Of a stretch of DNA of 64,000 nt, positions 1 to 64,000 are shown piece after piece. Position numbers and translations under genes: made by a program. The first letter of the stretch is position 1. Each line of letters starts with the position of its first letter. The stretch covers positions 1,766 through 65,765 of IMG/VR virus record IMGVR_UViG_2926488731_000001; one strand, given 5' to 3'. The notes below the pieces were generated by a model. That model was given only the letters and a program-made list of their open reading frames with translations. It ran no database searches and had not been told where the DNA came from. The DNA is from a virus. Taxonomy: Duplodnaviria > Caudoviricetes.

Positions 1-1017
1 TTTCGCCAAACCGGAAACAATCGCTTGGGCACACTTGCGCCGATAACTGTCCGACTTCAATAACGCTAATTCTGCCGGATTATCCATAAAGCCACATTCG
101 ACTAGAATTGCGTCCATTTTCGTCTCGCGGAGCACGTGGAAATTGGCCACCTTTACGCCTCGATCACGAAGTCCGGTCGAAGCTATTAGCGCAGCCTGCA
201 CCTTCGTCGCGAGGGCGACAGCGCCCGCTGGCTTAGACGTATATACATAAGTCTCGATGCCGTTCGCATTGCTCCACGCAGAGCCTACCGCATTAGCGTG
301 AATAGATACGAAGGCATCGGCGCCCCATCGGTTTGCTTTGTCCGTTCGTTCTTTTAGTGGGATATCGCGAATGCCTGAAGGGTCATGTGTAATTTCGACG
401 AGCACGCCTTGATATGTCCGAAGTTCTTCGACTACATATTTTGCCACAACGCTATTAAAATGAAACTCTCGCATACTATCGTCTGGCGCACGTTTTCCCG
501 GAGTATTATTACCGTGTCCTGCATCGATTGCTATACGCAAATCTAAATCGACTCCTTTCGTATTAACATCATATTTCGTTAGATTATTCGTTTCTATTAC
601 GCCTATCAACTTTTCGGCGTACTTAGGATCAGTCGCATAGCCAGCGTTTTTAACTGCCCACGCTGCCTTTCGATAATCCTTTTCGCCAACAACCGCCCTG
701 TACAAGTCCTTATTCCATGACACACCGTTTACGTATTTGTCGGTCAGGTCACGAATTGATTCAAGCCATGACGGGTACTTACGGAAGGCGGCGTTTACCT
801 TGATTTCTTTTCCGTTCACGAATTCCGAAGTAATAATCATAACGGATTGCCCTTTGTATTCGCCTTTTATACCAAATAGATTCTTTCCTTTTTGCGCTAA
901 TTCCGATGTCCCCCAAGCCGACTCAAGTACGGCCTGTGCGAGTATTAGTGACGCTAGGACATCCGACTCCGCCGCTGCTTTCCGTGCGTGAGGGGCGATC
1001 TCTTCGATGAAACTCAT
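1..1017 (-). CDS. Endolysin with N-terminal GH73 glucosaminidase and C-terminal Amidase_3 domain; 3' end runs off the window
   Basis: Absent from the ORF track; translated by hand from ATG 1017: MSFIEEIAPHA...AQAVLESAWGTSELAQKGKNLFGIKG...YATDPKYAEKL (GH73), then in frame IAIDAGHG...FVSIHANA...ILVECGFMDN (Amidase_3 Zn ligands); follows the holins. Confidence 0.92.
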   Translation of the reverse strand, partial: MSFIEEIAPHARKAAAESDVLASLILAQAVLESAWGTSELAQKGKNLFGIKGEYKGQSVMIITSEFVNGKEIKVNAAFRKYPSWLESIRDLTDKYVNGVSWNKDLYRAVVGEKDYRKAAWAVKNAGYATDPKYAEKLIGVIETNNLTKYDVNTKGVDLDLRIAIDAGHGNNTPGKRAPDDSMREFHFNSVVAKYVVEELRTYQGVLVEITHDPSGIRDIPLKERTDKANRWGADAFVSIHANAVGSAWSNANGIETYVYTSKPAGAVALATKVQAALIASTGLRDRGVKVANFHVLRETKMDAILVECGFMDNPAELALLKSDSYRRKCAQAIVSGLAK

Positions 1018-1262
1018 TATTTAGAACCGTCCTTAGTCGTTACATTCTTGCCGAAACTATATAGGCCACTCGCAGCGAGTCCCATAGCAAGGCCGATAAT
1101 CAGGCCGTCTTTTAGGCCGTCGGCTACGTAAAATATGCCGAATAGTAAGCCGAACACAACCGCTACTATTGGCGAATATTTAGTCGGCAAGCCAAGCCGT
1201 TTGGCCAATTCGACCACGCCAAGAATTAATGGAATTAATGCGATATCGTAAATTTCGAACAT
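1017..1262 (-). CDS. Holin (small multi-TM protein)
   Basis: 81 aa with three hydrophobic segments and a basic C-terminus, directly upstream of the endolysin. Confidence 0.8.
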   Translation of the reverse strand: MFEIYDIALIPLILGVVELAKRLGLPTKYSPIVAVVFGLLFGIFYVADGLKDGLIIGLAMGLAASGLYSFGKNVTTKDGSK

Positions 1263-1292
1263 ATAAACGCCTCCTGTTTTTCCTATTTTGTT

Positions 1293-1493
1293 TTATTGCC
1301 GAGGGGGTAAACGATCTTTCATCTTTCGAATCTCTTCCGCAATGTCGTCGTACTTCGCTGTCATCGCTTCGAGTAGGTTTTGATAGCGTAATTCCCGCGC
1401 TTCGGACGACTTCATTTGGTGGATAAAAAGCCACACAAAAAGGACCGCAAAGGGTCCTTGTGTTAAGAAATATTGCATTACATCTTCCATCAT
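1293..1493 (-). CDS. BhlA/UviB-family holin-like peptide
   Basis: TQGPFAVLFVWL...REERY-like pattern, one TM plus coiled coil. Confidence 0.85.
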   Translation of the reverse strand: MMEDVMQYFLTQGPFAVLFVWLFIHQMKSSEARELRYQNLLEAMTAKYDDIAEEIRKMKDRLPPRQ

Positions 1494-1507
1494 TAACTCC
1501 TTTCGAA

Positions 1508-1537
1508 AAATAAAAATACGCCCTATTCGGCGTTTTC
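1508..1537 (-). terminator. Possible intrinsic terminator after the XkdX-like gene
   Basis: Hairpin acgcc-ctattc-ggcgt with an A-run on its left (U-tract on minus). Confidence 0.45.
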
Positions 1538-1663
1538 TTCTTCGTAAGTTTCACCTGTGATTTTTTTGAAATCTTCGGATGTGATTTCTTTGTACAGCAC
1601 AACTAGTCTAAGCTGATCAATAGAACACCATCCCCATCCGTAAGCTAGCTCCCAATAACTCAT
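1523..1663 (-). CDS. XkdX-family small tail-associated protein (46 aa)
   Basis: Hand translation MSYWELAYGWGWCSIDQLRLVVLYKEITSEDFKKITGETY; RBS ggggagg; typical ITxE..xxITG ending. Confidence 0.85.
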   Translation of the reverse strand: MSYWELAYGWGWCSIDQLRLVVLYKEITSEDFKKITGETYEEENAE

Positions 1664-1872
1664 TGTTTAGCCTCCCCTTTCAGTGCAAGAACCTCGATTT
1701 TTAATTGCGTAACTTCCTGCCCCAGTTGTGATAACATCGCATCTTTCTGAGCATTCTTTATTTTTTCTTCTGTCAAGGCAAAACCAAGCTGCTGTAGCTG
1801 TTTATCCTTGTCTTCTAACTCCTTTTCTTTCTCACGCAAAACTTGCAAAGGCGTTACGGTAATTGCTTTCAA
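1660..1872 (-). CDS. XkdW-like coiled-coil protein
   Basis: TTG start at 1872 after a GGGAGG RBS; LGQEVTQLKIEV motif; adjacent to XkdX. Confidence 0.7.
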   Translation of the reverse strand: MKAITVTPLQVLREKEKELEDKDKQLQQLGFALTEEKIKNAQKDAMLSQLGQEVTQLKIEVLALKGEAKQ

Positions 1873-1886
1873 TGTGATTCCCTCCC

Positions 1887-3989
1887 TTAATCGAACGAGA
1901 AGCCAAGCCCGCGCATCTCGATAGCTCCCAATGAATCGTTCGCCAAGAATGTAACACGAATATCTAACGCGTATTGCTGCGCTGTTTTTGTCGTATTGGA
2001 AAACGTGAAGTAATCCGCATTTTGATAGGCGGCTGTCGCATCCTCCCACATTGGATTAGTGTCCAATGCGTTATTTGTAACTTCGATTTTCATGGTCGCC
2101 TTGTTTATGCCATCTTGCGCCATGTAGTAGTCGGCAGCAATTAATATTCTTCGTGCTGCGGTATTACCTGTTTCAATTGGTCTTTTCAGCTTAAATTGCA
2201 ACGTATTTCCACAACGAATACACCTAGTGTTTGACCACTTGCCGCGGGCTTTGGTGTTGGCATCAATCGCAGCAAGGCGCCAGTAGTAAGTACGGCCTTC
2301 GTCTAAGTCCACTTGCAGAGTATAGCGAACGCCTTTACCCTCGTAACTATTGTCCACGCCTTCCTCCGGCAGATCATACCACTGAGAGCCATCGGACACT
2401 TGCCAGCCTTTTCGGTCATTCATGGATGACAATTCAAGCACGTGTTTCTCGAATTTTTCGTCCTGCGAAATCTGGATGATAAAGTGTTGAGGATCGTTTT
2501 CTTTATCCGATCCAATAAGTCCCTCGAAAGTCGGTCGCAAGCCCGTCCGATAGGTATTTGCTGGATTCGTAAGCGTTGGCGGCGTAGGTGTAGAGTTCGT
2601 CACAAAATACGCTTTTTCACTGTCCTTATCCAAGCCGAACGGATCCCATACCGTCACAACGGCATAATAAATAGTCCCTTCAGTCAATATGCCTTCGGGG
2701 ATTTTGTGCATATTTATTGTTTTCTCGATTCTTCCCGAATCATATATAAGGACATCTTTTGTGTCGTAAATTCTAAGCTGATATGCGGCCTGCGCTTGTT
2801 GATCTAAATCCTCGAACGTCCAGCTGAACTCTGGCGCTGTTCCCGTGCCTGCTGGTTCTTCAACGTTGGGGCTTCCTGGCATCACGTCCGTTACGTTTGG
2901 CGGTCGTTTTGGTAGAAAAAACTGATACGAAGAATATTCGCTCGCTAAGTCGTATTTGTCCCATACTCTTGCTTTCCATTTGTACCTCGTTGCCCACTTT
3001 AAGTCGGGAACAATATAGAAAGATTGAGAGGATGCTATTTTCCCGCTGTTGTGGGCTACTTTATTGGTAGCATTTTCTACAATAAAAACTTGATACGACG
3101 ATTGAGCGTCCCCTAGGTCGGTGTCTTCGAACCTCCAAACTAAGACTGGGTTGATTGTGTCAACGATGGCGATTTTAGCAAGGTCGCCTTTTGGTTCGAC
3201 TGGAACGGCTCTCGGCGGAACATTATTCATTACCGTATATTTAGAAGATACTATTGCTCGTGAGACGTAATTTAGCGTATTTTCTACCCATGCTCTAAAC
3301 TGAATCGACGTTGTGCCAGACGGAATAGTGTAACTATGGCTGCTTGAGCCGCTTGACGTATTCTTCGTTGCAACAGATGACCAACTGCCGCCATTTCTCT
3401 GTACTTCCAAGAAATGTTTTGTAATCTTATCTCCGGGATCGGATGCCCCAGACCAACTGACAGTTATAGTGTCTCCCACTCGTAAACCGCTTGTTTTCGA
3501 TAAAGTGATAGATGTTGGTGGATTTGGCCCTTCATACATATTACCTCTAACATACCAATAACCGTCAGTGTGTTTGCCGTCAGTTGGGTAAGCGTTGTAT
3601 TCAGCTAGAATGTTAGATTGTACCAAGCTTCCTCTTTCTTCTCTATATTTAGTATCGATATAGTTGACACTAAAATATATTCCATAAATATCACTGTTCC
3701 CTCTAAAAAATAAATAATCTCCTTGATCGCTATTACGGTCCGGTTCTCTCCAATTGTTACCAAACATATAATACATCCATGGAGTCTCTTGTAGGAGGTG
3801 TGATTCCTTTTCACCTCGCGCATGAAACTTTCCATTGTGTATTTCATATTTTTGCCATGAATCATATATTGGCCGTTGATCAATACTACCGCTGTCCAAA
3901 CTGGCATATTCTATATACGTTTCACCTTTAACTTTTTGATCATATCCAATCACTTTTGAGTCAATTCTATATTTATTATAATAATACAT
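1887..3989 (-). CDS. Tail fibre / receptor-binding protein with repeated FN3/Ig-like domains
   Basis: 700 aa; repeated P-F-W-F-D-D...Q-AYQ...SG-I units; located at the end of the tail module. Confidence 0.7.
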   Translation of the reverse strand: MYYYNKYRIDSKVIGYDQKVKGETYIEYASLDSGSIDQRPIYDSWQKYEIHNGKFHARGEKESHLLQETPWMYYMFGNNWREPDRNSDQGDYLFFRGNSDIYGIYFSVNYIDTKYREERGSLVQSNILAEYNAYPTDGKHTDGYWYVRGNMYEGPNPPTSITLSKTSGLRVGDTITVSWSGASDPGDKITKHFLEVQRNGGSWSSVATKNTSSGSSSHSYTIPSGTTSIQFRAWVENTLNYVSRAIVSSKYTVMNNVPPRAVPVEPKGDLAKIAIVDTINPVLVWRFEDTDLGDAQSSYQVFIVENATNKVAHNSGKIASSQSFYIVPDLKWATRYKWKARVWDKYDLASEYSSYQFFLPKRPPNVTDVMPGSPNVEEPAGTGTAPEFSWTFEDLDQQAQAAYQLRIYDTKDVLIYDSGRIEKTINMHKIPEGILTEGTIYYAVVTVWDPFGLDKDSEKAYFVTNSTPTPPTLTNPANTYRTGLRPTFEGLIGSDKENDPQHFIIQISQDEKFEKHVLELSSMNDRKGWQVSDGSQWYDLPEEGVDNSYEGKGVRYTLQVDLDEGRTYYWRLAAIDANTKARGKWSNTRCIRCGNTLQFKLKRPIETGNTAARRILIAADYYMAQDGINKATMKIEVTNNALDTNPMWEDATAAYQNADYFTFSNTTKTAQQYALDIRVTFLANDSLGAIEMRGLGFSFD

Positions 3990-4007
3990 AGCTATCTTAT
4001 TCCCTCC

Positions 4008-4391
4008 TTATCGTAAATAAATTTTTCTATCCTCTACATCGTGTGAGCCATGCGTCAAGTCGATATCCTCAAGTGAATCAAAATTCTCGACAAAGATGTT
4101 ACTTGTCAATCCACTTGTCACAGACGCTTTCAACAACAAAAATTCCAATCGAAGATTCTTCTGAACATGTGTCATGTCTTCGAGATAGGCAATGATGTTA
4201 TTTAATCTTAAATGTGCAAGCTGCGTTCCTTTTTCTAAGTTGTTCCCCCTACGAGCTGTCCATGGTGTACCCGGATGGGATAGGTCACCCTCAGGGTCAT
4301 CTATTTTATCTCGCCATTCGGTCGGGATATATTGGAATATCTCAGCTAACAAATCCGGCAATTCAATCCTTTCTTCCGCCAACGTTACCAA
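4008..4391 (-). CDS. Tail/baseplate-associated hypothetical protein
   Basis: W-D-I-D...GTPWTARRGNNLEKG pattern; operon position. Confidence 0.6.
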   Translation of the reverse strand: MVTLAEERIELPDLLAEIFQYIPTEWRDKIDDPEGDLSHPGTPWTARRGNNLEKGTQLAHLRLNNIIAYLEDMTHVQKNLRLEFLLLKASVTSGLTSNIFVENFDSLEDIDLTHGSHDVEDRKIYLR

Positions 4392-4692
4392 CCTCGCTTT
4401 CGTCTTTGATTTCGATCACAAGCTTAAATGAAATAATCCAGCCATCTTGGCCTTTTTCTAAGTTTGGTTCTTGGATTATTAGCTCACGTCCGTACTGATC
4501 AACTAGTACCGCACGTTCGATCAAGCCGCTAGGCTCGTCTTCGATATAGACGTATTTTTTTATGATGTTATCTCGGATGATAGTTTCGTAAATTTCATAT
4601 TCTTGTTCGATGCCGTTAATCGTTACTTTCGCTTTATTAAAATGACGATTTAGGTCTTGCTGAATAAGACTGGTTAATAAAGGTGTGATCAT
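4363..4692 (-). CDS. Baseplate-associated hypothetical protein
   Basis: ATG at 4692 with RBS GGGGAGG, overlapping the upstream stop. Confidence 0.6.
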   Translation of the reverse strand: MITPLLTSLIQQDLNRHFNKAKVTINGIEQEYEIYETIIRDNIIKKYVYIEDEPSGLIERAVLVDQYGRELIIQEPNLEKGQDGWIISFKLVIEIKDESEVGNVGGRKD

Positions 4693-5531
4693 GAAATCTC
4701 CTCCCCGCAATAAAAATCGCCACAAATCGGATATGTGACGTTAACGGTGTAGCTATTATCTTTTGTTATCGATCTGAAATGACTATTTTTAACTTGCGCT
4801 TGTGGCGGTTGCATTTCGCCACAGATCGGATATTCCACAGCAAAATCATAAGTTTGATCGATGCTGACTGTCTTTTCCTTTTTTAAACTGCTAACCTTCG
4901 TTTCGCTTACTTCGTATTCAACGCTGAAATCGTAAGAACCTTCTGTGACGCGCATTTCGTCTTCTTCTATAGAGACATGAGCTTCACTCGGTGGCATGTC
5001 ACCGCAAATTGGGTATTGGACGTGAAAGTCGTAGGTGTTGTCAATAAAACTTAATAAGATCGCATAAAACTCGCCAATAAAAATTGCTTCAAGGTGTGCT
5101 GGCTTTACTTCTGATAACGCATTTTTTATTTCAGCCAACCTATTAAGGCTTTCTATCGGCATTAGCACTTCAAACCAGTACTCTTCGTTATGTTCGATAA
5201 TTTGTCCGGTCTTATTTTCAACAAACAAATTTAAGATGTCGGTCATGTAGCGCACAGTCGCCGGGGCATTTCCGTTTAGCTTTGCCAAAATGCGTTCACG
5301 TCGAGCGTCTAGTGAGGCGTGTTTCATTGGCGGCAAGTCGAGTACGCGTTCCCAGTCGGAAAGTCCCCACGTTGCCGTTCTAACGAACATCTGATCGAGA
5401 GTGTCCCGCATCAATGCACGTATACGATCAATTTCGGCCGAGGCAATGTCCGTTAATGCGGTCAATTCGGGCGAATGATCGTAATATGGCGGCATGTATT
5501 CGTGCAAATTTCGCTTGGTTTGGCTTATCAT
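4689..5531 (-). CDS. YmfQ/DUF2313 baseplate wedge protein (XkdU-like) with C-terminal Cys repeats
   Basis: TATWGLSDWERVL...RRERILAK...KPAHL motifs. Confidence 0.85.
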   Translation of the reverse strand: MISQTKRNLHEYMPPYYDHSPELTALTDIASAEIDRIRALMRDTLDQMFVRTATWGLSDWERVLDLPPMKHASLDARRERILAKLNGNAPATVRYMTDILNLFVENKTGQIIEHNEEYWFEVLMPIESLNRLAEIKNALSEVKPAHLEAIFIGEFYAILLSFIDNTYDFHVQYPICGDMPPSEAHVSIEEDEMRVTEGSYDFSVEYEVSETKVSSLKKEKTVSIDQTYDFAVEYPICGEMQPPQAQVKNSHFRSITKDNSYTVNVTYPICGDFYCGEEIS

Positions 5532-6568
5532 ACGAAATCAACCTCGCCAACGACAGCAACGGAGTCAAGTGCTATCGGAATGTTTGCCGTTCCTCCGTTA
5601 ACTAATAAGTCTTCATAATCGATCACATGTTTCGTTTCGATGATCGCATTGGCAATTTTGGCATACCTAATAATCCGAGTTTCTTCTACTATATATGCAG
5701 TTATAGAATCGATAATATCTTGCTTGACATCGTCCGCTTTTAGGTCGCCCGCAAGCGTTAGTTTTGCCGAAATTGATAACGGTACTTCCGAGATACCTAC
5801 GACAGTAACTGTTGCGCCGATCGGCCGTTCCCGTTCGATATGCTCGGTTACGGCATCCATGACGACGGCGTCAGGCGCTTTTCCATCACGACCGATCACC
5901 ACAACTTTTACCGTGCCGGGACCGTCCCATATTGGAAAGACACGCGCTGCCGCAACGCCCTCGATGTCAGTTGCCCATTTTTCGTAGTGATACACGTTTC
6001 CGGACGTTATCGGCTTACGAACTTTAAACAAATAACGGCCGAGCAACTCCTCGTCGGTCTCTGCGTTCACACCACCGGCAAATTCAGTCTCATTCGCTAC
6101 GGCGTCGATGCCGCCCACGATTTGCTCATAGCCGACGATTTCTCCAATCCCGATATTACCTGCCGAGCCAGCTTCGACGGCCTCGACTGGCACGGACGCT
6201 TTACCATCGATAATCTTTGCGTTTTCGGTCGTTACAAAATATAAAGGCGTAGTATTGTTAGTAAATACTCGCAAGCCTTTAGGTATTTCGGCGCCGTTGC
6301 TGCCCGTGAAAACGACTTGCCCGACAGCCTTCGTTGCAGGCTTTCTTGTTATACCAAGTTCAGCCGTTCGTCGTTCGAGATATTCATGTTCAGACGTGTC
6401 GGCAAATCCGAGTAGACGCGTAGCATGGTTTTCCCATTCAAGCATTTCGACTTCGTAGGCTAGTGCTGCCGATACATCCCAGACGATCTCACCTTTTCGT
6501 TTACTAACGTCATCGCGAATGTTATTTAATAAGCTTTCTAAAATTTCCGACTGAGTCCGTACGCTCAC
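5528..6568 (-). CDS. Baseplate J / gp47 family protein (XkdT-like)
   Basis: GITRKPAT, AGSAGNI, GG..AETDEEL, SGNVYHYEKWA and GPGTVKV motifs. Confidence 0.93.
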   Translation of the reverse strand: MSVRTQSEILESLLNNIRDDVSKRKGEIVWDVSAALAYEVEMLEWENHATRLLGFADTSEHEYLERRTAELGITRKPATKAVGQVVFTGSNGAEIPKGLRVFTNNTTPLYFVTTENAKIIDGKASVPVEAVEAGSAGNIGIGEIVGYEQIVGGIDAVANETEFAGGVNAETDEELLGRYLFKVRKPITSGNVYHYEKWATDIEGVAAARVFPIWDGPGTVKVVVIGRDGKAPDAVVMDAVTEHIERERPIGATVTVVGISEVPLSISAKLTLAGDLKADDVKQDIIDSITAYIVEETRIIRYAKIANAIIETKHVIDYEDLLVNGGTANIPIALDSVAVVGEVDFV

Positions 6569-6996
6569 AAGACCACCCCCTCGTCAATATCACCGAAAAT
6601 GGAAATTACCGTGAATTGAATGAACACCGAATCATTTTTGCGTGTAACAACGATATTTGTAACGTCCTCGATTCGATCGTCGTACACAAGCGCCTCGCGA
6701 ACCATCCGAGGAATTTCCGACTGCAAATAACCATCTGTTACGTCCTCACCAAGTAGACCCGGAATCTCACAACCGTAATCGTCGTCGTAAATCAGATAAC
6801 GACTCCGCCTCGTAATAAGAGCTTTCCGAATGAATTGTTTCAGCGCTTCCATTTCGTCAACTACACCACTAATCCGACCTGTTTCGAAATCAAAACGATA
6901 GGCCAACGATGGTTCAGGCTTTGGTGCGTCCGCTAGTTCGACGTTGTCGATATAGTCATCCAGTGCTTTCGAGCTATGCTTCGGAGTCAGCGCCAT
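6565..6996 (-). CDS. DUF2634 / XkdS-like baseplate protein (gp25-like)
   Basis: EALKQFIRKAL-T-R-RYLIY...YGCE...EALVYDDRI. Confidence 0.88.
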   Translation of the reverse strand: MALTPKHSSKALDDYIDNVELADAPKPEPSLAYRFDFETGRISGVVDEMEALKQFIRKALITRRSRYLIYDDDYGCEIPGLLGEDVTDGYLQSEIPRMVREALVYDDRIEDVTNIVVTRKNDSVFIQFTVISIFGDIDEGVVL

Positions 6997-7430
6997 CAGT
7001 ACATCACCGCCCGATCTAGTACGACGAATTTCATTTGATCATCGAGACATACGACTGACACACGGTCGCCCGGCTTCAGGACGTCTTCAAATCGCAATAT
7101 TATGTTTTTATGTTCGTAAGTATCGGGTACGATAGCCGGTATGCCGTTGTCTATTCGATCGTCTTCTACGGTATTGTCGCCAAGATCACGTTCGGCTTCC
7201 TGCTCATGCATTAGCGTTACTACACGTTCGTGTCTCGTTAAATGCTCAAGTATTATTAAGTCATCCTTGTCAAGCTCAATAGGCGAACTGTCTAGCCGAA
7301 TTTTAATATCCGGAGGAGCCGAAACAACTACGCCAGTTTCGCAGTCAATCGGTTTATTTTCTCCATGCTTACGCATTAGCTGCACGATCTGCGAATACGG
7401 ACTACCTTCCACGCTTAGGTTTTTCTGCAT
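6996..7430 (-). CDS. DUF2577 / XkdR-like spike-associated protein
   Basis: GVVVSAPP-IKI...LKPGDRV...QxFVVLDR. Confidence 0.85.
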   Translation of the reverse strand: MQKNLSVEGSPYSQIVQLMRKHGENKPIDCETGVVVSAPPDIKIRLDSSPIELDKDDLIILEHLTRHERVVTLMHEQEAERDLGDNTVEDDRIDNGIPAIVPDTYEHKNIILRFEDVLKPGDRVSVVCLDDQMKFVVLDRAVMY

Positions 7431-8433
7431 CCTCGTCTACCTCCCCGTCAATTTCTGCTAAATCTAACGTTCGTGATAATTTCAAAGACATCGTATATAC
7501 GTTATTCGCTTCAAACTTATGGGAATCGTTTGAAACGAAAAAAGCACCCGAAAGTCCCGTAACACTGTCGCGTACTACTATAGATTCGCCCGATTTTATA
7601 CGGATGTCACCCAACGCACTTACGTCGAAATCCTGCTGCGTTTTGTTTAATTCCGCTAACAATTGCGTCGCTAACTGATTTAGCTTATTAGCGTCCTTGA
7701 CTTCGCCGTTATGTTCGTAATGCTGCATGATACCGTACTTTGCGATACCTGCATCGCTCTTCACAACCGCCGTTACCGCCGGTTTCTTCTCGTCACCACC
7801 GGTTAACTTTACTTGGGTACGGCGATCTTCGATTGATTCGGAAAAAGTCGCATTGGTTAAGTTTCGGCCACTTTCGATTACGATGCGAGTGTCCTTCGTT
7901 AATACTTCGATTAATTCGAGAGCACCTTCAGTGTTGCGCAACATAAAGCGTCGTCCGTTTTTCTTTCGTGTCTCCGTTAGCGCTAGGACTACGATATCGT
8001 AGAGCGTTTTTCCTCGTTGGATAAAACGTTTGAAAACATAACCCGTGTCAGCAATCTTTCCCGTTTTTATGCCGTATTTGGAGCACAATTCACTAAGGAT
8101 TTGCGATGCTTTTTTATTCGTAAATTTTACCGTGTCACTATTTTTAGATAAGTAGACGTTAGAATCATAAGCTGTTAAGGATTGTTCTCCCTTTTCATTT
8201 ATATCCGTTTGGAAAACGATACCTCGGAAAACCTCAGACTTTTCGTAAAGGACACGAATCTCCCCACCATTCTCAAAAGGGTACAGCTTCTTACGGCCAT
8301 CTTGTGTATTATTTAAAGAGACATTACAAGTGCGCGCTTCTTTTGCTATATCGCCGGAAATATTTACCGATTTAACTAAACCATCTAATGTATATATCTT
8401 CCCATTATGAAAATAAATTACACGCATAGTCAC
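7402..8433 (-). CDS. XkdQ/YqbQ-like baseplate hub protein
   Basis: FRGIVF, LTAYD..YL.KN, KYGIMQ motifs; synteny. Confidence 0.88.
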   Translation of the reverse strand: MTMRVIYFHNGKIYTLDGLVKSVNISGDIAKEARTCNVSLNNTQDGRKKLYPFENGGEIRVLYEKSEVFRGIVFQTDINEKGEQSLTAYDSNVYLSKNSDTVKFTNKKASQILSELCSKYGIKTGKIADTGYVFKRFIQRGKTLYDIVVLALTETRKKNGRRFMLRNTEGALELIEVLTKDTRIVIESGRNLTNATFSESIEDRRTQVKLTGGDEKKPAVTAVVKSDAGIAKYGIMQHYEHNGEVKDANKLNQLATQLLAELNKTQQDFDVSALGDIRIKSGESIVVRDSVTGLSGAFFVSNDSHKFEANNVYTMSLKLSRTLDLAEIDGEVDEDAEKPKRGR

Positions 8434-9092
8434 GGTATCACCAGCTTTTTATCAGGATAAATCAGATTCGGATTTGCTCCGATAACATCCTTATTAGCTT
8501 CATAAATTTTTCGCCAATCGTTGGCGTTCCCATAGACTTCCTTAGCAATTTTTGATAAGTTATCGCCCTTTTTTATTGTGTACGATTTATTAGCCGGTCC
8601 CGCCGAACCGTCGTTTACAACGGGCGGTCTTTGTTTTTCCGCTGGCTTCGTAGTTTCTTCGACTTTCGTTTTCAAGAAACGATATTCTTTAAGTGCAAGC
8701 GTATAATATATATCGCCAGCAGCGCCGGCGCGTTCGATCTCCCGCTCAAACTCTCGAATTGTGACAGCGTAGTTTATTTGTGTGCCGGTCACTAAAAAAC
8801 GGATAGGGCGCCGCGTATCTCGCCAACGTTCGATAATTGCTACAAATTCATTTGGTGATAAAAAGCCGGAGTATTCGCAGTAGCTCGCATTATATCGTGA
8901 TGGAAAAAAGGAATGAAAAGAAAATTCAGCTAGACCCCGTTCACCGATTACTGTAAATTCGCCAAGCTGTGCGACTTCGATGTCGGTGTTACTAAACGGG
9001 GTTTTCATTTCCAGTGTCGGAGGATTGACGGGCAGCCGAATTTTCTCCGCACCATTATTGAACGAAAGCCAAAATTCAATTCGATTGTTCAT
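8430..9092 (-). CDS. XkdP-like tail tube initiator with LysM domain
   Basis: LPVNP...SFFP...LKEYR; C-terminal YTIKKGDNLSKIAK...NPNLIYP LysM. Confidence 0.92.
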   Translation of the reverse strand: MNNRIEFWLSFNNGAEKIRLPVNPPTLEMKTPFSNTDIEVAQLGEFTVIGERGLAEFSFHSFFPSRYNASYCEYSGFLSPNEFVAIIERWRDTRRPIRFLVTGTQINYAVTIREFEREIERAGAAGDIYYTLALKEYRFLKTKVEETTKPAEKQRPPVVNDGSAGPANKSYTIKKGDNLSKIAKEVYGNANDWRKIYEANKDVIGANPNLIYPDKKLVIP

Positions 9093-11575
9093 GCCCCCAA
9101 TTCCCCCGCTTCGTAAATTTTTCGTGCCAGTTGATTAGCAATACGGTCGATGTCCGCTTCTTCTCGGATTACTAATGTCTCTGCCAATTTTTCGACAACC
9201 ACATCACCTAATGATTTACCTCCACCAGTCGTTGCCGAACTACTTTGACCGTTTCCACCGTTAGACTTTGACGCTGTGCCACCTGCCGCCGAAACGGATG
9301 AATACATAACATTGTCGAATGCGTCCGCCTGTTTTCGATTCAGAATTCTTTCACCTTTATGCATTCGTGCGACGTAACCGTCGTAGGGCACTCGTTCCAA
9401 GCCGTGGTAGTGCGAACCGTTAACAGCCTTTTTACCTTTGCCGAACCCATCCGAGAAAGAACTTCCCGCCTTTTTACCCATATCGGTAAAGTTTGAAATG
9501 CCTGCCGACAGCTTATCGATCGCCCAACTGGCCGCGCCACTGATTGCCTTTTTAGCTCCGTTGAATCCTTCGGCGATTGCCTTTGGAATAGCCGCGCCGA
9601 GTTCCTTAAACTTCGCCCATACAGCGCTAATTGCGCCGCCAACAGCGCCCGGAATTGCGGAGACAAACCCGCCAATTTTTTCCGGTAACTGCGAAACCCA
9701 CTCAACCGCATTGTCGTAAGCCTTCATAAACCATTCACCGAAGCTAGCCGCTATACTTGAAAGCCAAGACACGGCGCTATCCCACGTGTTGGATAAAAAT
9801 TCACCGACCTTGCCCGGCAACTGACCGAGCCATTCGGCTGTGTTCGTATATGCTTGCGACATAAATTCAGCAAACTTGCCCGGAAATTGCGAAAGCCATT
9901 CGACCGCAACCCCGAACATAAAGCCGAGCCACTCCGCGACCTTGCTCGGAAGTTCCGAAAAGAACGTAACAACGTTTTCGATAGCGCTCGAAACTTTCTC
10001 TTTCATTGTTTCTTTTAATTTTCCGAACCACTCGACGGCTGACAAATACATACCGACAACTTTTTCGGTCGCCACCGTCTTCATTTCGCCCCATTTCGTC
10101 TTTAGCCATTCGCCCATTTTGCCGAATATTTCTTTCGTTTTACCCCATAGCTCTACGGCTTTGGCTTTAACCGTGTCCCAGTTACGATACAAAAGCACGC
10201 CTGCTGCGACAAGACCTGCGATGCCTGCGACTATCCATGTAATTGGACTCGCCCAAAAAGCCGCGTTTAGGCCGAGTTGAGCAATCGTCGCTGCCATCGT
10301 TGCCGTGCGCCAACCTTGCATTAACATTGTAACGGTCTTAATCATCTTTAGGCCAAGCATTGCGGTTTTAAACGTTCCCACTGCGACGGCTGCTGTAATT
10401 AAACCGTCTTTTATTTTCGGCCAAAGCTTTATGAAAGCGTCGAATTTAGCCGGCAATTTGCCCGCAAATTCCGTGGCCTTTTCTACGAGTCGTGTAAGCG
10501 CCGGTGCAATCTGTTCGTATATGTGCAATGCGACACCGGACATAGCCGACTTAAATAGTTCGAATTTGCCCGGTAAATTATCGAGCATATCGGCAGCCAT
10601 CTTTTCAGCAGCACCATCCGCATTTTCAAGCTGTGTCGTCATGTTCGCTAGTTCGTCTGAGCCACGTTCGAGTAGTATTGCCCAATGTTTATAGGCTTGC
10701 GCGCCGAATAACGTAGTCAGGACGGAAGATCGCTGTTCTTGTGTCATCTTCGCTGTGGCTCGCTCGACTTGCCCGACTACTTCAGGCAAAGATTTCATGT
10801 TACCTTGTGCGTCGAAAAACTCGATTCCAAGCTTTTTCATAACCACGTTCATTTGTTTTGTCGGCTTTGCGAGTCGCGCCAACGAGGTAGCAAATGCTTG
10901 ACCAGCCATCGAACCTTTCAAACCGGAATCACCGAACGTCATAAGTGCGGCCGAAGATTCCTCAAGACCCCAGCCGAGCGCATTCGCGATTGGTGCTAGG
11001 TAGTTCATTGCGTCCCCCATTTGCTGTACGTTTGTATTTGCGTTTGCTTGTGCGTAGGCAAATACGTCAGCAACGTGAGTTGCTTTTTCTGCTGAAATAC
11101 CGAAAGCTTGCATAGTGTCGGAGGTTATATCAGCCGCCTGACCGAGATCGAGCGCACCAGCCGCGGCGAGGTTTAACATACCAGGCATTCCCGCAATGAT
11201 TTCGTTAACTTTCCAACCTGCCAAAGCGAGGTATTCCATACCTTCACCGGCTTGAGTTGCTGTAAATACCGTGGTCTCCCCGAGATGTTTCGCCGTTGCT
11301 CGCATTTTCTCGAACTCTTCGTCGGTAGCTTGCGAAAATGCTTTTACACGGGACATCTGTCCGTCAAAGGCAGCGCCTATGCCGATGATAGACTTGGCAA
11401 CTGCGGCAGCGCCTAGAGTGACGCCAAACCCTGCGAGTACGCCCGAAAACTTTTCCGCAGCGCTTGTTGATTTTTTCGTTTGCTTTTCGAAACCACTTAG
11501 TCCCGCCGTCGCTCTTTTTAAGCCAGCAGTCATGCGATCACGCAATGTTAACTTCGCAACTAAATCAATCGCCAC
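9089..11575 (-). CDS. Tail tape measure protein
   Basis: 828 aa; TP901-type core (EGMEYLALAGW, GLKGSMAG) and periodic Trp/Phe repeats. Confidence 0.93.
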   Translation of the reverse strand: MAIDLVAKLTLRDRMTAGLKRATAGLSGFEKQTKKSTSAAEKFSGVLAGFGVTLGAAAVAKSIIGIGAAFDGQMSRVKAFSQATDEEFEKMRATAKHLGETTVFTATQAGEGMEYLALAGWKVNEIIAGMPGMLNLAAAGALDLGQAADITSDTMQAFGISAEKATHVADVFAYAQANANTNVQQMGDAMNYLAPIANALGWGLEESSAALMTFGDSGLKGSMAGQAFATSLARLAKPTKQMNVVMKKLGIEFFDAQGNMKSLPEVVGQVERATAKMTQEQRSSVLTTLFGAQAYKHWAILLERGSDELANMTTQLENADGAAEKMAADMLDNLPGKFELFKSAMSGVALHIYEQIAPALTRLVEKATEFAGKLPAKFDAFIKLWPKIKDGLITAAVAVGTFKTAMLGLKMIKTVTMLMQGWRTATMAATIAQLGLNAAFWASPITWIVAGIAGLVAAGVLLYRNWDTVKAKAVELWGKTKEIFGKMGEWLKTKWGEMKTVATEKVVGMYLSAVEWFGKLKETMKEKVSSAIENVVTFFSELPSKVAEWLGFMFGVAVEWLSQFPGKFAEFMSQAYTNTAEWLGQLPGKVGEFLSNTWDSAVSWLSSIAASFGEWFMKAYDNAVEWVSQLPEKIGGFVSAIPGAVGGAISAVWAKFKELGAAIPKAIAEGFNGAKKAISGAASWAIDKLSAGISNFTDMGKKAGSSFSDGFGKGKKAVNGSHYHGLERVPYDGYVARMHKGERILNRKQADAFDNVMYSSVSAAGGTASKSNGGNGQSSSATTGGGKSLGDVVVEKLAETLVIREEADIDRIANQLARKIYEAGELGA

Positions 11576-11785
11576 CTAAACGCCTCCTCTCCGCCTATTT
11601 CGTTTTGCTGCCCGCTCTTGTCGTTTGGCCTCCTCGGCCTCTTCTTCGATTACAATCATTTCGGAAGCGACCATAAATTGCCTATGTCGAAAATGTTTCG
11701 AGTAAAATTCGTCGGGCGTTACGCCGTGCAATTGAAAAAGGCGATGCAGGATGTATGCTTTCCCGCCCGCCTTTATGAGTTTTTT
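11576..11785 (-). CDS. Tail chaperone extension made by programmed -1 frameshift (gpGT-like)
   Basis: Slippery A AAA AAC at 11785-11779; the -1 frame is open to TAG at 11576, abutting the tape measure start. Confidence 0.8.
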   Translation of the reverse strand, partial: KKLIKAGGKAYILHRLFQLHGVTPDEFYSKHFRHRQFMVASEMIVIEEEAEEAKRQERAAKRNRRRGGV

Positions 11786-12180
11786 ACGTCTTCGATCTCG
11801 TCTTCGTCTTCGTCCGCAGTAAATCCGGATAGTTCCAAAATGGCTTGGTGTAGCTCGAAAATCTCACCGGCAAGTAGCGCTTTTTTTACGCATTCGCCCG
11901 CCGTGGGCGCTCCAAATTTTTCAAGCACTCGTGGGTCGGCAAAGTCGGGGTCGGCACAACCCGCCGCGATCGTTAGATAGCCGAGCTTATCGCCATCGAC
12001 GACCTTTTGTTTCTTCTTGCCGCGCCCTTCAAAGTCCGAAGCTTCTTCCCGAATCTTATTCAAGGTATCACCGTCAATCGCTTTGATGGTGAAGTAAGTG
12101 TCTAAACGTTTTACGAAGTATTTTTCCTCTACGTTTACGTCCGAATTTAGTAACGCATCGATTGCGCTTAATTCCGCCAT
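11773..12180 (-). CDS. Tail assembly chaperone (XkdN-like)
   Basis: LLAGEI...ILELSGF...DVKNS; between tail tube and tape measure. Confidence 0.88.
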   Translation of the reverse strand: MAELSAIDALLNSDVNVEEKYFVKRLDTYFTIKAIDGDTLNKIREEASDFEGRGKKKQKVVDGDKLGYLTIAAGCADPDFADPRVLEKFGAPTAGECVKKALLAGEIFELHQAILELSGFTADEDEDEIEDVKNS

Positions 12181-12201
12181 GCTATCGTCTCCTTATCGTT
12201 T

Positions 12202-12624
12202 TTATAGGTATTCGACTCCGCCAAATGTAAAGTTGTATTCCTCCTCAACTATAGAATTAGCTTCAGCATTTATAATAGGGGCTGCCTCAAACTGTACTTC
12301 TTTTAGCCGTATGAATGCTTTCGATTGCGGCGACTCTGGATCGTTGACTTCTATAAGTAGTTCCGTGATATAGGGCGAACTTTTATCGTCTCCCACAACG
12401 GAAATTAGTTTCGCAAAATCATGAGTCATCTTAAAGCCAGACATAGAACCTTCCCCGGATACGCCCATAGCCTTCTTACCGACCCACCTAGTGCCAGATC
12501 GTGCTATATCCTCGTAGTCAACGTTCATTGTTGCTTCGAGTGAGTTGACAAACGTTAACCATCGTCCTTCATGATAAACTTTACAGAAAGCCCCGTTAAT
12601 TACCGTCTCTGCCTTTAAAACCAT
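12202..12624 (-). CDS. Tail tube protein (XkdM-like)
   Basis: VING..., VNDPES, EEEYNFTF motifs. Confidence 0.88.
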   Translation of the reverse strand: MVLKAETVINGAFCKVYHEGRWLTFVNSLEATMNVDYEDIARSGTRWVGKKAMGVSGEGSMSGFKMTHDFAKLISVVGDDKSSPYITELLIEVNDPESPQSKAFIRLKEVQFEAAPIINAEANSIVEEEYNFTFGGVEYL

Positions 12625-12647
12625 CCGTTAACACCTCCAATTTATCG

Positions 12648-13736
12648 TTATTCTTTTGCGTCAATCGTTACAAAGAATCGTTCCGCTGAATCTACTTCGA
12701 TGTAGGAAATTAAAAGAAATACCGCATCGCCCTTTGAGGGTCGTTCAGGGTCAAGCTGTACGGTTGGTTCTGCGAGAACATTCTCGGTTTCCAGCATTTC
12801 TAAATACGCCTTAACCGCGCTTATTAACGACGCTTGACCCGCTTCGTTATTGTCAATCTTTCCGATGTAGTGATCACAAGCAGTTGCGGTAATGTCCGTT
12901 TGAATCGCCTGCCGAGCGCGCATGATGCGAATTTTCCCTCGTTTACCTGCGTCTGATTGCGTCACGATTCCTTGCATAACCTTCACTTTTCGCCCGTCGT
13001 GAAAAAGAACGAGCGAACCGCTAGTGAGCGCTTTGTTGACTTCACTATTTTTTAAGCGTCTAGTAACGTCTACGACCGGAATATCCCGATACGTAATCGC
13101 TTGGTTAATCGGAGTGCCTGCAATTAAACCCGCGATGTACGGCGCAAATTGCCCGGAACTCAATTCTGTGCCGGAGCCGCTAATTACTCCCGAAATTAGA
13201 TTTACTGCATAGTCGTCAGCCAATCGAATTGAGCGAGCATTTCCGACCTCGGGGTCTTGGTCCTCTGTGAGTGTGCCACCATATACGACCATGAAGTGCT
13301 TACCCTCTTTGCGGTTTCGTTTGCACCACGCTAACGATGCGTCTTGCTCCGTTGCTTCTACAGCATCGGGGTACACAAACACGTTAAAATGCTGTGCTTC
13401 GTACTTATCCCGTACACTGAAAAACGCTTCTTCTTTGTCGCTCGACTCTAGATCGTCTATTTGTGACATAGCATATACAAGGACTTCTTTCGCTCCGCCT
13501 TGCAATACCCGAATAACTGGCCTAGCGTAATCCATGCCGAAAAGTTCGATCGCCTCGGCTTCCCGTTCGATCGTATAAAATTTTCCAATGTCAGCCGTAC
13601 CTTCGTGTTCGAACAAAGGCATAGCCACGATTCCGCGCGCACCGCCCGAAATTTGCGCTAAGGCTGCGTCTCGAAATCGTATATACATTCCGGGCTGAAT
13701 CGGTAAGGACGTCGGGTCCCAAGTTCCACCTGCCAT
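12648..13736 (-). CDS. Tail sheath protein (XkdK-like, compact)
   Basis: MAGGTW...PGMYIRF...RGIVAMP; YIGKIDNN..GQ; 362 aa. Confidence 0.9.
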   Translation of the reverse strand: MAGGTWDPTSLPIQPGMYIRFRDAALAQISGGARGIVAMPLFEHEGTADIGKFYTIEREAEAIELFGMDYARPVIRVLQGGAKEVLVYAMSQIDDLESSDKEEAFFSVRDKYEAQHFNVFVYPDAVEATEQDASLAWCKRNRKEGKHFMVVYGGTLTEDQDPEVGNARSIRLADDYAVNLISGVISGSGTELSSGQFAPYIAGLIAGTPINQAITYRDIPVVDVTRRLKNSEVNKALTSGSLVLFHDGRKVKVMQGIVTQSDAGKRGKIRIMRARQAIQTDITATACDHYIGKIDNNEAGQASLISAVKAYLEMLETENVLAEPTVQLDPERPSKGDAVFLLISYIEVDSAERFFVTIDAKE

Positions 13737-14210
13737 CTATTTCCGCCTCCCACATTCTGTTTTCGTTTTATCGCCATTTGTTTCAACTTCAACAACGCCA
13801 ATTTTTTCGTATTTTTCTTGTGGTCTTGCCTGTCGAAGCTCTACCTGCAAAGTTGCAAGCATACAAAAAGCGCCACCCTCCGTTTTAAACGGCTGTGACG
13901 CACCAAAACTTTTAGGAATAACTCGATAATCTGTCGTTTTAAATTGCAGCGTGTTTCCGAATACTTCCTCGATAAGTTCGAATTTACGCAAGCAATCTAC
14001 TTCGCTTTGTCCGTAATATAACAACCGAAAAGTTCGATCAATTCGATAATGATACGCCGTTTCTGTCGTATTGCTGCTTTCCACGTATTGGATAACCGCA
14101 AGTCCAAGCGTTGGCTTTTCCGGCAAATGCTGATATTTAATAGTAGCGTCCGGTAAGGTTCCTGAAATAATCGCCCCGATCGCTTCTATTTCGTCGGTTA
14201 TTTTCGCCAT
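13737..14210 (-). CDS. Tail terminator / completion protein
   Basis: Size and position directly upstream of the sheath. Confidence 0.65.
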   Translation of the reverse strand: MAKITDEIEAIGAIISGTLPDATIKYQHLPEKPTLGLAVIQYVESSNTTETAYHYRIDRTFRLLYYGQSEVDCLRKFELIEEVFGNTLQFKTTDYRVIPKSFGASQPFKTEGGAFCMLATLQVELRQARPQEKYEKIGVVEVETNGDKTKTECGRRK

Positions 14211-14615
14211 CTACCAGCCGCTCCTTTTAAGCGCAGCTTTTATATCGGACTCAAGCCACTGCTGCCACGCCGTTTCCCGCTTATCTGCGGATACGTCAAG
14301 GAATTTCTTTTCAGTGCCCGCGTGACGAAGCGACTTACCACCGGCATCTAGTTCGTGAATATAATACGCATAATTAAAACGACCGCCGGAATCAGTCGTA
14401 GCATTCGCCGTTACCACAACTTCGGCTGTATCTGATTCCCCTGTTATCTGATCACGTAAGTTACGTTTATCCATCGGTGCAACATCGCGAGCTTCACGAA
14501 TCCAGTCGTCTTTAATGTCACCTAATGCTTGCGTTGCACCCCGTTTTACTGCTCGGGGCGAAGTCCGAATGGCTCGTTTAAATTTTTTTAAATCGAGATG
14601 AAACTCTTTCGCCAC
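14211..14615 (-). CDS. HK97 gp10-family neck protein
   Basis: APMDKRNLR...FNYAYYIHE...KKFL. Confidence 0.8.
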   Translation of the reverse strand: MAKEFHLDLKKFKRAIRTSPRAVKRGATQALGDIKDDWIREARDVAPMDKRNLRDQITGESDTAEVVVTANATTDSGGRFNYAYYIHELDAGGKSLRHAGTEKKFLDVSADKRETAWQQWLESDIKAALKRSGW

Positions 14616-14629
14616 CTTACCGCCCTCCT

Positions 14630-14944
14630 TTATACATAAACGATTGTCAGCGTCGGCTTTCCACTAAGCATTCGGACCGGCTCGATCTTAATAGGCCTAG
14701 CTTTCGTTGTAATTCCTCGTTCATCTGTGTATTCGAATGCGTCGTCATAACGAACGTCGGGGAATTTATCGAACCACATTTCCGCACCGCTGACGACCTC
14801 TTCGCCCGCTACGTTTTTTACTATTTGCGTTCGTTCGTCAATACGGCACTTCATTTCGTTAGATGTCGTTTTTTCTTCGCCCCACTTATTCTTTTCGACA
14901 ACTCGATGCACTGTCACGATTTGCTTTAATGGGACTATAGCCAT
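14630..14944 (-). CDS. Head closure / head-tail adaptor
   Basis: Beta-rich 104 aa with GEEVVS motif; synteny. Confidence 0.7.
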   Translation of the reverse strand: MAIVPLKQIVTVHRVVEKNKWGEEKTTSNEMKCRIDERTQIVKNVAGEEVVSGAEMWFDKFPDVRYDDAFEYTDERGITTKARPIKIEPVRMLSGKPTLTIVYV

Positions 14945-15319
14945 TTACAGCACCGTCCATTTCGCAATTCGGCCTTTAGGCGCACCTATCATTTCGTATA
15001 CTTCCTCGGGGATAAGATCGTCCAGCCCCTTCTTAGCCCAATCCTTAAACGTAAACGCGATTCCTCGCACTGAAAACGACGCAACGCCTTGCTGCTGGTA
15101 TTTGTTCGTATCGTTATACGCTGCTCCGAGCACCGCAGCGAAAATGTACACGGCTTGTGTCGGTATAATGTATCCGTCAAATTTTCGGTTGAGCGTTCGG
15201 TACGCTACGTTAAGCAGCGCGTATTTTCGCTCGTCTTCAGCTTCGAGAAAATCTTCGTTATCGAGCGTGTTCATTTGAATGTAGTCCGTTGCATCGTCGA
15301 GATACCATTCGATTGACAT
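14945..15319 (-). CDS. Head-tail connector
   Basis: QQQGVASFSV.GI motif; synteny. Confidence 0.7.
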   Translation of the reverse strand: MSIEWYLDDATDYIQMNTLDNEDFLEAEDERKYALLNVAYRTLNRKFDGYIIPTQAVYIFAAVLGAAYNDTNKYQQQGVASFSVRGIAFTFKDWAKKGLDDLIPEEVYEMIGAPKGRIAKWTVL

Positions 15320-15335
15320 AAACCCACCCCCGCTT

Positions 15336-15584
15336 CTATTTTTTGGCGGAGGCTTTCGGTTTAGGTTTAGGTTTCGTTGCCTTTGGCTTCTCCGCTGGCT
15401 CTGATTTTTCTTCGGTTTTTAGCTTCTCCGCCTTTTCTAAGCACGTTAAATAGCGAGGACAAAGCTCCATTAACGCCCTGATCTCGCCATCGTCTTCTGT
15501 TTCATATATGCCGTCCAATCCGAACGTTAAGCTTTTGTCACCATAACGGACCGAGTAAAACGGCGTCGCTTTAAACTTCGCCAA
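15336..15584 (-). CDS. Small head-associated protein with Lys/Pro-rich tail
   Basis: GIYETEDDGEI motif; RBS; follows the capsid gene. Confidence 0.6.
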   Translation of the reverse strand: MAKFKATPFYSVRYGDKSLTFGLDGIYETEDDGEIRALMELCPRYLTCLEKAEKLKTEEKSEPAEKPKATKPKPKPKASAKK

Positions 15585-15598
15585 TCACTACACCCCCG

Positions 15599-16729
15599 TT
15601 ATTTTACTTTTTTACTTACGTTCTCAAGCACAGCGATTTTTTCTTTAGCATTCATAATTTTTATGCCATATTCTCCGCGAATTTGGCGAGCGACAAAGTC
15701 GGCACCGTTCGGAGTTGCATCTAAGTCATGTAGTGCACGATTTTGCAACGGATGGAAAGATAAAATTGATCGGTCGAATAGGATGATTTTATCTTTCGGC
15801 ATATTTTTATCTACAACGACTGTTACCACGTCACCACCAACGATATCAGACACGAATGTAGCTACGTAGTTTCCGCGTGCTGTGTCTTGCCTTTCGATCG
15901 TGATTTTATCGTTTAGTAGTTTAGATAATTGACGAGAACCCGGCGTATTGGTAAGAATAGTGTTTACACTGCCGCCACGTTGAAACACTTTTTCAAGCGC
16001 TTCGTTGATTACCTTCGCTGAAAGCTCTCCCCCGCTAAGGTTCTCCTTCACGGAATTTTTAATCTGTGCGAAGTGCAATAGACCTCCTGTCATACGTGGC
16101 TGCCCTACACTTCCCGCATTTCTACGTCCATAGATCAATTGATCGTTAAATTCGCGCGCAAGCTCTTTTAGACGCAGTTGGACTTGATAATTTAATTCGT
16201 CTGAGACGTTGTGTGTTCGCACTGCCTGTTGTGTTTTCGATACAGCCGCATATCTTTCGAAAATTTGCGTGTAATTAAAGTCAACATAACGGTCGTGTGA
16301 CTCGTCCTGTCCCGGCATAGCCGCTTCTAGCTGTGGTCTTGCGACAATCCGAATTTCGGAGTCTTCCGTATCTTTCGCGTGTGCCGTTTTTGCAGTATCG
16401 TCAAACCCTCGAATGACTGTAATTTTGTCCTCATTTACAGAAACGACTTTCATGTATTCGTCTTCGATTACAATTACTGCATTCACTCGGAATTTCTCGC
16501 CATCACCTGCTACAACATCGATTTCGGTTTGCGAGTCGTCAATGTCTCCGGCAAGATTCGCCCGATTTGAATTTAGGTGATCGGACATCCATTCGTATTT
16601 TGTTTGAAAAAGCGTTTCGCCGCTTAGTCCGATCGTGCTAAGTAAAGTCGGTTCATCCTCAATAATTAGGGAAATTCCTGCTTCGAGCTGTCGTACCTGA
16701 TCTTGAAAATCATAAGATTGCATAACCAT
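15599..16729 (-). CDS. Major capsid protein (DUF5309/SU10-like)
   Basis: YEWMSD, NYTQIF, RMTGGL and GEYG motifs; follows the scaffold. Confidence 0.88.
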   Translation of the reverse strand: MVMQSYDFQDQVRQLEAGISLIIEDEPTLLSTIGLSGETLFQTKYEWMSDHLNSNRANLAGDIDDSQTEIDVVAGDGEKFRVNAVIVIEDEYMKVVSVNEDKITVIRGFDDTAKTAHAKDTEDSEIRIVARPQLEAAMPGQDESHDRYVDFNYTQIFERYAAVSKTQQAVRTHNVSDELNYQVQLRLKELAREFNDQLIYGRRNAGSVGQPRMTGGLLHFAQIKNSVKENLSGGELSAKVINEALEKVFQRGGSVNTILTNTPGSRQLSKLLNDKITIERQDTARGNYVATFVSDIVGGDVVTVVVDKNMPKDKIILFDRSILSFHPLQNRALHDLDATPNGADFVARQIRGEYGIKIMNAKEKIAVLENVSKKVK

Positions 16730-16750
16730 TTACATCCGTCTCCTTTTTAA

Positions 16751-17383
16751 CTATTGTTCTAGTAATTTATTCGATAACTCTACGACCTTGGCAAAATCCT
16801 TGTTCTGTCTCGCTTCAGCTAATTGTGCTTCTAATGTTTTGGTATCCTTAGTTTTACCACCGTTCGTACTCACGCCTATTGGCTCTTTCGGTTGTGTTGC
16901 CGATTCAGTCAAGGCTAAGAAAGGATATTGTTCGACCAAGCCACCGAGAATATTGTCTAGCCCATCGATTTTGTTATCTTCCGTAATTGTAGCCGCTGTG
17001 ATATCGGCTAGTTTTAGTGCAGCACCTAACCGTTCCGTTGGAATATTGTAGTTTGGCGCTTCTTTGATAAATTCGTTGATGACTTGTTGTCGTTGTGCTT
17101 TTGAAGATAGTTCCTCGATCTTCTTCGTTAGTGTTTGCTCAACGTTTGATTTTTCGGCAAGTTGTTTTTGTAGTCGCTCTATTTCTGTCAATTCAGCGTC
17201 TTTTCGCTCCTGTTCAGCCGCTTCAAATCCGGACAGTTTTGCTTTTAAATCATCGTAATCAGCATACTTTTTCTCTACACGAGCGAGGCTTTTCGTAATA
17301 ATTTCGTTAACTTGCTCCTCCGTAAACGTCTTTTCTTCTGTCGTTACTTCTTCCTTCTGTTGCTGTTGTTGTTCTTCTGACAT
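16751..17383 (-). CDS. Capsid scaffolding protein
   Basis: KTFTEEQVNEII...KYADYDDLKAK coiled coil. Confidence 0.88.
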   Translation of the reverse strand: MSEEQQQQQKEEVTTEEKTFTEEQVNEIITKSLARVEKKYADYDDLKAKLSGFEAAEQERKDAELTEIERLQKQLAEKSNVEQTLTKKIEELSSKAQRQQVINEFIKEAPNYNIPTERLGAALKLADITAATITEDNKIDGLDNILGGLVEQYPFLALTESATQPKEPIGVSTNGGKTKDTKTLEAQLAEARQNKDFAKVVELSNKLLEQ

Positions 17384-17432
17384 TCGTATACCTCCCCGTT
17401 TTAAGGCCGTCGCCTATAAGTGGCCGAAAGTT

Positions 17433-18323
17433 TTACGCCATTTCGTAAGGCAATTCGTTTAATTCGAGCAAGTCCGTTGGAAGACGATCTGGACGCCTAA
17501 CTGGACTGATCGTGTGCTTACAACATGGATGAAAAATTTCATTCCGTGGCAGGTCTTCGAAAGCAGGAAAATTTCCCGGAGCTTCTGGCGTCAACTTAAT
17601 TAACTTACCCTCGTATGCTCGGCAGTCATCTTTAGCGTTATGTCGGCTGATAACGCCATATATAACGTCGCGCCCGATCGCTTCGTTTATTGTCGATTCT
17701 AGATGTGCTTCCATCATTTTTGTACGTCCTAGCATTTCCGTATAGTGACTTAGTCGCCATCGTCGGCCGGCCGCATCGATAATAGCCGTATCTACTTCGT
17801 CGCCAAGTCGTTTCTTCAACTCGCGGGCAATGTCCTTATTAAGTGATTTTATATCGTTTATACCTTGCGTTGCCTTAGTGCGCATGACAAGCGCAGACGT
17901 TCGGCGGATAGCTGTTTTTGTACGCCTTTCTACGTTTTCAGTAACCGCTAATAAATCAGACTGCGTGTCAGCCACGATCGCCTCGATCATCGCCTTATTT
18001 AGCTTATTAAAGGTGGCAATTTTTTTAGCTTCCTCGAAAGTGACGGCCAATCCCATCGAATATAACGTAGATGCAACGCCATCTCTCGCTGATTTTGTGA
18101 TCGCCTCGCTAGCCCATTTACCAGCGTTTGCGCCGAGTTTCTTTAAGATTTCGATGATTTCCGCTTCAACCGCAAGAATTTGTGCGCGTTTAAAATCCGT
18201 AAGAAAAAGCGAATTTAGCTCTTTTCGGATTGCTTTAAGTGCCTGCTCGTACTGCCGAACTAGTCGTTGAGCATCGTAATCGTAATTTGGTCGAGGAGAT
18301 TCACGAAATTCACGCTTCGTCAT
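17433..18323 (-). CDS. Minor capsid / head morphogenesis protein
   Basis: DAAGRRW...Y.EM..RT and HPCCKH motifs. Confidence 0.85.
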   Translation of the reverse strand: MTKREFRESPRPNYDYDAQRLVRQYEQALKAIRKELNSLFLTDFKRAQILAVEAEIIEILKKLGANAGKWASEAITKSARDGVASTLYSMGLAVTFEEAKKIATFNKLNKAMIEAIVADTQSDLLAVTENVERRTKTAIRRTSALVMRTKATQGINDIKSLNKDIARELKKRLGDEVDTAIIDAAGRRWRLSHYTEMLGRTKMMEAHLESTINEAIGRDVIYGVISRHNAKDDCRAYEGKLIKLTPEAPGNFPAFEDLPRNEIFHPCCKHTISPVRRPDRLPTDLLELNELPYEMA

Positions 18324-19842
18324 CTTCGATTACCTCAACCTTTTCGTTGAAAACCGTAGAATTTACGGTACCAGTTTCGCGATCCTCGTCCTCGTTGATT
18401 CGACGAATTATTTCTGTTGCTTTTTTATCTCCAACGTCATCGAGTGATTTTATAGCCGTGTGGACATCGAGCGTAGGCTTGCCACCAGTCCTTATGCTTG
18501 CGATTTCAGCTTCTTCTTTTTCGTTTTTCGGAAGGCCATCTTGCCATCGAATAGTAGGGTACACCGCTTCTCCTTCATACGTGCCGAATTTCTGATCGAA
18601 TAGATAGCAGGTATACAGGGCGTCACGTATTGCACGCTCGTACTGCGCCCGAATACGTTTTACCTTCGACAAAATCGGCATAAAGCGTGCTTTTGTAGTG
18701 CTGCTATCCGTATGCGACGTACCGGTACCGCCTTTTTGATCGCCTGCCATTACCGTACCGAAAAGCCATTGCGGAGTTTCTGCGATTATAAAGATAGACG
18801 ATATTAATATGTCAAGTTCACGAAAGGCAGACTCTAGTTGCGCCTCCCACGTCATGTAGCCGGGCGTTGCGTCTTCTTTCGTAATCGGTATATATTTACC
18901 GCCGAAACGAACTGCGCCTTCCGAGTTGCCAGTTAAGTCCGGTCCATACGCTGTTGGGTCAGCGTGTTTCCACAAGATGTAGTCGATTTGCACCAGCCGA
19001 TCGTTGATGGCTGTAAACGTGGACTCCATCTTTTCTAACCCTCCGATGCCTTCCCATCGATCATCGATCGACTTGTATGGAATATGGAAAACGGGCATAT
19101 AAGAAAGCCCCGTTTCGACTATATCGGTAGCCCTGCCGGTCGGCACTTCCTTTTCAATATAAAATGTCTGAATCGGTGCGCCCCAGTACGTATCCACAGA
19201 CGTGGAAATTAGCCGAAAACGTTTATATTGAATATAGCCCGGTATGTGCCTTTCGACGTTAAGGTACGGTATTTCGTTCTTTTTTGTCTCGACCCATTCG
19301 ACCGTTGCAATGTTTATCGCTTTAAACTTTTTGATATTTCCGTTCGAAGTCTCCGGAAAAACACAAGTAGCGTCAACGTGCTCAACGATTGGCTCCATTT
19401 CGATGCCGTCCGGCAACGGTAGTCCAGCCGACAGAACTTCCGAATAATCCTCCTGATAGTCCCAACGAACCTTTATCCAAGCGTCAGCGCGATACCCATT
19501 TGCGATTGCAGATTCATATATTAGATGATTCAGGTCGTTTTCTTCAATGTACTTATTTAGCGCAATCTGTTCGGGAGAATCGTCGTCCTCGCCGCTCTCA
19601 AATGTCGGAGGGTCGCCTATAAGTAAGTCTGCCGGCTTTGTCGCTATAATGTCAGCCAAGTTTACAGCGATATAGAGTTTCTCGATTTGTGCAGCCGCTG
19701 GCGTCCCTTTCAATACTTCCGTTGCTCGCTCATATATTTCCGCTTGCTTGCCGTCGAATAGCTTACGCATTCGTTCGTAGCGCGCCAAACGTTCTAGGTC
19801 TTCTTGTGGCGGAAACTGTGCGCCCTTAACGAATAGAGTCAT
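18310..19842 (-). CDS. Portal protein (SPP1 gp6-like)
   Basis: 510 aa; PGYMTWEAQL and W.DGLP motifs; synteny. Confidence 0.9.
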   Translation of the reverse strand: MTLFVKGAQFPPQEDLERLARYERMRKLFDGKQAEIYERATEVLKGTPAAAQIEKLYIAVNLADIIATKPADLLIGDPPTFESGEDDDSPEQIALNKYIEENDLNHLIYESAIANGYRADAWIKVRWDYQEDYSEVLSAGLPLPDGIEMEPIVEHVDATCVFPETSNGNIKKFKAINIATVEWVETKKNEIPYLNVERHIPGYIQYKRFRLISTSVDTYWGAPIQTFYIEKEVPTGRATDIVETGLSYMPVFHIPYKSIDDRWEGIGGLEKMESTFTAINDRLVQIDYILWKHADPTAYGPDLTGNSEGAVRFGGKYIPITKEDATPGYMTWEAQLESAFRELDILISSIFIIAETPQWLFGTVMAGDQKGGTGTSHTDSSTTKARFMPILSKVKRIRAQYERAIRDALYTCYLFDQKFGTYEGEAVYPTIRWQDGLPKNEKEEAEIASIRTGGKPTLDVHTAIKSLDDVGDKKATEIIRRINEDEDRETGTVNSTVFNEKVEVIEDDEA

Positions 19843-20273
19843 TCGGCATCGTCCTCCAACAACGCATCTATGTCCTTCAAACCTTTTTCTAGATTATTTG
19901 TAGAGCGCTTTTCGTCACTACTGTCAGACTGCGTAATTTGTCTTTCGGTGAGTAGTCCGAAACGACGCAGGAATAAGTCGATAGCCCTTACGGAAGGCTG
20001 ATTGCTGTTTATTAATTTCATCAATTGGCCGTATACTTGGTCCCTTTTGTCCGATAAGAAATCGTCTGCTATCTCGTTCTTATATTCGATAAAATTACGA
20101 TTCTTCGTACGCCACTCCCACATTGTCTTGTGGTGTACACCGACTTCCGCAGCAATTTCTTTCATAGTTCGCCGTTCTTCTGTGCCAAGCATTTCGTTTT
20201 CAACTAGCAAATACGCTGCCGTTCGTTGCCTTGCGTCTAATTTTGCACCAAGTTCTCTTTTTCGATCGCTCAT
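19839..20273 (-). CDS. phBC6A51-family HTH protein, probable terminase small subunit
   Basis: EIAAEVGVHHKTMWEW HTH and PSVRAIDLF; between terL and portal; ATG 20273 with AGGAGG. Confidence 0.75.
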   Translation of the reverse strand: MSDRKRELGAKLDARQRTAAYLLVENEMLGTEERRTMKEIAAEVGVHHKTMWEWRTKNRNFIEYKNEIADDFLSDKRDQVYGQLMKLINSNQPSVRAIDLFLRRFGLLTERQITQSDSSDEKRSTNNLEKGLKDIDALLEDDAE

Positions 20274-20287
20274 ATCATCGCCTCCTT

Positions 20288-22051
20288 TTATAACCAATCC
20301 GGCTTTGTTGTGACAACCGCCCTCGGCCTTTGCACCGAAGTAACCGCCATATTTAAGGCGTCAGGACCATCATCGTGCCACTTAGCTCCATATCGCTCGA
20401 ACTGCTCAAGTAACCTTTCGTGTTCATGAGAAAAAACGATGGTCCCGCTTTCTATGTCCGGTAACATCGCTTCTATACGAAGTTCTTTTCGTTGTCGTTG
20501 TTGGATTTTTTTAACTCGACTGTGCGCTGGATATCCGATGTACTGTAATGACTCTTTTAGTTTATCGACGAAAAATTCCTGAGCCATTTGCGCTTCCGCT
20601 CCGATTACGTCCGGCTGATATTTCCGCACGCGCTTGACGATTACATCGAGAAACTTGTCAGGATGTACTCGTTCAATATAGGCGTCGATGACGTAAATCT
20701 TTTTTGTTATCTTATGTTTTGCTACCGTCACGAGCGCTGAATAGTCACCTTTTTGTTTCCCCATAGCAAAGTCCATGCCCATCGCAATATAATAATCTTT
20801 GTGGGAGAATTCATTTGTTCCGTCGTGGTATTGAAAACGTTCCGGCTTAAATAGCTGCGAATCCTCGTCGATAGGATTATTCATAAATTCGGTATTGAAA
20901 GCCTTAGTACCACCGTTAATCTTTTCGAGTATTAGGCTAGATAGAGGGAACCTTTCCGGCCATAGTACCTTTGCGCCCCTGTCCATTTCTTCTCGATGTT
21001 TCTCATAAAAACCTAGCGCTGCCCGTGCGCTTGGCGTTGGCGTTTCTTCTGTTGCTTCTTCCATTTCCGCCATCTCTTCATCCGACGGCTCATACTCTTT
21101 GTAAATTCGCTCAAATTCCGACCACAAGTCCATCCGTTCAGGCCATTCGATAATGGCCGGAAATTGATTCGTAATAAAATCCCGACGCTCTTTAAGTACA
21201 TAATTTAACAAAGAATCGTGGTGTACTAACGTTCCCATGAATATGACGGCAGTCTGCGTCGGGTCGTAAGCTGGCATTAAATCTTGATTAAGCCAATCTT
21301 TTGCTTTTTGTCGCAGTTCTGGCGTGTTATTAGAGTCGCGAGATTCTAAGTCATCGAGGATGATTAGATCAGGTCGTTGATTTCCGTTACGGAACCCTCG
21401 GATTTGCATTCCGAGTGACGTAGCTTCCATTTTAATCCCGGTTGTCGTTAGAAACGCTTCTTCGGAATCCTTTGTATTTCTCGTCTTTTGTTCGTGTAAT
21501 AAGACTCCGAAATCTTCGCGTAACTTTAGATTATATTTAAGCTGGTCGCTAACCCATTTGATAAACTTTTTAGACCCTGCGTTTGTTTCCGAGATTATAA
21601 GAATCATTTTTCGTTTTCGATAGACGATTTCATGCGTAGGAAAAGCGTTCGATAGGTAAGCTGACTTTGCGTGCCCTCGGCTGGCTGCCCACGCAATACG
21701 CGCTGTACGATTTCGATTAGATACCGAATCGAGAATACGTGACAATTTGACGTGAAAGTCAGGCGCATTGTCTATATCAACGTTGATATCAGGAACTAAA
21801 TTGTCGGGATTGCCAGGATTACGAGCTTCCGAAAAATATTCATAGAAAAAGTACAACATGTCGACTTCAGCCCGATGTATTCGTTTTAATCGAACTAATT
21901 CTTCTTTGTCGCGAAAGAACATGTCGACATAATAGTCGTTTGCACGGCCGGCTTTAATTGCCTCCGCTAACTTACGTACTCTCTGAACGAGAATGTCGAT
22001 TCTTTTTTGCCGCGCGGCTCGGTCTAACCACTCACCGTTTACATACGCCAA
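20288..22051 (-). CDS. Terminase large subunit
   Basis: Walker A ASRGHAKS, Walker B LIILDDLE, nuclease GMDFAMG...DYSA...HDDGPDA. Confidence 0.95.
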   Translation of the reverse strand: MAYVNGEWLDRAARQKRIDILVQRVRKLAEAIKAGRANDYYVDMFFRDKEELVRLKRIHRAEVDMLYFFYEYFSEARNPGNPDNLVPDINVDIDNAPDFHVKLSRILDSVSNRNRTARIAWAASRGHAKSAYLSNAFPTHEIVYRKRKMILIISETNAGSKKFIKWVSDQLKYNLKLREDFGVLLHEQKTRNTKDSEEAFLTTTGIKMEATSLGMQIRGFRNGNQRPDLIILDDLESRDSNNTPELRQKAKDWLNQDLMPAYDPTQTAVIFMGTLVHHDSLLNYVLKERRDFITNQFPAIIEWPERMDLWSEFERIYKEYEPSDEEMAEMEEATEETPTPSARAALGFYEKHREEMDRGAKVLWPERFPLSSLILEKINGGTKAFNTEFMNNPIDEDSQLFKPERFQYHDGTNEFSHKDYYIAMGMDFAMGKQKGDYSALVTVAKHKITKKIYVIDAYIERVHPDKFLDVIVKRVRKYQPDVIGAEAQMAQEFFVDKLKESLQYIGYPAHSRVKKIQQRQRKELRIEAMLPDIESGTIVFSHEHERLLEQFERYGAKWHDDGPDALNMAVTSVQRPRAVVTTKPDWL

Positions 22052-22806
22052 TCAAACGCCCTCCTTTCGCTTAAAATTCCCGTGAAAATATCGTATTGGT
22101 TTACATCGAATACAAATACCTTACTTAGCGCTTAAAACAGCTCTTAGGCTTCGTTAGTAAGGCGTTAGCTAGGTGAAATACTTTCGAAATACATACGTCA
22201 TGCACCCCGAGTTAGAAAAATTGTGCGCTAATTTCGAACAGCAGTCGTGGGGTCTAGCGCCGTGCCCTTGGGGGTTTGGTCGTTAATGACGCTGCTCAAC
22301 GGTTTTTTATTCGTAATTCAAACGTATTTATTCATCGTTTTAATTTCTTTTATTCATTTCGTTGAATTTCGTATGCAATTTTAGTTTACATAATCACAGT
22401 TTCAGGAAGTTGATCGTTGTCATAAACGTTGTTGTTATGCGCTTTATAAAACGTTTGAAATTATCGATTATGCACGTTTTTATACATCGTTGATATGGCG
22501 CTGTTTGTGTGGCGCGTGCTGCGCGTAAAACTAACGCTGATTGCATAAGGTACGACCATCGAAATAGTTAGGGCTATGCATAAGTTATGCAAACGTTGTA
22601 TATGAACCCCTCGAGTTTGGAAGGCGTCTGTCCTCCGGAAGGACTTAGCGGATGTAGCCGTCACCCACACCGAAAAAGGTACGCCCCTCCCCGAAATCAT
22701 ACGTCCCACTCCCCCGTTTTCTTTTACGTTTACTCACTTGGGCTAAACGTATATAGCCGTATTCCTTCCTACTTATATAGCTAACGTACTGACAACGTAA
22801 TCCCCA
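22052..22806. other. Long non-coding region upstream of terL; candidate packaging (cos/pac) and late promoter region
   Basis: No convincing ORF; repeated (A)AACGTTG..TAT and TATGCA motifs; GC-rich core at 22240-22296. Confidence 0.5.
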
Positions 22807-22989
22807 CTAAATTATGCTTGGGTCAAGCGTGTATCTTACCGTCTCTCGCGTAGTTGCTTCGTCAACGATCGAACGTGTATCTATTGACCAATCGGGGACT
22901 CTCGCAACATCAGCTACGAAAATAGTGGTTTCAAACAACGGATTTCCTTCAAAATAGACGCCATATTTATCGCCATTCTTTTCGAACAC
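22807..22989 (-). CDS. Hypothetical protein
   Basis: GTG start with AAGGGAGG RBS. Confidence 0.55.
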   Translation of the reverse strand: MFEKNGDKYGVYFEGNPLFETTIFVADVARVPDWSIDTRSIVDEATTRETVRYTLDPSII

Positions 22990-23284
22990 ATAAACGACCT
23001 CCCTTCGCTAACCAACGATATCGATTATGAAAAAATTGCCCTTAAGACTTTTTCCGAAAGCGTACGCATCATCGTAAGTGTTAAACTTTAAATGCTGGCC
23101 GTTTTTGTCAAGAACGACTTTCCAAGTGTCAAAGCCTTCTTTTCCGACCCATAATGTCGTAGGTATTACGATAAGATAATACGGCTTTCTTTTCGCTTTC
23201 CACCGCCAAATTTTAAGCGAAAAATATAGCTTTAGAATAAATCTTTTAATCTCCGTCAGCCTCCCTTCGAATAAATTGCCCGAA

Positions 23285-23502
23285 TCCCATCCGTAGGAAT
23301 CGGCGGAATCATCTTTGTCTTTTTCTTTTTAAAGACCTACCGAATATACCCCCACACTACATAGAAGGCGACTGAAGGTCGCTATGTTTATTGTTTTTAA
23401 TTCGTTGTTATTACGTTGTTATTATTAGTATCCCATCGACAGGAATCGGCGGAATCCCATCCGTAGGAATCGGCCGTATCCTATCAACAGGAATCGGGGG
23501 AT
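23285..23502. repeat. 24-bp iteron-like repeats: three tandem (23431-23502) plus one isolated (23285-23308)
   Basis: tcccatcgacaggaatcggcggaa / tcccatccgtaggaatcggccgta / tcctatcaacaggaatcgggggat / tcccatccgtaggaatcggcggaa. Confidence 0.9.
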
Positions 23503-23888
23503 TTTCGCTCATAAAGCGGCATGTACATTTTCTTTAAGTGACCGCGATACGAAACCATTTTCGAAATAAGCACGCCTTCCTTTTCGAGGATATCTACTAG
23601 CGGCTTAATTCGATCTTTATGGATTCCCGTATCTGAACTAATCTGCTTGACGCTAGGGTACGCCCACATATACGTAGTACTGCTGTTTTGGCCGTTCACA
23701 TAAGCCTGTAAATATCCGTATAGCAACACACAGTCCCGCGCGGTCATGCCGTCATATTTTGCCTTTAGTTCCGGCAATAATTTGCGATAAATATCGTGAG
23801 GAATCGGCGTATATCCGACATCGTTGCCCGACAGCAAGCATTCCTTTTGACGTAAGACTTCGCGCTGTTCTTTGGTCAATTTATTCAT
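23484..23888 (-). CDS. Winged-HTH protein resembling the N-terminal domain of phage replication initiators
   Basis: LLYGYL...WAYPSVKQISSDTGI..DRIKPLVDILEKEGVL. Confidence 0.8.
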   Translation of the reverse strand: MNKLTKEQREVLRQKECLLSGNDVGYTPIPHDIYRKLLPELKAKYDGMTARDCVLLYGYLQAYVNGQNSSTTYMWAYPSVKQISSDTGIHKDRIKPLVDILEKEGVLISKMVSYRGHLKKMYMPLYERKSPDSC

Positions 23889-23934
23889 TTAAGTTCGTCC
23901 CCTTTGATTTATAGGTATTTAAAATAAAAGCAAT

Positions 23935-24114
23935 CTACTTATTCGGATTATTTTCGGTGTATTCCGATAGCAGCGTATTCAAGACTTCGGTGCGGCGATA
24001 TTGCCAAAATTTGCGTAGTGTTTTTTCGTTTAATCCTACGCAAATATATCGTTCGCCTTTCTGTTGTAAGAACGAATGTAAATTAGTCGAGTAGCAATAG
24101 AAAAACTCGTTCAA
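23935..24114 (-). CDS. Small hypothetical protein (59 aa)
   Basis: Hand translation MNEFFYCYSTNLHSFLQQKGERYICVGLNEKTLRKFWQY...; RBS GGAGG. Confidence 0.7.
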   Translation of the reverse strand: MNEFFYCYSTNLHSFLQQKGERYICVGLNEKTLRKFWQYRRTEVLNTLLSEYTENNPNK

Positions 24115-24171
24115 GTGGATTACCTCCGTTTGACTTAAATTTTATAAAATCGGCATTTTGTCCGAATAAGG

Positions 24172-24417
24172 TCACACTTGTTTCGCCTTCCAGCGTAATA
24201 ATAGCGGCAATGACCATTCGAAAATGTAGCCGGCCCGTGCAAGTGCGATGTAATCTTCGGAAGTCAGTCTTCGCTTAATAGTCAAGTTTCCTAGCGTATT
24301 AAATAGACGATAGATTCCGCGAGGTACTTCGAAACGAAGAGCGCCCCCGAATATGAATATGTAGGCTGTTGCTCCTATCGCAAGCCAACCGTATATTTCA
24401 ACGAATTTATTTAGCAT
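24172..24417 (-). CDS. Small membrane protein
   Basis: N-terminal TM; RBS GGAGGAGG. Confidence 0.6.
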   Translation of the reverse strand: MLNKFVEIYGWLAIGATAYIFIFGGALRFEVPRGIYRLFNTLGNLTIKRRLTSEDYIALARAGYIFEWSLPLLLRWKAKQV

Positions 24418-24440
24418 AAAAGCAAAGCCTCCTCCAACGA

Positions 24441-24476
24441 AAAAATACCGCAGCGCTCGAAAGCATCTGCGGTTTA
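24441..24476 (-). terminator. Intrinsic terminator
   Basis: accgcag...ctgcggt stem with an A-run on its left. Confidence 0.55.
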
Positions 24477-24530
24477 GTCGTCCTATAACGTATAGGCAAC
24501 TGAAAGCGTAAAATATAAGTAAGTAGCTCC

Positions 24531-24824
24531 TTATTTCGACGTAATATGTGTAAGTCCTTCTGAAATATCGACGGTAGTAGATGGCGTTATGTCTGGCGCA
24601 ATCAATACGCTAGTGCCGTCGTCGGACACCGGCGCTTCGCTGATTGCTTGGCCGTTTTTCAGTTCGACGTATAGTTCCCATCTTCCGCTCTTATCCTCAA
24701 CATATTCGATTCTATAATTGCTGTTTTCCTTGCTGCCGGCTTTTCCAATTTGATATGCTGCGGTGTTTGAAAGAATCAAAACACACAATACAATAGCTAA
24801 TAATTTAATATTTTTCATATCCAT
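24531..24824 (-). CDS. Secreted or membrane-anchored hypothetical protein
   Basis: Signal-peptide-like N-terminus. Confidence 0.65.
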   Translation of the reverse strand: MDMKNIKLLAIVLCVLILSNTAAYQIGKAGSKENSNYRIEYVEDKSGRWELYVELKNGQAISEAPVSDDGTSVLIAPDITPSTTVDISEGLTHITSK

Positions 24825-24833
24825 ACCCCTATC

Positions 24834-25019
24834 TTAAATATGCTTTGAACCGATTGTTTGCCCAATCGAGTAACCAAGAATAAACACAAAATCTGCGTGA
24901 TGTATAAATAATTGTACGTTATCAATTTTCAACCCATCTTCAAATTTTCGTTCAAGTCTTTTCAACTCTTCGGTAAATTTTTCATCCACCAACTGTAACG
25001 GTGATTTTTTAGATGGCAA
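24834..25019 (-). CDS. Hypothetical protein
   Basis: RBS AGGGGAG; TTG start. Confidence 0.55.
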   Translation of the reverse strand: MPSKKSPLQLVDEKFTEELKRLERKFEDGLKIDNVQLFIHHADFVFILGYSIGQTIGSKHI

Positions 25020-25043
25020 CTTTATTCACTCCCCTTTAAAGTA

Positions 25044-25247
25044 TTATAGATACATTCGACCTGCATACGGTTCAAAGTCGTTTCTATTTTCCCTCCAAGC
25101 ATCTTTGACTTGCTCGGATGTCGGGCTTGTAACTTCTCCTTTTACGTTCTTTTCAACCGACCAAGTACAGGCATATTGATAGCCTTTTCTCGTCTCCACA
25201 ATGCAAAGTTTATGAGTATTTGAAAAATCTGCAATGTTAACTTTCAT
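25044..25247 (-). CDS. Hypothetical protein, first gene of the XRE-controlled operon
   Basis: RBS GGGGGA; downstream of a sigA-type promoter. Confidence 0.65.
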   Translation of the reverse strand: MKVNIADFSNTHKLCIVETRKGYQYACTWSVEKNVKGEVTSPTSEQVKDAWRENRNDFEPYAGRMYL

Positions 25248-25286
25248 ATCGTTCCCCCACTTTCTCCTTCTGAATTTCGAAACTTA

Positions 25287-25366
25287 ATTACGTTTAACGT
25301 AATCTATAACTCTATAATAATTACGTTTAGCGTAATTGTCAACATAAAAATTACATTTTACGTAAT
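25287..25366. promoter_or_regulatory. Three 17-bp palindromic operators and a leftward sigA promoter
   Basis: ATTACGTTTAACGTAAT (25287), ATTACGTTTAGCGTAAT (25320), ATTACATTTTACGTAAT (25350); minus strand TTGACA-17-TATTAT with operator 2 as the spacer. Confidence 0.88.
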
Positions 25367-25430
25367 TTATTTCTTGAGAAGATGTATAATTAAGTTTATA
25401 AATAAGAAAATCGGAGGGTTGTGTACCAAA

Positions 25431-25667
25431 ATGGATTTAGTAATCGAGGTTAAACTTAAAAAGTTGTTAAAAGATCGAGGGTTAGATCAAAAGCAATTAG
25501 CGAAGATGTCAGGATTAACAGAACGAACTATTAGCGAACTGGCAAACGGAAAAATGAAACGTTATCCTAAAGAAGTTCTCGAAAAGATTATCGGGACTTT
25601 AGATATTAGAGACATTCGAGAATTAATCGACTTAGTACCGAAAGAAGACATTGACACGTGTAATTGA
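25431..25667 (+). CDS. XRE/Cro-CI family repressor (HTH_26-like)
   Basis: LKKLLKDRGLDQKQLAKMSGLTERTISELANG; ATG 25431 after GGAGGG. Confidence 0.9.
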   Translation: MDLVIEVKLKKLLKDRGLDQKQLAKMSGLTERTISELANGKMKRYPKEVLEKIIGTLDIRDIRELIDLVPKEDIDTCN

Positions 25668-25680
25668 TGCGTGTTATAAT
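25651..25680 (+). promoter_or_regulatory. sigA promoter of hicAB with inverted repeat operator
   Basis: TTGACA-18-TATAAT; ACACG...CGTGT inverted repeat overlapping the spacer. Confidence 0.75.
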
Positions 25681-25703
25681 GTATTTAGGAAGGGGGTAAG
25701 GGA

Positions 25704-25919
25704 TTGGGGAAACAAATAACGGTCAGAAAAGTCCTTCAAATTCTAAAGAAAGAAGGATTCGTCAAATCGCCTAACCATAAAGGTGGGGGAAGTCATCAGC
25801 GATATATACATGAAAAAGACCCCACGAGATATGCTGACATAAGCTTTCATAACAGCGGTCAGGTGATTCCGATAGGGACATTAAAAAATATAGAGAAAAC
25901 TACGGGGGTTAAATTCTAA
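25704..25919 (+). CDS. hicA: HicA toxin (mRNA interferase)
   Basis: LKKEGF...GGSHQRY...IPIGTLKNI. Confidence 0.92.
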   Translation: MGKQITVRKVLQILKKEGFVKSPNHKGGGSHQRYIHEKDPTRYADISFHNSGQVIPIGTLKNIEKTTGVKF

Positions 25920-25977
25920 CCCCTTGTCCCTAACCTAATTCCCCTTATCTCCAATAAACGTTAAGGAGTGATTAAAC

Positions 25978-26409
25978 TTGGCTTACAAAACCCATTACAT
26001 CTACCCTGTAGTCGTTGAAAAAGCCGAAGATGGTGGGATAGGCATGTACTTCCCCGATTTTCCCGGTACAGCAATCCTTGCAAAAGGCCTGATCGACGGG
26101 ATACAAAAAGCTAAAGAGATGCTCGCACATCTTATATTGGACAAAGAAGAGCAGGGAGAAGTTATACCCGAGCCTTCAGACCCGGACAAAATTGAATTGT
26201 TTAGCTCAAGTGACCGTGTAGTTTTTATTGAAGTATACATGCCACCCTTTCGAGATGAGGCGGCGTTTAAGTCAGTTACTAAAAACTGCACGTTGCCTAG
26301 ATGGCTTCGTGATGCGGGCGAAGAGGCCGGTTTGAATTTTTCCCACTTGTTACAGGCCTCGATTAAAGATGCGTTGAATATAAATTCTTACGATGATAGG
26401 CGGCCTTAA
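25978..26409 (+). CDS. hicB: HicB antitoxin
   Basis: YPVV...YFPDFPG...IPEPS...VTKNCTLPRWL...AGLNFS (RHH C-terminus). Confidence 0.92.
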   Translation: MAYKTHYIYPVVVEKAEDGGIGMYFPDFPGTAILAKGLIDGIQKAKEMLAHLILDKEEQGEVIPEPSDPDKIELFSSSDRVVFIEVYMPPFRDEAAFKSVTKNCTLPRWLRDAGEEAGLNFSHLLQASIKDALNINSYDDRRP

Positions 26410-26427
26410 TGGTCGATAAAAAGACGT

Positions 26428-26464
26428 AAAAGGGCCGCGCAGCTAAGGCGCGGTTTCTTTTCGT
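26428..26464. terminator. Bidirectional terminator between hicB and the convergent gene
   Basis: ccgcgc-agctaag-gcgcgg stem flanked by A and T runs. Confidence 0.7.
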
Positions 26465-26839
26465 TTATTTCAGTATTCTTCGATTGAGTCTCGTTGGCAA
26501 TCGATAGTCCCTGCCGTCTGTCGCCACTTCTTCGGCCAATTTAAACGAACGCTCTCCTGAGTGCCTCCGACCCTGCTGCGACGGACTAAGCAGCGGATAT
26601 TCGGCACGCGACATCTTGTCCGGGTGCATGTCGGTCAGCTCTTCGCGTAAAATCAACGTTGCTAAACGGTCGAGCTGTGCGCCAGCAGGTCGTTTGCCCG
26701 TAGCTTGCACGTAGTCATTAATCAGTTGATCGACAGTTTCTATTCGTTTTTGCCGATCGGCAATAGGATTTTCGTACAACTCATCGACGTAACGCTGAAA
26801 ATCTTCCGTATATTTATCCGTAAATGTAAAACTAGTCAT
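26465..26839 (-). CDS. Hypothetical protein coupled to the sigma-region-4 gene
   Basis: ATGA overlap with the upstream stop; LDRLATLILREELTD.HPDK...EYPLLS. Confidence 0.75.
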   Translation of the reverse strand: MTSFTFTDKYTEDFQRYVDELYENPIADRQKRIETVDQLINDYVQATGKRPAGAQLDRLATLILREELTDMHPDKMSRAEYPLLSPSQQGRRHSGERSFKLAEEVATDGRDYRLPTRLNRRILK

Positions 26840-27129
26840 CCGGCATCCTCCAAGCTTGACCAATCGTCATATATTCGTTGTATCTTCACAATGGCGGAAT
26901 CGATTGCTAGGCTGACCGCCGGTTGTGTCGTATTCATTCGCTCCCCCACGTCTTCTTGCGTTAAATCAGCGCCATAAATCCATGCTAACGCTTCCTGCTG
27001 ACGCTCCGTTAAGTCCGCCAATGTAATAGCCCTCCGAAGGTCTACGAGCGCACATACGGCGTTATAATCGCCTTTATATTGACGTGCGTGCAATGCGTGG
27101 TACTCTCGCAATAATGTACGAACATTCAA
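26836..27129 (-). CDS. Sigma-70 region-4-only HTH protein (probable late activator)
   Basis: LTERQQEALAWIY..DLTQEDVGERMNTTQPAVS; RBS AGGAGG. Confidence 0.85.
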   Translation of the reverse strand: MNVRTLLREYHALHARQYKGDYNAVCALVDLRRAITLADLTERQQEALAWIYGADLTQEDVGERMNTTQPAVSLAIDSAIVKIQRIYDDWSSLEDAG

Positions 27130-27317
27130 GTTAACGCCTCCTTTTTGGGTACATATGCCTTTATTTCGTAGTGCGTTTCCGGCATCTTACGTACTTTCAT
27201 CGCTGCCCTCGCTCGACCGTGCGAAGTATAAACGAGAAGCTTCCGTGGCTCATTTAGACTAAAGGTTTGCGCTTCTTTTCCCGTTTCTTTGCACACGATT
27301 ACGTAAATTTCGCTCAT
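27126..27317 (-). CDS. Hypothetical protein
   Basis: RBS AAGGGG; overlaps the next start. Confidence 0.65.
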   Translation of the reverse strand: MSEIYVIVCKETGKEAQTFSLNEPRKLLVYTSHGRARAAMKVRKMPETHYEIKAYVPKKEALT

Positions 27318-27335
27318 GATTTCGTCCCCTTTCGC

Positions 27336-27364
27336 TTGACTTTCGTTTAATACGCTTGTATAAT
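27336..27364 (+). promoter_or_regulatory. Near-consensus sigA promoter
   Basis: TTGACT-17-TATAAT. Confidence 0.8.
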
Positions 27365-27398
27365 TGCCGTAAAATTACAACAGATTCGGGGTGTTTTT

Positions 27399-27773
27399 AT
27401 GTCACTAGATTGGATTTCCGCAGGGCCAGCCGCCTATATTTCGATCGATTCTTACCTTCGACTATACATTTCATCGGGCGCATGTACGGTTCTAAACGTC
27501 CCCGAAAATGGCGAATTTCGTTTGGTAGCCGGTTTTGATCACGCAAACAAACGTATCGTTTTAGCAAAGCCGGAAATTGTACGAGTACCTAACGTACAGC
27601 CGTTTAAGTTCGATAAACGACGTTACGGCCACGCGAAACGTATCGTAGCAAAGGCGGGCTTTGCTGAGGCGGATTTGCCGTTACGTTTCGCTTACGTCGG
27701 CATAGATTACGCCGAATATCCCGACGGAGCGTTCGCTTTTCAACTCGAAACGCACGAGGCGCCGGATAAATAA
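27399..27773 (+). CDS. Counter-oriented hypothetical protein (possible AbrB-like fold)
   Basis: Own promoter; RBS GGGGTG; YISIDSYLRLYIS pattern. Confidence 0.75.
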   Translation: MSLDWISAGPAAYISIDSYLRLYISSGACTVLNVPENGEFRLVAGFDHANKRIVLAKPEIVRVPNVQPFKFDKRRYGHAKRIVAKAGFAEADLPLRFAYVGIDYAEYPDGAFAFQLETHEAPDK

Positions 27774-29062
27774 GGCAATAGACGTTCGGCTATCGCTTCC
27801 ACTACGTTGACAGTCACGGCGTTTCCGGCCATTTTGTAGCGTTGAGTATCGGAAATGCCCGCGGCCTTTACGGCTTCGTGTGCCACGTCAGAAAAACCTT
27901 GCAGACGCCAGCATTCGAGTGGTGTAAGTTTTCGGATACGGAAATTTTGTATAACTGCATTTTGCTTTTGATTTCGATTAAGACCCCGCCAATCGCTGGC
28001 GGAAAGACAAAGTGCAATATCTCGTTCTTTACCGATTCCTTCTTTACGCGAATACTCAATAGCTATCTTCGGCTCTGTATTCCCTCCACCCATTGTCGTA
28101 AGAGTCGGACTGATGCCCGTAGTGCTGTATACACGCTTATTAGAGTCGTGGCCTTTTATGCCGATGTTCCCAACCATATGCGGCTCAATAACGCCGTGCC
28201 TATCCCGACTTGTTAACGTAGGCATCGGATCGCCACTCGGCTTTATTCTGCTTCCGTTTTGATTTTTCGATATAATTTCGGGAGAGTAAATCGCATTAAT
28301 GTCATGCTCTTCCCGTTCTTCTAACAAACGTAACTCCCTGTCACGTAATTGTGCAATCAGTTTCGACGTCTTTTCCTCGCTTAAGTAGTATTTTTCATCG
28401 ACTTCATTTTCGAGAACATCGAGAAGTCTCGTTGTGACTTCGTTCTCTGTAGGCCAATCGAAGTTAAATGTTTTCACACCTTCGTACGTACTTAATCTTC
28501 GCTTGCCCTTTGGCACTACGGTGGTTCCTTTGACATGTGCCCAAGGCTCACGGGCGACTAAATCATCTCGTACAGCAACAATAAATATCCGTTCTCTATT
28601 TTGCGGAACTCCGAAGTATTTCGAATTGAGCACGTTAAAATCGAACGTATATCCGAAATCATTTAGCGTTTGAACAATCGTATCTAACGTACGCCCCTTG
28701 TCGTGTCCGACAAGACCTTTTACATTTTCAATCCAAATAACTTTTGGACGCTTTTCTTTAGCAATCCTAGCAACATCAAAGAATAAAGTCCCGCGAGTAT
28801 CCTCGAACCCCCTTCGTTTTCCAGCTACACTGAACGCCTGACAAGGTATTCCCGCCACAATTAATTCATGATTAGGTATGTTTGATTCTTTTATCTTTGT
28901 TATGTCTCCGTATAAATGATTATCACTGTACAGAGTTGCATAAGCCTGCTTTGCAAACTTGTCAATTTCTGAAGCAAAGACGCACTCGCCACCTAGCTTA
29001 TCAAGCGCCTGTCGAAATCCTCCGATACCGGCAAATAATTCGATATACGTAAATTTACTCAT
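27740..29062 (-). CDS. DNA (cytosine-5)-methyltransferase, probably multispecific
   Basis: Motifs ELFAGIGG, GIPCQAFS, ENV, PQNRERIF, RLQGF, AGNAV; long variable region; ATG 29062 after AAGGAG. Confidence 0.95.
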   Translation of the reverse strand: MSKFTYIELFAGIGGFRQALDKLGGECVFASEIDKFAKQAYATLYSDNHLYGDITKIKESNIPNHELIVAGIPCQAFSVAGKRRGFEDTRGTLFFDVARIAKEKRPKVIWIENVKGLVGHDKGRTLDTIVQTLNDFGYTFDFNVLNSKYFGVPQNRERIFIVAVRDDLVAREPWAHVKGTTVVPKGKRRLSTYEGVKTFNFDWPTENEVTTRLLDVLENEVDEKYYLSEEKTSKLIAQLRDRELRLLEEREEHDINAIYSPEIISKNQNGSRIKPSGDPMPTLTSRDRHGVIEPHMVGNIGIKGHDSNKRVYSTTGISPTLTTMGGGNTEPKIAIEYSRKEGIGKERDIALCLSASDWRGLNRNQKQNAVIQNFRIRKLTPLECWRLQGFSDVAHEAVKAAGISDTQRYKMAGNAVTVNVVEAIAERLLPYLSGASCVSS

Positions 29063-29486
29063 TAGCAACACACTCCTTAAAAGGTTTTTTGACATACTGA
29101 TTACTTCCGGTGCTAAATATCCGAGCGTGTTCGCTTTTTGAATAGAGTTCGAGATTACTAATATCGTTGTTTCCTCTGTCTCGATCAACGTGGTGTATAT
29201 CATGATCAGGAGGGATTTCTCCGTTATACTTCTCCCAAACGTATCGATGCATTAACTGACGGTCTCCTGTAGTAGCTGCATAATAGCCGTTATTTCTAAG
29301 GGTGAATTTTATATCGTCGAGTGTTTGGTATGGTCGTTTATTTTTCGACCTTAAATCGTACCCACGTCGTTTAAAACCGCAGTAAACCGATTGTCGCGTT
29401 ATTCCGTACATCTTCCCAACCTCTGCTAACGAGTAGCCATCGCAGTAGACTTTGTACATCTCGCTATAAAGGTCGTTTTTAGTCAA
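29055..29486 (-). CDS. HNH endonuclease with N-terminal HTH
   Basis: HRYVWE...IHHVDRDRGNNDISNLEL..KSEH; TTG 29486 after GGAG. Confidence 0.88.
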   Translation of the reverse strand: MTKNDLYSEMYKVYCDGYSLAEVGKMYGITRQSVYCGFKRRGYDLRSKNKRPYQTLDDIKFTLRNNGYYAATTGDRQLMHRYVWEKYNGEIPPDHDIHHVDRDRGNNDISNLELYSKSEHARIFSTGSNQYVKKPFKECVANE

Positions 29487-29579
29487 TTTATCGTCTCCAT
29501 TTCGTTTAATTTTCCAGCAATCTACTAAACTACCTGACGCCTGCCTACGGTACAATTAAAAGACATATTCCGTAGGACG

Positions 29580-30419
29580 GTGTTTAACGTGTTTATTTCG
29601 CCAATGCTATTACGTAAATCCGAAGAGCCTTTCGATGACTCTCGCTATTTAACCGAATTAAAACTGGACGGCATCCGTTTTATATATTCGGTCGGGGAAG
29701 ACGGCAAAGTTCGAATGTATACTCGGCACAAAAACGAAGTTACCACGAGATTTCCCGAACTTAAAGCACTCAGCCTGCCGCCGGGTACCGTGCTTGATGG
29801 CGAGCTTATTGCAACTGATAACGAAGGCAAGCCGGACTTTGAGGCGGTCATGAGTCGTTTTATGTCACGCAAGTCAGTAACTCCGGTGAGTTACGTTGTG
29901 TTTGACGTCTTGCAGTACGAAGGCAAATTGACTATTCAGCTACCGTTGCTCGTGCGTAAGGAACTGCTAGCCGAAATAGTACCGACTGACACACCGTTGT
30001 TATCGAAAGTTCAATTCATCGAAGGCAACGGCTCGGCTTATTACGACGCCGTAAAAGAACAAGCCCTCGAAGGCATCGTGCTAAAACGTAAGGACTCGCG
30101 CTATGAAATCGGCAAACGCAGTGCCAATTGGCTGAAAGTCGTTAATTATCAGTTTGCTGACGTGCTCGTGACGGGCTGGCGCAAGGCCGAGTTCGGCTGG
30201 TCGTTGAAGTTTGCCGACTCAGGCGAATATGCTGGTGCGATGGAACTCGGCGTGCCCGCGGAAGCTAAACGTCGTGTGTATTCGTTGACCGTCGCTTATG
30301 AAACGAAAGACTTCGCGTACTTAGAACAGCCGTTTGCTGTACGAGTGAAATATCGAAATTTAACAAAGGCGGGCTTATTGCGTTTGCCTTCGTTCGTTAG
30401 CTGGGCTGACCCGCACTAG
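29580..30419 (+). CDS. ATP-dependent DNA ligase (LigD ligase-domain / SPbeta LigB-like)
   Basis: ELKLDGIR (KxDG), LDGE, FDVL, EGIVLK...Y..GKRS..WLK, LRLPSF. Confidence 0.92.
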   Translation: MFNVFISPMLLRKSEEPFDDSRYLTELKLDGIRFIYSVGEDGKVRMYTRHKNEVTTRFPELKALSLPPGTVLDGELIATDNEGKPDFEAVMSRFMSRKSVTPVSYVVFDVLQYEGKLTIQLPLLVRKELLAEIVPTDTPLLSKVQFIEGNGSAYYDAVKEQALEGIVLKRKDSRYEIGKRSANWLKVVNYQFADVLVTGWRKAEFGWSLKFADSGEYAGAMELGVPAEAKRRVYSLTVAYETKDFAYLEQPFAVRVKYRNLTKAGLLRLPSFVSWADPH

Positions 30420-31008
30420 CTAACATTAGTGCGCCCATAAATTCGTCAACTTGCGTCTTTAATTTGTCTAATGTGCCGTCGTTTATAATTTCGAAATCAA
30501 CATCGAAACTATCGACGTGGCTTTCCGTGTCGTGCTGTAAGTCAGCTTCGTCGAATTGGTCGCCTGCCAACTTAGCGCGTTCAAGACGGACTTCCTCCGG
30601 TGCGGACACACGAATGATTGAAAAGCCTTGCTCACGAAGCCATGCGTACTCATTCGGCTGGCGGCAATCGGTGACCAAAACGTTGATTTCTTCGTCACCG
30701 CGGCGTGTCATTATGTCGATGTGGCTATCTATTAACGCTGCTACCGAGTTAACCCAAACATTGGGGTCGTATTTGCGCATTAGTTGGCCGTACTCTTGCA
30801 ATAACCTACGAGGCTTTTGCTCGGCGTACATTATTTGCGGCAATGCGATGGTAAGCGTATTTTTTAAAGCGTCGCCGAAAGCAAATCGGTTAAATCCATA
30901 GTGTAAACCTAATATACGTGCCACTTCATCCTTGCCCGCACGGGCTTTTCCCGTAAGAGCTATTTTCGTTATGGTTATACGTTTATTGACGTTCACTTCG
31001 TGCCGCAT
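30397..31008 (-). CDS. dNMP / nucleoside monophosphate kinase-like P-loop protein
   Basis: GKARAGKD, FGDALK, RRLLQ.YG, TDCRQPNE, HDTES. Confidence 0.85.
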   Translation of the reverse strand: MRHEVNVNKRITITKIALTGKARAGKDEVARILGLHYGFNRFAFGDALKNTLTIALPQIMYAEQKPRRLLQEYGQLMRKYDPNVWVNSVAALIDSHIDIMTRRGDEEINVLVTDCRQPNEYAWLREQGFSIIRVSAPEEVRLERAKLAGDQFDEADLQHDTESHVDSFDVDFEIINDGTLDKLKTQVDEFMGALMLASAGQPS

Positions 31009-31616
31009 ACAAGCGCCTCCCCTAATTTTTCTACCATCAGTTTCGCAACATTTTCGAAGTCTAGCGTAATTTTAGTATCTACCTGCGCTACTTTAAACGC
31101 TAAGTCGGCCTTTTCGTCTTCAATAGTCTGTAACTTACGCTCGAGCTTTGCGACTCTGTCCGTCAGATTTGCGATTACGTCGTGAACATCGCGAGGGCTG
31201 GTTGTATTGGATTTTGCGGGAATTTCAAGTACATAGTAGCCTTTAGTGTAAAGATGAGGGTATGAACCGTCAGTAACAAGTATACGGTCACCTATATCAG
31301 CCTTACGTTTGACGAGCCGATAAATAATACCGTCGATACGGACGTTCCCAGTCGGCTCAAGAACTGCGTAGTCCTCGTATTCCTTATTAATAAATGTGTA
31401 ACCAACGTCGTCAATGTTTTTCTTTACTCGAATAGAGCCGTCGTGACAACTAGTTTTTGTACACGTTAAAATGTCGCCAACCTTCGCGTACTCGCCATAT
31501 CCGACATGCTCGTATTTAGTCAGTACAACCAACTCGCCAATATTTGCGTCTCGCTCAACTGCGTTATATTCTCGCTCAACGCCGCCTAGCGATTCATCAG
31601 CCACATAATACTTCAC
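30993..31616 (-). CDS. Hypothetical protein (KOW/SH3-like modules plus coiled coil)
   Basis: VERDANIGE.. and VKRKADIGDRI repeats. Confidence 0.7.
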   Translation of the reverse strand: MKYYVADESLGGVEREYNAVERDANIGELVVLTKYEHVGYGEYAKVGDILTCTKTSCHDGSIRVKKNIDDVGYTFINKEYEDYAVLEPTGNVRIDGIIYRLVKRKADIGDRILVTDGSYPHLYTKGYYVLEIPAKSNTTSPRDVHDVIANLTDRVAKLERKLQTIEDEKADLAFKVAQVDTKITLDFENVAKLMVEKLGEALVCGTK

Positions 31617-31649
31617 ACTACCGTCCCCTTTACGATTTATTTTCGTACC

Positions 31650-31859
31650 TTAGTCATCGCTACCCTCATCCCACACGACCTCGTAACCTAAGTGCTCCAA
31701 CACAGCTTCCAATGCATCTTCGGGCGATTCGTCACTAAGGTCAACACCTTCGACTCGCTCATCATTAATGTATAAATCCGCCCCGAAGTCGAAGCAGCAT
31801 CCATCTCCGCAATTGTGATACCAATCTTCCCGAGTAAGTACTAGTTTAGGTTTTTCCAT
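31650..31859 (-). CDS. Hypothetical acidic protein
   Basis: CGDGCC motif; RBS GGAGG. Confidence 0.7.
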   Translation of the reverse strand: MEKPKLVLTREDWYHNCGDGCCFDFGADLYINDERVEGVDLSDESPEDALEAVLEHLGYEVVWDEGSDD

Positions 31860-32387
31860 CTAAACGCCCTCCTTCATTCGTATGCTTACCGCCTGCCTGC
31901 CGAACTGTTTCGCAGTGTCTTCGTTTTCCACAAGAACGTCAATTATTCGTCCTTTGATTAGCCCACCGATATCTTGTGCGGTCGCCTTAAATTGCGTGCC
32001 GTTGGCCAACTGTACTTCTAATGTCGAGCCTAACGGAATTATTCTCGGGTCAACTGCGACTATACGCTTGTCTTCGTAATATTCCGTGTCCTTAACGTTG
32101 ATGCCCGTCTTGGTGATGCCGATACAGCCCATACAGTCGGCCGTATATGCCGTTGCTTCAAACGGATACCAACCGGCGTTTTCAATTTCGGCCTGTAGTA
32201 AAGCGATTTCAGCCTGTAATTGCTCGTTTTCTAAACGTAAAGCCTCGATCTCTCGCTTTCGTTCCTCCGCCTGCTGACGCCAAATTTGTGCGTTAGGAGC
32301 GACCGACCGGGCTAGTTCGGCAGCTTCTATGGAAGGCGGTGCCGAAAGTAGTTGCACCGCCAATGTTACCGACGTAATTATTCCGAT
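31860..32387 (-). CDS. 3D-domain (MltA-like) cell-wall protein with signal anchor and coiled coil
   Basis: FEATAYT..C.GC.GITKTG, VAVDPRIIPLGS, AQDIGGLIKGRIIDV; likely ATC start at 32387 (ORF track starts at 32363). Confidence 0.88.
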   Translation of the reverse strand: MGIITSVTLAVQLLSAPPSIEAAELARSVAPNAQIWRQQAEERKREIEALRLENEQLQAEIALLQAEIENAGWYPFEATAYTADCMGCIGITKTGINVKDTEYYEDKRIVAVDPRIIPLGSTLEVQLANGTQFKATAQDIGGLIKGRIIDVLVENEDTAKQFGRQAVSIRMKEGV

Positions 32388-32689
32388 AAGTCGCCACCTG
32401 CTCCCACTTCGAGCCAGTCAAGCCACTCTTCTAATACCTTTTCGAGTGTCGCTAATTCCTCGACTGATACCGGCTTGCTTGAGTAACGGACAATCTCATT
32501 AGTTACGTGTAATTTTCGATCTTCCGAGAAAAATACAACTGGAATCCAGTAACGATCTAGTGACAATAGACTACCGTCTCCTCGAACTGTATATTTAGCC
32601 GGCGCTTTTAAGCCTGTAGCTCCAATCCTGAGCGTTAGTTCCCGTTGTGCTCTACGCCACAACTTCCGTTCGATTTCATTAAAATTCAT
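32378..32689 (-). CDS. Hypothetical protein
   Basis: Overlaps the upstream stop; RBS. Confidence 0.6.
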   Translation of the reverse strand: MNFNEIERKLWRRAQRELTLRIGATGLKAPAKYTVRGDGSLLSLDRYWIPVVFFSEDRKLHVTNEIVRYSSKPVSVEELATLEKVLEEWLDWLEVGAGGDLSE

Positions 32690-33327
32690 TCGACCTCGTA
32701 TCCTTCCTTTTCGCTTGTTCCTGCTTGGCGGGCGTGATTCTCCGCATTCTTTTCCGTATATTGAGTATAAATCTTTTCAGGCGTCAGACCAACAACGCGC
32801 GACAACGATAAGAGAAAGTGCCACAAGTCAATTACCTCGCCTTGAAGCGCAGGAAGGTCGACTTCTTTCGGATTCTTCCACCACTTCCAGTTTACTTCGC
32901 GCCGAATTTCATCGATTTCGCTTTCCATGGCGATCGTTAGTCCGGCTACCCACTCGTCAAGTGTCTTATCGATGTCGCGTTCGTCAATAATACGTTCGTC
33001 CAACGTGGCTTGTAAGGCAAATAACGTTTCGAGTTTACGGACAGATCGGATATGCCCTTCGACATTGTCGCCCAACTTTTCATACGTTTTGTGGAAAATT
33101 TCGGGCTTACAAGGGTAGAACTCGCCCTCTACGCCTTTTATGATGTAATCGCCTTCGTTCGCCACCATTACGCCTTCTAGCGTCTCTATTTCTACGAAAG
33201 GTACCGGATATCCACGGAGCACTTGGATTTGTTTTTTCATGAAATCGGCTAATTCACGAATCCTTTCGGGCGTGTCTTCGAACTTTATCGCTTCGACAAC
33301 AACCGGCTTTTTAAGATACATAACCAT
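32686..33327 (-). CDS. dut: Dimeric all-alpha dUTPase fused to an N-terminal PGDYG-like domain
   Basis: C-terminus ESEIDEI..EVNWKWWK, EVIDLWHF, KNAENHARQ; N-terminus KKPVVVEA...TLEG...GDYIIKG..GEFYPCKP. Confidence 0.85.
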   Translation of the reverse strand: MVMYLKKPVVVEAIKFEDTPERIRELADFMKKQIQVLRGYPVPFVEIETLEGVMVANEGDYIIKGVEGEFYPCKPEIFHKTYEKLGDNVEGHIRSVRKLETLFALQATLDERIIDERDIDKTLDEWVAGLTIAMESEIDEIRREVNWKWWKNPKEVDLPALQGEVIDLWHFLLSLSRVVGLTPEKIYTQYTEKNAENHARQAGTSEKEGYEVE

Positions 33328-34100
33328 CAAACATACCCCTTTTCGAATAATTGTTCCGCCCAAGGCTCGACCCCAACGACGGCACTTTTTAAACGCTCCG
33401 CTAACACAGTAATTTCGTGCTGCGCGCCCATCCCTTTACGTCGTTTTGAATAAAAGTCGAGCAAAGAACGTAAATTTGCGGTCAAGACGAGATTGCACGC
33501 TGCAGCATTCGGTAATACTGCGCGCGCATCTTCGGGCGGTATGCCAATTTCACGTAAGACGTCGTAATGTTCTTGTGCGTCTCGCATCGCTGTTTCAAAA
33601 AACGCTTTTCCGGCTGGCTTTTCTTTTATGCTTTCAGGCAAGACGTAATCGAAACCGCCCGTCTTATCCGAAGTGCCCATCCGAACGTACCTTTGCGACT
33701 GGACACTAAAACTAAAGCCAACACGATGTCGTGTTAATTGCGCCAGTAGTGCGCGACTAACACCTTCGATTGCGAAAGTAAACGTTAGATGTTCAAGTGT
33801 TGACGTATGGCCTGACGCAACAATCAACCGAATCAGTCGATCAGTTTCCGTTCCTGCCTTACCGTCAGTTGCTTTAGAGCCGAAATAACGTTCGCCTTCC
33901 TTGGCGACAATCTCGCTCGGCTTGTTCGGACTGTAGCACGATCGGATTGCCGTGAGCGCTGCGGCCTGACCGGACGTGTATTCGGCCATACTTTCGAGCA
34001 GATCACTTGGAATAGCGTCATCTTTGAATAGCTGCTCGATAAATTCCATGCTTAGTTGCGTATGCGCTAAAAGACACACGCCCATTTGAGTTTCCGCCAT
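33327..34100 (-). CDS. thyX: FAD-dependent thymidylate synthase
   Basis: GHTSTLEH, RHRxxxSFSVQSQRY, EDARAVLP, AQHEI. Confidence 0.96.
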   Translation of the reverse strand: MAETQMGVCLLAHTQLSMEFIEQLFKDDAIPSDLLESMAEYTSGQAAALTAIRSCYSPNKPSEIVAKEGERYFGSKATDGKAGTETDRLIRLIVASGHTSTLEHLTFTFAIEGVSRALLAQLTRHRVGFSFSVQSQRYVRMGTSDKTGGFDYVLPESIKEKPAGKAFFETAMRDAQEHYDVLREIGIPPEDARAVLPNAAACNLVLTANLRSLLDFYSKRRKGMGAQHEITVLAERLKSAVVGVEPWAEQLFEKGYV

Positions 34101-34339
34101 CAAACGCCCTCACTTTCGTCGATAATTTCATGAGAGAAACCTTCTCCGTCCCGACCTGCTTGATAAGCCAAACGCATTAAATCGACAATGTTGTAACAGT
34201 CGTTGAAATCTCTCATTAACAAACGATCTTCAGGTTCTCCGTCAAACACGTTGAATAGAGTTTTTCCGTTAACTTGAATCGTAAGTGCTTCCCGCATCTC
34301 ATCCTCGTCAATCGTGTTATGAATCTCGATTACTTCCAT
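34100..34339 (-). CDS. Hypothetical protein
   Basis: DGEPED..L.RD motif; RBS GGAGG. Confidence 0.65.
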   Translation of the reverse strand: MEVIEIHNTIDEDEMREALTIQVNGKTLFNVFDGEPEDRLLMRDFNDCYNIVDLMRLAYQAGRDGEGFSHEIIDESEGV

Positions 34340-34343
34340 TGAT

Positions 34344-34661
34344 TTAACCTCCGGTTTTTATAATTTCATATAATTTCCCTCTTTGCCCAATGATCTTATA
34401 TCCCTGATCTCGTACCTCATTAATGTCCGTGATTATTGCATCATAGGTTATGATCGGCCCCTGTGCTATTCCACCGATTCCCAATAGCGAAATAATTAAT
34501 AGCACTACGATTGCAAGCACAGCAGGAAAATCAAAACTAAACCATTCTAAAGTATCTTTGATAAAACATATCATACAAAAAATCGATAGAAGTGTAAGGA
34601 TAATTATGGCCACATAATAGAACCAATCAACGTTCTTAGCTACGATTTCCACGCGAATCAC
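34344..34661 (-). CDS. Membrane protein
   Basis: Two TM segments. Confidence 0.6.
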   Translation of the reverse strand: MIRVEIVAKNVDWFYYVAIIILTLLSIFCMICFIKDTLEWFSFDFPAVLAIVVLLIISLLGIGGIAQGPIITYDAIITDINEVRDQGYKIIGQRGKLYEIIKTGG

Positions 34662-34969
34662 TCCCTATTGCGAAAAAGCATAACGATATTAATAAGAGAT
34701 TAAGGCTTATCGCCAACGGAGTAGGCTCATAAACACCGGCAACGTGGAAAATAAAATACAATAAGTACCCAATCGCAACTACATATGCCATCATATCTTG
34801 GACTCCCTCACATTGCCTTTTGCGTCATAATAAAAACCATTACGTCTTGCCAGCGCTTCGACTTCGGCGTAGTCCGGTTCACTCGCAGAAGCAACGATTT
34901 CAAGCAGCCGTTTCACGTCTCGTTTAATTCGCTGATTTCGAATTTTTAAAGGTCGCATAAATACCCCTC

Positions 34970-36010
34970 CTAAAGTTCATCAAATCCGTTCAAGTCGCTA
35001 GTTTTCGTGTACTGGCGGCTTTTTTGTTCGAAAAAGTCCGTTTTGTTGCCGTCGAAATTATCCACATACGCTTCAATCCACGGCATAGTATTTTTGGTAT
35101 GTTCCGGGTAAATTTCGCTTAGTCCCATAAGGCGAAGCATTTTATTAGCGCGGTACTTAACGTAGCCTTCCATCTCGACTAGGTCAATGCCGTCAATGCC
35201 CGCGAGTATATAGCGTGACCATTCCGACTCTAGTTCGACCGATACTCGAAACTGTTCGTATACCCAATCCGCAAAACCTTCCGTGTTTAAGTGCGGATTT
35301 TCGGCTAAGGTTGCGCGGAATAGCTCGCTTATGAAACGTCCGTGTTGTAGTTCCTCTCGATTGATATAACTAATCATCGTCGATGTCCCGACCATAAGCT
35401 GCTGTCGGGCGAGGTTGTAAAAGAACGCGAATCCACTGTAGAAAAACAGCCCTTCAAGCAAAGCTGTATAAACTATCGTTTTCAAAACGTTTTCTATCGT
35501 TGGCTTTTCGACAAATGTATTATAAACGTCCATAATTCGTTGATTCCGTTTCAATAGCACGAGGTCTTTCCGTCCTGTTTCAAAGGACTCGTTTTGTTCT
35601 GCCAAAGAAACAACCGACGAAAGTACATACGCATAGCTGTGATTATGCTCGCTTTCTTGGTCGGCAATAGTCGCCATAATCGACTGTACCGACGGGTCAG
35701 TAGCATATTGGCTGATTGCGTGTGCGATTCGAGTCTGCGGTCCGTCGAGTGTCGCCAACAAGCCGATGATCTTTAAAAAAGCGTTTTTGGTTCGTTCGGG
35801 CAATTCGGGAAACTGTTTGACGTCCTGTGTCATATCGACTTCGCTCGCCCGCCAAAATAGTGCGCGAATTTGCTCGCGGTGCTTATAGAAATGCGGATAC
35901 GCAATGTCGTTCCAGTTAAGGATGCCCGACGCTTTGCCGCCGAATAGTTTAGTAGATTTATTCGGATTGGTCGGATTTAATACGTGTGCTTTTCTTAAGA
36001 TTTCCGCCAT
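34970..36010 (-). CDS. nrdB: Ribonucleotide reductase class I beta subunit
   Basis: FWRASE, LDGPQ, ESEHNHSY, EGLFFYSGF, REELQH, KTDFFE...Y. Confidence 0.95.
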   Translation of the reverse strand: MAEILRKAHVLNPTNPNKSTKLFGGKASGILNWNDIAYPHFYKHREQIRALFWRASEVDMTQDVKQFPELPERTKNAFLKIIGLLATLDGPQTRIAHAISQYATDPSVQSIMATIADQESEHNHSYAYVLSSVVSLAEQNESFETGRKDLVLLKRNQRIMDVYNTFVEKPTIENVLKTIVYTALLEGLFFYSGFAFFYNLARQQLMVGTSTMISYINREELQHGRFISELFRATLAENPHLNTEGFADWVYEQFRVSVELESEWSRYILAGIDGIDLVEMEGYVKYRANKMLRLMGLSEIYPEHTKNTMPWIEAYVDNFDGNKTDFFEQKSRQYTKTSDLNGFDEL

Positions 36011-36025
36011 TGAATCGTCCTTTCT

Positions 36026-36517
36026 TTACATGTTCTCTACAAATTCTACACCTAGAAACTTACAAAGCTCTTCTTTAAAAGTATTTCCTGACCATTTGTC
36101 TTCCCCAAACGTTCCATTTAAAAGCCTGTTCTCTAATTCTTCTAGAATGACCTCTTCAGGAAACCACTGATCTTCAAGGCCGTAACAGGAGCAATGGCTC
36201 CCATTCACTTCGAATAATTTCCCTTCCTTTTCAAATAAAACCCAAGCATCACCCGTGTAATTATCTTGACCATAGGAAGCAAATAAAATGTTCACTTCGC
36301 GGTATTTTTCGATTGCTCTCCTCATTTTATCCTTGTTCTTTAACCAATAAGATTCGTTTGGATGCGGGGATTCAGTAGCTTCGTATTCTGCTTTAGTCAT
36401 ATAAATACATTCAAAGTCTCCAATAACATCAATTTTATGTGTCCATTCGTTTATAAAAACGGGTTCTTGGTTAATAATCTCTTCTAGGGATTTAATGATA
36501 GACTCCTCCTTACCCAT
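36026..36517 (-). CDS. Hypothetical protein inserted in the RNR cluster
   Basis: ILFASY...GDAWVLF...EVNGSHCSCYGLEDQW. Confidence 0.75.
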   Translation of the reverse strand: MGKEESIIKSLEEIINQEPVFINEWTHKIDVIGDFECIYMTKAEYEATESPHPNESYWLKNKDKMRRAIEKYREVNILFASYGQDNYTGDAWVLFEKEGKLFEVNGSHCSCYGLEDQWFPEEVILEELENRLLNGTFGEDKWSGNTFKEELCKFLGVEFVENM

Positions 36518-36915
36518 TCTCGCACCTTTTCTTCTTGCGAACCTCGCGGACTCTGTTCGATCTTCAACGGCTCGGCAGGCGAATTATAAAAGCGCGCCAA
36601 CTTGACCGCAGCTTTACAGAAAAGGTCGTCGCCGCCGAATTGAGTATCACCCGTACCGAACACGTAAACAGGTTCGGGCTTGTATCCGATATCTGCCACG
36701 AAATCTTTTACCTCGTCGGGAGTAGCGCCTTTGCCCCAAGTGTACGAGCCAAGAAACAATACGTTGTAGTCGGAAGGGTCGGGCGGGCTTGCGCCGTCCC
36801 ATATCCGATAATAGTCAACGCTATGGCCTGCCTTCGTCAGTTCTACGCCTATTAAGTGCGCAACTTCTTCTGTATTACCCGATAGACTCGCATAAGCTAT
36901 GAAAACTTTGACCAT
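36484..36915 (-). CDS. Flavodoxin
   Basis: YASLSGNTEEVA, GSYTWGKG, FGTGDTQFG...FCKA. Confidence 0.92.
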   Translation of the reverse strand: MVKVFIAYASLSGNTEEVAHLIGVELTKAGHSVDYYRIWDGASPPDPSDYNVLFLGSYTWGKGATPDEVKDFVADIGYKPEPVYVFGTGDTQFGGDDLFCKAAVKLARFYNSPAEPLKIEQSPRGSQEEKVREWVRRSLSLNP

Positions 36916-37142
36916 AATTCATCCGCCCAGTCACACGAAATGCCTACAAGCAGCGAAAGCACGAGAAGCGCAAGAATAGCCCCTGTTACGCTTCCGATAA
37001 ATCCAATTCCGACCAAAATAAAAGGCAATAGTGTTAGCACAAGTAAGCATAACCAAGCACACACGAAAATTATTCCCAATAACCACGCTTGAAAGAACTT
37101 TAGTATTTTAATAGCTTTCCCCTCCATCACGAACTGCACCAC
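36897..37142 (-). CDS. Small membrane protein
   Basis: Two TM segments; start uncertain. Confidence 0.5.
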   Translation of the reverse strand: MVQFVMEGKAIKILKFFQAWLLGIIFVCAWLCLLVLTLLPFILVGIGFIGSVTGAILALLVLSLLVGISCDWADELWSKFS

Positions 37143-39409
37143 TCACATTCATCTACTTCGTTCGCAGTTGACCGTAGGTAATACGTAGTTTTTAACCCTG
37201 CACGCCAAGCTGTTAGGTGCAGGTCGAGCAGTACTTTCGCGGGAATTGTATTCGGTACGTAAAGATTAAATGAAATCGCTTGATCAACGTGTTTTTGTCG
37301 CGCTGCATTTTGTTTAATAGACCAAAACTGATCGAGCATGTACGCTGACTTCCGATAGACTGCATACGTTTTATGTGTTAGATCGGGCGCAGTAACAGGA
37401 ATACGGTAGTCTTTCTTTTCTTCGGTGTACTCAACTGCAAATATCGGGTCAATGCTTGCGCTGCTGCCGGCAATTATCGAGGTTGAAGCGTTCGGCGCTA
37501 CGGCCATGAGATAGCCGTTTCTAATGCCGTGCTTTCTAATTCTCGCACTCAGTTCCGTCCAAGCCGGAGCCATTGGACTTTCAAAATAACCCCTCTTCTC
37601 GAAATACTCGCCGGTCTGCCATTCGCTACCTATAAACATAGGATATGCGCCCTTTTCCTCCGCCAAGTCAGCCGAAGCTTTAATCGTATAATAAGCTATC
37701 TCTTCGTATATCTCATCTGCAAGTTCAACCGCACGTTCTGACTCCCATGATATGTCGTATTTCGCTAGTAAATGATGCCAGCCGAATGTTCCTAACCCAA
37801 CTGCTCGATACTTTTGGTTCGTGATTTGCGCTTGCTTTACATCGATTGTATTTAGGTCGATTACGTTATCCAACATTCGAATTTGAATCCGGATTAGTCG
37901 ACCGAGTGCATTACCGCAAATGGCTCGAGCTAAGCTAATTGACGATAAATTACATACAACGAAGTCGCCTGCTTGCTTTCGTATGACGATTTGGTCGCCC
38001 TCGATTGTCTCGCTAAACTGTTCGGTCGGTGACATATTTTGGCTTATTTCCGTGCATAGATTCGAGCAGTAGATCATGCCCGCATGCTTATTCGGATTCT
38101 TCCGATTCACTTCGTCCCTGTAAAACATGAACGGACCGCCTGTTTCGAGTTGTGACCGCAGCAAACGTTTCATAACGTCAATTGCTGCAACTTTCGTTTT
38201 CTTTAAGGCATTGTTACGGACGCATTCGTCATAGCGCTCTCGGAATGTACCGGCGCCCTTTTCTTCGTCGTAAAAGTCCTCCAGAGAATAGCCCATTACC
38301 CGTCGCACTTCGTGAGGGTCGAATAGGTACCAATCGCCGCGCTTTTCGACTTGTTCCATAAACAAATCAGGCAAACAAACGCCGGTGAAAATATCGTGTG
38401 CACGTAATCGATCGTCACCGTTATTTAACTTAACGTCTAGGAACGACATGATATCTGCGTGCCAAACGTCGAGGTAAACAGCAATAGCTCCTTTACGTGT
38501 GCCCAGTTGGTCAACGCTAACCGCCGTATTATTAAGCTGTTTTATCCACGGAATAACGCCGGAAGATGCGCCCACAAAGCCTTTTATTGCCGAACCTTTT
38601 GCACGTACTTTGCCGAGATAAACGCCGATGCCACCGCCGTCTTTCGAAAGCCTTGCCACATCGGTATTGCTGTTATAGATGCCAATAAGAGAGTCTTCGA
38701 CTGTATCGATAAAGCAAGACGATAATTGCCCATGTGCTTTCCCTGCGTTGGCCAATGTCGGCGTTGCGACGGTCATGTATAAGTTCGATAACGCCCAGTA
38801 CACTTCAGCTACGTATTGTGTACGTTTAGCCGACACTTCGTCTTGCATAAGGTACATAGCGATTATTAACCAGCGTTCTTGCGGAAGTTCGTATAATTGC
38901 CCTTCATGGTCGGTCGCTAGGTACCGATCGGCTAACGTTTTGAGTCCGATATACGTAAATAGATAGTCGCGTTCTGGGTCGATTATTGCAGACAGCATTT
39001 CGATTTCTTCTCGGCTGTATTTTTCGAGTATAGCCGCCGAATAAATGCCTTTACCAGCTAGCGTTTTTAAAAGACCGTAAAAATCACCGTATCGCTTTTC
39101 CGAGTCATAACTACGGTTACGCGCGGCTTGCTTGTATAAAGAACGAAGCAGAATACGAGCAGCTACGAAAGTCCAATCGGGAGACTCCATTCTGACGTTT
39201 TCCAGCGCTAGTAACGTCAGCAAGCGTGTTATTTCGGTTGCTTTGTACTGCTCATGCGCTTCGATGGAGCGAATTACCTTCGCTTTATATTCGTCCGCTT
39301 CAAGGTTCGGATAGTCAACGAAGCACGCATCGATAAAGCTATCTAGTCGCACACGGTCGAACGGTAGCTTTCGAAGGCCGTCGTCTTTCGTGATTATTGT
39401 TTCCGACAC
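37127..39409 (-). CDS. nrdA: Ribonucleotide reductase class I alpha subunit with ATP cone
   Basis: TPTLANAG, LSSCF, SNLCTEI, VCNLSS, APNASTS, KTTYY, C-terminal CEWC. Confidence 0.96.
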   Translation of the reverse strand: MSETIITKDDGLRKLPFDRVRLDSFIDACFVDYPNLEADEYKAKVIRSIEAHEQYKATEITRLLTLLALENVRMESPDWTFVAARILLRSLYKQAARNRSYDSEKRYGDFYGLLKTLAGKGIYSAAILEKYSREEIEMLSAIIDPERDYLFTYIGLKTLADRYLATDHEGQLYELPQERWLIIAMYLMQDEVSAKRTQYVAEVYWALSNLYMTVATPTLANAGKAHGQLSSCFIDTVEDSLIGIYNSNTDVARLSKDGGGIGVYLGKVRAKGSAIKGFVGASSGVIPWIKQLNNTAVSVDQLGTRKGAIAVYLDVWHADIMSFLDVKLNNGDDRLRAHDIFTGVCLPDLFMEQVEKRGDWYLFDPHEVRRVMGYSLEDFYDEEKGAGTFRERYDECVRNNALKKTKVAAIDVMKRLLRSQLETGGPFMFYRDEVNRKNPNKHAGMIYCSNLCTEISQNMSPTEQFSETIEGDQIVIRKQAGDFVVCNLSSISLARAICGNALGRLIRIQIRMLDNVIDLNTIDVKQAQITNQKYRAVGLGTFGWHHLLAKYDISWESERAVELADEIYEEIAYYTIKASADLAEEKGAYPMFIGSEWQTGEYFEKRGYFESPMAPAWTELSARIRKHGIRNGYLMAVAPNASTSIIAGSSASIDPIFAVEYTEEKKDYRIPVTAPDLTHKTYAVYRKSAYMLDQFWSIKQNAARQKHVDQAISFNLYVPNTIPAKVLLDLHLTAWRAGLKTTYYLRSTANEVDECEWCSS

Positions 39410-39594
39410 TCTAACGCCTCCTTTTCGTTTATTAACTTCCTAAGTTCGCTTATTCCTTCCGAAATACTGGCCAACTCATCCTCAAGTTCGGATTTTCTAT
39501 TTTCGATATTATCGTATTCTCGTAGCGCTTGGTTACGATCATATTCGAGATCAATTAGAAGTCTTTTATAAGTTTCGATTAATGAGGTCCGCAC
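39394..39594 (-). CDS. Coiled-coil hypothetical protein
   Basis: ORF track; operon packing. Confidence 0.55.
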   Translation of the reverse strand: MRTSLIETYKRLLIDLEYDRNQALREYDNIENRKSELEDELASISEGISELRKLINEKEALECRKQ

Positions 39595-39800
39595 TTTTTC
39601 ATCTCCCTCATGAGTATCGGAACTGATTTTACGAGATTATTTGCGGCGGCCAATATACCGTTAACTATAGCGATTACCATATAGTTGATGTCTGCGCTGA
39701 ATATCGCATTAATAACTAACGTCAATCCTAATGCGACTAATATCATTATTAAAACGTCATATATTAGTTGTGCTATAAAAGCCAAAATTAGATTTCTCAA
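39579..39800 (-). CDS. Small membrane protein
   Basis: Hydrophobic; RBS GGGAGG. Confidence 0.6.
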   Translation of the reverse strand: MRNLILAFIAQLIYDVLIMILVALGLTLVINAIFSADINYMVIAIVNGILAAANNLVKSVPILMREMKKCGPH

Positions 39801-39961
39801 TTAATTACCTCCCACCCCAAGCACGAGGAGAGTCGCCACAATAGCGGCTAAAATCGATATCGCCGCCCTCTCGTATGTTATATCTAGTAATTCAGACGTA
39901 CCTATTATGGCGAAGAGCATAAACAATAAAACCATTAGGGACTTTGTTATAAGCAACACCC

Positions 39962-40639
39962 CTACCCCTCCGCCCTCAATACGTCAATTTTTCTGTCTAA
40001 CTCGGCGCGTTCTTGAAGCAATCGAAGCAATTTTTCTCGTTTCTCTATTCGATCGATGGTATCTCTTATTATTGGTAGACCTGCCATATTTCCTGATATT
40101 GTCATATGGAACTCACCACCGGTATTACATACAAAAGATTCCATAAAAAGTTCGGGTAAATTATTCTTATCAAAGAAACTTAAAATACCGGCTTGTATTT
40201 CTTTAAACGCTTTTCGTTCGTAGTCAATCCCTATGTTCACATAAAAATAGCCGCCAATATCGCTCGTGATAAACAAATCGCCATGTCCATCCTTTTCGAT
40301 GACGTAAAGGCTCCCCATTGTAAAGTGGTGATCACTCTTAACTGCTTCTAGAACATCGCCCTCCTCTAGCTTTTTCAACTTTTCGATTATTTCCTGTTTA
40401 CTCGTTGAAATGTCGTATTCGATGTAGCCGTCTCGTATTGAGAGTTCGACGCATTCATCCATACCTCCGCGATAAACATGTCGACAGTCATATCCTGCTT
40501 CGTCTTTGTGGCACACAAAACCGTACACGTTTTTAAGTTCGTACCACTTGCCGACCTCCGTATCGCTGTCAAAATGTTCGTTATTCGTAAGTCTAAAACG
40601 TTTGGCCTTCCGAATCTGCTCAACTGTATACATTACCAT
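39962..40639 (-). CDS. Hypothetical protein (SH3-like modules)
   Basis: EGDVLEAV...FTMGSLYVI; operon packing. Confidence 0.65.
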   Translation of the reverse strand: MVMYTVEQIRKAKRFRLTNNEHFDSDTEVGKWYELKNVYGFVCHKDEAGYDCRHVYRGGMDECVELSIRDGYIEYDISTSKQEIIEKLKKLEEGDVLEAVKSDHHFTMGSLYVIEKDGHGDLFITSDIGGYFYVNIGIDYERKAFKEIQAGILSFFDKNNLPELFMESFVCNTGGEFHMTISGNMAGLPIIRDTIDRIEKREKLLRLLQERAELDRKIDVLRAEG

Positions 40640-41145
40640 TACGCAAGCACTCCTTTTTTAATTAAATAGGCGAGGCCGACCGCAACCGCGTCAGATTCGT
40701 CATCGCTTTTAAACGTAAAGTCGTCCGGCAGTCCGAGCCTTTTTCTAACGCCAGCTTCGACTTCGGCCTTATCGGCGTTTCCACTACCACTCGCTGCCTT
40801 TTTGACTTCAGACGGCGTTAGTTCCGCGACCACTTCGTAACCGTACTTGTTTAACGCTGCGTCTATCGCTGCCCACGCGCCGAATACCGTCTGCGTTGAG
40901 CGCTTATTTCGTCCTTTTGTGAAATGTTCGCGCAAAACAACGTCGAAAGGTCCGTGTTCGTGAATAACTTTTACCGCGAAAGCCTCGATGTAGGCGTAAC
41001 GTTGGGCGTCTGTATGTGCGGTCGATGTCTTTATGCTGTCGACGTGTTTTAGCTCGACTTTAATGCCGGACTTTAACTTTTTAACTTCGAGAACAGCGAC
41101 GCCGGGATTTGTGCTGATATCGAACGCTAATATTCGTTTATTCAT
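40639..41145 (-). CDS. ruvC: Holliday junction resolvase, RuvC family
   Basis: ILAFDIS, VLRE, PSEVKK..SGSGNADKAEV, DDESDAVAV; ATG 41145. Confidence 0.88.
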   Translation of the reverse strand: MNKRILAFDISTNPGVAVLEVKKLKSGIKVELKHVDSIKTSTAHTDAQRYAYIEAFAVKVIHEHGPFDVVLREHFTKGRNKRSTQTVFGAWAAIDAALNKYGYEVVAELTPSEVKKAASGSGNADKAEVEAGVRKRLGLPDDFTFKSDDESDAVAVGLAYLIKKGVLA

Positions 41146-41521
41146 CTTCGTTAAACTCCGCAGCGATTCTATTGTATAGCCCTTGCAAATACTTAATAAG
41201 AAGTTCGGCATCGGGATATGATTTTTCTAACCGTTCTAGCGCTAAGTCCCTCTGTTTTTTAGACATATTGGCAGGGACGGGAAACAGATCGTCTATATCT
41301 CCTATATTTTCGTATAAAAAGCGACGTATCGCTGACACCAAAACGAGTATATCTTCGTTATTAAGCGCTATACTTTGCTCCAATTTCGCTAGATAGTCGT
41401 GAGCTTTTTCGACCTCTTCGTTGGACATACCGATAACCTCTTTAGGGTCACTTGGCATAGCGCCGAGTGCGTCCCACATCGAATTAACCCACTTAGAAAA
41501 TACCTCTTTATCGTTTGACAC
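41138..41521 (-). CDS. Hypothetical protein
   Basis: RBS GGAGGTG. Confidence 0.65.
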   Translation of the reverse strand: MSNDKEVFSKWVNSMWDALGAMPSDPKEVIGMSNEEVEKAHDYLAKLEQSIALNNEDILVLVSAIRRFLYENIGDIDDLFPVPANMSKKQRDLALERLEKSYPDAELLIKYLQGLYNRIAAEFNEDE

Positions 41522-41675
41522 TAAATCACCTCCGTAACTTTAACGTATTTTCCATCGAATCTTTCATAACCAACGCCGAAAGCCTCCTTGTATGTTTTCG
41601 GCTTTTTACCGTTGTACTGCGGAACAAATTTTGCTCCATTCTTTCGTGCTTCTTGTCTTCGTTCTCTGCGTGATT

Positions 41676-42686
41676 TCATACGGGCACCCCTTCCTCTTTC
41701 TTTCGAACACTTTCAATAAATTGAAACGCTTCGACGTACTCCTCTTTTTTCTTAAGGGAAAGCCCTGAGCGAAGAACACGCTGGACTTGCGTTTTTAGTG
41801 CCGCCACTTCTTCGTCTGATAAATCGAGTGCGCACGCCGTTTTGTAATTGTTAAACGTCCATTTTGACAAATCGAGAGGCATCGGTTCAGACGTTCGTAT
41901 TGACTTACTAATTTCAGCGAGTTCATCGAACAGCACAGTACGTTGAGCGTCCGTGATATGCAAGCAGAAGGCGCGAATGTCGGGCGTTTTGGCGTATTGC
42001 TCTTCCGTCAAAGACCAACCTTGCTTTGCGGCGTTTACGTATAAAATTACGTAATAGTCGCAGCCGAACATATGCGAATAAGCTATCGTTTGCTTTACGT
42101 GTGATTCGTCAGGATTTCGCATTGAATGCAAGGACGTTCGGGCAGGCGTTGTTTGCTTCGATTTGATTTCGAGTCCGACGCGAATTGCCTCGCCTTCGTC
42201 CGTTACGTACTCCATAATGCCATCGGGCGCGCCGTACAGATAAAACGATTCGCCTGCATGTTCGACTAGCGTATTTGTCTTCGCAAAGTCCTCGAACATC
42301 GGCTGGCCTGCGACGTTACGCTCGAACTTGAACCGAGACTTGTTGCCCGTCTTAGCTTCGAAATGCTTTTCGATAAAGAGCAAGTCGCGCTGTATTATAT
42401 CGCCGATATTCGTTCCGATACGTTGCCAGCGCGCCTGATGCGGCTGACGTCGAAAGTTATCCTTCTTAGCGCCCTTCGCCTTTACGTAAAGCTCGCGAGG
42501 ACACGAATTAGTCGAAGATGGTGAAAAATACGGTTTTTTGGGAAATACTTTCGGCGGATTCGAGTACCACCGATGTATTTGCGCATCCAGTCCGTTGTCC
42601 CACACTTCAGGCAACGAATGCCATTCGTCCAATAACGCTAAAAAGTCGCCTTCTATTTGTGTGACTAGTTCGTTTGTGTTCGTCAA
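41676..42686 (-). CDS. PD-(D/E)XK exonuclease-like protein
   Basis: SPSS..CPRELY, GAPDG, LEIKSK, Q..AY. Confidence 0.8.
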   Translation of the reverse strand: MTNTNELVTQIEGDFLALLDEWHSLPEVWDNGLDAQIHRWYSNPPKVFPKKPYFSPSSTNSCPRELYVKAKGAKKDNFRRQPHQARWQRIGTNIGDIIQRDLLFIEKHFEAKTGNKSRFKFERNVAGQPMFEDFAKTNTLVEHAGESFYLYGAPDGIMEYVTDEGEAIRVGLEIKSKQTTPARTSLHSMRNPDESHVKQTIAYSHMFGCDYYVILYVNAAKQGWSLTEEQYAKTPDIRAFCLHITDAQRTVLFDELAEISKSIRTSEPMPLDLSKWTFNNYKTACALDLSDEEVAALKTQVQRVLRSGLSLKKKEEYVEAFQFIESVRKKEEGVPV

Positions 42687-42793
42687 ATTATCGATCTCCT
42701 TTTCGTTTTATATCAACGCTAATTTTTAGAGCACCCGTCGCTAGACCCACCGTAAACAATCCGATAAATATAACGCTAGTAATTCCGATAATT

Positions 42794-43240
42794 TCAAACA
42801 TTTTGCCACCCGCCCCTTAATTTTTCGATGTACTCACTAACTTTTTTATATTCTTCGGCAGTTAGCGCGATTTTGTATGGCGAATAATCTTCGATAACTC
42901 TTTTTACATTTTCATAAACCTCTGAGATGTGCTTAGATAACTCTTCCTGATAGTCCTCTTCTTCGATATAATCTTCAAAAACATACGTATCGTAGTCCGC
43001 GTTTAAATCGAAAACAACTTCGGCAACATCCGTAATACTATTAATATTTTTAACTATTAAATCGCCTTCAACCTCTGAATGCTTTCCGTCTAATTCACAA
43101 AAGGTCTTAAATCCGAAAACATTTGTAAGTTCTTCTTTATATTTTTCGTAATAGTCTCTACGTACGAAAACACCCTCGCAAGCATGTGCACCGCTATAGT
43201 AGCCGTGAGCTTCTGCGCCTACAAATACTAAGTCAAACAT
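42794..43240 (-). CDS. Hypothetical protein
   Basis: ELDGKHSEV motif; RBS. Confidence 0.65.
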   Translation of the reverse strand: MFDLVFVGAEAHGYYSGAHACEGVFVRRDYYEKYKEELTNVFGFKTFCELDGKHSEVEGDLIVKNINSITDVAEVVFDLNADYDTYVFEDYIEEEDYQEELSKHISEVYENVKRVIEDYSPYKIALTAEEYKKVSEYIEKLRGGWQNV

Positions 43241-43471
43241 TTAATCGACCTCCTTCAACGATTTTAAGTCGGAAATAAACTGTTTTATTGCGTCATATTC
43301 CGCATAAATACCACCATGTTCGTCGCCTAGTGCGTATGCATCGTCGTAATTGGCACCACAAGCGTCGATGACGTCGAAATCATCGCCATACCTTTCGTTT
43401 ATTTCATCGATGCTTCCTTGTAAAAGAACAAGCCTTTCTTCGTAATGCCTAATTAGATCATCGATTTTCAT
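43241..43471 (-). CDS. Hypothetical acidic protein
   Basis: GANYDDAY..G motif. Confidence 0.6.
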   Translation of the reverse strand: MKIDDLIRHYEERLVLLQGSIDEINERYGDDFDVIDACGANYDDAYALGDEHGGIYAEYDAIKQFISDLKSLKEVD

Positions 43472-43770
43472 TCCTCGCCATCCCCTTTCGATTTGACCAC
43501 TGCCCACTCCTTAACAACTACCTCGCGCTGTTCTACTTCATAGACTGCGGCATCGTTCCAATCTTCGTACTCCCAATCAGTAAACGGTGAGCCACTTCGA
43601 GTTACATACGAGAGGTAATGTTTTTTGCCGTCCGTAAATATTAAATGTGCTGTCTGGTATTTGACGCCCTGCTCGAAATCTCCTTCCTCGACGGTCTTAT
43701 ATTTAGCGCCGTTTACTTCGATTTCACCTTCGAAAAATAATTCATTAATTTGTTCCTGCGTTATTTTCAT
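43468..43770 (-). CDS. Hypothetical protein
   Basis: RSGSPFTDW...EVEQREVVVKEW. Confidence 0.65.
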   Translation of the reverse strand: MKITQEQINELFFEGEIEVNGAKYKTVEEGDFEQGVKYQTAHLIFTDGKKHYLSYVTRSGSPFTDWEYEDWNDAAVYEVEQREVVVKEWAVVKSKGDGEE

Positions 43771-45881
43771 ATTTGAAACCACTCCCCTATATTTTTTCCT
43801 TCGCCCCATCTACGGCTAATTTCGATATCAGTTTTGTTAGGAACGGATAGTTTAACGGTGTGCAACATAATGTTTTCGAAATCTCGCACATCTGATATCG
43901 TCAGGCTTTCCGGTGCATACACCGCCACTTCGTCGTGTACCGAGAAAGCCATCGTCCATCCTTTAGCGCGGCATAGCTTCTGTAAGGAAAGCATAGTTAA
44001 CTTAGTTTGTATGGCCGCCGAGCCTTGGATAATTGCATTCGTTGCTTGGCGCATAGCACGAAATTGCTCGTACCGATCTCGCGACTTTGCTTCAGGTAAT
44101 CTACGTTTTCTTCCCATGAACATCTTTACGTATCCTTTGCGTTTGGCAAATAATTCATTGCTATCTATCCACGCCTTTACTTTCGGATATTTGGCGTAAA
44201 ACTGTTCGATAAACTCTCGGGCTTCTTTTTCAGTAATGTCAAGCTGTGCGGCTAATGTTTTCGGTCCGGTGCCGTACATAACCGCGAGAATGCCCGTTTT
44301 CATCATCTTTCTATACACAGAACCGTCGCCGCATTCTTCGATAGGTTTTCCGAATAGTTCTGCGGCTGCGGTTGAATATAGATCGCGACCCTCTCGATAA
44401 GCATTAACGAGGACTTCTTCGCCTGTGTAATGAGCGAGCCAACGTGGCTCTTGCTGGCTAAAGTCCCCCGAAAGAATTACTTGACCCGGCGGTGCCACGA
44501 ATAATTGGCGTGCAAAATACGGCTGGTTTTGTAGATTAGGAGAATTGGCAGAAAAACGTCCTGTTACGGTTCCCATCTGATTAAAATTACCGTGTATTCT
44601 GCCGTCATCCCGCACCTGTTTCGGAAGGGCATCGATATATGTGCCGAGAAGTTTTGTTTTTTCCCGATATTGTAAAAGTATTCGAATGCCCTCATGATGT
44701 GGAGCTAGTATTTCGAGCGTCTTAACATCCGTTGATTTTTTCGTACCTTTTGGCAGATGGCGTCCTAAACGTAAATCTTCATAAAACTTCCTACTTAGTT
44801 GTGTCGGACTATTGAAATTGATATCTCCGAAATGTTTCCGTAATTCTTGCTCAACTTCCGCCAACTCGTTTGAAAGTTGCTTTGACAAAGCTTTTGCCCT
44901 TTCGATATCCAACACAAAGCCCGCCTGCTCCATTTCGATAGAAACTCCGATTGTTGGGTTTTCAACCTGTTCGTAATACTTTAATAAATCGATTTTATCG
45001 AGATGGCGTCGCTGAAAATTACGTAGTTTTAACGTTACGTCTCCGTCCTTGGCCGCATAAGCAAGCGCTATGTCTAATTCGATTTCATGAAAGCCCTTTT
45101 TTCCGAATAGTTGGCCGTATGTTTTCGAAGGGATTCCGAGGTACTTCGATACTAACTCTTTAAGCTGGTACGAACCGCCGTTAAAACGCTCATTTTCGTT
45201 TAATACATGCATGGCGACTTGTGTATCCCATGTTAACCCTCGAAGTATTATGCCTTCATTTCGTAGCATGTGTATATCAAACTTCGCATTATGCGCGATT
45301 TTACCGATGGAACTATCTTCGTAAATCGGTTTTAATCGTTCGTTTACTAAATCGTTTGACAATTGTTTATTATTCGTTTTGTGTTTCGTAGGGATATACG
45401 CGTGAATGTCTGCCTTAACTGAGGTGATAACGTGCCCTACGATGTAGTCGCTGTATATGTCAGTCCCCGTTGTTTCTACGTCAAATACGATTTCTTTTTC
45501 GGTCTCCAAGATCGATAAGAATTTTGCCAATTTCGTCTCGTCAGTGATCAGCCAGTAATTGTCAGGCGTTTCCTCGACCATTTGACGAAGTACTTCGGCC
45601 TGCCTTTTTTCTTCTAGTTGCCGCCAAATTCGTAAAGCCTCGGCCTTGCTAAATCGTTTGTCCACTGAAGCAGGTTCACGCCCGATTTGTCCGTCAGCCA
45701 TCGCCTGCCTAACTTCAACTAGCTTTCGATGGTCCGGGGCGGTATTCTTCATTTCGAATATCCGCGCCCATGCTTCTTCCAACGTTTCAGTAGCCGCCTT
45801 CTTTCGTTTAATTGCCGCCTGTATTCGTTCAGTAGGTTCCGTAGGCTGTCGAATGTTAAGTGTAAGCTTCGGTGTGATTAT
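43767..45881 (-). CDS. polA: Family A DNA polymerase with 3'-5' exonuclease domain
   Basis: FDVETTG, HNAKFD, YAAKDG, TGRFSANSPNLQN, DFSQQEPR, K..ILAVMYG, VHDE; frame open upstream of 45782 to a probable ATA/ATC start at 45881/45878. Confidence 0.95.
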   Translation of the reverse strand: MITPKLTLNIRQPTEPTERIQAAIKRKKAATETLEEAWARIFEMKNTAPDHRKLVEVRQAMADGQIGREPASVDKRFSKAEALRIWRQLEEKRQAEVLRQMVEETPDNYWLITDETKLAKFLSILETEKEIVFDVETTGTDIYSDYIVGHVITSVKADIHAYIPTKHKTNNKQLSNDLVNERLKPIYEDSSIGKIAHNAKFDIHMLRNEGIILRGLTWDTQVAMHVLNENERFNGGSYQLKELVSKYLGIPSKTYGQLFGKKGFHEIELDIALAYAAKDGDVTLKLRNFQRRHLDKIDLLKYYEQVENPTIGVSIEMEQAGFVLDIERAKALSKQLSNELAEVEQELRKHFGDINFNSPTQLSRKFYEDLRLGRHLPKGTKKSTDVKTLEILAPHHEGIRILLQYREKTKLLGTYIDALPKQVRDDGRIHGNFNQMGTVTGRFSANSPNLQNQPYFARQLFVAPPGQVILSGDFSQQEPRWLAHYTGEEVLVNAYREGRDLYSTAAAELFGKPIEECGDGSVYRKMMKTGILAVMYGTGPKTLAAQLDITEKEAREFIEQFYAKYPKVKAWIDSNELFAKRKGYVKMFMGRKRRLPEAKSRDRYEQFRAMRQATNAIIQGSAAIQTKLTMLSLQKLCRAKGWTMAFSVHDEVAVYAPESLTISDVRDFENIMLHTVKLSVPNKTDIEISRRWGEGKNIGEWFQI

Positions 45882-46915
45882 TCGTCGCTCCCTTCTTTGT
45901 CGATGTCCACGCGCTGTTCTACGGGAGCAACGAGTTCCACACGTTTTCTACGAATAACGTAGACATTGCCTCTATAGTCGCGCACATAATCGTTTCCTAT
46001 AGCTTTGACCTCGAAAATCGTCCCGACTGGAAGAGCATTGGGCGACTCAATTACACGTACAATATCGCCCTTTTTATATTCGTTCGGTCGTCTCGAAACA
46101 GCTGCCCATCGTTTTGCTTCTTCGACTTCTTCGGCCGAAACTGGTAGTAAATTTTCTTCGTTAGTGTATCCGTATAAAGGTCCGGCCAGTAGTTTTACTT
46201 TGAAGTCTGAAGCTCCCACTTCGTTGTATCTAAGCTCGACGATATCTTCGGCTCTAAAACCTGCCACGTTCCCGACCGTATTTTTAAGTTTTGCGTAATC
46301 GCCCACTTGAAGCCGCTTGGTTTCGTCACTAACCTTTTGGAGTTGCGACGGCTTTGCGTAGCCATGCGGGACATCCCCGCCCACCAGCTCGATTAATCCG
46401 TCATTCGGCGCCGCGTCTGGCCAACAATTATTATTCGTATATACCTCTCCATTGCGATATCCGCAAAGTGGTGCATCCCCACCGCCTGACAAAAGGCGTA
46501 CCCTATCCCCGATTTTAAATTGAGCGAATACTTCGTTTTCCGTCGCTTTTGTCACGATATTATCAGAGTACCAACCTGCGTATGTTCCGTCTAAATGTTC
46601 GACCTTATATGGAAAAATTGAACGGTCGACTGCAACGACTTTCAATATGTCGCCTTTTTCGGAGTAACTATTTCCGTTGAGCACTTTCACAAAATCCCCG
46701 ACTTTCAATTCAACTTCTTCGAATATCTCAAAGTCAGTACCGCCTGTATCGTAGTAATCACCGAGGTCATCCATAACAAAGGCATCGCCGTATTCGTCAA
46801 TATCAACCACTTTGTAATGTTTCCCAGGAGTCAACCGTGTGAGCAGAGCCTTTTCGTACAGGATATAGTCACCAATTCGGGGTTCTCTTTCGACCTTAAC
46901 GTAATTTTTCGCCAT
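45878..46915 (-). CDS. Protein of tandem KOW/SH3-like modules
   Basis: Repeated (F/L)KVGD.V units. Confidence 0.75.
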   Translation of the reverse strand: MAKNYVKVEREPRIGDYILYEKALLTRLTPGKHYKVVDIDEYGDAFVMDDLGDYYDTGGTDFEIFEEVELKVGDFVKVLNGNSYSEKGDILKVVAVDRSIFPYKVEHLDGTYAGWYSDNIVTKATENEVFAQFKIGDRVRLLSGGGDAPLCGYRNGEVYTNNNCWPDAAPNDGLIELVGGDVPHGYAKPSQLQKVSDETKRLQVGDYAKLKNTVGNVAGFRAEDIVELRYNEVGASDFKVKLLAGPLYGYTNEENLLPVSAEEVEEAKRWAAVSRRPNEYKKGDIVRVIESPNALPVGTIFEVKAIGNDYVRDYRGNVYVIRRKRVELVAPVEQRVDIDKEGSDE

Positions 46916-46934
46916 ATTAACGTCCTCCTTCGGA

Positions 46935-47126
46935 TTATAAAAATTCCTTACTGACGTTCATTTTTCGATAAAACTGGACTATCTTTTCGTGATTGTCCGC
47001 GCACCAGTCGCGAAAGCAGCCGCCGGAACAAAAATGCTGCTCTTCGTAGTCGTCGTAATAAGCCGTCGTGCTTTCGCGTATTGGCGCGTCACAACTTGCA
47101 CAAAAGTCGATGATGGGCGAAATCAT
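46935..47126 (-). CDS. Small Zn-finger protein
   Basis: CASC...FCSGGC. Confidence 0.65.
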   Translation of the reverse strand: MISPIIDFCASCDAPIRESTTAYYDDYEEQHFCSGGCFRDWCADNHEKIVQFYRKMNVSKEFL

Positions 47127-48235
47127 TTAATGTCAAACCTATCCGAAGCCTTTGCGATCAGTTCGACTGCTTCGGCTTCATCTACTCTTTCGGGTTTTTT
47201 AGTTAATACACTTACGTGATCGTCGACCCACGAAACTTCCCCGATCATGCCTTTACGTCCGTGATGAATCCCTACAATTCGGACGATATCCCCAACTTCA
47301 TATTTCGGAATTTCAACGTCGTCATTTACGATTACTAGTTCGGATGGGTCTCCGTACCATTTCCCATTGCAAGGAAAGTCTACAACGATTTTTTTCTCGC
47401 CTAAGCGCCCTACTACTACTCTACGAACCTCACCGATTACCCCGTTTTCCACATAACCCCAACCGTATCGAGGACGTTTCCCTTCCGGTATATTTAGCCG
47501 CACTTTCGTTCCCGGATTAAAAATTTCTTCTTCGGTCGCATGGCGGAAATATCTTTCCTCAACATAAGCTGTATAGCCTTTTTCGCGCTTGTTTTCGTGA
47601 TTTAAAACCTCTACTTCTATACGTTTATTTGACATAATACGTTTAACAACTCCGAGTTTCATTTCCGTATTGGTAATTCTGTATCTCCCGTTTGTCTCCG
47701 GCAATGGAACGATGTAGTCACCAACTTTAAATTTCGGCTTATTCGGCTTATCGACAACCTTTTCGAACACTTCGAAGTCATCGTGTTCGAACATCGCTAT
47801 GTTTTCGTCTCCTACGTCATCGATAAACTCTAAGTCACCGTCTTCGTCAATGCCGATAATTTCATAGTATACGCCGGCCGACGCATCCCAGCAGTCTTCG
47901 TTAAATTTCACATAGTCACCAACGGCAGGTTTGCGGTCAATCTTTCGAAACTGGGAATCGCCTACTTTGCGGAAAATATAGAAATAGTCTCCTTGTTGTT
48001 CCTTGACCCACCCGTGAAGCCCGTTTCTATCGTCGGACACTCGCACATAGTCGTCTAATTTCTCGACTTTGTAAAAGGCGTCTGCTGTACGTGTTGATGT
48101 TCCCCGTACTTCCAGCATTACGTCGCCAACCTGTGCTGGTGCCGATGTCTTAACGTAAACATGGCCGTCATACTCAATTTTCTTAACTTCACCGTCAACC
48201 ATATCTAAAACTTTTACGTCATAAAGCTTCGCCAT
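47123..48235 (-). CDS. Protein of tandem KOW/SH3-like modules
   Basis: Repeated VGD.V units; ATG 48235 after AAGGGG. Confidence 0.75.
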   Translation of the reverse strand: MAKLYDVKVLDMVDGEVKKIEYDGHVYVKTSAPAQVGDVMLEVRGTSTRTADAFYKVEKLDDYVRVSDDRNGLHGWVKEQQGDYFYIFRKVGDSQFRKIDRKPAVGDYVKFNEDCWDASAGVYYEIIGIDEDGDLEFIDDVGDENIAMFEHDDFEVFEKVVDKPNKPKFKVGDYIVPLPETNGRYRITNTEMKLGVVKRIMSNKRIEVEVLNHENKREKGYTAYVEERYFRHATEEEIFNPGTKVRLNIPEGKRPRYGWGYVENGVIGEVRRVVVGRLGEKKIVVDFPCNGKWYGDPSELVIVNDDVEIPKYEVGDIVRIVGIHHGRKGMIGEVSWVDDHVSVLTKKPERVDEAEAVELIAKASDRFDIK

Positions 48236-48255
48236 AAAATCGTCCCCTTTTCGTT

Positions 48256-48624
48256 TTAATTGACTTGCAGTTGAATCCATCGGCGCGATACCGTCTGTTC
48301 TGTCGACCAATATTCTTTTTGACCCTCGCATTCGAACATAAAAGCACGATCATTGTCAATTCCGATAATATAGTCGACCTCGTCCTTAGTGTATGGCTCT
48401 CCGTTTCCTTTTCGAGCGTATACGACGAGAGACCTACGATCTTCGCGGAAGTGCATTGTCTTAACTTGGACGCGATAAACACGTCCATTTGCAGGGTCCC
48501 GCGCTAAGAAATCGTAGACCTCCGGCACTACCGGCTTACTGACTTCCCAACCGCAACCCCGCATCATGGCGATGGCAGCGGTCAGTTCGCTTATTGCGCC
48601 TACTACTTGTGTTTCGTGTGCTAT
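48256..48624 (-). CDS. PD-(D/E)XK endonuclease (group I intron-associated / PDDEXK_5-like)
   Basis: G.ISE.....GWEVS.P...YDF....RVQVKT...Y..DEVDY; probable ATA start at 48624 behind AGGAGG. Confidence 0.8.
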   Translation of the reverse strand: MAHETQVVGAISELTAAIAMMRGCGWEVSKPVVPEVYDFLARDPANGRVYRVQVKTMHFREDRRSLVVYARKGNGEPYTKDEVDYIIGIDNDRAFMFECEGQKEYWSTEQTVSRRWIQLQVN

Positions 48625-48636
48625 CTTGGCCGCCTC

Positions 48637-49350
48637 CTAAAATTCGAATTGTTCGTCTAAGACTTTCTTGTCGATCGCTTCGTCCGATGCCTCCTTCAGC
48701 AATTCGACGAGGTCTTTTTCCTCTCGAAAGTTTGCGAGTTCTTCGTATTTAAAATCGAAACCAATGTACGCTTTTGCTGCTTCGATTGCTTCGTCCGGCG
48801 CATCGCCACTTTCAAGAGAATACGTTTTGTCGACTTGACTAATATGAACAGCGTCACCTACGAGCGTGTAGTCTTTCGAAAACTTCTTCGCTGCCTTTTC
48901 GAGTTTGTCATAGTCGGCTATAAGATTATTAACATGAAATTCCGCCGTATCTATGACTCTATACGTCTTATATTCGAGATCATAAACCGGAATAATAGCG
49001 AACATTTTGCGTTTTCCGCCGGCTTTACACGTTAAGCACTCGTCTTTCCCCGGCTTGAAGTATGTCATTAGATCGGCATTTATGTCCTTTGGCGAATGTA
49101 GGCACGTGTGTTTTCTTAGCTTATAGTCGTACCCCTTGCCGTTGTATTCTTTATCCTCGTGAACGAAGTAAAAGAACCAATCGTCAGGCTTTGCAAGCAT
49201 TATAAATGTTCTACCTTCGGCATTTACCTCGCCGTGCCTGCCCATTCGTACGTAGCGTGTAACCCCATCAGGAAACTCGCTATCTCCGCCTTGTGCCGCT
49301 TTGTCACGCGCCTCTTCACGTTGCTTTAAAATGTCACGAATATTGCTCAT
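48637..49350 (-). CDS. Single-stranded DNA-binding protein (gp32-like, putative Zn site)
   Basis: FVH...HTC...C..C; acidic/aromatic C-terminus EQFEF; replication-module position. Confidence 0.65.
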   Translation of the reverse strand: MSNIRDILKQREEARDKAAQGGDSEFPDGVTRYVRMGRHGEVNAEGRTFIMLAKPDDWFFYFVHEDKEYNGKGYDYKLRKHTCLHSPKDINADLMTYFKPGKDECLTCKAGGKRKMFAIIPVYDLEYKTYRVIDTAEFHVNNLIADYDKLEKAAKKFSKDYTLVGDAVHISQVDKTYSLESGDAPDEAIEAAKAYIGFDFKYEELANFREEKDLVELLKEASDEAIDKKVLDEQFEF

Positions 49351-49375
49351 TCGTTTACCCCTTTCGGTTCTATTG

Positions 49376-49623
49376 TCCGAGCGCAGGTTGCGCTAACTTT
49401 TCGCTGTCAAAACGGTGACTGCGAAAAAATCACGTCCACATACAAGGTTCGTCCCGACTTTGCTCGCAAGCTACGCCGTATTAGGTCGCCTAAGCGTTTC
49501 CTATGGGCATGCATATGGTCGTTAGTCTTTCCTGCGCTCGTTATTTCGGGTCAGCCGTCCGCGGATACGACCGCGCCCGTCACCGCCCACGTAATCGACA
49601 TATGCAGTGACCGACGCAGACGT
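49376..49623 (-). ncRNA. Putative structured cis-regulatory RNA upstream of ssb
   Basis: Long G-U-rich hairpin followed by a multibranch domain closed by CGAGCGCAGG/CCTGCGCTCG. Confidence 0.6.
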
Positions 49624-49713
49624 TTATTCCGTCCGGTCGTCGTCTTCCCCGAGAATCATCGAAGACACACACAATATGATAACCACGCCGAAAAATGTTG
49701 TGAGAAACTCCAT
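49624..49713 (-). CDS. 29-aa membrane peptide
   Basis: MEFLTTFFGVVIILCVSSMILGEDDDRTE; RBS GGAGG. Confidence 0.5.
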   Translation of the reverse strand: MEFLTTFFGVVIILCVSSMILGEDDDRTE

Positions 49714-49716
49714 AGG

Positions 49717-50220
49717 TCAACCTCCAACTAACGAAAGCACCCGACAATGATTTTCGTATTCATCTTTTGCCCGTGCAATGTCCGTCTTACATTCGTTTAT
49801 TTTCGCTTCTATTTCGTTTATTCTTTCTTGGATAAGCGCACGTGTTTTCGGATTACGTGCGCGGGCTTTATTTAGTGTCTGCTCGCCTTTTTCGATTAGC
49901 AGATGCGCCATTTCAAGTTCAAGCGCTCGCGTTGTTTTCGTTAGCAGACGTTTTGCTTTTCGTCGTTCCCTCTCGAAGATTGGCTGAAGAAACGCAGCGT
50001 CTGCCGTAGGTCTAACAGTGATTATTTTTCGTTCGTCAACATTGACAACGAACGTTTTTCCTTCGTTTTCGTAGATAATTTTATTACTCCCCTGCGAGCT
50101 AATGTACTTTGCTCGTCGTAGTTCTTCCCGAAACCAAGTTTCCGCATTTTCTAAAGCAACCCCAAATCGCAAATGTGCCCGTTCTATTGCGTGTAATGTC
50201 GCTGTGTAACGTTTGGTCAT
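49717..50220 (-). CDS. Hypothetical protein (T.HA.ER N-terminus plus coiled coil)
   Basis: ORF track; HAIER...IITV pattern. Confidence 0.7.
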   Translation of the reverse strand: MTKRYTATLHAIERAHLRFGVALENAETWFREELRRAKYISSQGSNKIIYENEGKTFVVNVDERKIITVRPTADAAFLQPIFERERRKAKRLLTKTTRALELEMAHLLIEKGEQTLNKARARNPKTRALIQERINEIEAKINECKTDIARAKDEYENHCRVLSLVGG

Positions 50221-50327
50221 GCGATACGAACCGCCTTAATTTCGCTACTTTCGAAAGTTTCGTCAGTAATTTCAAATATTTCGTATAAATCGTGAAACCT
50301 TTCATTTTGTTCGTCCGTATATAACAT
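50217..50327 (-). CDS. 36-aa acidic peptide
   Basis: MLYTDEQNERFHDLYEIFEITDETFESSEIKAVRIA; AGGAGG RBS; ATGA overlap. Confidence 0.6.
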   Translation of the reverse strand: MLYTDEQNERFHDLYEIFEITDETFESSEIKAVRIA

Positions 50328-50353
50328 TGTGAACGCCTCCTGTCGATTTATGT

Positions 50354-50429
50354 TTGACATAATTGTAATAATTTGCTATATTTATTTCGTGTGTAAACGT
50401 TGAATATGTGAACAAGTGTACGCTATAAT
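50354..50429 (+). promoter_or_regulatory. Two tandem sigA-type promoters antisense to the sigma gene
   Basis: TTGACA-17-TATATT with TG extension (50354-50382) and TTGAAT-18-TATAAT (50400-50429). Confidence 0.65.
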
Positions 50430-50450
50430 GTACTTTGGGTAACGTTTACT

Positions 50451-51083
50451 CTACCCCACAAAGCGTGTAGGTACGGTAAAATAGTCGTGGTAGCTACCAA
50501 AACGATTGGCGTCGTATTGGCGTGCTATTCGTCTAATTCGTTTCTTCATCGCTTTGTGACAAGAGAGTCCGACTTGCTTGGCGGCTTGTCGGTATGAATT
50601 TGTCTGTACGAAGGCTGATATCGATGTGAGAGTCTGTTCATCGGCCTTCCGCAAAAGTTCTGCGACTAGTTGGCGCTGGTCGCGGTTTTTTTGTAAATTT
50701 ACTATAAACTCGTCATCGGTTGTTGGCGCAACCGAAACGACTTCGAATATTTCTAAATCGTCACCATCCTCGTCTACAAGGTAATTGTCTGCGAGGTAAC
50801 TATTCTCTCGGCTCATTTTCCTGATTAAATCCAAACACCCATTCTTTACAGCTACAGCCATTTCTTTCTTAAAATTCCCTATTGCAATATCTAGGTTTTC
50901 AACAACTTTCATTAACTTATCATTGATCATTGACTCTATATCAGCCTCATCTATTTTGTATTTAGCTGACAACTTCTCAACAATTCTTTTGTTATCACTA
51001 TAATAAGTGAAGTAAATCTCCGAAAAAACTAAATCGCTTCTTGTTTTTTGATATTCGGATATTAAGTTTTTCATGTTCTCCAT
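50451..51083 (-). CDS. Phage-encoded sigma-70/ECF-like transcription factor
   Basis: Region-2-like F..IY...DIES..DKL...F......KN..LDLIRK; region-4-like SYRQAAKQVGLSCHK. Confidence 0.75.
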   Translation of the reverse strand: MENMKNLISEYQKTRSDLVFSEIYFTYYSDNKRIVEKLSAKYKIDEADIESMINDKLMKVVENLDIAIGNFKKEMAVAVKNGCLDLIRKMSRENSYLADNYLVDEDGDDLEIFEVVSVAPTTDDEFIVNLQKNRDQRQLVAELLRKADEQTLTSISAFVQTNSYRQAAKQVGLSCHKAMKKRIRRIARQYDANRFGSYHDYFTVPTRFVG

Positions 51084-51087
51084 CCTC

Positions 51088-51133
51088 CTATACTATTAAC
51101 AACGTATAAAAATATTTGTTGGGGTGTGTTTTA
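51088..51133 (-). promoter_or_regulatory. Putative phage-sigma (type A) promoter upstream of the sigma gene
   Basis: AAACACACCCCA-N15-CGTTGTTAATAGTA then AGGAGG; same motif at 61873-61916. Confidence 0.7.
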
Positions 51134-51167
51134 AGAAAATCTTTTTATTTTTGTGTTGTTGTGTTAT

Positions 51168-51200
51168 ATTATACATATATGATTTAGTTTTGTAAATCAT
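51168..51200 (-). promoter_or_regulatory. sigA promoter for the sigma gene overlapped by a palindromic operator
   Basis: TTTACA-17-TATAAT on minus; ATGATTTA-gttttg-TAAATCAT inverted repeat at 51179-51200. Confidence 0.7.
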
Positions 51201-51233
51201 TTTTGAAATATTTAACTAAATGGAGATGGTGCA

Positions 51234-51449
51234 ATGATTTCGTATAAACCTTTATTACAACAATTAAAATTAAGAAAAATATCTATGAGGCAGCTACAGC
51301 GAGACCTTAGCATTTCTAGTGCGACAACAACTAAATTATCGAACAATCAATCAGTCACGATGTCCACTATTGAAAAAATTTGCCTGTATCTCGACGTTCC
51401 GATCGAACAGGTCGTTCGTATTGTGCCAAACGAATCAGACAAGCAGTAA
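51234..51449 (+). CDS. XRE/Cro-CI family repressor divergent from the sigma gene
   Basis: MISYKPL...IS.ATTTKL..NQSVTMSTIEKICLYL. Confidence 0.9.
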   Translation: MISYKPLLQQLKLRKISMRQLQRDLSISSATTTKLSNNQSVTMSTIEKICLYLDVPIEQVVRIVPNESDKQ

Positions 51450-51584
51450 GCGCTTTAATTTCATATTATTGAAACTCGATTCGCGTTTCTACACGTTTCA
51501 ATCGACACGTTTCGACTTCCGGCCGAGGAAAATCCATACAAACGTTGTAATGGCGCACTTTCCCTTCGACAAAACTGGTCGATT

Positions 51585-52541
51585 TTACCACGTTAAAAAC
51601 TGGTATTTTACCGTCTCAGCGCGCCATTCCAACGTTTTTAATACGTCAGCGCCGCAAGCGTTGGCGTCTTTTTTATCTCCATAACACACTGAAAATAAGT
51701 CTACATGCCTACGTAATTTCTCCTTCACTAGTTCGTTTAATCGACGGCCTGCTGCGTCATTATCTCCGCCGAGGACTAACTTTTCGATTGGGCTTCGTTT
51801 GATTATATCGGCTTGTTCATCCGAAAAATTTACGCCTCCTACAGCGATGCCCGCTACACCAGCCGAAGCCCAAGTTAATGCATCAATTGGCGCTTCGACC
51901 AGCACGGCGGTTTTGGCCTGCGACTGGTGTATAACGTCAATTCCCCAAACTAAATTCCGTATTGGCCAGCCGTGGGCATAAAAGAAATACTTACCTCGCA
52001 CAGATCGGTACATTATATTCGCTAACTGGCCGTCCGGAGTACGCCACGGAATCGCGACAAAGCCTCGTTGTTGCCCTCGACCTATGCCATATTTTTGCTG
52101 TGTCTCTGCGTCAATGCCCCGCGAAAGTAAATATTTACTCGTTGCTTTGGTTACGGCTATTTCCGGCAACGGTCGAAATCTTTCGGGTAGCTTCAAATTC
52201 GGCATTCTTATTCGCAGTTCTGACTCATCGTTGCCCGTGCGCCCGTATTCCGAAAGTAGATATTCGGCAGTTTCTTCCCACGTTTCGCCTCGCAGAAACG
52301 ACAGCAATTTAACGAAACCGCCCGAACGCCAGTTGTCATCAAACGCGCCTAAGTCACCCCATGTGCCAGCGTATTCTCCGTCAAGATTGACAAAGAAGGA
52401 CGGCGTTTGATCATCCCGAAAGGGGCTTGCTGCGTTTAGTTTGTCGTCGCTCCAACTAGCGCGGTGTCCCCAATCGAATTGTTCAAGTTCAGCCCGGATA
52501 TCGACATCGATCTTTTGTCCGCGTATTTTTAGTTCTGGCAT
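51585..52541 (-). CDS. DNA primase (TOPRIM)
   Basis: SPFRDDQTPSF, YLLSRGI, VEAPIDAL, GDNDAAG, KDAN. Confidence 0.9.
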   Translation of the reverse strand: MPELKIRGQKIDVDIRAELEQFDWGHRASWSDDKLNAASPFRDDQTPSFFVNLDGEYAGTWGDLGAFDDNWRSGGFVKLLSFLRGETWEETAEYLLSEYGRTGNDESELRIRMPNLKLPERFRPLPEIAVTKATSKYLLSRGIDAETQQKYGIGRGQQRGFVAIPWRTPDGQLANIMYRSVRGKYFFYAHGWPIRNLVWGIDVIHQSQAKTAVLVEAPIDALTWASAGVAGIAVGGVNFSDEQADIIKRSPIEKLVLGGDNDAAGRRLNELVKEKLRRHVDLFSVCYGDKKDANACGADVLKTLEWRAETVKYQFLTW

Positions 52542-52554
52542 TAGTAGTCACCTC

Positions 52555-53901
52555 CTAAAAATCGAATTGTGAAACGGCAGCTTCGCCAGTTTCTAGTTGC
52601 TTCACAACACCAACTTGCGGGATATAAAGTATTTCTACGGCTAAGCCCTCGCCTCCATCACGTCCTTTATTTATGCCGACAAGACCACGACCTTGCTTAT
52701 AATCGGTATCGACGCCGATAAGCAAATATGCGTCTTGGATTAATTGTGTAGTTTTCTTAACATCCTTTCGCTCTGGCAGAACAATTTCCCGATTGCCGTC
52801 TTCGGCCTTCTCTTCCTTCGTCTCATCTGCTTGCGTAATTGCAAAAATAACAGTTTGCGTTCTTCCAGCCAAGTGTCGCAATTTCATCGACGTTGCTGCC
52901 GCATCTCCGCCCGCCGTTTTCGATGTGTTCTTCTCGTAATCTAAGTAATAAAATGGGTCAAGAACAACGACATCTGCTTTCGTGGCTTCTATGTCGGCTT
53001 CAAGTGCTCGTAAACTCCTATTATCGAAATCAGTGTCGTCTACTGCCCGCACCGTTATATTTCCCTCGATTTGGTCGTTCACGGTTGCTATAAAATTCCG
53101 AAATGCTTCTTCGAAATCTTTATCCAACTTACCATAACGAATTTCGCTGGAATCGAATCCGGCGGTTAAATCAAATCCGTGCAGGTGAGCAGTTGTTACG
53201 CCTTGCTTTGCGGATATAAAAACGAATATCCGAACCCAAACCTCGAACCACCCCATTTCCATCGCCCAGATCAACACGTTCGCGCCCTGTGTGGCAGCCT
53301 CGATTGCTTCCATAAGTGTTATTACGGATTTTCCTCGGCCGGGCTTTCCGTATACAACATACACGTTCGAAGAAATGTATCCACCGATAGTTTCGTTGAT
53401 TTCTGGCAAAAATGATTTCCACACACGGAATGATTCCCCTATCTTACGTCGATCATATTCGGAAAGAAACTTTTCGGTCACGTTCGTAAAGTTTGTTCCC
53501 ACTTTATTACGAACGCTTGTTCTCATTTTAATAGATTCCGTTTCCGTTTGCAACCAGTCGAGAAAACTTTCTCCACTCAATTCGCGGTATTTCTGTTCGA
53601 ATGTCTTTGTAACGAAAAGCTCTTCGACTGCTTGCTTCGCCGAGTACGATTTAATTTTTCTAGCCAAATAGTCGTAGCTGTCCGAAACTTCCGGCACATA
53701 GAAGAAACCGTCGACCTCGGCAACTACAGTCGCATACGACGGGGCTTGCCCCCGATTTTCCTCGGCGTAGTCAACGATGAATCGATAAGCTGCTTTTTCG
53801 GCTTTGGTCGGCATATCTAATTCCGCGATGTTAAACCGATCTAGTGCTTTCGGATCGTTTGTGTCGATAACCTTCGAAAGAAAATACGATGCGTATTGCA
53901 C
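52555..53901 (-). CDS. DnaB-like replicative helicase
   Basis: GKPGRGKS, AMEM, VVLDPFY, ITQA, KGRDG; GTG 53901. Confidence 0.92.
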   Translation of the reverse strand: MQYASYFLSKVIDTNDPKALDRFNIAELDMPTKAEKAAYRFIVDYAEENRGQAPSYATVVAEVDGFFYVPEVSDSYDYLARKIKSYSAKQAVEELFVTKTFEQKYRELSGESFLDWLQTETESIKMRTSVRNKVGTNFTNVTEKFLSEYDRRKIGESFRVWKSFLPEINETIGGYISSNVYVVYGKPGRGKSVITLMEAIEAATQGANVLIWAMEMGWFEVWVRIFVFISAKQGVTTAHLHGFDLTAGFDSSEIRYGKLDKDFEEAFRNFIATVNDQIEGNITVRAVDDTDFDNRSLRALEADIEATKADVVVLDPFYYLDYEKNTSKTAGGDAAATSMKLRHLAGRTQTVIFAITQADETKEEKAEDGNREIVLPERKDVKKTTQLIQDAYLLIGVDTDYKQGRGLVGINKGRDGGEGLAVEILYIPQVGVVKQLETGEAAVSQFDF

Positions 53902-54650
53902 TAACGTCGCCCCCTTTTTGACTCGCCGGAAAACTTCAAATCGGCGCATTGATCTCGCATTCTATCAAATAGACGCACGTCAAATATTCGCTGCATTTTT
54001 TCGATTGATAGATTTGACGTGTAAACCGTCGGCAAGCCGTTTGCACATCGATAATTAATTATGGTGTGCAGTAACGCCCGAAAGGCTTCAGTCGCTGACC
54101 TTACGCCGATGTCGTCAAGAACCGCAAATTGTACGTGTTTCGTTCGTTCGACTACCCGCTTGGTAGCTTCGAGTCCCTTTTCATCTTTAGTCATGGCAGC
54201 GAGATTATATTCGGTCTGCCATTCGTTTACGTCGAGAAATAAAGCCGGCTGCTGCTGTGGTTGTAGACTTCGCTTCAGGCTGCCGAGGTAATGCCGTATA
54301 AGCCATTCGTTTAACAACGCCACTGCTGTCGTAGTCTTGCCTGTGCCGGGCGATTCCGACCATAAATATAGTGACTTTATTCGGTCAGCGTCCGATTCAA
54401 ATTGCCTATCGAATGTTTCGACGTGTTGCGTTAGAAAAGCGTAATATTTCGCTTGGTCTTTGCCTGCGGGCGAGTTTTCGAGCGTTAATAGCCGATAGTC
54501 AGACGGTACACCCGCCGCACCTGCCCGACCGCCTGTGCCTGACATACCGTGTAAAGCTATGAAACTCGGGCAAGTATTTACGCATTTGTAGCCGGCGGCT
54601 AGTCGGCATTTTGATGCGAGTAAACATCGTTTTTCATTCGTCTTTGCCAA
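53901..54650 (-). CDS. DnaC/IstB-like helicase loader ATPase
   Basis: SPGTGKT, VLDDIG, YTSN, DR; N-terminal Cys cluster. Confidence 0.9.
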   Translation of the reverse strand: MAKTNEKRCLLASKCRLAAGYKCVNTCPSFIALHGMSGTGGRAGAAGVPSDYRLLTLENSPAGKDQAKYYAFLTQHVETFDRQFESDADRIKSLYLWSESPGTGKTTTAVALLNEWLIRHYLGSLKRSLQPQQQPALFLDVNEWQTEYNLAAMTKDEKGLEATKRVVERTKHVQFAVLDDIGVRSATEAFRALLHTIINYRCANGLPTVYTSNLSIEKMQRIFDVRLFDRMRDQCADLKFSGESKRGRR

Positions 54651-54669
54651 TCTTACATCTCCTTCCAAA

Positions 54670-55047
54670 TTATTTCATCAATTTTTCGATTTCCTCCCAT
54701 AAAGACCCGTATTCTTTCTTTGCCTTATTGAATTTTTCTATCGCTTCAGGACTAGGTGGTTGGCTTTTTATCTGTTCAAGCTTTTCTTTGTATTCCTTAG
54801 TAAAGCATTCTTTCATTATCGTTTCGAAGGGTACGCCCATAATCGTTAACGCAAGAATGTCTTTTCTTCCTAATTTTTTAAGCCAATTCATATACAAATC
54901 GATTTTTATAAACATCTTGTCATTTTCTAATTTACTTATCACACTCGTGTCATAATTTAATATCTCTGCCATATCGGATTGTGTAAGCCCCGAATCTTCT
55001 CTTACTTTTCTTAATAGTTTTCCTCCATCAGCGTTAGTTACCACCAT
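54670..55047 (-). CDS. XRE-family HTH protein
   Basis: LRKVREDSGLTQSDMAEIL...ISKLEN. Confidence 0.85.
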   Translation of the reverse strand: MVVTNADGGKLLRKVREDSGLTQSDMAEILNYDTSVISKLENDKMFIKIDLYMNWLKKLGRKDILALTIMGVPFETIMKECFTKEYKEKLEQIKSQPPSPEAIEKFNKAKKEYGSLWEEIEKLMK

Positions 55048-55152
55048 TAAAACCTCTTTTCGTTTTCTTTGAGGTTAGTATAGCATCGTTTATTCGATAT
55101 TTTAATACAATGTGCGGAATTGGCATATTATTCGTTGATTTCGCCAGTTTAA

Positions 55153-55446
55153 TTAACAATTACCGTCCCACTCTTCGAACTCTTTAATTCTGTATTGTTT
55201 CATCATAAGTTGAATATGTTTGTACCTTTCCCCTTGCTCATAATTATTTACAGCACTAATGGCCATCGCCGTATAGTCGTATTGTCGTGCTTCTTCATCA
55301 AAAGGAATCTCGAATAACTTTCTCGAAAAGAACTTTCCTTTTCTATAAACCTTCACATCTACCGAATCTTCAAAGTACGAACTTTCGCTTATTTTCACTA
55401 AATACTCATTGCCTGACCCGGACGTAACCGGAAATTTTTTCAACAT
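55153..55446 (-). CDS. Hypothetical protein
   Basis: ORF track; FEEWDG C-terminus. Confidence 0.65.
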   Translation of the reverse strand: MLKKFPVTSGSGNEYLVKISESSYFEDSVDVKVYRKGKFFSRKLFEIPFDEEARQYDYTAMAISAVNNYEQGERYKHIQLMMKQYRIKEFEEWDGNC

Positions 55447-55931
55447 ACTTCTTTCGTCCCCTTTCCGTCATAGATTCGTTCCCCTAAGATTACTAATCTT
55501 CCATCACAACATTTAGTCCTATATTTTTGCGGTTTCTCTGCGACCCTCTTGGTAAAAGCTTCGTAGTTGACTCCGCACACTTCGCACTTATATTCGACAG
55601 CCATTCCGACACAATACCTGCCCGAACTTGCGACGCCTAATCGTAGCAACTCTTGCTCAAACGTAGCGTCGCCATCGCTATGTGGAAGTCCTTTAACGAA
55701 CATCACGTAATGGATTAATTCATGCTTTAGGATATCGATTATTACCTGAGTAGCACCATATTTTATTAAATCGCCACTTAATTCAATCTTGACGATCTCA
55801 TTTCCTACGATTAAACATCGTCCTAAAGTTCGCTTTAGTCGATTGTTAATTTTAATAGGTATCGTTCTACACATTCCGTATTCCTTCGCCAGGAAATCGT
55901 CGGCATGTCGCATTAATTCTTCGTTGGTCAT
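55440..55931 (-). CDS. SprT-like zinc metalloprotease
   Basis: RLKRTLGR, ILKHELIH..., H.D...F, C..C Zn ribbon. Confidence 0.88.
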   Translation of the reverse strand: MTNEELMRHADDFLAKEYGMCRTIPIKINNRLKRTLGRCLIVGNEIVKIELSGDLIKYGATQVIIDILKHELIHYVMFVKGLPHSDGDATFEQELLRLGVASSGRYCVGMAVEYKCEVCGVNYEAFTKRVAEKPQKYRTKCCDGRLVILGERIYDGKGTKEVC

Positions 55932-56104
55932 TTGTGATCAACTCCAATCATCGATAACTTTTAGTAATTCTCTGTACGCCTTAGTCATCCCTTTATAATA
56001 ATCAGCACTATGCCAACTTTCATCACCTTCTGCACGAGCTCTATTTTCTTCTGCTCTCAATAAACGATTAACTATTACACTTCTGAATTTCGTTTTATCA
56101 ATAG

Positions 56105-57049
56105 TCATTCGCGGTCATCTCCTTTTGAATCGTCGATAATTTCACAATCTCCCTCTCCTACCCATCCCGAAGACTCTTTAGTCCATATCGCCCCATCTTC
56201 GTCCACCCCACAAACGGTTTCGATTCTTCCGTCAAAGGTGTGGTCCGGCGCAATAAATTTAATTTTATCGCCCTCACGTACTTTCTTCGGCTGCGGTACG
56301 TTTAAATATTTGCCCGGCACTTCTAGTCCTAACGCACGATGCAATGCGATAACCTTTCCGATGTGTTTATTAAAGCAGTCATCCGGGGCACACTTGGCGA
56401 TTCCTTTCGCCCATACCTTACCGGCTACATATTTTATTAACGCAACGACTGTCCGCTTTTCCCTGTTTATAACAAATTCTACTTCATCCCTCGGGTAGGT
56501 ACAGTTGGGATAAAATGATTCGAGTTCTCCGCAGAGATTTGGCACCATTCTTATTCGGCTTTCTCCCAATAAACGTTTTACATCTTGTTTTGCCTGTTCG
56601 ATAATAAGATCACGCTTTTCCTGCGGCAATTCCTTCGGTCCCTTCGGCGCAACAGTAGCTACCCTTTCCATTTCCGCATCGAATTTGCCTTGCGCGTAAC
56701 CTTCCGCATATGCGGCTTGGCGTAGGACTTCAATCGCTTTTTCTGCGTTCTTTATCGCTTCGTCATATGTTATTTCGGGCATTTCGTATTTAATGCTCAG
56801 CCCCCTGCAACCGAAGATAGCTTTACGTCCGTCCTTCGTTGCAACTACGTAGAGAACGCCATTGTCATCTGGATGCCTTCCTCTGACTAATAAGTTTACA
56901 TCTTCGCCGTTATTTATCAGTTCGGTTCTGTTAACTGCATCGGGATGACCAGCTGCACCAGCGAAAGAGCTAAAGTTCGGATAAGAATGCCCTATGTCTA
57001 TCACAGTCGCCTTACCGTTCACCTTTGTAATATCGAATTTGTTCGTCAT
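56105..57049 (-). CDS. Hypothetical multi-module protein
   Basis: KRTVVAL...GIAKCAPDDCFN.HIGK.IAL.RA motif. Confidence 0.75.
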   Translation of the reverse strand: MTNKFDITKVNGKATVIDIGHSYPNFSSFAGAAGHPDAVNRTELINNGEDVNLLVRGRHPDDNGVLYVVATKDGRKAIFGCRGLSIKYEMPEITYDEAIKNAEKAIEVLRQAAYAEGYAQGKFDAEMERVATVAPKGPKELPQEKRDLIIEQAKQDVKRLLGESRIRMVPNLCGELESFYPNCTYPRDEVEFVINREKRTVVALIKYVAGKVWAKGIAKCAPDDCFNKHIGKVIALHRALGLEVPGKYLNVPQPKKVREGDKIKFIAPDHTFDGRIETVCGVDEDGAIWTKESSGWVGEGDCEIIDDSKGDDRE

Positions 57050-57265
57050 ATTATCGTCTCCCCTTCTCCGTTTTAATTATTTCGATTTATCCAGTGCCCG
57101 TTAATCTTCTGCATAGAATATCCATCGGCATTCGTTCGATATTCCGGACTAACTTCTATTCCTTCGGAGTTAACGAAAATTCTAACCGCCACCGCGTCCG
57201 GAAAATTACTTTTTATCATTTCGTGTAAAGTTCTCACTTTCTTTTCCATTTCGAAATCCCTCCGC

Positions 57266-57652
57266 TCAAAGCCATTCGGCCAGTTCCTTCAAATCCTCTT
57301 GTGTCGTCTCGGTACGCTCTATTTTCGTCTGTTTCGCTTTGTCCGCCAAAATTCGCTGCCATAACGCCTTTCTATACGTCCACATGAATGAAAAGTTGAT
57401 TCCAGCGTATTTCTCCGATGGTGTAAATGTCGAAAAGCATTCGTCAATGAAACGTTTCAACGTCGGAGCATCATGCGTTCCCTTTCGTTTAGTCGTACCG
57501 ATTATATTTGCGATCTGCCCTTGTTCACGTCTCCACGAAGCGTATGGTACGTACTCAACCCCGAATAACCGTTGATGCTCTTCGCATAAATAGTCCGTAA
57601 AGTGACGTGTGTTCCACTTTTCGACTGGAACTTCTGTATAATGTTTCGCCAT
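57266..57652 (-). CDS. Hypothetical protein, possible initiator C-terminal-like domain
   Basis: WNTRHF..YL...LKRFIDECF; position upstream of the loader. Confidence 0.65.
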   Translation of the reverse strand: MAKHYTEVPVEKWNTRHFTDYLCEEHQRLFGVEYVPYASWRREQGQIANIIGTTKRKGTHDAPTLKRFIDECFSTFTPSEKYAGINFSFMWTYRKALWQRILADKAKQTKIERTETTQEDLKELAEWL

Positions 57653-57868
57653 CCTAGCGACCCCTCCTTAGCTTTAATCCATAATAAACACAGTATAGAA
57701 AATGTATATTAATACGAAATACAAAAGCGTAACTATGCTCGCTGCTATAACGTGTATTGTAGAAAATGCCCACGAAATAATTGCGACAGTCATCACGCCA
57801 AAAGCGCCTAGAACGAGTGATAGTAATATTTTTTCGATAATGTTCACCGTATGGACCCCCTCTCGTTA

Positions 57869-58123
57869 TTATTCTGAAATTCGTAACACACGCGTTAATA
57901 TCTTTTTATTTTCGATTACAGCAACTCCCAAAGATTTATTCTCCCTGACTAATCGCTCGTTTTCCTCCTTTAGCGTCTCTATTTCGCGGAACATTGCTAG
58001 GACTAAATTATCTCCGACAAGGTTACGCCAAGTTTCTCCGTGCCGAAGCGCGTAAAAACCTTTACCATCGTCAAGTTCGTTTACAACCGTATATTTACCA
58101 CCATCAAGTTCGATTTTACTCAT
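57869..58123 (-). CDS. Hypothetical protein
   Basis: ALRHGETWRNLVGDNLVLAM. Confidence 0.65.
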   Translation of the reverse strand: MSKIELDGGKYTVVNELDDGKGFYALRHGETWRNLVGDNLVLAMFREIETLKEENERLVRENKSLGVAVIENKKILTRVLRISE

Positions 58124-58385
58124 TCGTCATCGCCTCCATAATCAAAACAGTTTCGACAAATTGGCGTTCCTTCTACGTTTTCCCAACCCTCGGCAAGCTG
58201 ATTTCCGCATCCTACACAAGACATCTGCCAAGAAATTATTTCCCTCAACCGTTTAATTTCCTGCTGCTGTTCCTTTACTCGCTCATCCTGCGAAAAATGT
58301 TCATTAACAAAGTTCTATAATTCTAATCTGTTATCTAGCAAATCATCTACTATTTTATCAATTTCTTCCAACTGTTCCTGTTCGG

Positions 58386-58763
58386 TCATACTGATTCTCC
58401 TTTCAGGGCTTGACGAGCTTTTTCTCCTTTGTCAATCATAACTGTTGGTTCTATTCTTTGTAGGGCAATAAAGTCTATATAGCTACTCTCATCCGCATAA
58501 AATCCCAACGCCTGCCTCAACCGTTCAATCTCCGCCTGTTGCTGATCTACTAGCGAAAGTAAATCCGGAACATCTTCGCGGGCTTCTGCAATGAATTCTG
58601 CGTCATATAATGGTGACAAGCACGCAGAAAAGTCGTACTTACTATTCCCTACGTTGTAATTCGTTTCGTACCGCGATTCTTCGATTATCCAAGGTCCCGG
58701 CGTAGCCTTTTCGACTCGCTCGCGAATAGCCGCTAATTCTACGTTAGACAAACGTTTATTCAT
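58386..58763 (-). CDS. Ead/Ea22-like protein
   Basis: EKATPGPW...DAEFIAEAREDVPDLL. Confidence 0.75.
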   Translation of the reverse strand: MNKRLSNVELAAIRERVEKATPGPWIIEESRYETNYNVGNSKYDFSACLSPLYDAEFIAEAREDVPDLLSLVDQQQAEIERLRQALGFYADESSYIDFIALQRIEPTVMIDKGEKARQALKGESV

Positions 58764-58830
58764 TCCATTAGCCCCACTTCGCATTTAATCGCCTTCCTTT
58801 CGCCTTCCTTTCGCTGTCCATTCATCGTTT

Positions 58831-59154
58831 TTATTTCGTCTGAATGCAATAGCCCTCCGTATTTAAAACTTCGCTTATTTCACGCTTAATTTCCTTGATT
58901 TCCGCCAGCAGTTCCGCCATACTTTCGGCCTCGCTTTCTCGTACTTTCTGCTGCAATATCGATCGCATAGCTTGCTCTATCGTGGTGTGGTACGTGGATT
59001 CCCGCCATTCTTCGCGAAGCTCTGGCGACCTGCCCTCGGCTTTTAGTTTCGGCCAATTTGGCGCCTTCGTTGGGTCGATTATACGTCGCCGCAAAACCGT
59101 AATACACATGGATTCAGAAACTATACGGAAATCTTCGCCTATTTTAATGTCCAT
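58831..59154 (-). CDS. Hypothetical protein
   Basis: DPTKAPNW motif; AGGAGG RBS. Confidence 0.65.
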   Translation of the reverse strand: MDIKIGEDFRIVSESMCITVLRRRIIDPTKAPNWPKLKAEGRSPELREEWRESTYHTTIEQAMRSILQQKVRESEAESMAELLAEIKEIKREISEVLNTEGYCIQTK

Positions 59155-59219
59155 TTGCCTTCCTCCTGCTTTGTATTTGACGTTTATATTTCGCCTGAAT
59201 GTAATAACATTCGTGGCGT

Positions 59220-59576
59220 TTAAAACCCATAATCTTGCGTGCTAATACCTTCGACAGTAATTCCGAGTATTTCCAATGTGTTCCTTATTCCCTCACATAC
59301 CCCAAGACTGTACATCGTCCCCGAGTCATCTTCGCACATCCACATGTTCTTGTAGTATGCGAGCAATTTTTCTTCGGGCGTCTTTTCGATTTCATATCCG
59401 TTAACCATTGCGGCCATTAGCGTTTGCAGATCGATCTTATTCAATGGCATTAAAGATGGATTACCCTTGTATTTATATCCTTCGGCTTTCTTTCGAATAA
59501 CATCTTCCATAATTCCTTGCGTCTCTACGTAAGCTAACGAGTCTGCAACGTCTGTTGTTACTGTTGGTCTGTACAT
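59220..59576 (-). CDS. Hypothetical protein
   Basis: NGYEIEKTPEE motif. Confidence 0.65.
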   Translation of the reverse strand: MYRPTVTTDVADSLAYVETQGIMEDVIRKKAEGYKYKGNPSLMPLNKIDLQTLMAAMVNGYEIEKTPEEKLLAYYKNMWMCEDDSGTMYSLGVCEGIRNTLEILGITVEGISTQDYGF

Positions 59577-60229
59577 TTCGTTTCCTCCTTTAATATCCCC
59601 AGAATGTAATCAAGATACTGTCGTACATGTCCGTTAACAATAACAGCAGCCAATAACGTGCTCATCGTAGTTCCATCGCTCCTTCTGACTGTCATTTTAG
59701 TGTACGGCTTAATTCCATAGATTCTGAAAAACTTTCTATATCTACCATAGTTCGTAAATTGCTCCTTAGACTTGCCACTCACTTTCGCCAATTTTATAAG
59801 AAATTCACTAATGGCTTCGTAAACCGCCAAACCCTGTGGTGTAATCTCTGCGTTCTTATAGCGAGCATTCTCCTTGTAAAGAGGTAGATCATTAACAAGA
59901 TATTTAGCCATCGTACTTTCTAATCTAACTCTTATTGCTCGATATTGACGTTGTTTCTTTTCCTCTTGTGTTTTACCTTCGATAGCTTTTACGACTTCTT
60001 TCGGCGATCCATTTATAGCAATCTTTTTAATCTCCGCAAGCTCATCTTCAAAGTTCTTTGATATCTTGTTAATTTCTATAGTCAGTCTCGTCTCCATCAT
60101 TTCTAAGCTTGACTGTATCCCCCGTACTAACTCGAACATACTCGCTTGCTGCCCCGTTACTTCCCCAATCGCCCCAATTACTTCGTCATTCCTGCCGAAT
60201 ACTTTACTTAAGAAATTTTGTGATGCCAC
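59558..60229 (-). CDS. Hypothetical protein
   Basis: GGAGGGG RBS; GTG start. Confidence 0.65.
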   Translation of the reverse strand: MASQNFLSKVFGRNDEVIGAIGEVTGQQASMFELVRGIQSSLEMMETRLTIEINKISKNFEDELAEIKKIAINGSPKEVVKAIEGKTQEEKKQRQYRAIRVRLESTMAKYLVNDLPLYKENARYKNAEITPQGLAVYEAISEFLIKLAKVSGKSKEQFTNYGRYRKFFRIYGIKPYTKMTVRRSDGTTMSTLLAAVIVNGHVRQYLDYILGILKEETKCTDQQ

Positions 60230-60247
60230 GTTTATCCCCTCCGTACA

Positions 60248-61060
60248 CTAATTAATAATTTCGTAATCTGCTTCGAATATCTCAACACCATTTTGCCGAT
60301 CTATAGCAACGCTCATCTGCCGCCAAAACTCATCTAAGCGTTTAAACTCTCTCTGAAAATTTGGGTCAGCTTCCGCAAGTCTGGCGAAATCTCCTACGTT
60401 CGTGATTATCCAGGAATATTTCTTTTGCCACTCGGATAGTTCTTCGAGTGCCGAGTACATTTCTACGCCGAGTTTTACGCCGTATGGGCGTTCGCTTGTC
60501 GTTGTTGTTTCCAAAGCCTGCCGAGCTAGGTCTGCATCACGTTGTGCCATTCGCTCTCGTTGCTCGGCTTGTTCAGCGCGCTTCTTCGCCGCTTCTGCTT
60601 CTGCCAATGCCTTTTCTTTTTCCGCTATAGCCTTTCGCTCTCTTCGTTTAAATTCTTCGATTTCCCTACGAGACATTTCCGTCAGCTTTTTTGTAGAACC
60701 GTCAGGCATTTCGCGAGGCTTTTCGAGTTCTTCGTCAGTGAATTCCGCTAAAGTTGTTAAAACGGTTATCGATGAGGGTAGTCGGGACCCCGGGGTTCCC
60801 GATTTTTCTGCGAACCTTTCGTAAACCTTAATGAACCTGTTTGCGTGTCGTCGTGTAATGTTTAAACTCTTAGAGCACCAATGCTCCCAACCCTGATACC
60901 CTTCGAATCCATACTCTTTCGGATTGTCTCGAACCCACTTCAGTCTTCTTCCTATCTCGAATATTGCTTCGCCTGCAACACGTTGGTAGGCGTTGATTTC
61001 TGCGGTCATTACGTTCAGGTCTTTCGATAGTTCAGCAATACCGTTCGAAATTTCCGTCAT
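60248..61060 (-). CDS. DUF3102-domain protein
   Basis: GEAIFEIGRRLKWV...W..W...A.RFIKVY; MSRRE coiled coil. Confidence 0.8.
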   Translation of the reverse strand: MTEISNGIAELSKDLNVMTAEINAYQRVAGEAIFEIGRRLKWVRDNPKEYGFEGYQGWEHWCSKSLNITRRHANRFIKVYERFAEKSGTPGSRLPSSITVLTTLAEFTDEELEKPREMPDGSTKKLTEMSRREIEEFKRRERKAIAEKEKALAEAEAAKKRAEQAEQRERMAQRDADLARQALETTTTSERPYGVKLGVEMYSALEELSEWQKKYSWIITNVGDFARLAEADPNFQREFKRLDEFWRQMSVAIDRQNGVEIFEADYEIIN

Positions 61061-61227
61061 GGCTCTCTCCTTTCTAATTCCTCATAATGGCCATCTAACA
61101 AATTCCAAACCCAATCTTTAAACTCTTCTTCTACTTCTTCCTCCGATAAGTCAGATGGCAATTCGACGATCTCTTCTTGTGTGCACCCAGCAAATCCAGT
61201 ATGAAGAAAGAACTTATACGTTTTCAT
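61057..61227 (-). CDS. Small acidic hypothetical protein (56 aa)
   Basis: MKTYKFFLHTGFAGCTQEEIVEL...FKDWVWN; RBS GGGGAG. Confidence 0.65.
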   Translation of the reverse strand: MKTYKFFLHTGFAGCTQEEIVELPSDLSEEEVEEEFKDWVWNLLDGHYEELERREP

Positions 61228-61431
61228 TCCGTTCACTCCCCTTAACAGCGGCCGGCGCCACCTTTTCTTTTTTATTTTAATTTTTTCTTTTGGAACTAAG
61301 ACCCCCTTCGAATAGATACCTCTACGAACACATTCGTTTTCTTATATAGATACGTTCCGACAAAACTTGTTTTTGGCGGTATGTTTTATCTAGTTAAATA
61401 CGATGGTTCTCGTTTAATACTCGTTATTGTT

Positions 61432-61488
61432 AGTGTGACGTATAACCATATATGGCTACGTACCACATGGCGTCAACGTCACATGGTT
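61432..61488. repeat. Short degenerate repeats directly after the HTH stop codon
   Basis: Minus strand CCATGTGACGTTGACG / CCATGTGGTACGTAG / CCATATATGGTTATACG / TCACAC. Confidence 0.6.
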
Positions 61489-61858
61489 AGAATATTCCGA
61501 GGTTACTTATGGGCTTTATCGTATATCTAGCGTTTTCCCAAATGCCGCCTTTTTGCCTTGCGCGAACCTTTTCGACTAAAGGACTGCCGTTCCAACGATA
61601 ATCACACAACGCCCTTATTCGTCTGTTGGCCGTTTCTCTCGTAACTTTAAGCCGGTTAGCTATGAGTTCTTGCGAGGGAAAGCAGTTGCCATCCGCATCC
61701 ATGAACGCTGCCAAGACGCAAAGTGTCTGCCATCTTTCGGCGCCCATATCGGCTATTAGACCGCTGTGAACCGCATCGACGTACATCTTAACGAAGATAC
61801 GCGTCTCGGCCTTGCCGGAAGTTATGGAATATTCTCGCTGTGATTCAACGCTGAGCAA
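61487..61858 (-). CDS. Winged-HTH protein resembling a replication initiator N-terminal domain
   Basis: TLCVLAAFMDADGNCFPSQELIANRLKVTRETANRRIRAL...NARY. Confidence 0.85.
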   Translation of the reverse strand: MLSVESQREYSITSGKAETRIFVKMYVDAVHSGLIADMGAERWQTLCVLAAFMDADGNCFPSQELIANRLKVTRETANRRIRALCDYRWNGSPLVEKVRARQKGGIWENARYTIKPISNLGIF

Positions 61859-61870
61859 TTTCGATCGCCT

Positions 61871-62128
61871 CCTTTACTTTTAATAACGAAAAATGACAAC
61901 GCAGTGGGGTGTGTTTCTCAAAAATATTTTTCGTCCTTACTTATAAACAGGGCCACGGCACTTGCAAATTGCACCATTTTCCCGAAAATAATTTTTTCGC
62001 CTTCACTTAAGACTGGGAAGCGTGCGCCAGAAAACGCACCAAATTTACAAATATATTTTTTCCACCTACTTATAAACAGGAACCGCTATATTCAAAAGTG
62101 CACCATACTTTCGAAATTATTTTTGCTA
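61871..62128 (-). repeat. Tandem array of four ~65-bp promoter-like units
   Basis: Each unit has an A/T tract, a TGGTGC (x3) or CACCCC (x1) box, a 17-19 nt variable spacer and a ..TWAAGT box. Confidence 0.8.
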
Positions 62129-62188
62129 CAGTAAACGACAGGAATATATGGTAAAATGTACTTGTACAAAACATAAGGGGGTTATCGT

Positions 62189-62974
62189 GTGGCTAAAAAG
62201 AAGGAAAAGAAGAAAAAGCCGTTTTATAGGCGGTGGTGGTTTATTGTAATCGCAATATTTTTTATCTTATTTATGATAGGCAGCATGGCCGACCCACCGG
62301 AAGAATCGGCGGAGAAGGCGGAGGATAAGCCAAAAGTCGAGGCAAAAAAGGAAGACAAGGCTGAAGTGGCGAAGGCTGAAAAGAAAGAAGCCAAGGAAGT
62401 AGCGAAGGTAGACAAAGCCGACAAGAAGGAAGAGACGAAATCGAAAGAAGATAAAAAAGAAGTAGCGAAGACGAACGAGAAAAAATCGGAAGAAGTAAAA
62501 GCTAATGAAGTTAAGCCGAAAGAAGAAAAGAAAAAGCCCGAAGCTAAGCCTAAGCAACCAGCATCTTTAGACGACAAAATAAAGAAAACGATTGCAAAAG
62601 TCGATACCAAAGAAACATTGTCCGATCTGCAAGTTAACGATAACTATGGCGTTGACATCGAGGGCGCAAAACTCGCAATCGTAACCTTTAAGGACGAAGT
62701 TGGCCTTAGCGCCAAAATGACGAAAAAGATATTTTTAAGTGACTCCGCGAAATTATTCGAAAGACTGTTCGAAAAGCACTCGGAACTACATAGCGTTACG
62801 CTCAAATGGGAACTTCCGCTCACCGATGCGTATGGAAATTCGGAGCACAGCGAAGTGCTCCGAATAGAATTAGATCGTGCAACAGCCGAAAAGATAAACT
62901 GGGCGGCTTTCGATACGAAAAATTACGAAACCGTTGCGATGCAATATTTCGAGCATCCAGCGTTCAATAGATAA
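62189..62974 (+). CDS. Membrane-anchored extracellular protein with Lys/Glu-rich linker (candidate lysogenic conversion / superinfection exclusion)
   Basis: KKPFYRRWWF plus TM, K/E low-complexity stalk, C-terminal D.YGN domain; extended -10 TGgTAAAAT upstream. Confidence 0.8.
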   Translation: MAKKKEKKKKPFYRRWWFIVIAIFFILFMIGSMADPPEESAEKAEDKPKVEAKKEDKAEVAKAEKKEAKEVAKVDKADKKEETKSKEDKKEVAKTNEKKSEEVKANEVKPKEEKKKPEAKPKQPASLDDKIKKTIAKVDTKETLSDLQVNDNYGVDIEGAKLAIVTFKDEVGLSAKMTKKIFLSDSAKLFERLFEKHSELHSVTLKWELPLTDAYGNSEHSEVLRIELDRATAEKINWAAFDTKNYETVAMQYFEHPAFNR

Positions 62975-62975
62975 G

Positions 62976-63012
62976 AAGAGACCCCGCCGAAAATGACGGG
63001 GTTTTTATTTTT
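62976..63012. terminator. Terminator between the convergent membrane-protein and integrase genes
   Basis: accccg.c-gaaaat-g.cggggt followed by a T-run. Confidence 0.8.
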
Positions 63013-63028
63013 CAGGTGTTAAATCAGC

Positions 63029-64000
63029 TTATAAATACTTTCGTAAATTTTCCGCTACTTCTTCTTTATCCAAGTGCAAATACTGACTCGTTACTGCGAG
63101 ATTGCTATGACCTAATGCACGAGATATGTCCGTTATTTTCGCACCTTTTTCCAAAAGTGATTTTGCGAACCCTCTCCGTAATGCGTGCGGATTTATGTTT
63201 TTTAAACCGTACTGCTTCGCATACTTATTCAAACGTTTTTGAATATTGTTATTCGACGGGCTTGTCGCTATAATCCCGCCTTGCTTTGTGATGAAAACGT
63301 AGGTATTATCCTTCCTATATTCACGCCTAATTAAGTCGTTTTGTTTTATCAAGACAGTTAGCAGACGATGTAACACGTCATCGAATGGCAATAATAATTG
63401 TTCGTGATTCTTCATTATTGCGCCGTCAAGCCGTAGTAACTTTTCCTCGAAATCGATGTGTTTGTTTTCAAGTTGCGCAATCGTTTTTATTCGAATCCCT
63501 GTTCGGTACATCAATAACGCTGCCGTCGCATCCCGTAACTGTACGAAATCCCCTAAATCTAAAACAGAAAGCAAAGCGTTTATGTTATTTTCAGTCGCGC
63601 CCTCCTTGACGTTGCTGTCGACCTTTACCTTAACAGTTTTCCAAAAACGTACTGTAATCCAGCCATTATCGAAACAACGCGACAAGAACGCCTTTAAACA
63701 CTTTACGCGCGTTAATTTCGTTTGCGGACTGACGTCCATACTCGCAAGCCAGTCGTAAATTGAGTCGTTGGTAATTTCGTCTATGTAGTCGATTTTTAAC
63801 GTTTTTCTGAAATGCTTTACGTACACATTATAGTCGCTAATCGTTCTTTCCCGATAACCGCTAATCTCCATCTGACGTGTAACAGTCGCTAATGCTTTTT
63901 CGATAGTCAATCGGTCAGATTCCGGTCTAGACGTTTTGGGAATGGCGAATATATCGGATAAATCTTCGTTGACAGTTAAAATCTGTTTCTTTTTCGTCAA
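63029..64000 (-). CDS. Tyrosine recombinase / phage integrase
   Basis: RD...TGIR, K, HALRR, LGH...Y catalytic set; start at the window edge. Confidence 0.92.
   Translation of the reverse strand: MTKKKQILTVNEDLSDIFAIPKTSRPESDRLTIEKALATVTRQMEISGYRERTISDYNVYVKHFRKTLKIDYIDEITNDSIYDWLASMDVSPQTKLTRVKCLKAFLSRCFDNGWITVRFWKTVKVKVDSNVKEGATENNINALLSVLDLGDFVQLRDATAALLMYRTGIRIKTIAQLENKHIDFEEKLLRLDGAIMKNHEQLLLPFDDVLHRLLTVLIKQNDLIRREYRKDNTYVFITKQGGIIATSPSNNNIQKRLNKYAKQYGLKNINPHALRRGFAKSLLEKGAKITDISRALGHSNLAVTSQYLHLDKEEVAENLRKYL

Follow-up and report, generated by a model that had tools for sequence, protein, structure and literature searches.

Four promoter-like units of two box types before the early operon of a temperate phage that encodes its own ECF-like sigma factor

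The early genes of a temperate phage are preceded on the minus strand, at 61868-62126, by four head-to-tail units of ~65 bp, each laid out like a promoter. The proximal unit carries the same first box as the site in front of the gene for a phage-encoded sigma factor, P0001, and the three distal units carry a different one, TGGTGC. The explanation preferred here is that the array is a stack of sigma-dependent promoters, that P0001 acts as the switch, and that the distal units are read in trans; taken as a whole, this account is given slightly less than an even chance. Almost the whole window (the entire stretch of DNA analysed, 64,000 nucleotides) is occupied by a single ~64-kb prophage whose genes lie on the minus strand, and the host genome comprises 4.76 Mb in 63 contigs with 37.6% G+C. 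Annotation by a PHROG scan of 86 ORFs and by Pfam searches of 23 ORFs gave the following layout.

63029-64000, minus strand: tyrosine integrase (PHROG, Pfam), truncated at the window end
62981-63002: terminator-like hairpin after the integrase
62189-62974, plus strand: P0002, a divergent lysine-rich membrane-anchored protein (phrog_8263), between the integrase and the array
61487-61858, minus strand: HTH_36 DNA-binding protein (phrog_12720; PHROG, Pfam) with a TTG start, the first early gene
Downstream of the array: early operon of the HTH_36 protein, a DnaC-like loader, a DnaB-like helicase and a primase
After the early operon: ORF 50451-51083, then DNA polymerase and nucleotide-metabolism genes
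Farther down: region-4-only protein at 26836-27129, then packaging, head, tail and lysis genes

PHROGs also links the HTH_36 gene, weakly, to replication initiators. No relatives of P0002 were found in a search of IMG/VR, and a BLAST search of 44 genomes from the host's family with 61480-62990 returned a single 61-nt match, to the start of P0002, beside which the array is absent.

In each unit of the array an A/T tract (GAAAAAATWWTTT) is followed by a -35-like box, then by a free spacer and a -10-like box, and the unit has a purine-rich Shine-Dalgarno-like tail.

62067-62126, minus strand: U1 (distal), with the A/T tract at 62114-62126, TGGTGC at 62100-62105, a 19-nt spacer and CCTGTTTATAAGTA at 62067-62080
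62004-62063, minus strand: U2, with the A/T tract at 62049-62063, TGGTGC at 62036-62041, a spacer and CCCAGTCTTAAGTG at 62004-62017
61938-61999, minus strand: U3, with the A/T tract at 61985-61999, TGGTGC at 61971-61976, a spacer and CCTGTTTATAAGTA at 61938-61951
61868-61933, minus strand: U4 (proximal), with the A/T tract at 61920-61933, ACACACCCCA at 61905-61914, a 16-nt spacer and CGTTATTAAAAGTA at 61875-61888
61868-61875, minus strand: Shine-Dalgarno sequence of U4, AAAGGAGG, followed by the TTG start of ORF 61487-61858

This placement agrees with an earlier note on the same DNA, which had also ascribed a promoter layout to the units; the A/T tract, the two boxes and the free spacer are present in all four. 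U1-U3 follow the pattern (A/T)TGGTGC-N18-19-box, in which the second box is identical in U1 and U3 (CCTGTTTATAAGTA) and reads CCCAGTCTTAAGTG in U2. The ending TWAAGT given in that note for the second boxes holds for U2 only, the endings in the array being TATAAGT, TTAAGT or AAAAGT, and its pattern taken literally has zero matches. Its description of the distal units as sharing a different hexamer, with conserved boxes and free spacers, is upheld by the columns of the alignment: U1-U3 agree in 15 of 19 box columns, compared with 3 of 19 spacer columns, and the spacers are near random (26-37% pairwise identity). A box-versus-spacer test gave p 3e-5, an optimistic value, since the boxes had been delimited with the data in view. 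The tail of U4 is a real Shine-Dalgarno sequence and those of the other units are degenerate (GGTGG, AAGGCG, AGGACG), which shows that whole promoter-plus-leader segments were duplicated.

A repeat search returned two families of three copies each, spaced 65/64 and 66/63 nt apart, and Tandem Repeats Finder did not report the array because the copies are less than 70% alike. That the array exceeds chance follows from several counts. The same 14-mer is present twice in it, 129 nt apart, and TGGTGC occurs three times at a period of 64-65 nt. The pattern TGGTGC-N24-29-TAAGT has 11 matches in the 4.76-Mb genome, 3 of them in the array, and the reversed control pattern has 3. With a matrix built from U1-U3, these units score 30.5-36.9 (circular for these three) and no other site in the window exceeds 12.1. 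The earlier claim that no other TGGTGC-type unit exists holds, by pattern and matrix scans, in the window and in the whole host genome.

The sigma gene and the sites connected with it lie as follows.

50451-51083, minus strand: P0001, sigma factor of 210 aa (family profile, Pfam on relatives, AF2 model, Foldseek)
51091-51129, minus strand: sigma-gene site of the U4 type, with ACACACCCCA at 51120-51129, N15 and CGTTGTTAATAGTA at 51091-51104
51163-51216, minus strand: housekeeping-type promoter upstream of the sigma gene, with TTTACA at 51191-51196, 17 nt and TATAAT at 51168-51173
51234-51449, plus strand: P0003, a small XRE-type helix-turn-helix gene of 71 aa, divergent from the sigma gene
27355-27395, minus strand: third, looser ACACCCC-type site, with AACACCCCG at 27387-27395, N17 and CGGCAATTATACAAG at 27355-27369

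P0001 itself matches no Pfam or PHROG model, and a word-index search with it returned 2 proteins only. An exhaustive HMMER search yielded 200 relatives at E<=0.001, of ~205 aa, and a family alignment of 99 sequences was made from P0001 and 98 near-full-length sequences among 150 matches listed. Among these 99 members, the Pfam models Sigma70_r2 (24), Sigma70_r4_2 (8), Sigma70_r4 (2) and Sigma70_ECF (3) are matched, and many members also match assorted helix-turn-helix models. In sigma factors, region 2 contacts core polymerase and the -10 element, and the helix-turn-helix of region 4 contacts the -35 element. Against solved ECF sigmas, the family profile matched SigE (3e-6), SigW (1e-5) and SigK (5e-4) over its N-terminal half (region 2), with the SigW match extending to nearly full length (profile positions 16-185). 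The AF2 model, with C-terminal helices at 149-188, reached a pLDDT of 89.5 with the alignment and 38 from the single sequence. Foldseek with this model returned sigma factors or holoenzyme sigma chains in 48 of the 49 matches listed; TM-scores were 0.23-0.36, low values that are expected because the two domains sit on a flexible linker, and among the matches listed only one had E<=0.001. The family profile, the Pfam matches of the relatives, the model and Foldseek thus bear out the suggestion that ORF 50451-51083 is the phage's own sigma gene, and P0001 is a divergent ECF-like two-domain sigma factor. By tblastn, P0001 had no match in 50,697 phage records, and none was found on metagenome contigs. 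The family profile also gave no match at E<=0.001 in phage KLEB27-1, despite an annotated sigma at the same position.

Like the ECF (group 4) sigmas, of which SigW is an example, P0001 has two domains, ~200 aa and a matching site before its own gene. The Bacillus subtilis SigW consensus is TGAAAC-N16-CGTA, and the -10-like box of SigW-type ECF promoters opens with CGT, as it does in U4 and in the P0001-gene site. In contrast to ECF sigmas, P0001 is reached by no Pfam model and no anti-sigma partner was seen, although ECF sigmas usually, if not always, are co-transcribed with one; the next ORF (49717-50220) has weak coiled-coil matches only. Its -35 box is ACACCCC, which varies from phage to phage, instead of the AAC motif of ECF promoters, and its gene is viral and lies behind a housekeeping promoter that is probably guarded by a repressor.

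The proximal unit and the motif upstream of the sigma gene had been matched before, and the match is confirmed: ACACACCCCA stands both in U4 and at 51120-51129, and ACACCCCA occurs exactly twice in the window. The sigma-gene site is located 7 nt upstream of the Shine-Dalgarno sequence of that gene. The third site precedes a small ORF and ORF 26836-27129, in which Pfam recognizes sigma region 4 only, and stands before the late-regulator cluster. In all, three ACACCCC sites have an A/T-rich upstream sequence and a CG-started second box; they are on the minus strand and intergenic. A third genome match of ACACCCCA-N14-18-CGTT, on contig C15, lies inside a coding region and was set aside. U4 is quite probably a promoter for P0001.

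The housekeeping-type TTTACA-17-TATAAT promoter is covered by a 24-nt imperfect palindrome of operator-like form, and the divergent XRE gene at 51234-51449 is a candidate lysogeny repressor. The earlier remark that no CI/ImmA module lies near the integrase is correct for the integrase, and a likely XRE repressor module is found instead beside the sigma gene; a switch placed there explains why no CI-like gene adjoins the integrase. No LexA-type box was found in the regulatory regions, and the one GAAC-N4-GTTC in the window is inside the helicase gene. In the proposed mechanism, the host polymerase would make P0001 from the housekeeping-type promoter unless the XRE protein blocks it. P0001 could then feed back on its own gene and open the early and late-regulator operons (~27.4 kb), and would thereby act as the master switch for lytic growth. 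The array would provide four stacked sigma-dependent promoters, all directed into the early (replication) operon.

The strongest evidence that the units may be promoters of the sigma is comparative and consists of co-variation over about ten lineages. Relatives were collected by means of the HTH_36 protein (16 phage records, 15 genome loci and 74 IMG/VR loci) and of the sigma family (8 IMG/VR loci, 10 of 400 other genomes in the order and 5 of 400 in the class). Nearly every sigma gene examined has an A/T tract, a box, a spacer and a second box just before its Shine-Dalgarno sequence, and farther upstream there is frequently a promoter of housekeeping type, with a small divergent regulator; loci L063 and L185 show no clear unit before the sigma gene. 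The first box differs between phages and, within one phage, is common to the sigma-gene site and the early-operon or other heads. The box is ACACCCC in the present phage (three sites), GTGTGCGAAA in Mgbh1, ACTCCGCAC in L046 (four sites) and likewise in L047 (three sites), ATGCCTAAC in L048 (two sites), TGACCCAC in L049 (two sites) and ATGTCCCGAT in KLEB27-1 (three sites, one of them before the annotated sigma gp51). The pairing of sigma-gene and early-head boxes recurs in Mgbh1, KLEB27-1 and eight IMG/VR phages; cases of it include L050/L091, which are the same contig, and the four proviruses G404-G407. A further candidate for the phage family, L036 from a Siminovitchia genome, proved to be an ordinary host ECF sigma. 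The co-variation suggests that the first box carries the specificity and supports a proximal unit read by the phage's own sigma; the first of the two inputs to the early operon envisaged in the earlier note is well supported by this comparison.

The units were compared with known promoter classes. A housekeeping promoter was taken as TTGACA-16-18-TATAAT matched at 9 or more of 12 positions, with A at -10 position 2 and T at position 6; neither strand of 61400-63100 has one, where shuffled sequences have 2.7 +/- 1.5. The TATAAG of U1 and U3 is without the final T of the housekeeping -10. The ECF promoter consensus has AAC in the -35, CGT in the -10 and 16-17 nt between them. No AAC-type -35 at 16-17 nt is present, the boxes being ACACACCCCA and TGGTGC, and the AAC inside the GAAACAC of U4 is 24 nt from CGTT. 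The -10-like box opens with CGTT in U4 and in the sigma-gene site, and with CCTG or CCAG in U1-U3, which lack the CG dinucleotide found at the start of this box in most relatives. CG is likewise missing from the second boxes at the L051 and L187 sigma genes, which are CC-started instead (CCTTATTATAAAGTG, CCCCTATAAAG); this indicates that such a box can occur at a genuine sigma-gene site. A sigma-54 promoter (TGGCAC-N5-TTGCW) was considered and rejected, as TTGCA follows TGGTGC in U3 only, with GG-GC 10 nt apart and not 12, and U1 and U2 have no GC element.

Stacks of mixed boxes recur in this group of phages. At 72 of the 74 IMG/VR loci at least 150 nt of upstream sequence was available, amounting to 51 distinct upstream regions that were inspected by eye. 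Tandem stacks of 2-3 units, nearly always with different first boxes, were seen in 12 of these 51 heads (L083, L095, L101, L102, L113, L118, L123, L128, L129, L130, L149 and L152), L129 having two units of one type; about half of the heads are coding right up to the HTH_36 gene and ~13 have one unit. The four units of the present phage form the longest array among the heads examined. Six phages were checked, namely the complete three-unit proviruses G404-G407, in each of which a single sigma of the P0001 family was located and its upstream site read, together with KLEB27-1 and the present phage. In all six, one unit corresponds to the site before that phage's own sigma gene, and it has the highest global identity in five, a noisy measure given that the spacers are free. 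In the sixth, G406, the identities are tied at 29/28/29 of 48, and what identifies the unit is a TGTAC box common to both sites together with a CTTAGTCGTTATAAG block that is the same in each. KLEB27-1, G404, G406 and G407 have the matching unit in distal position, G405 and the present phage in proximal position.

The non-matching units of these stacks resemble, by eye, boxes used elsewhere in the group. Unit b of KLEB27-1 (TTGCGCGAT) resembles the sigma-gene sites of L051-L054 and L187, the ATGTCCC units of G405 resemble the KLEB27-1 box, and GTGTGCGA of G407 resembles the boxes of Mgbh1 and G405. Such resemblance between boxes that do not match in one phage and boxes that do in another is compatible with cross-talk and with recombination leftovers alike. 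The second unit of G404 has the same -10 (CGCAGTTA) as the matching type and is found again before the dUTPase/ThyX operon, and the second box of G407 reappears at 45498 in the same phage, so at least some extra units appear to act in the regulation of the phage that carries them rather than in cross-talk. In both G404 and G407 the region-4 gene directly follows a methyltransferase gene and has no promoter unit. On related contigs from two other sequencing runs the array is kept at ~90% identity with one unit fewer, the differences in unit number among these close relatives consisting of 65-nt and 74-minus-10-nt skips within the array, and on one of these contigs a different first gene stands behind it.

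A reader of the TGGTGC units was sought among sigma genes and their upstream regions. TGGTGC is at the -35 position of none of the 28 other sigma loci examined, the nearest being GTGCACGTTTT (AAGTGCACGTTTTT) at L057, and it is found within 260 nt upstream of none of the 29 host sigma genes. No second sigma of the P0001 family is present in the host genome or the window, and Pfam at E<=1 gave no other sigma among 14 early or middle ORFs. ORFs 59558-60229, 48637-49350 and 39962-40639 were tried as hidden members of the sigma family and discarded at an hhalign probability below 1%. Of ORFs 26465-27129, which the earlier note had listed for reporter tests, the region-4-only protein at 26836-27129 has no link to the TGGTGC units. 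Scanning IMG/VR for TGGTGC-N17-20-CCYRKTYWTAAGT gave 14 matches, all chance-like, none of which has an A/T tract or an intergenic promoter context by eye.

U1-U3 share the architecture of U4 but carry a -35 box of what would be another specificity class, and they may be read by a phage-type sigma from a superinfecting or co-resident relative of a different specificity type, through which the early operon could be switched on in trans. That U1-U3 answer to the sigma of such a relative is the leading guess on the sequence comparisons, held tentatively and at rather less than an even chance. The two-specificity input proposed in the earlier note is therefore retained in part: a second specificity is supported as anatomy and as a recurring design of the group, and a cognate sigma for TGGTGC was not found. 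Because none was found in the host genome or at the 28 other loci, induction by eavesdropping is put forward as a proposal.

Several known systems share parts of this arrangement. The early promoters A1, A2 and A3 of coliphage T7 are in tandem, ~125 nt apart, and are used by the host housekeeping holoenzyme. Like the array, they are several promoters stacked in the same direction before early genes; unlike them, the array is without a housekeeping-type promoter and mixes two box types. The lytic Bacillus phage SPO1 is virulent and has a sigma cascade (gp28, gp33/34), with its early genes using host SigA. Phage-encoded sigma cascades of lytic Bacillus phages are treated in PMC13401047. In SPO1, as here, a phage sigma redirects the host core polymerase to phage promoters with boxes of their own, whereas in the present temperate phage even the early operon seems to be controlled by the phage sigma. 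In the prophage SPbeta, sprB has SigK/SigE-dependent promoters and stress-induced SigA promoters, according to a review (PMC8270828). As in the array, one prophage target is wired to several sigmas that act under different conditions with the same output; in contrast, the sigmas of sprB are known host factors and its promoters are not a periodic array of homologous units. Transcription of the SPbeta gene nonA is carried out with the sigma factors Orf199-Orf200, which phage SP10 supplies when it infects, as set out in the same review (PMC8270828). A prophage promoter that answers the sigma of an incoming phage is the very mechanism proposed for U1-U3. There, nonA is a single abortive-infection gene and the sigma that of an unrelated lytic phage, whereas here the whole early operon would be switched, and the tripled unit would be stacked on the phage's own promoter in a mechanism that is proposed only. 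No description of the P0001 sigma family, its regulon or mixed promoter stacks was found in the open-access literature, and the text of the Mgbh1 genome paper contains neither 'sigma' nor 'promoter'.

A broader reading, possible although doubtful, is that private pairs of sigma and -35 box define 'activation types' in these temperate Bacillales phages, with the non-matching stacks wiring a network of trans-activation. Activation types might then be the positive-control counterpart of repressor/operator immunity types, and a resident prophage might wake, or be woken, once the sigma of a relative of a given type is made in its cell. If the proposals are true, a private ECF-like sigma runs lytic development in widespread temperate phages of Bacillus, Paenibacillus and related hosts, and the head of the early operon records which sigma types can switch that operon on. 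Which phages cross-activate which prophages could then be predicted from sequence, with a bearing on superinfection-driven induction, on how related phages compete and on how stable lysogens are in mixed communities, and the phages would offer a set of naturally orthogonal sigma/promoter pairs.

The main rival, itself rather unlikely, is that the distal units are leftovers of sigma/early-module swaps at operon heads and that U1-U3 are silent. A head that changes its sigma type would gain the matching promoter and keep old or captured ones, and the number of units would drift by unequal crossing-over. Mixed-box heads are common, their non-matching boxes resemble those that match in other phages, and unit number varies among close relatives, all of which such a history would produce; it would also accord with the failure to find a TGGTGC reader among the host sigma genes, in the genome or in the IMG/VR scan. 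Neutral copies, however, should decay evenly, whereas in U1-U3 the TGGTGC boxes and A/T tracts are intact and the spacers near random. This pattern is also expected if the three units were captured from three donor phages, in which case it would reflect past selection in the donors and not present function. The persistence of the array in relatives at ~90% identity, even behind a different first gene, and the two non-matching ATGTCCC units that G405 keeps with intact boxes are harder to reconcile with silent remnants.

Trans-activation by a relative's sigma must also be weighed against reading from within the same phage. The distal units could be read by another factor of this phage, or by P0001 in a looser mode, as a temporal stack that keeps the early operon on through a later phase. 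The region-4-only protein at 26836-27129 would be at hand for this, and the extra boxes of G404 and G407 do recur at other operons of the same phage. In the present phage, by contrast, the 64-kb window holds no other TGGTGC-type site (12.1 versus 30.5-36.9), no second member of the sigma family and, by Pfam on 14 ORFs, no other sigma; moreover, the -35 box is nearly invariant within each phage's regulon, and TGGTGC shares nothing with ACACCCC. This temporal use is distinctly unlikely. Reading by a host alternative sigma, for instance a stress-activated ECF factor through which host physiology would trigger induction, is considered improbable. The host has 29 sigma region-2 matches, many of them ECF-sized, and the absence of a LexA-type box from the regulatory regions calls for another route of induction. 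Nevertheless, the 4.76-Mb genome contains no other site like U1-U3, TGGTGC lies upstream of 0 of the 29 host sigma genes whereas ECF sigmas usually autoregulate, and the boxes differ between phages even where the hosts are related.

It is very improbable that the units are not promoters but repressor operators, HTH_36 iterons or precursors of small RNAs: they are direct repeats on one helix face (~65 nt, ~6 turns) next to an HTH_36 gene weakly tied to replication initiators by PHROGs, but the repeat search found no inverted repeat common to the units, which speaks against CI/Cro-type operators, the same unit type precedes sigma genes with no HTH_36 gene nearby, in one relative the first gene behind the array is a different one, the array as RNA is predicted to fold no more stably than shuffled sequences (z = -0.42), Rfam has 0 matches at E<=1 in 61400-62400, and no minus-strand terminator-like site lies within the array. 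As a separate observation, palindromes were located elsewhere in the prophage, at 51163-51216 and near 25300.

The lysogeny switch of the present phage is probably formed by two neighboring features at its sigma gene (ORF 50451-51083, minus strand), which encodes a divergent ECF-like sigma factor:

within 51163-51216, an imperfect palindrome of 24 nt that covers the sigma gene's housekeeping-type promoter
51234-51449, an XRE gene (71 aa) that adjoins this palindrome and promoter

In several relatives, the position immediately upstream of the sigma gene is occupied by a large TPR-like regulator together with a short secreted-peptide-like ORF, located as follows:

4648-5880 of L064, the regulator and peptide-like ORF, namely gp50 of KLEB27-1 and a small unannotated ORF
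approximately 55700-55990 of the IMG/VR provirus G404, the regulator and peptide-like ORF
upstream of the sigma gene in the relatives L051 and L053, the regulator and peptide-like ORF

The peptide-like ORFs in the relatives have C-termini reading ...DIRPGG and ...AINAIGG, and the two genes look like an arbitrium-type AimR/AimP pair that would feed the sigma factor. Such an AimR/AimP-like pair is absent from the present phage.

A further intergenic region, with an XRE gene on one side and small minus-strand ORFs on the other, bears palindromes around a promoter:

25290-25374, both strands, three 17-bp palindromes (ATTACG-N5-CGTAAT) around a TTGACA-17-TATTAT promoter
25374-25667, plus strand, the XRE gene bordering the palindrome region
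25704-26409, HicA/HicB-like ORFs following the XRE gene

These palindromes and the promoter are a second classic operator set within the prophage.

At the head of the early operon, a related contig from another sequencing run (X4) was compared with 61397-61864 of the window; the array of promoter-like units and its flanks are kept, and in place of the HTH_36 gene stands an unrelated sequence of approximately 430 nt. The promoter stack is thus conserved, and the first early gene behind it is an exchangeable cassette. Beyond this gene, a 427-nt gap (61060-61487) contains, besides a stretch rich in A, a small acidic ORF (MKTYKFF...), and received no annotation from any library used. On the other side of the array, the promoter scan gave no -35/-10 pair in the upstream region (62140-62188) of the divergent gene 62189-62974 (plus strand); an extended -10 form, TGGTAAAAT, lies on the plus strand of this region approximately 30 nt 5' of the GTG start. 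The product is rich in lysine and combines a single membrane segment with a C-terminal domain that is conserved (phrog_8263); it is possibly a surface protein expressed in the lysogen.

Promoter stacks also occur outside early-operon heads, because G404 carries a second, two-unit stack ahead of its dUTPase/ThyX operon (contig positions ~40843-40900, minus strand), and in the provirus G407 the second box type, which does not match the site at that phage's own sigma gene, recurs downstream of the DNA polymerase gene (contig position 45498, minus strand).

Direct repeats of approximately 25 nt (GATTCCGCCGATTCCT..GATGGGAT), present in two to three copies in the 776-nt gap 22709-23484, may mark an origin or packaging site; the gap adjoins one further feature:

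23484-23888, a second HTH_36 / replication-O-like ORF
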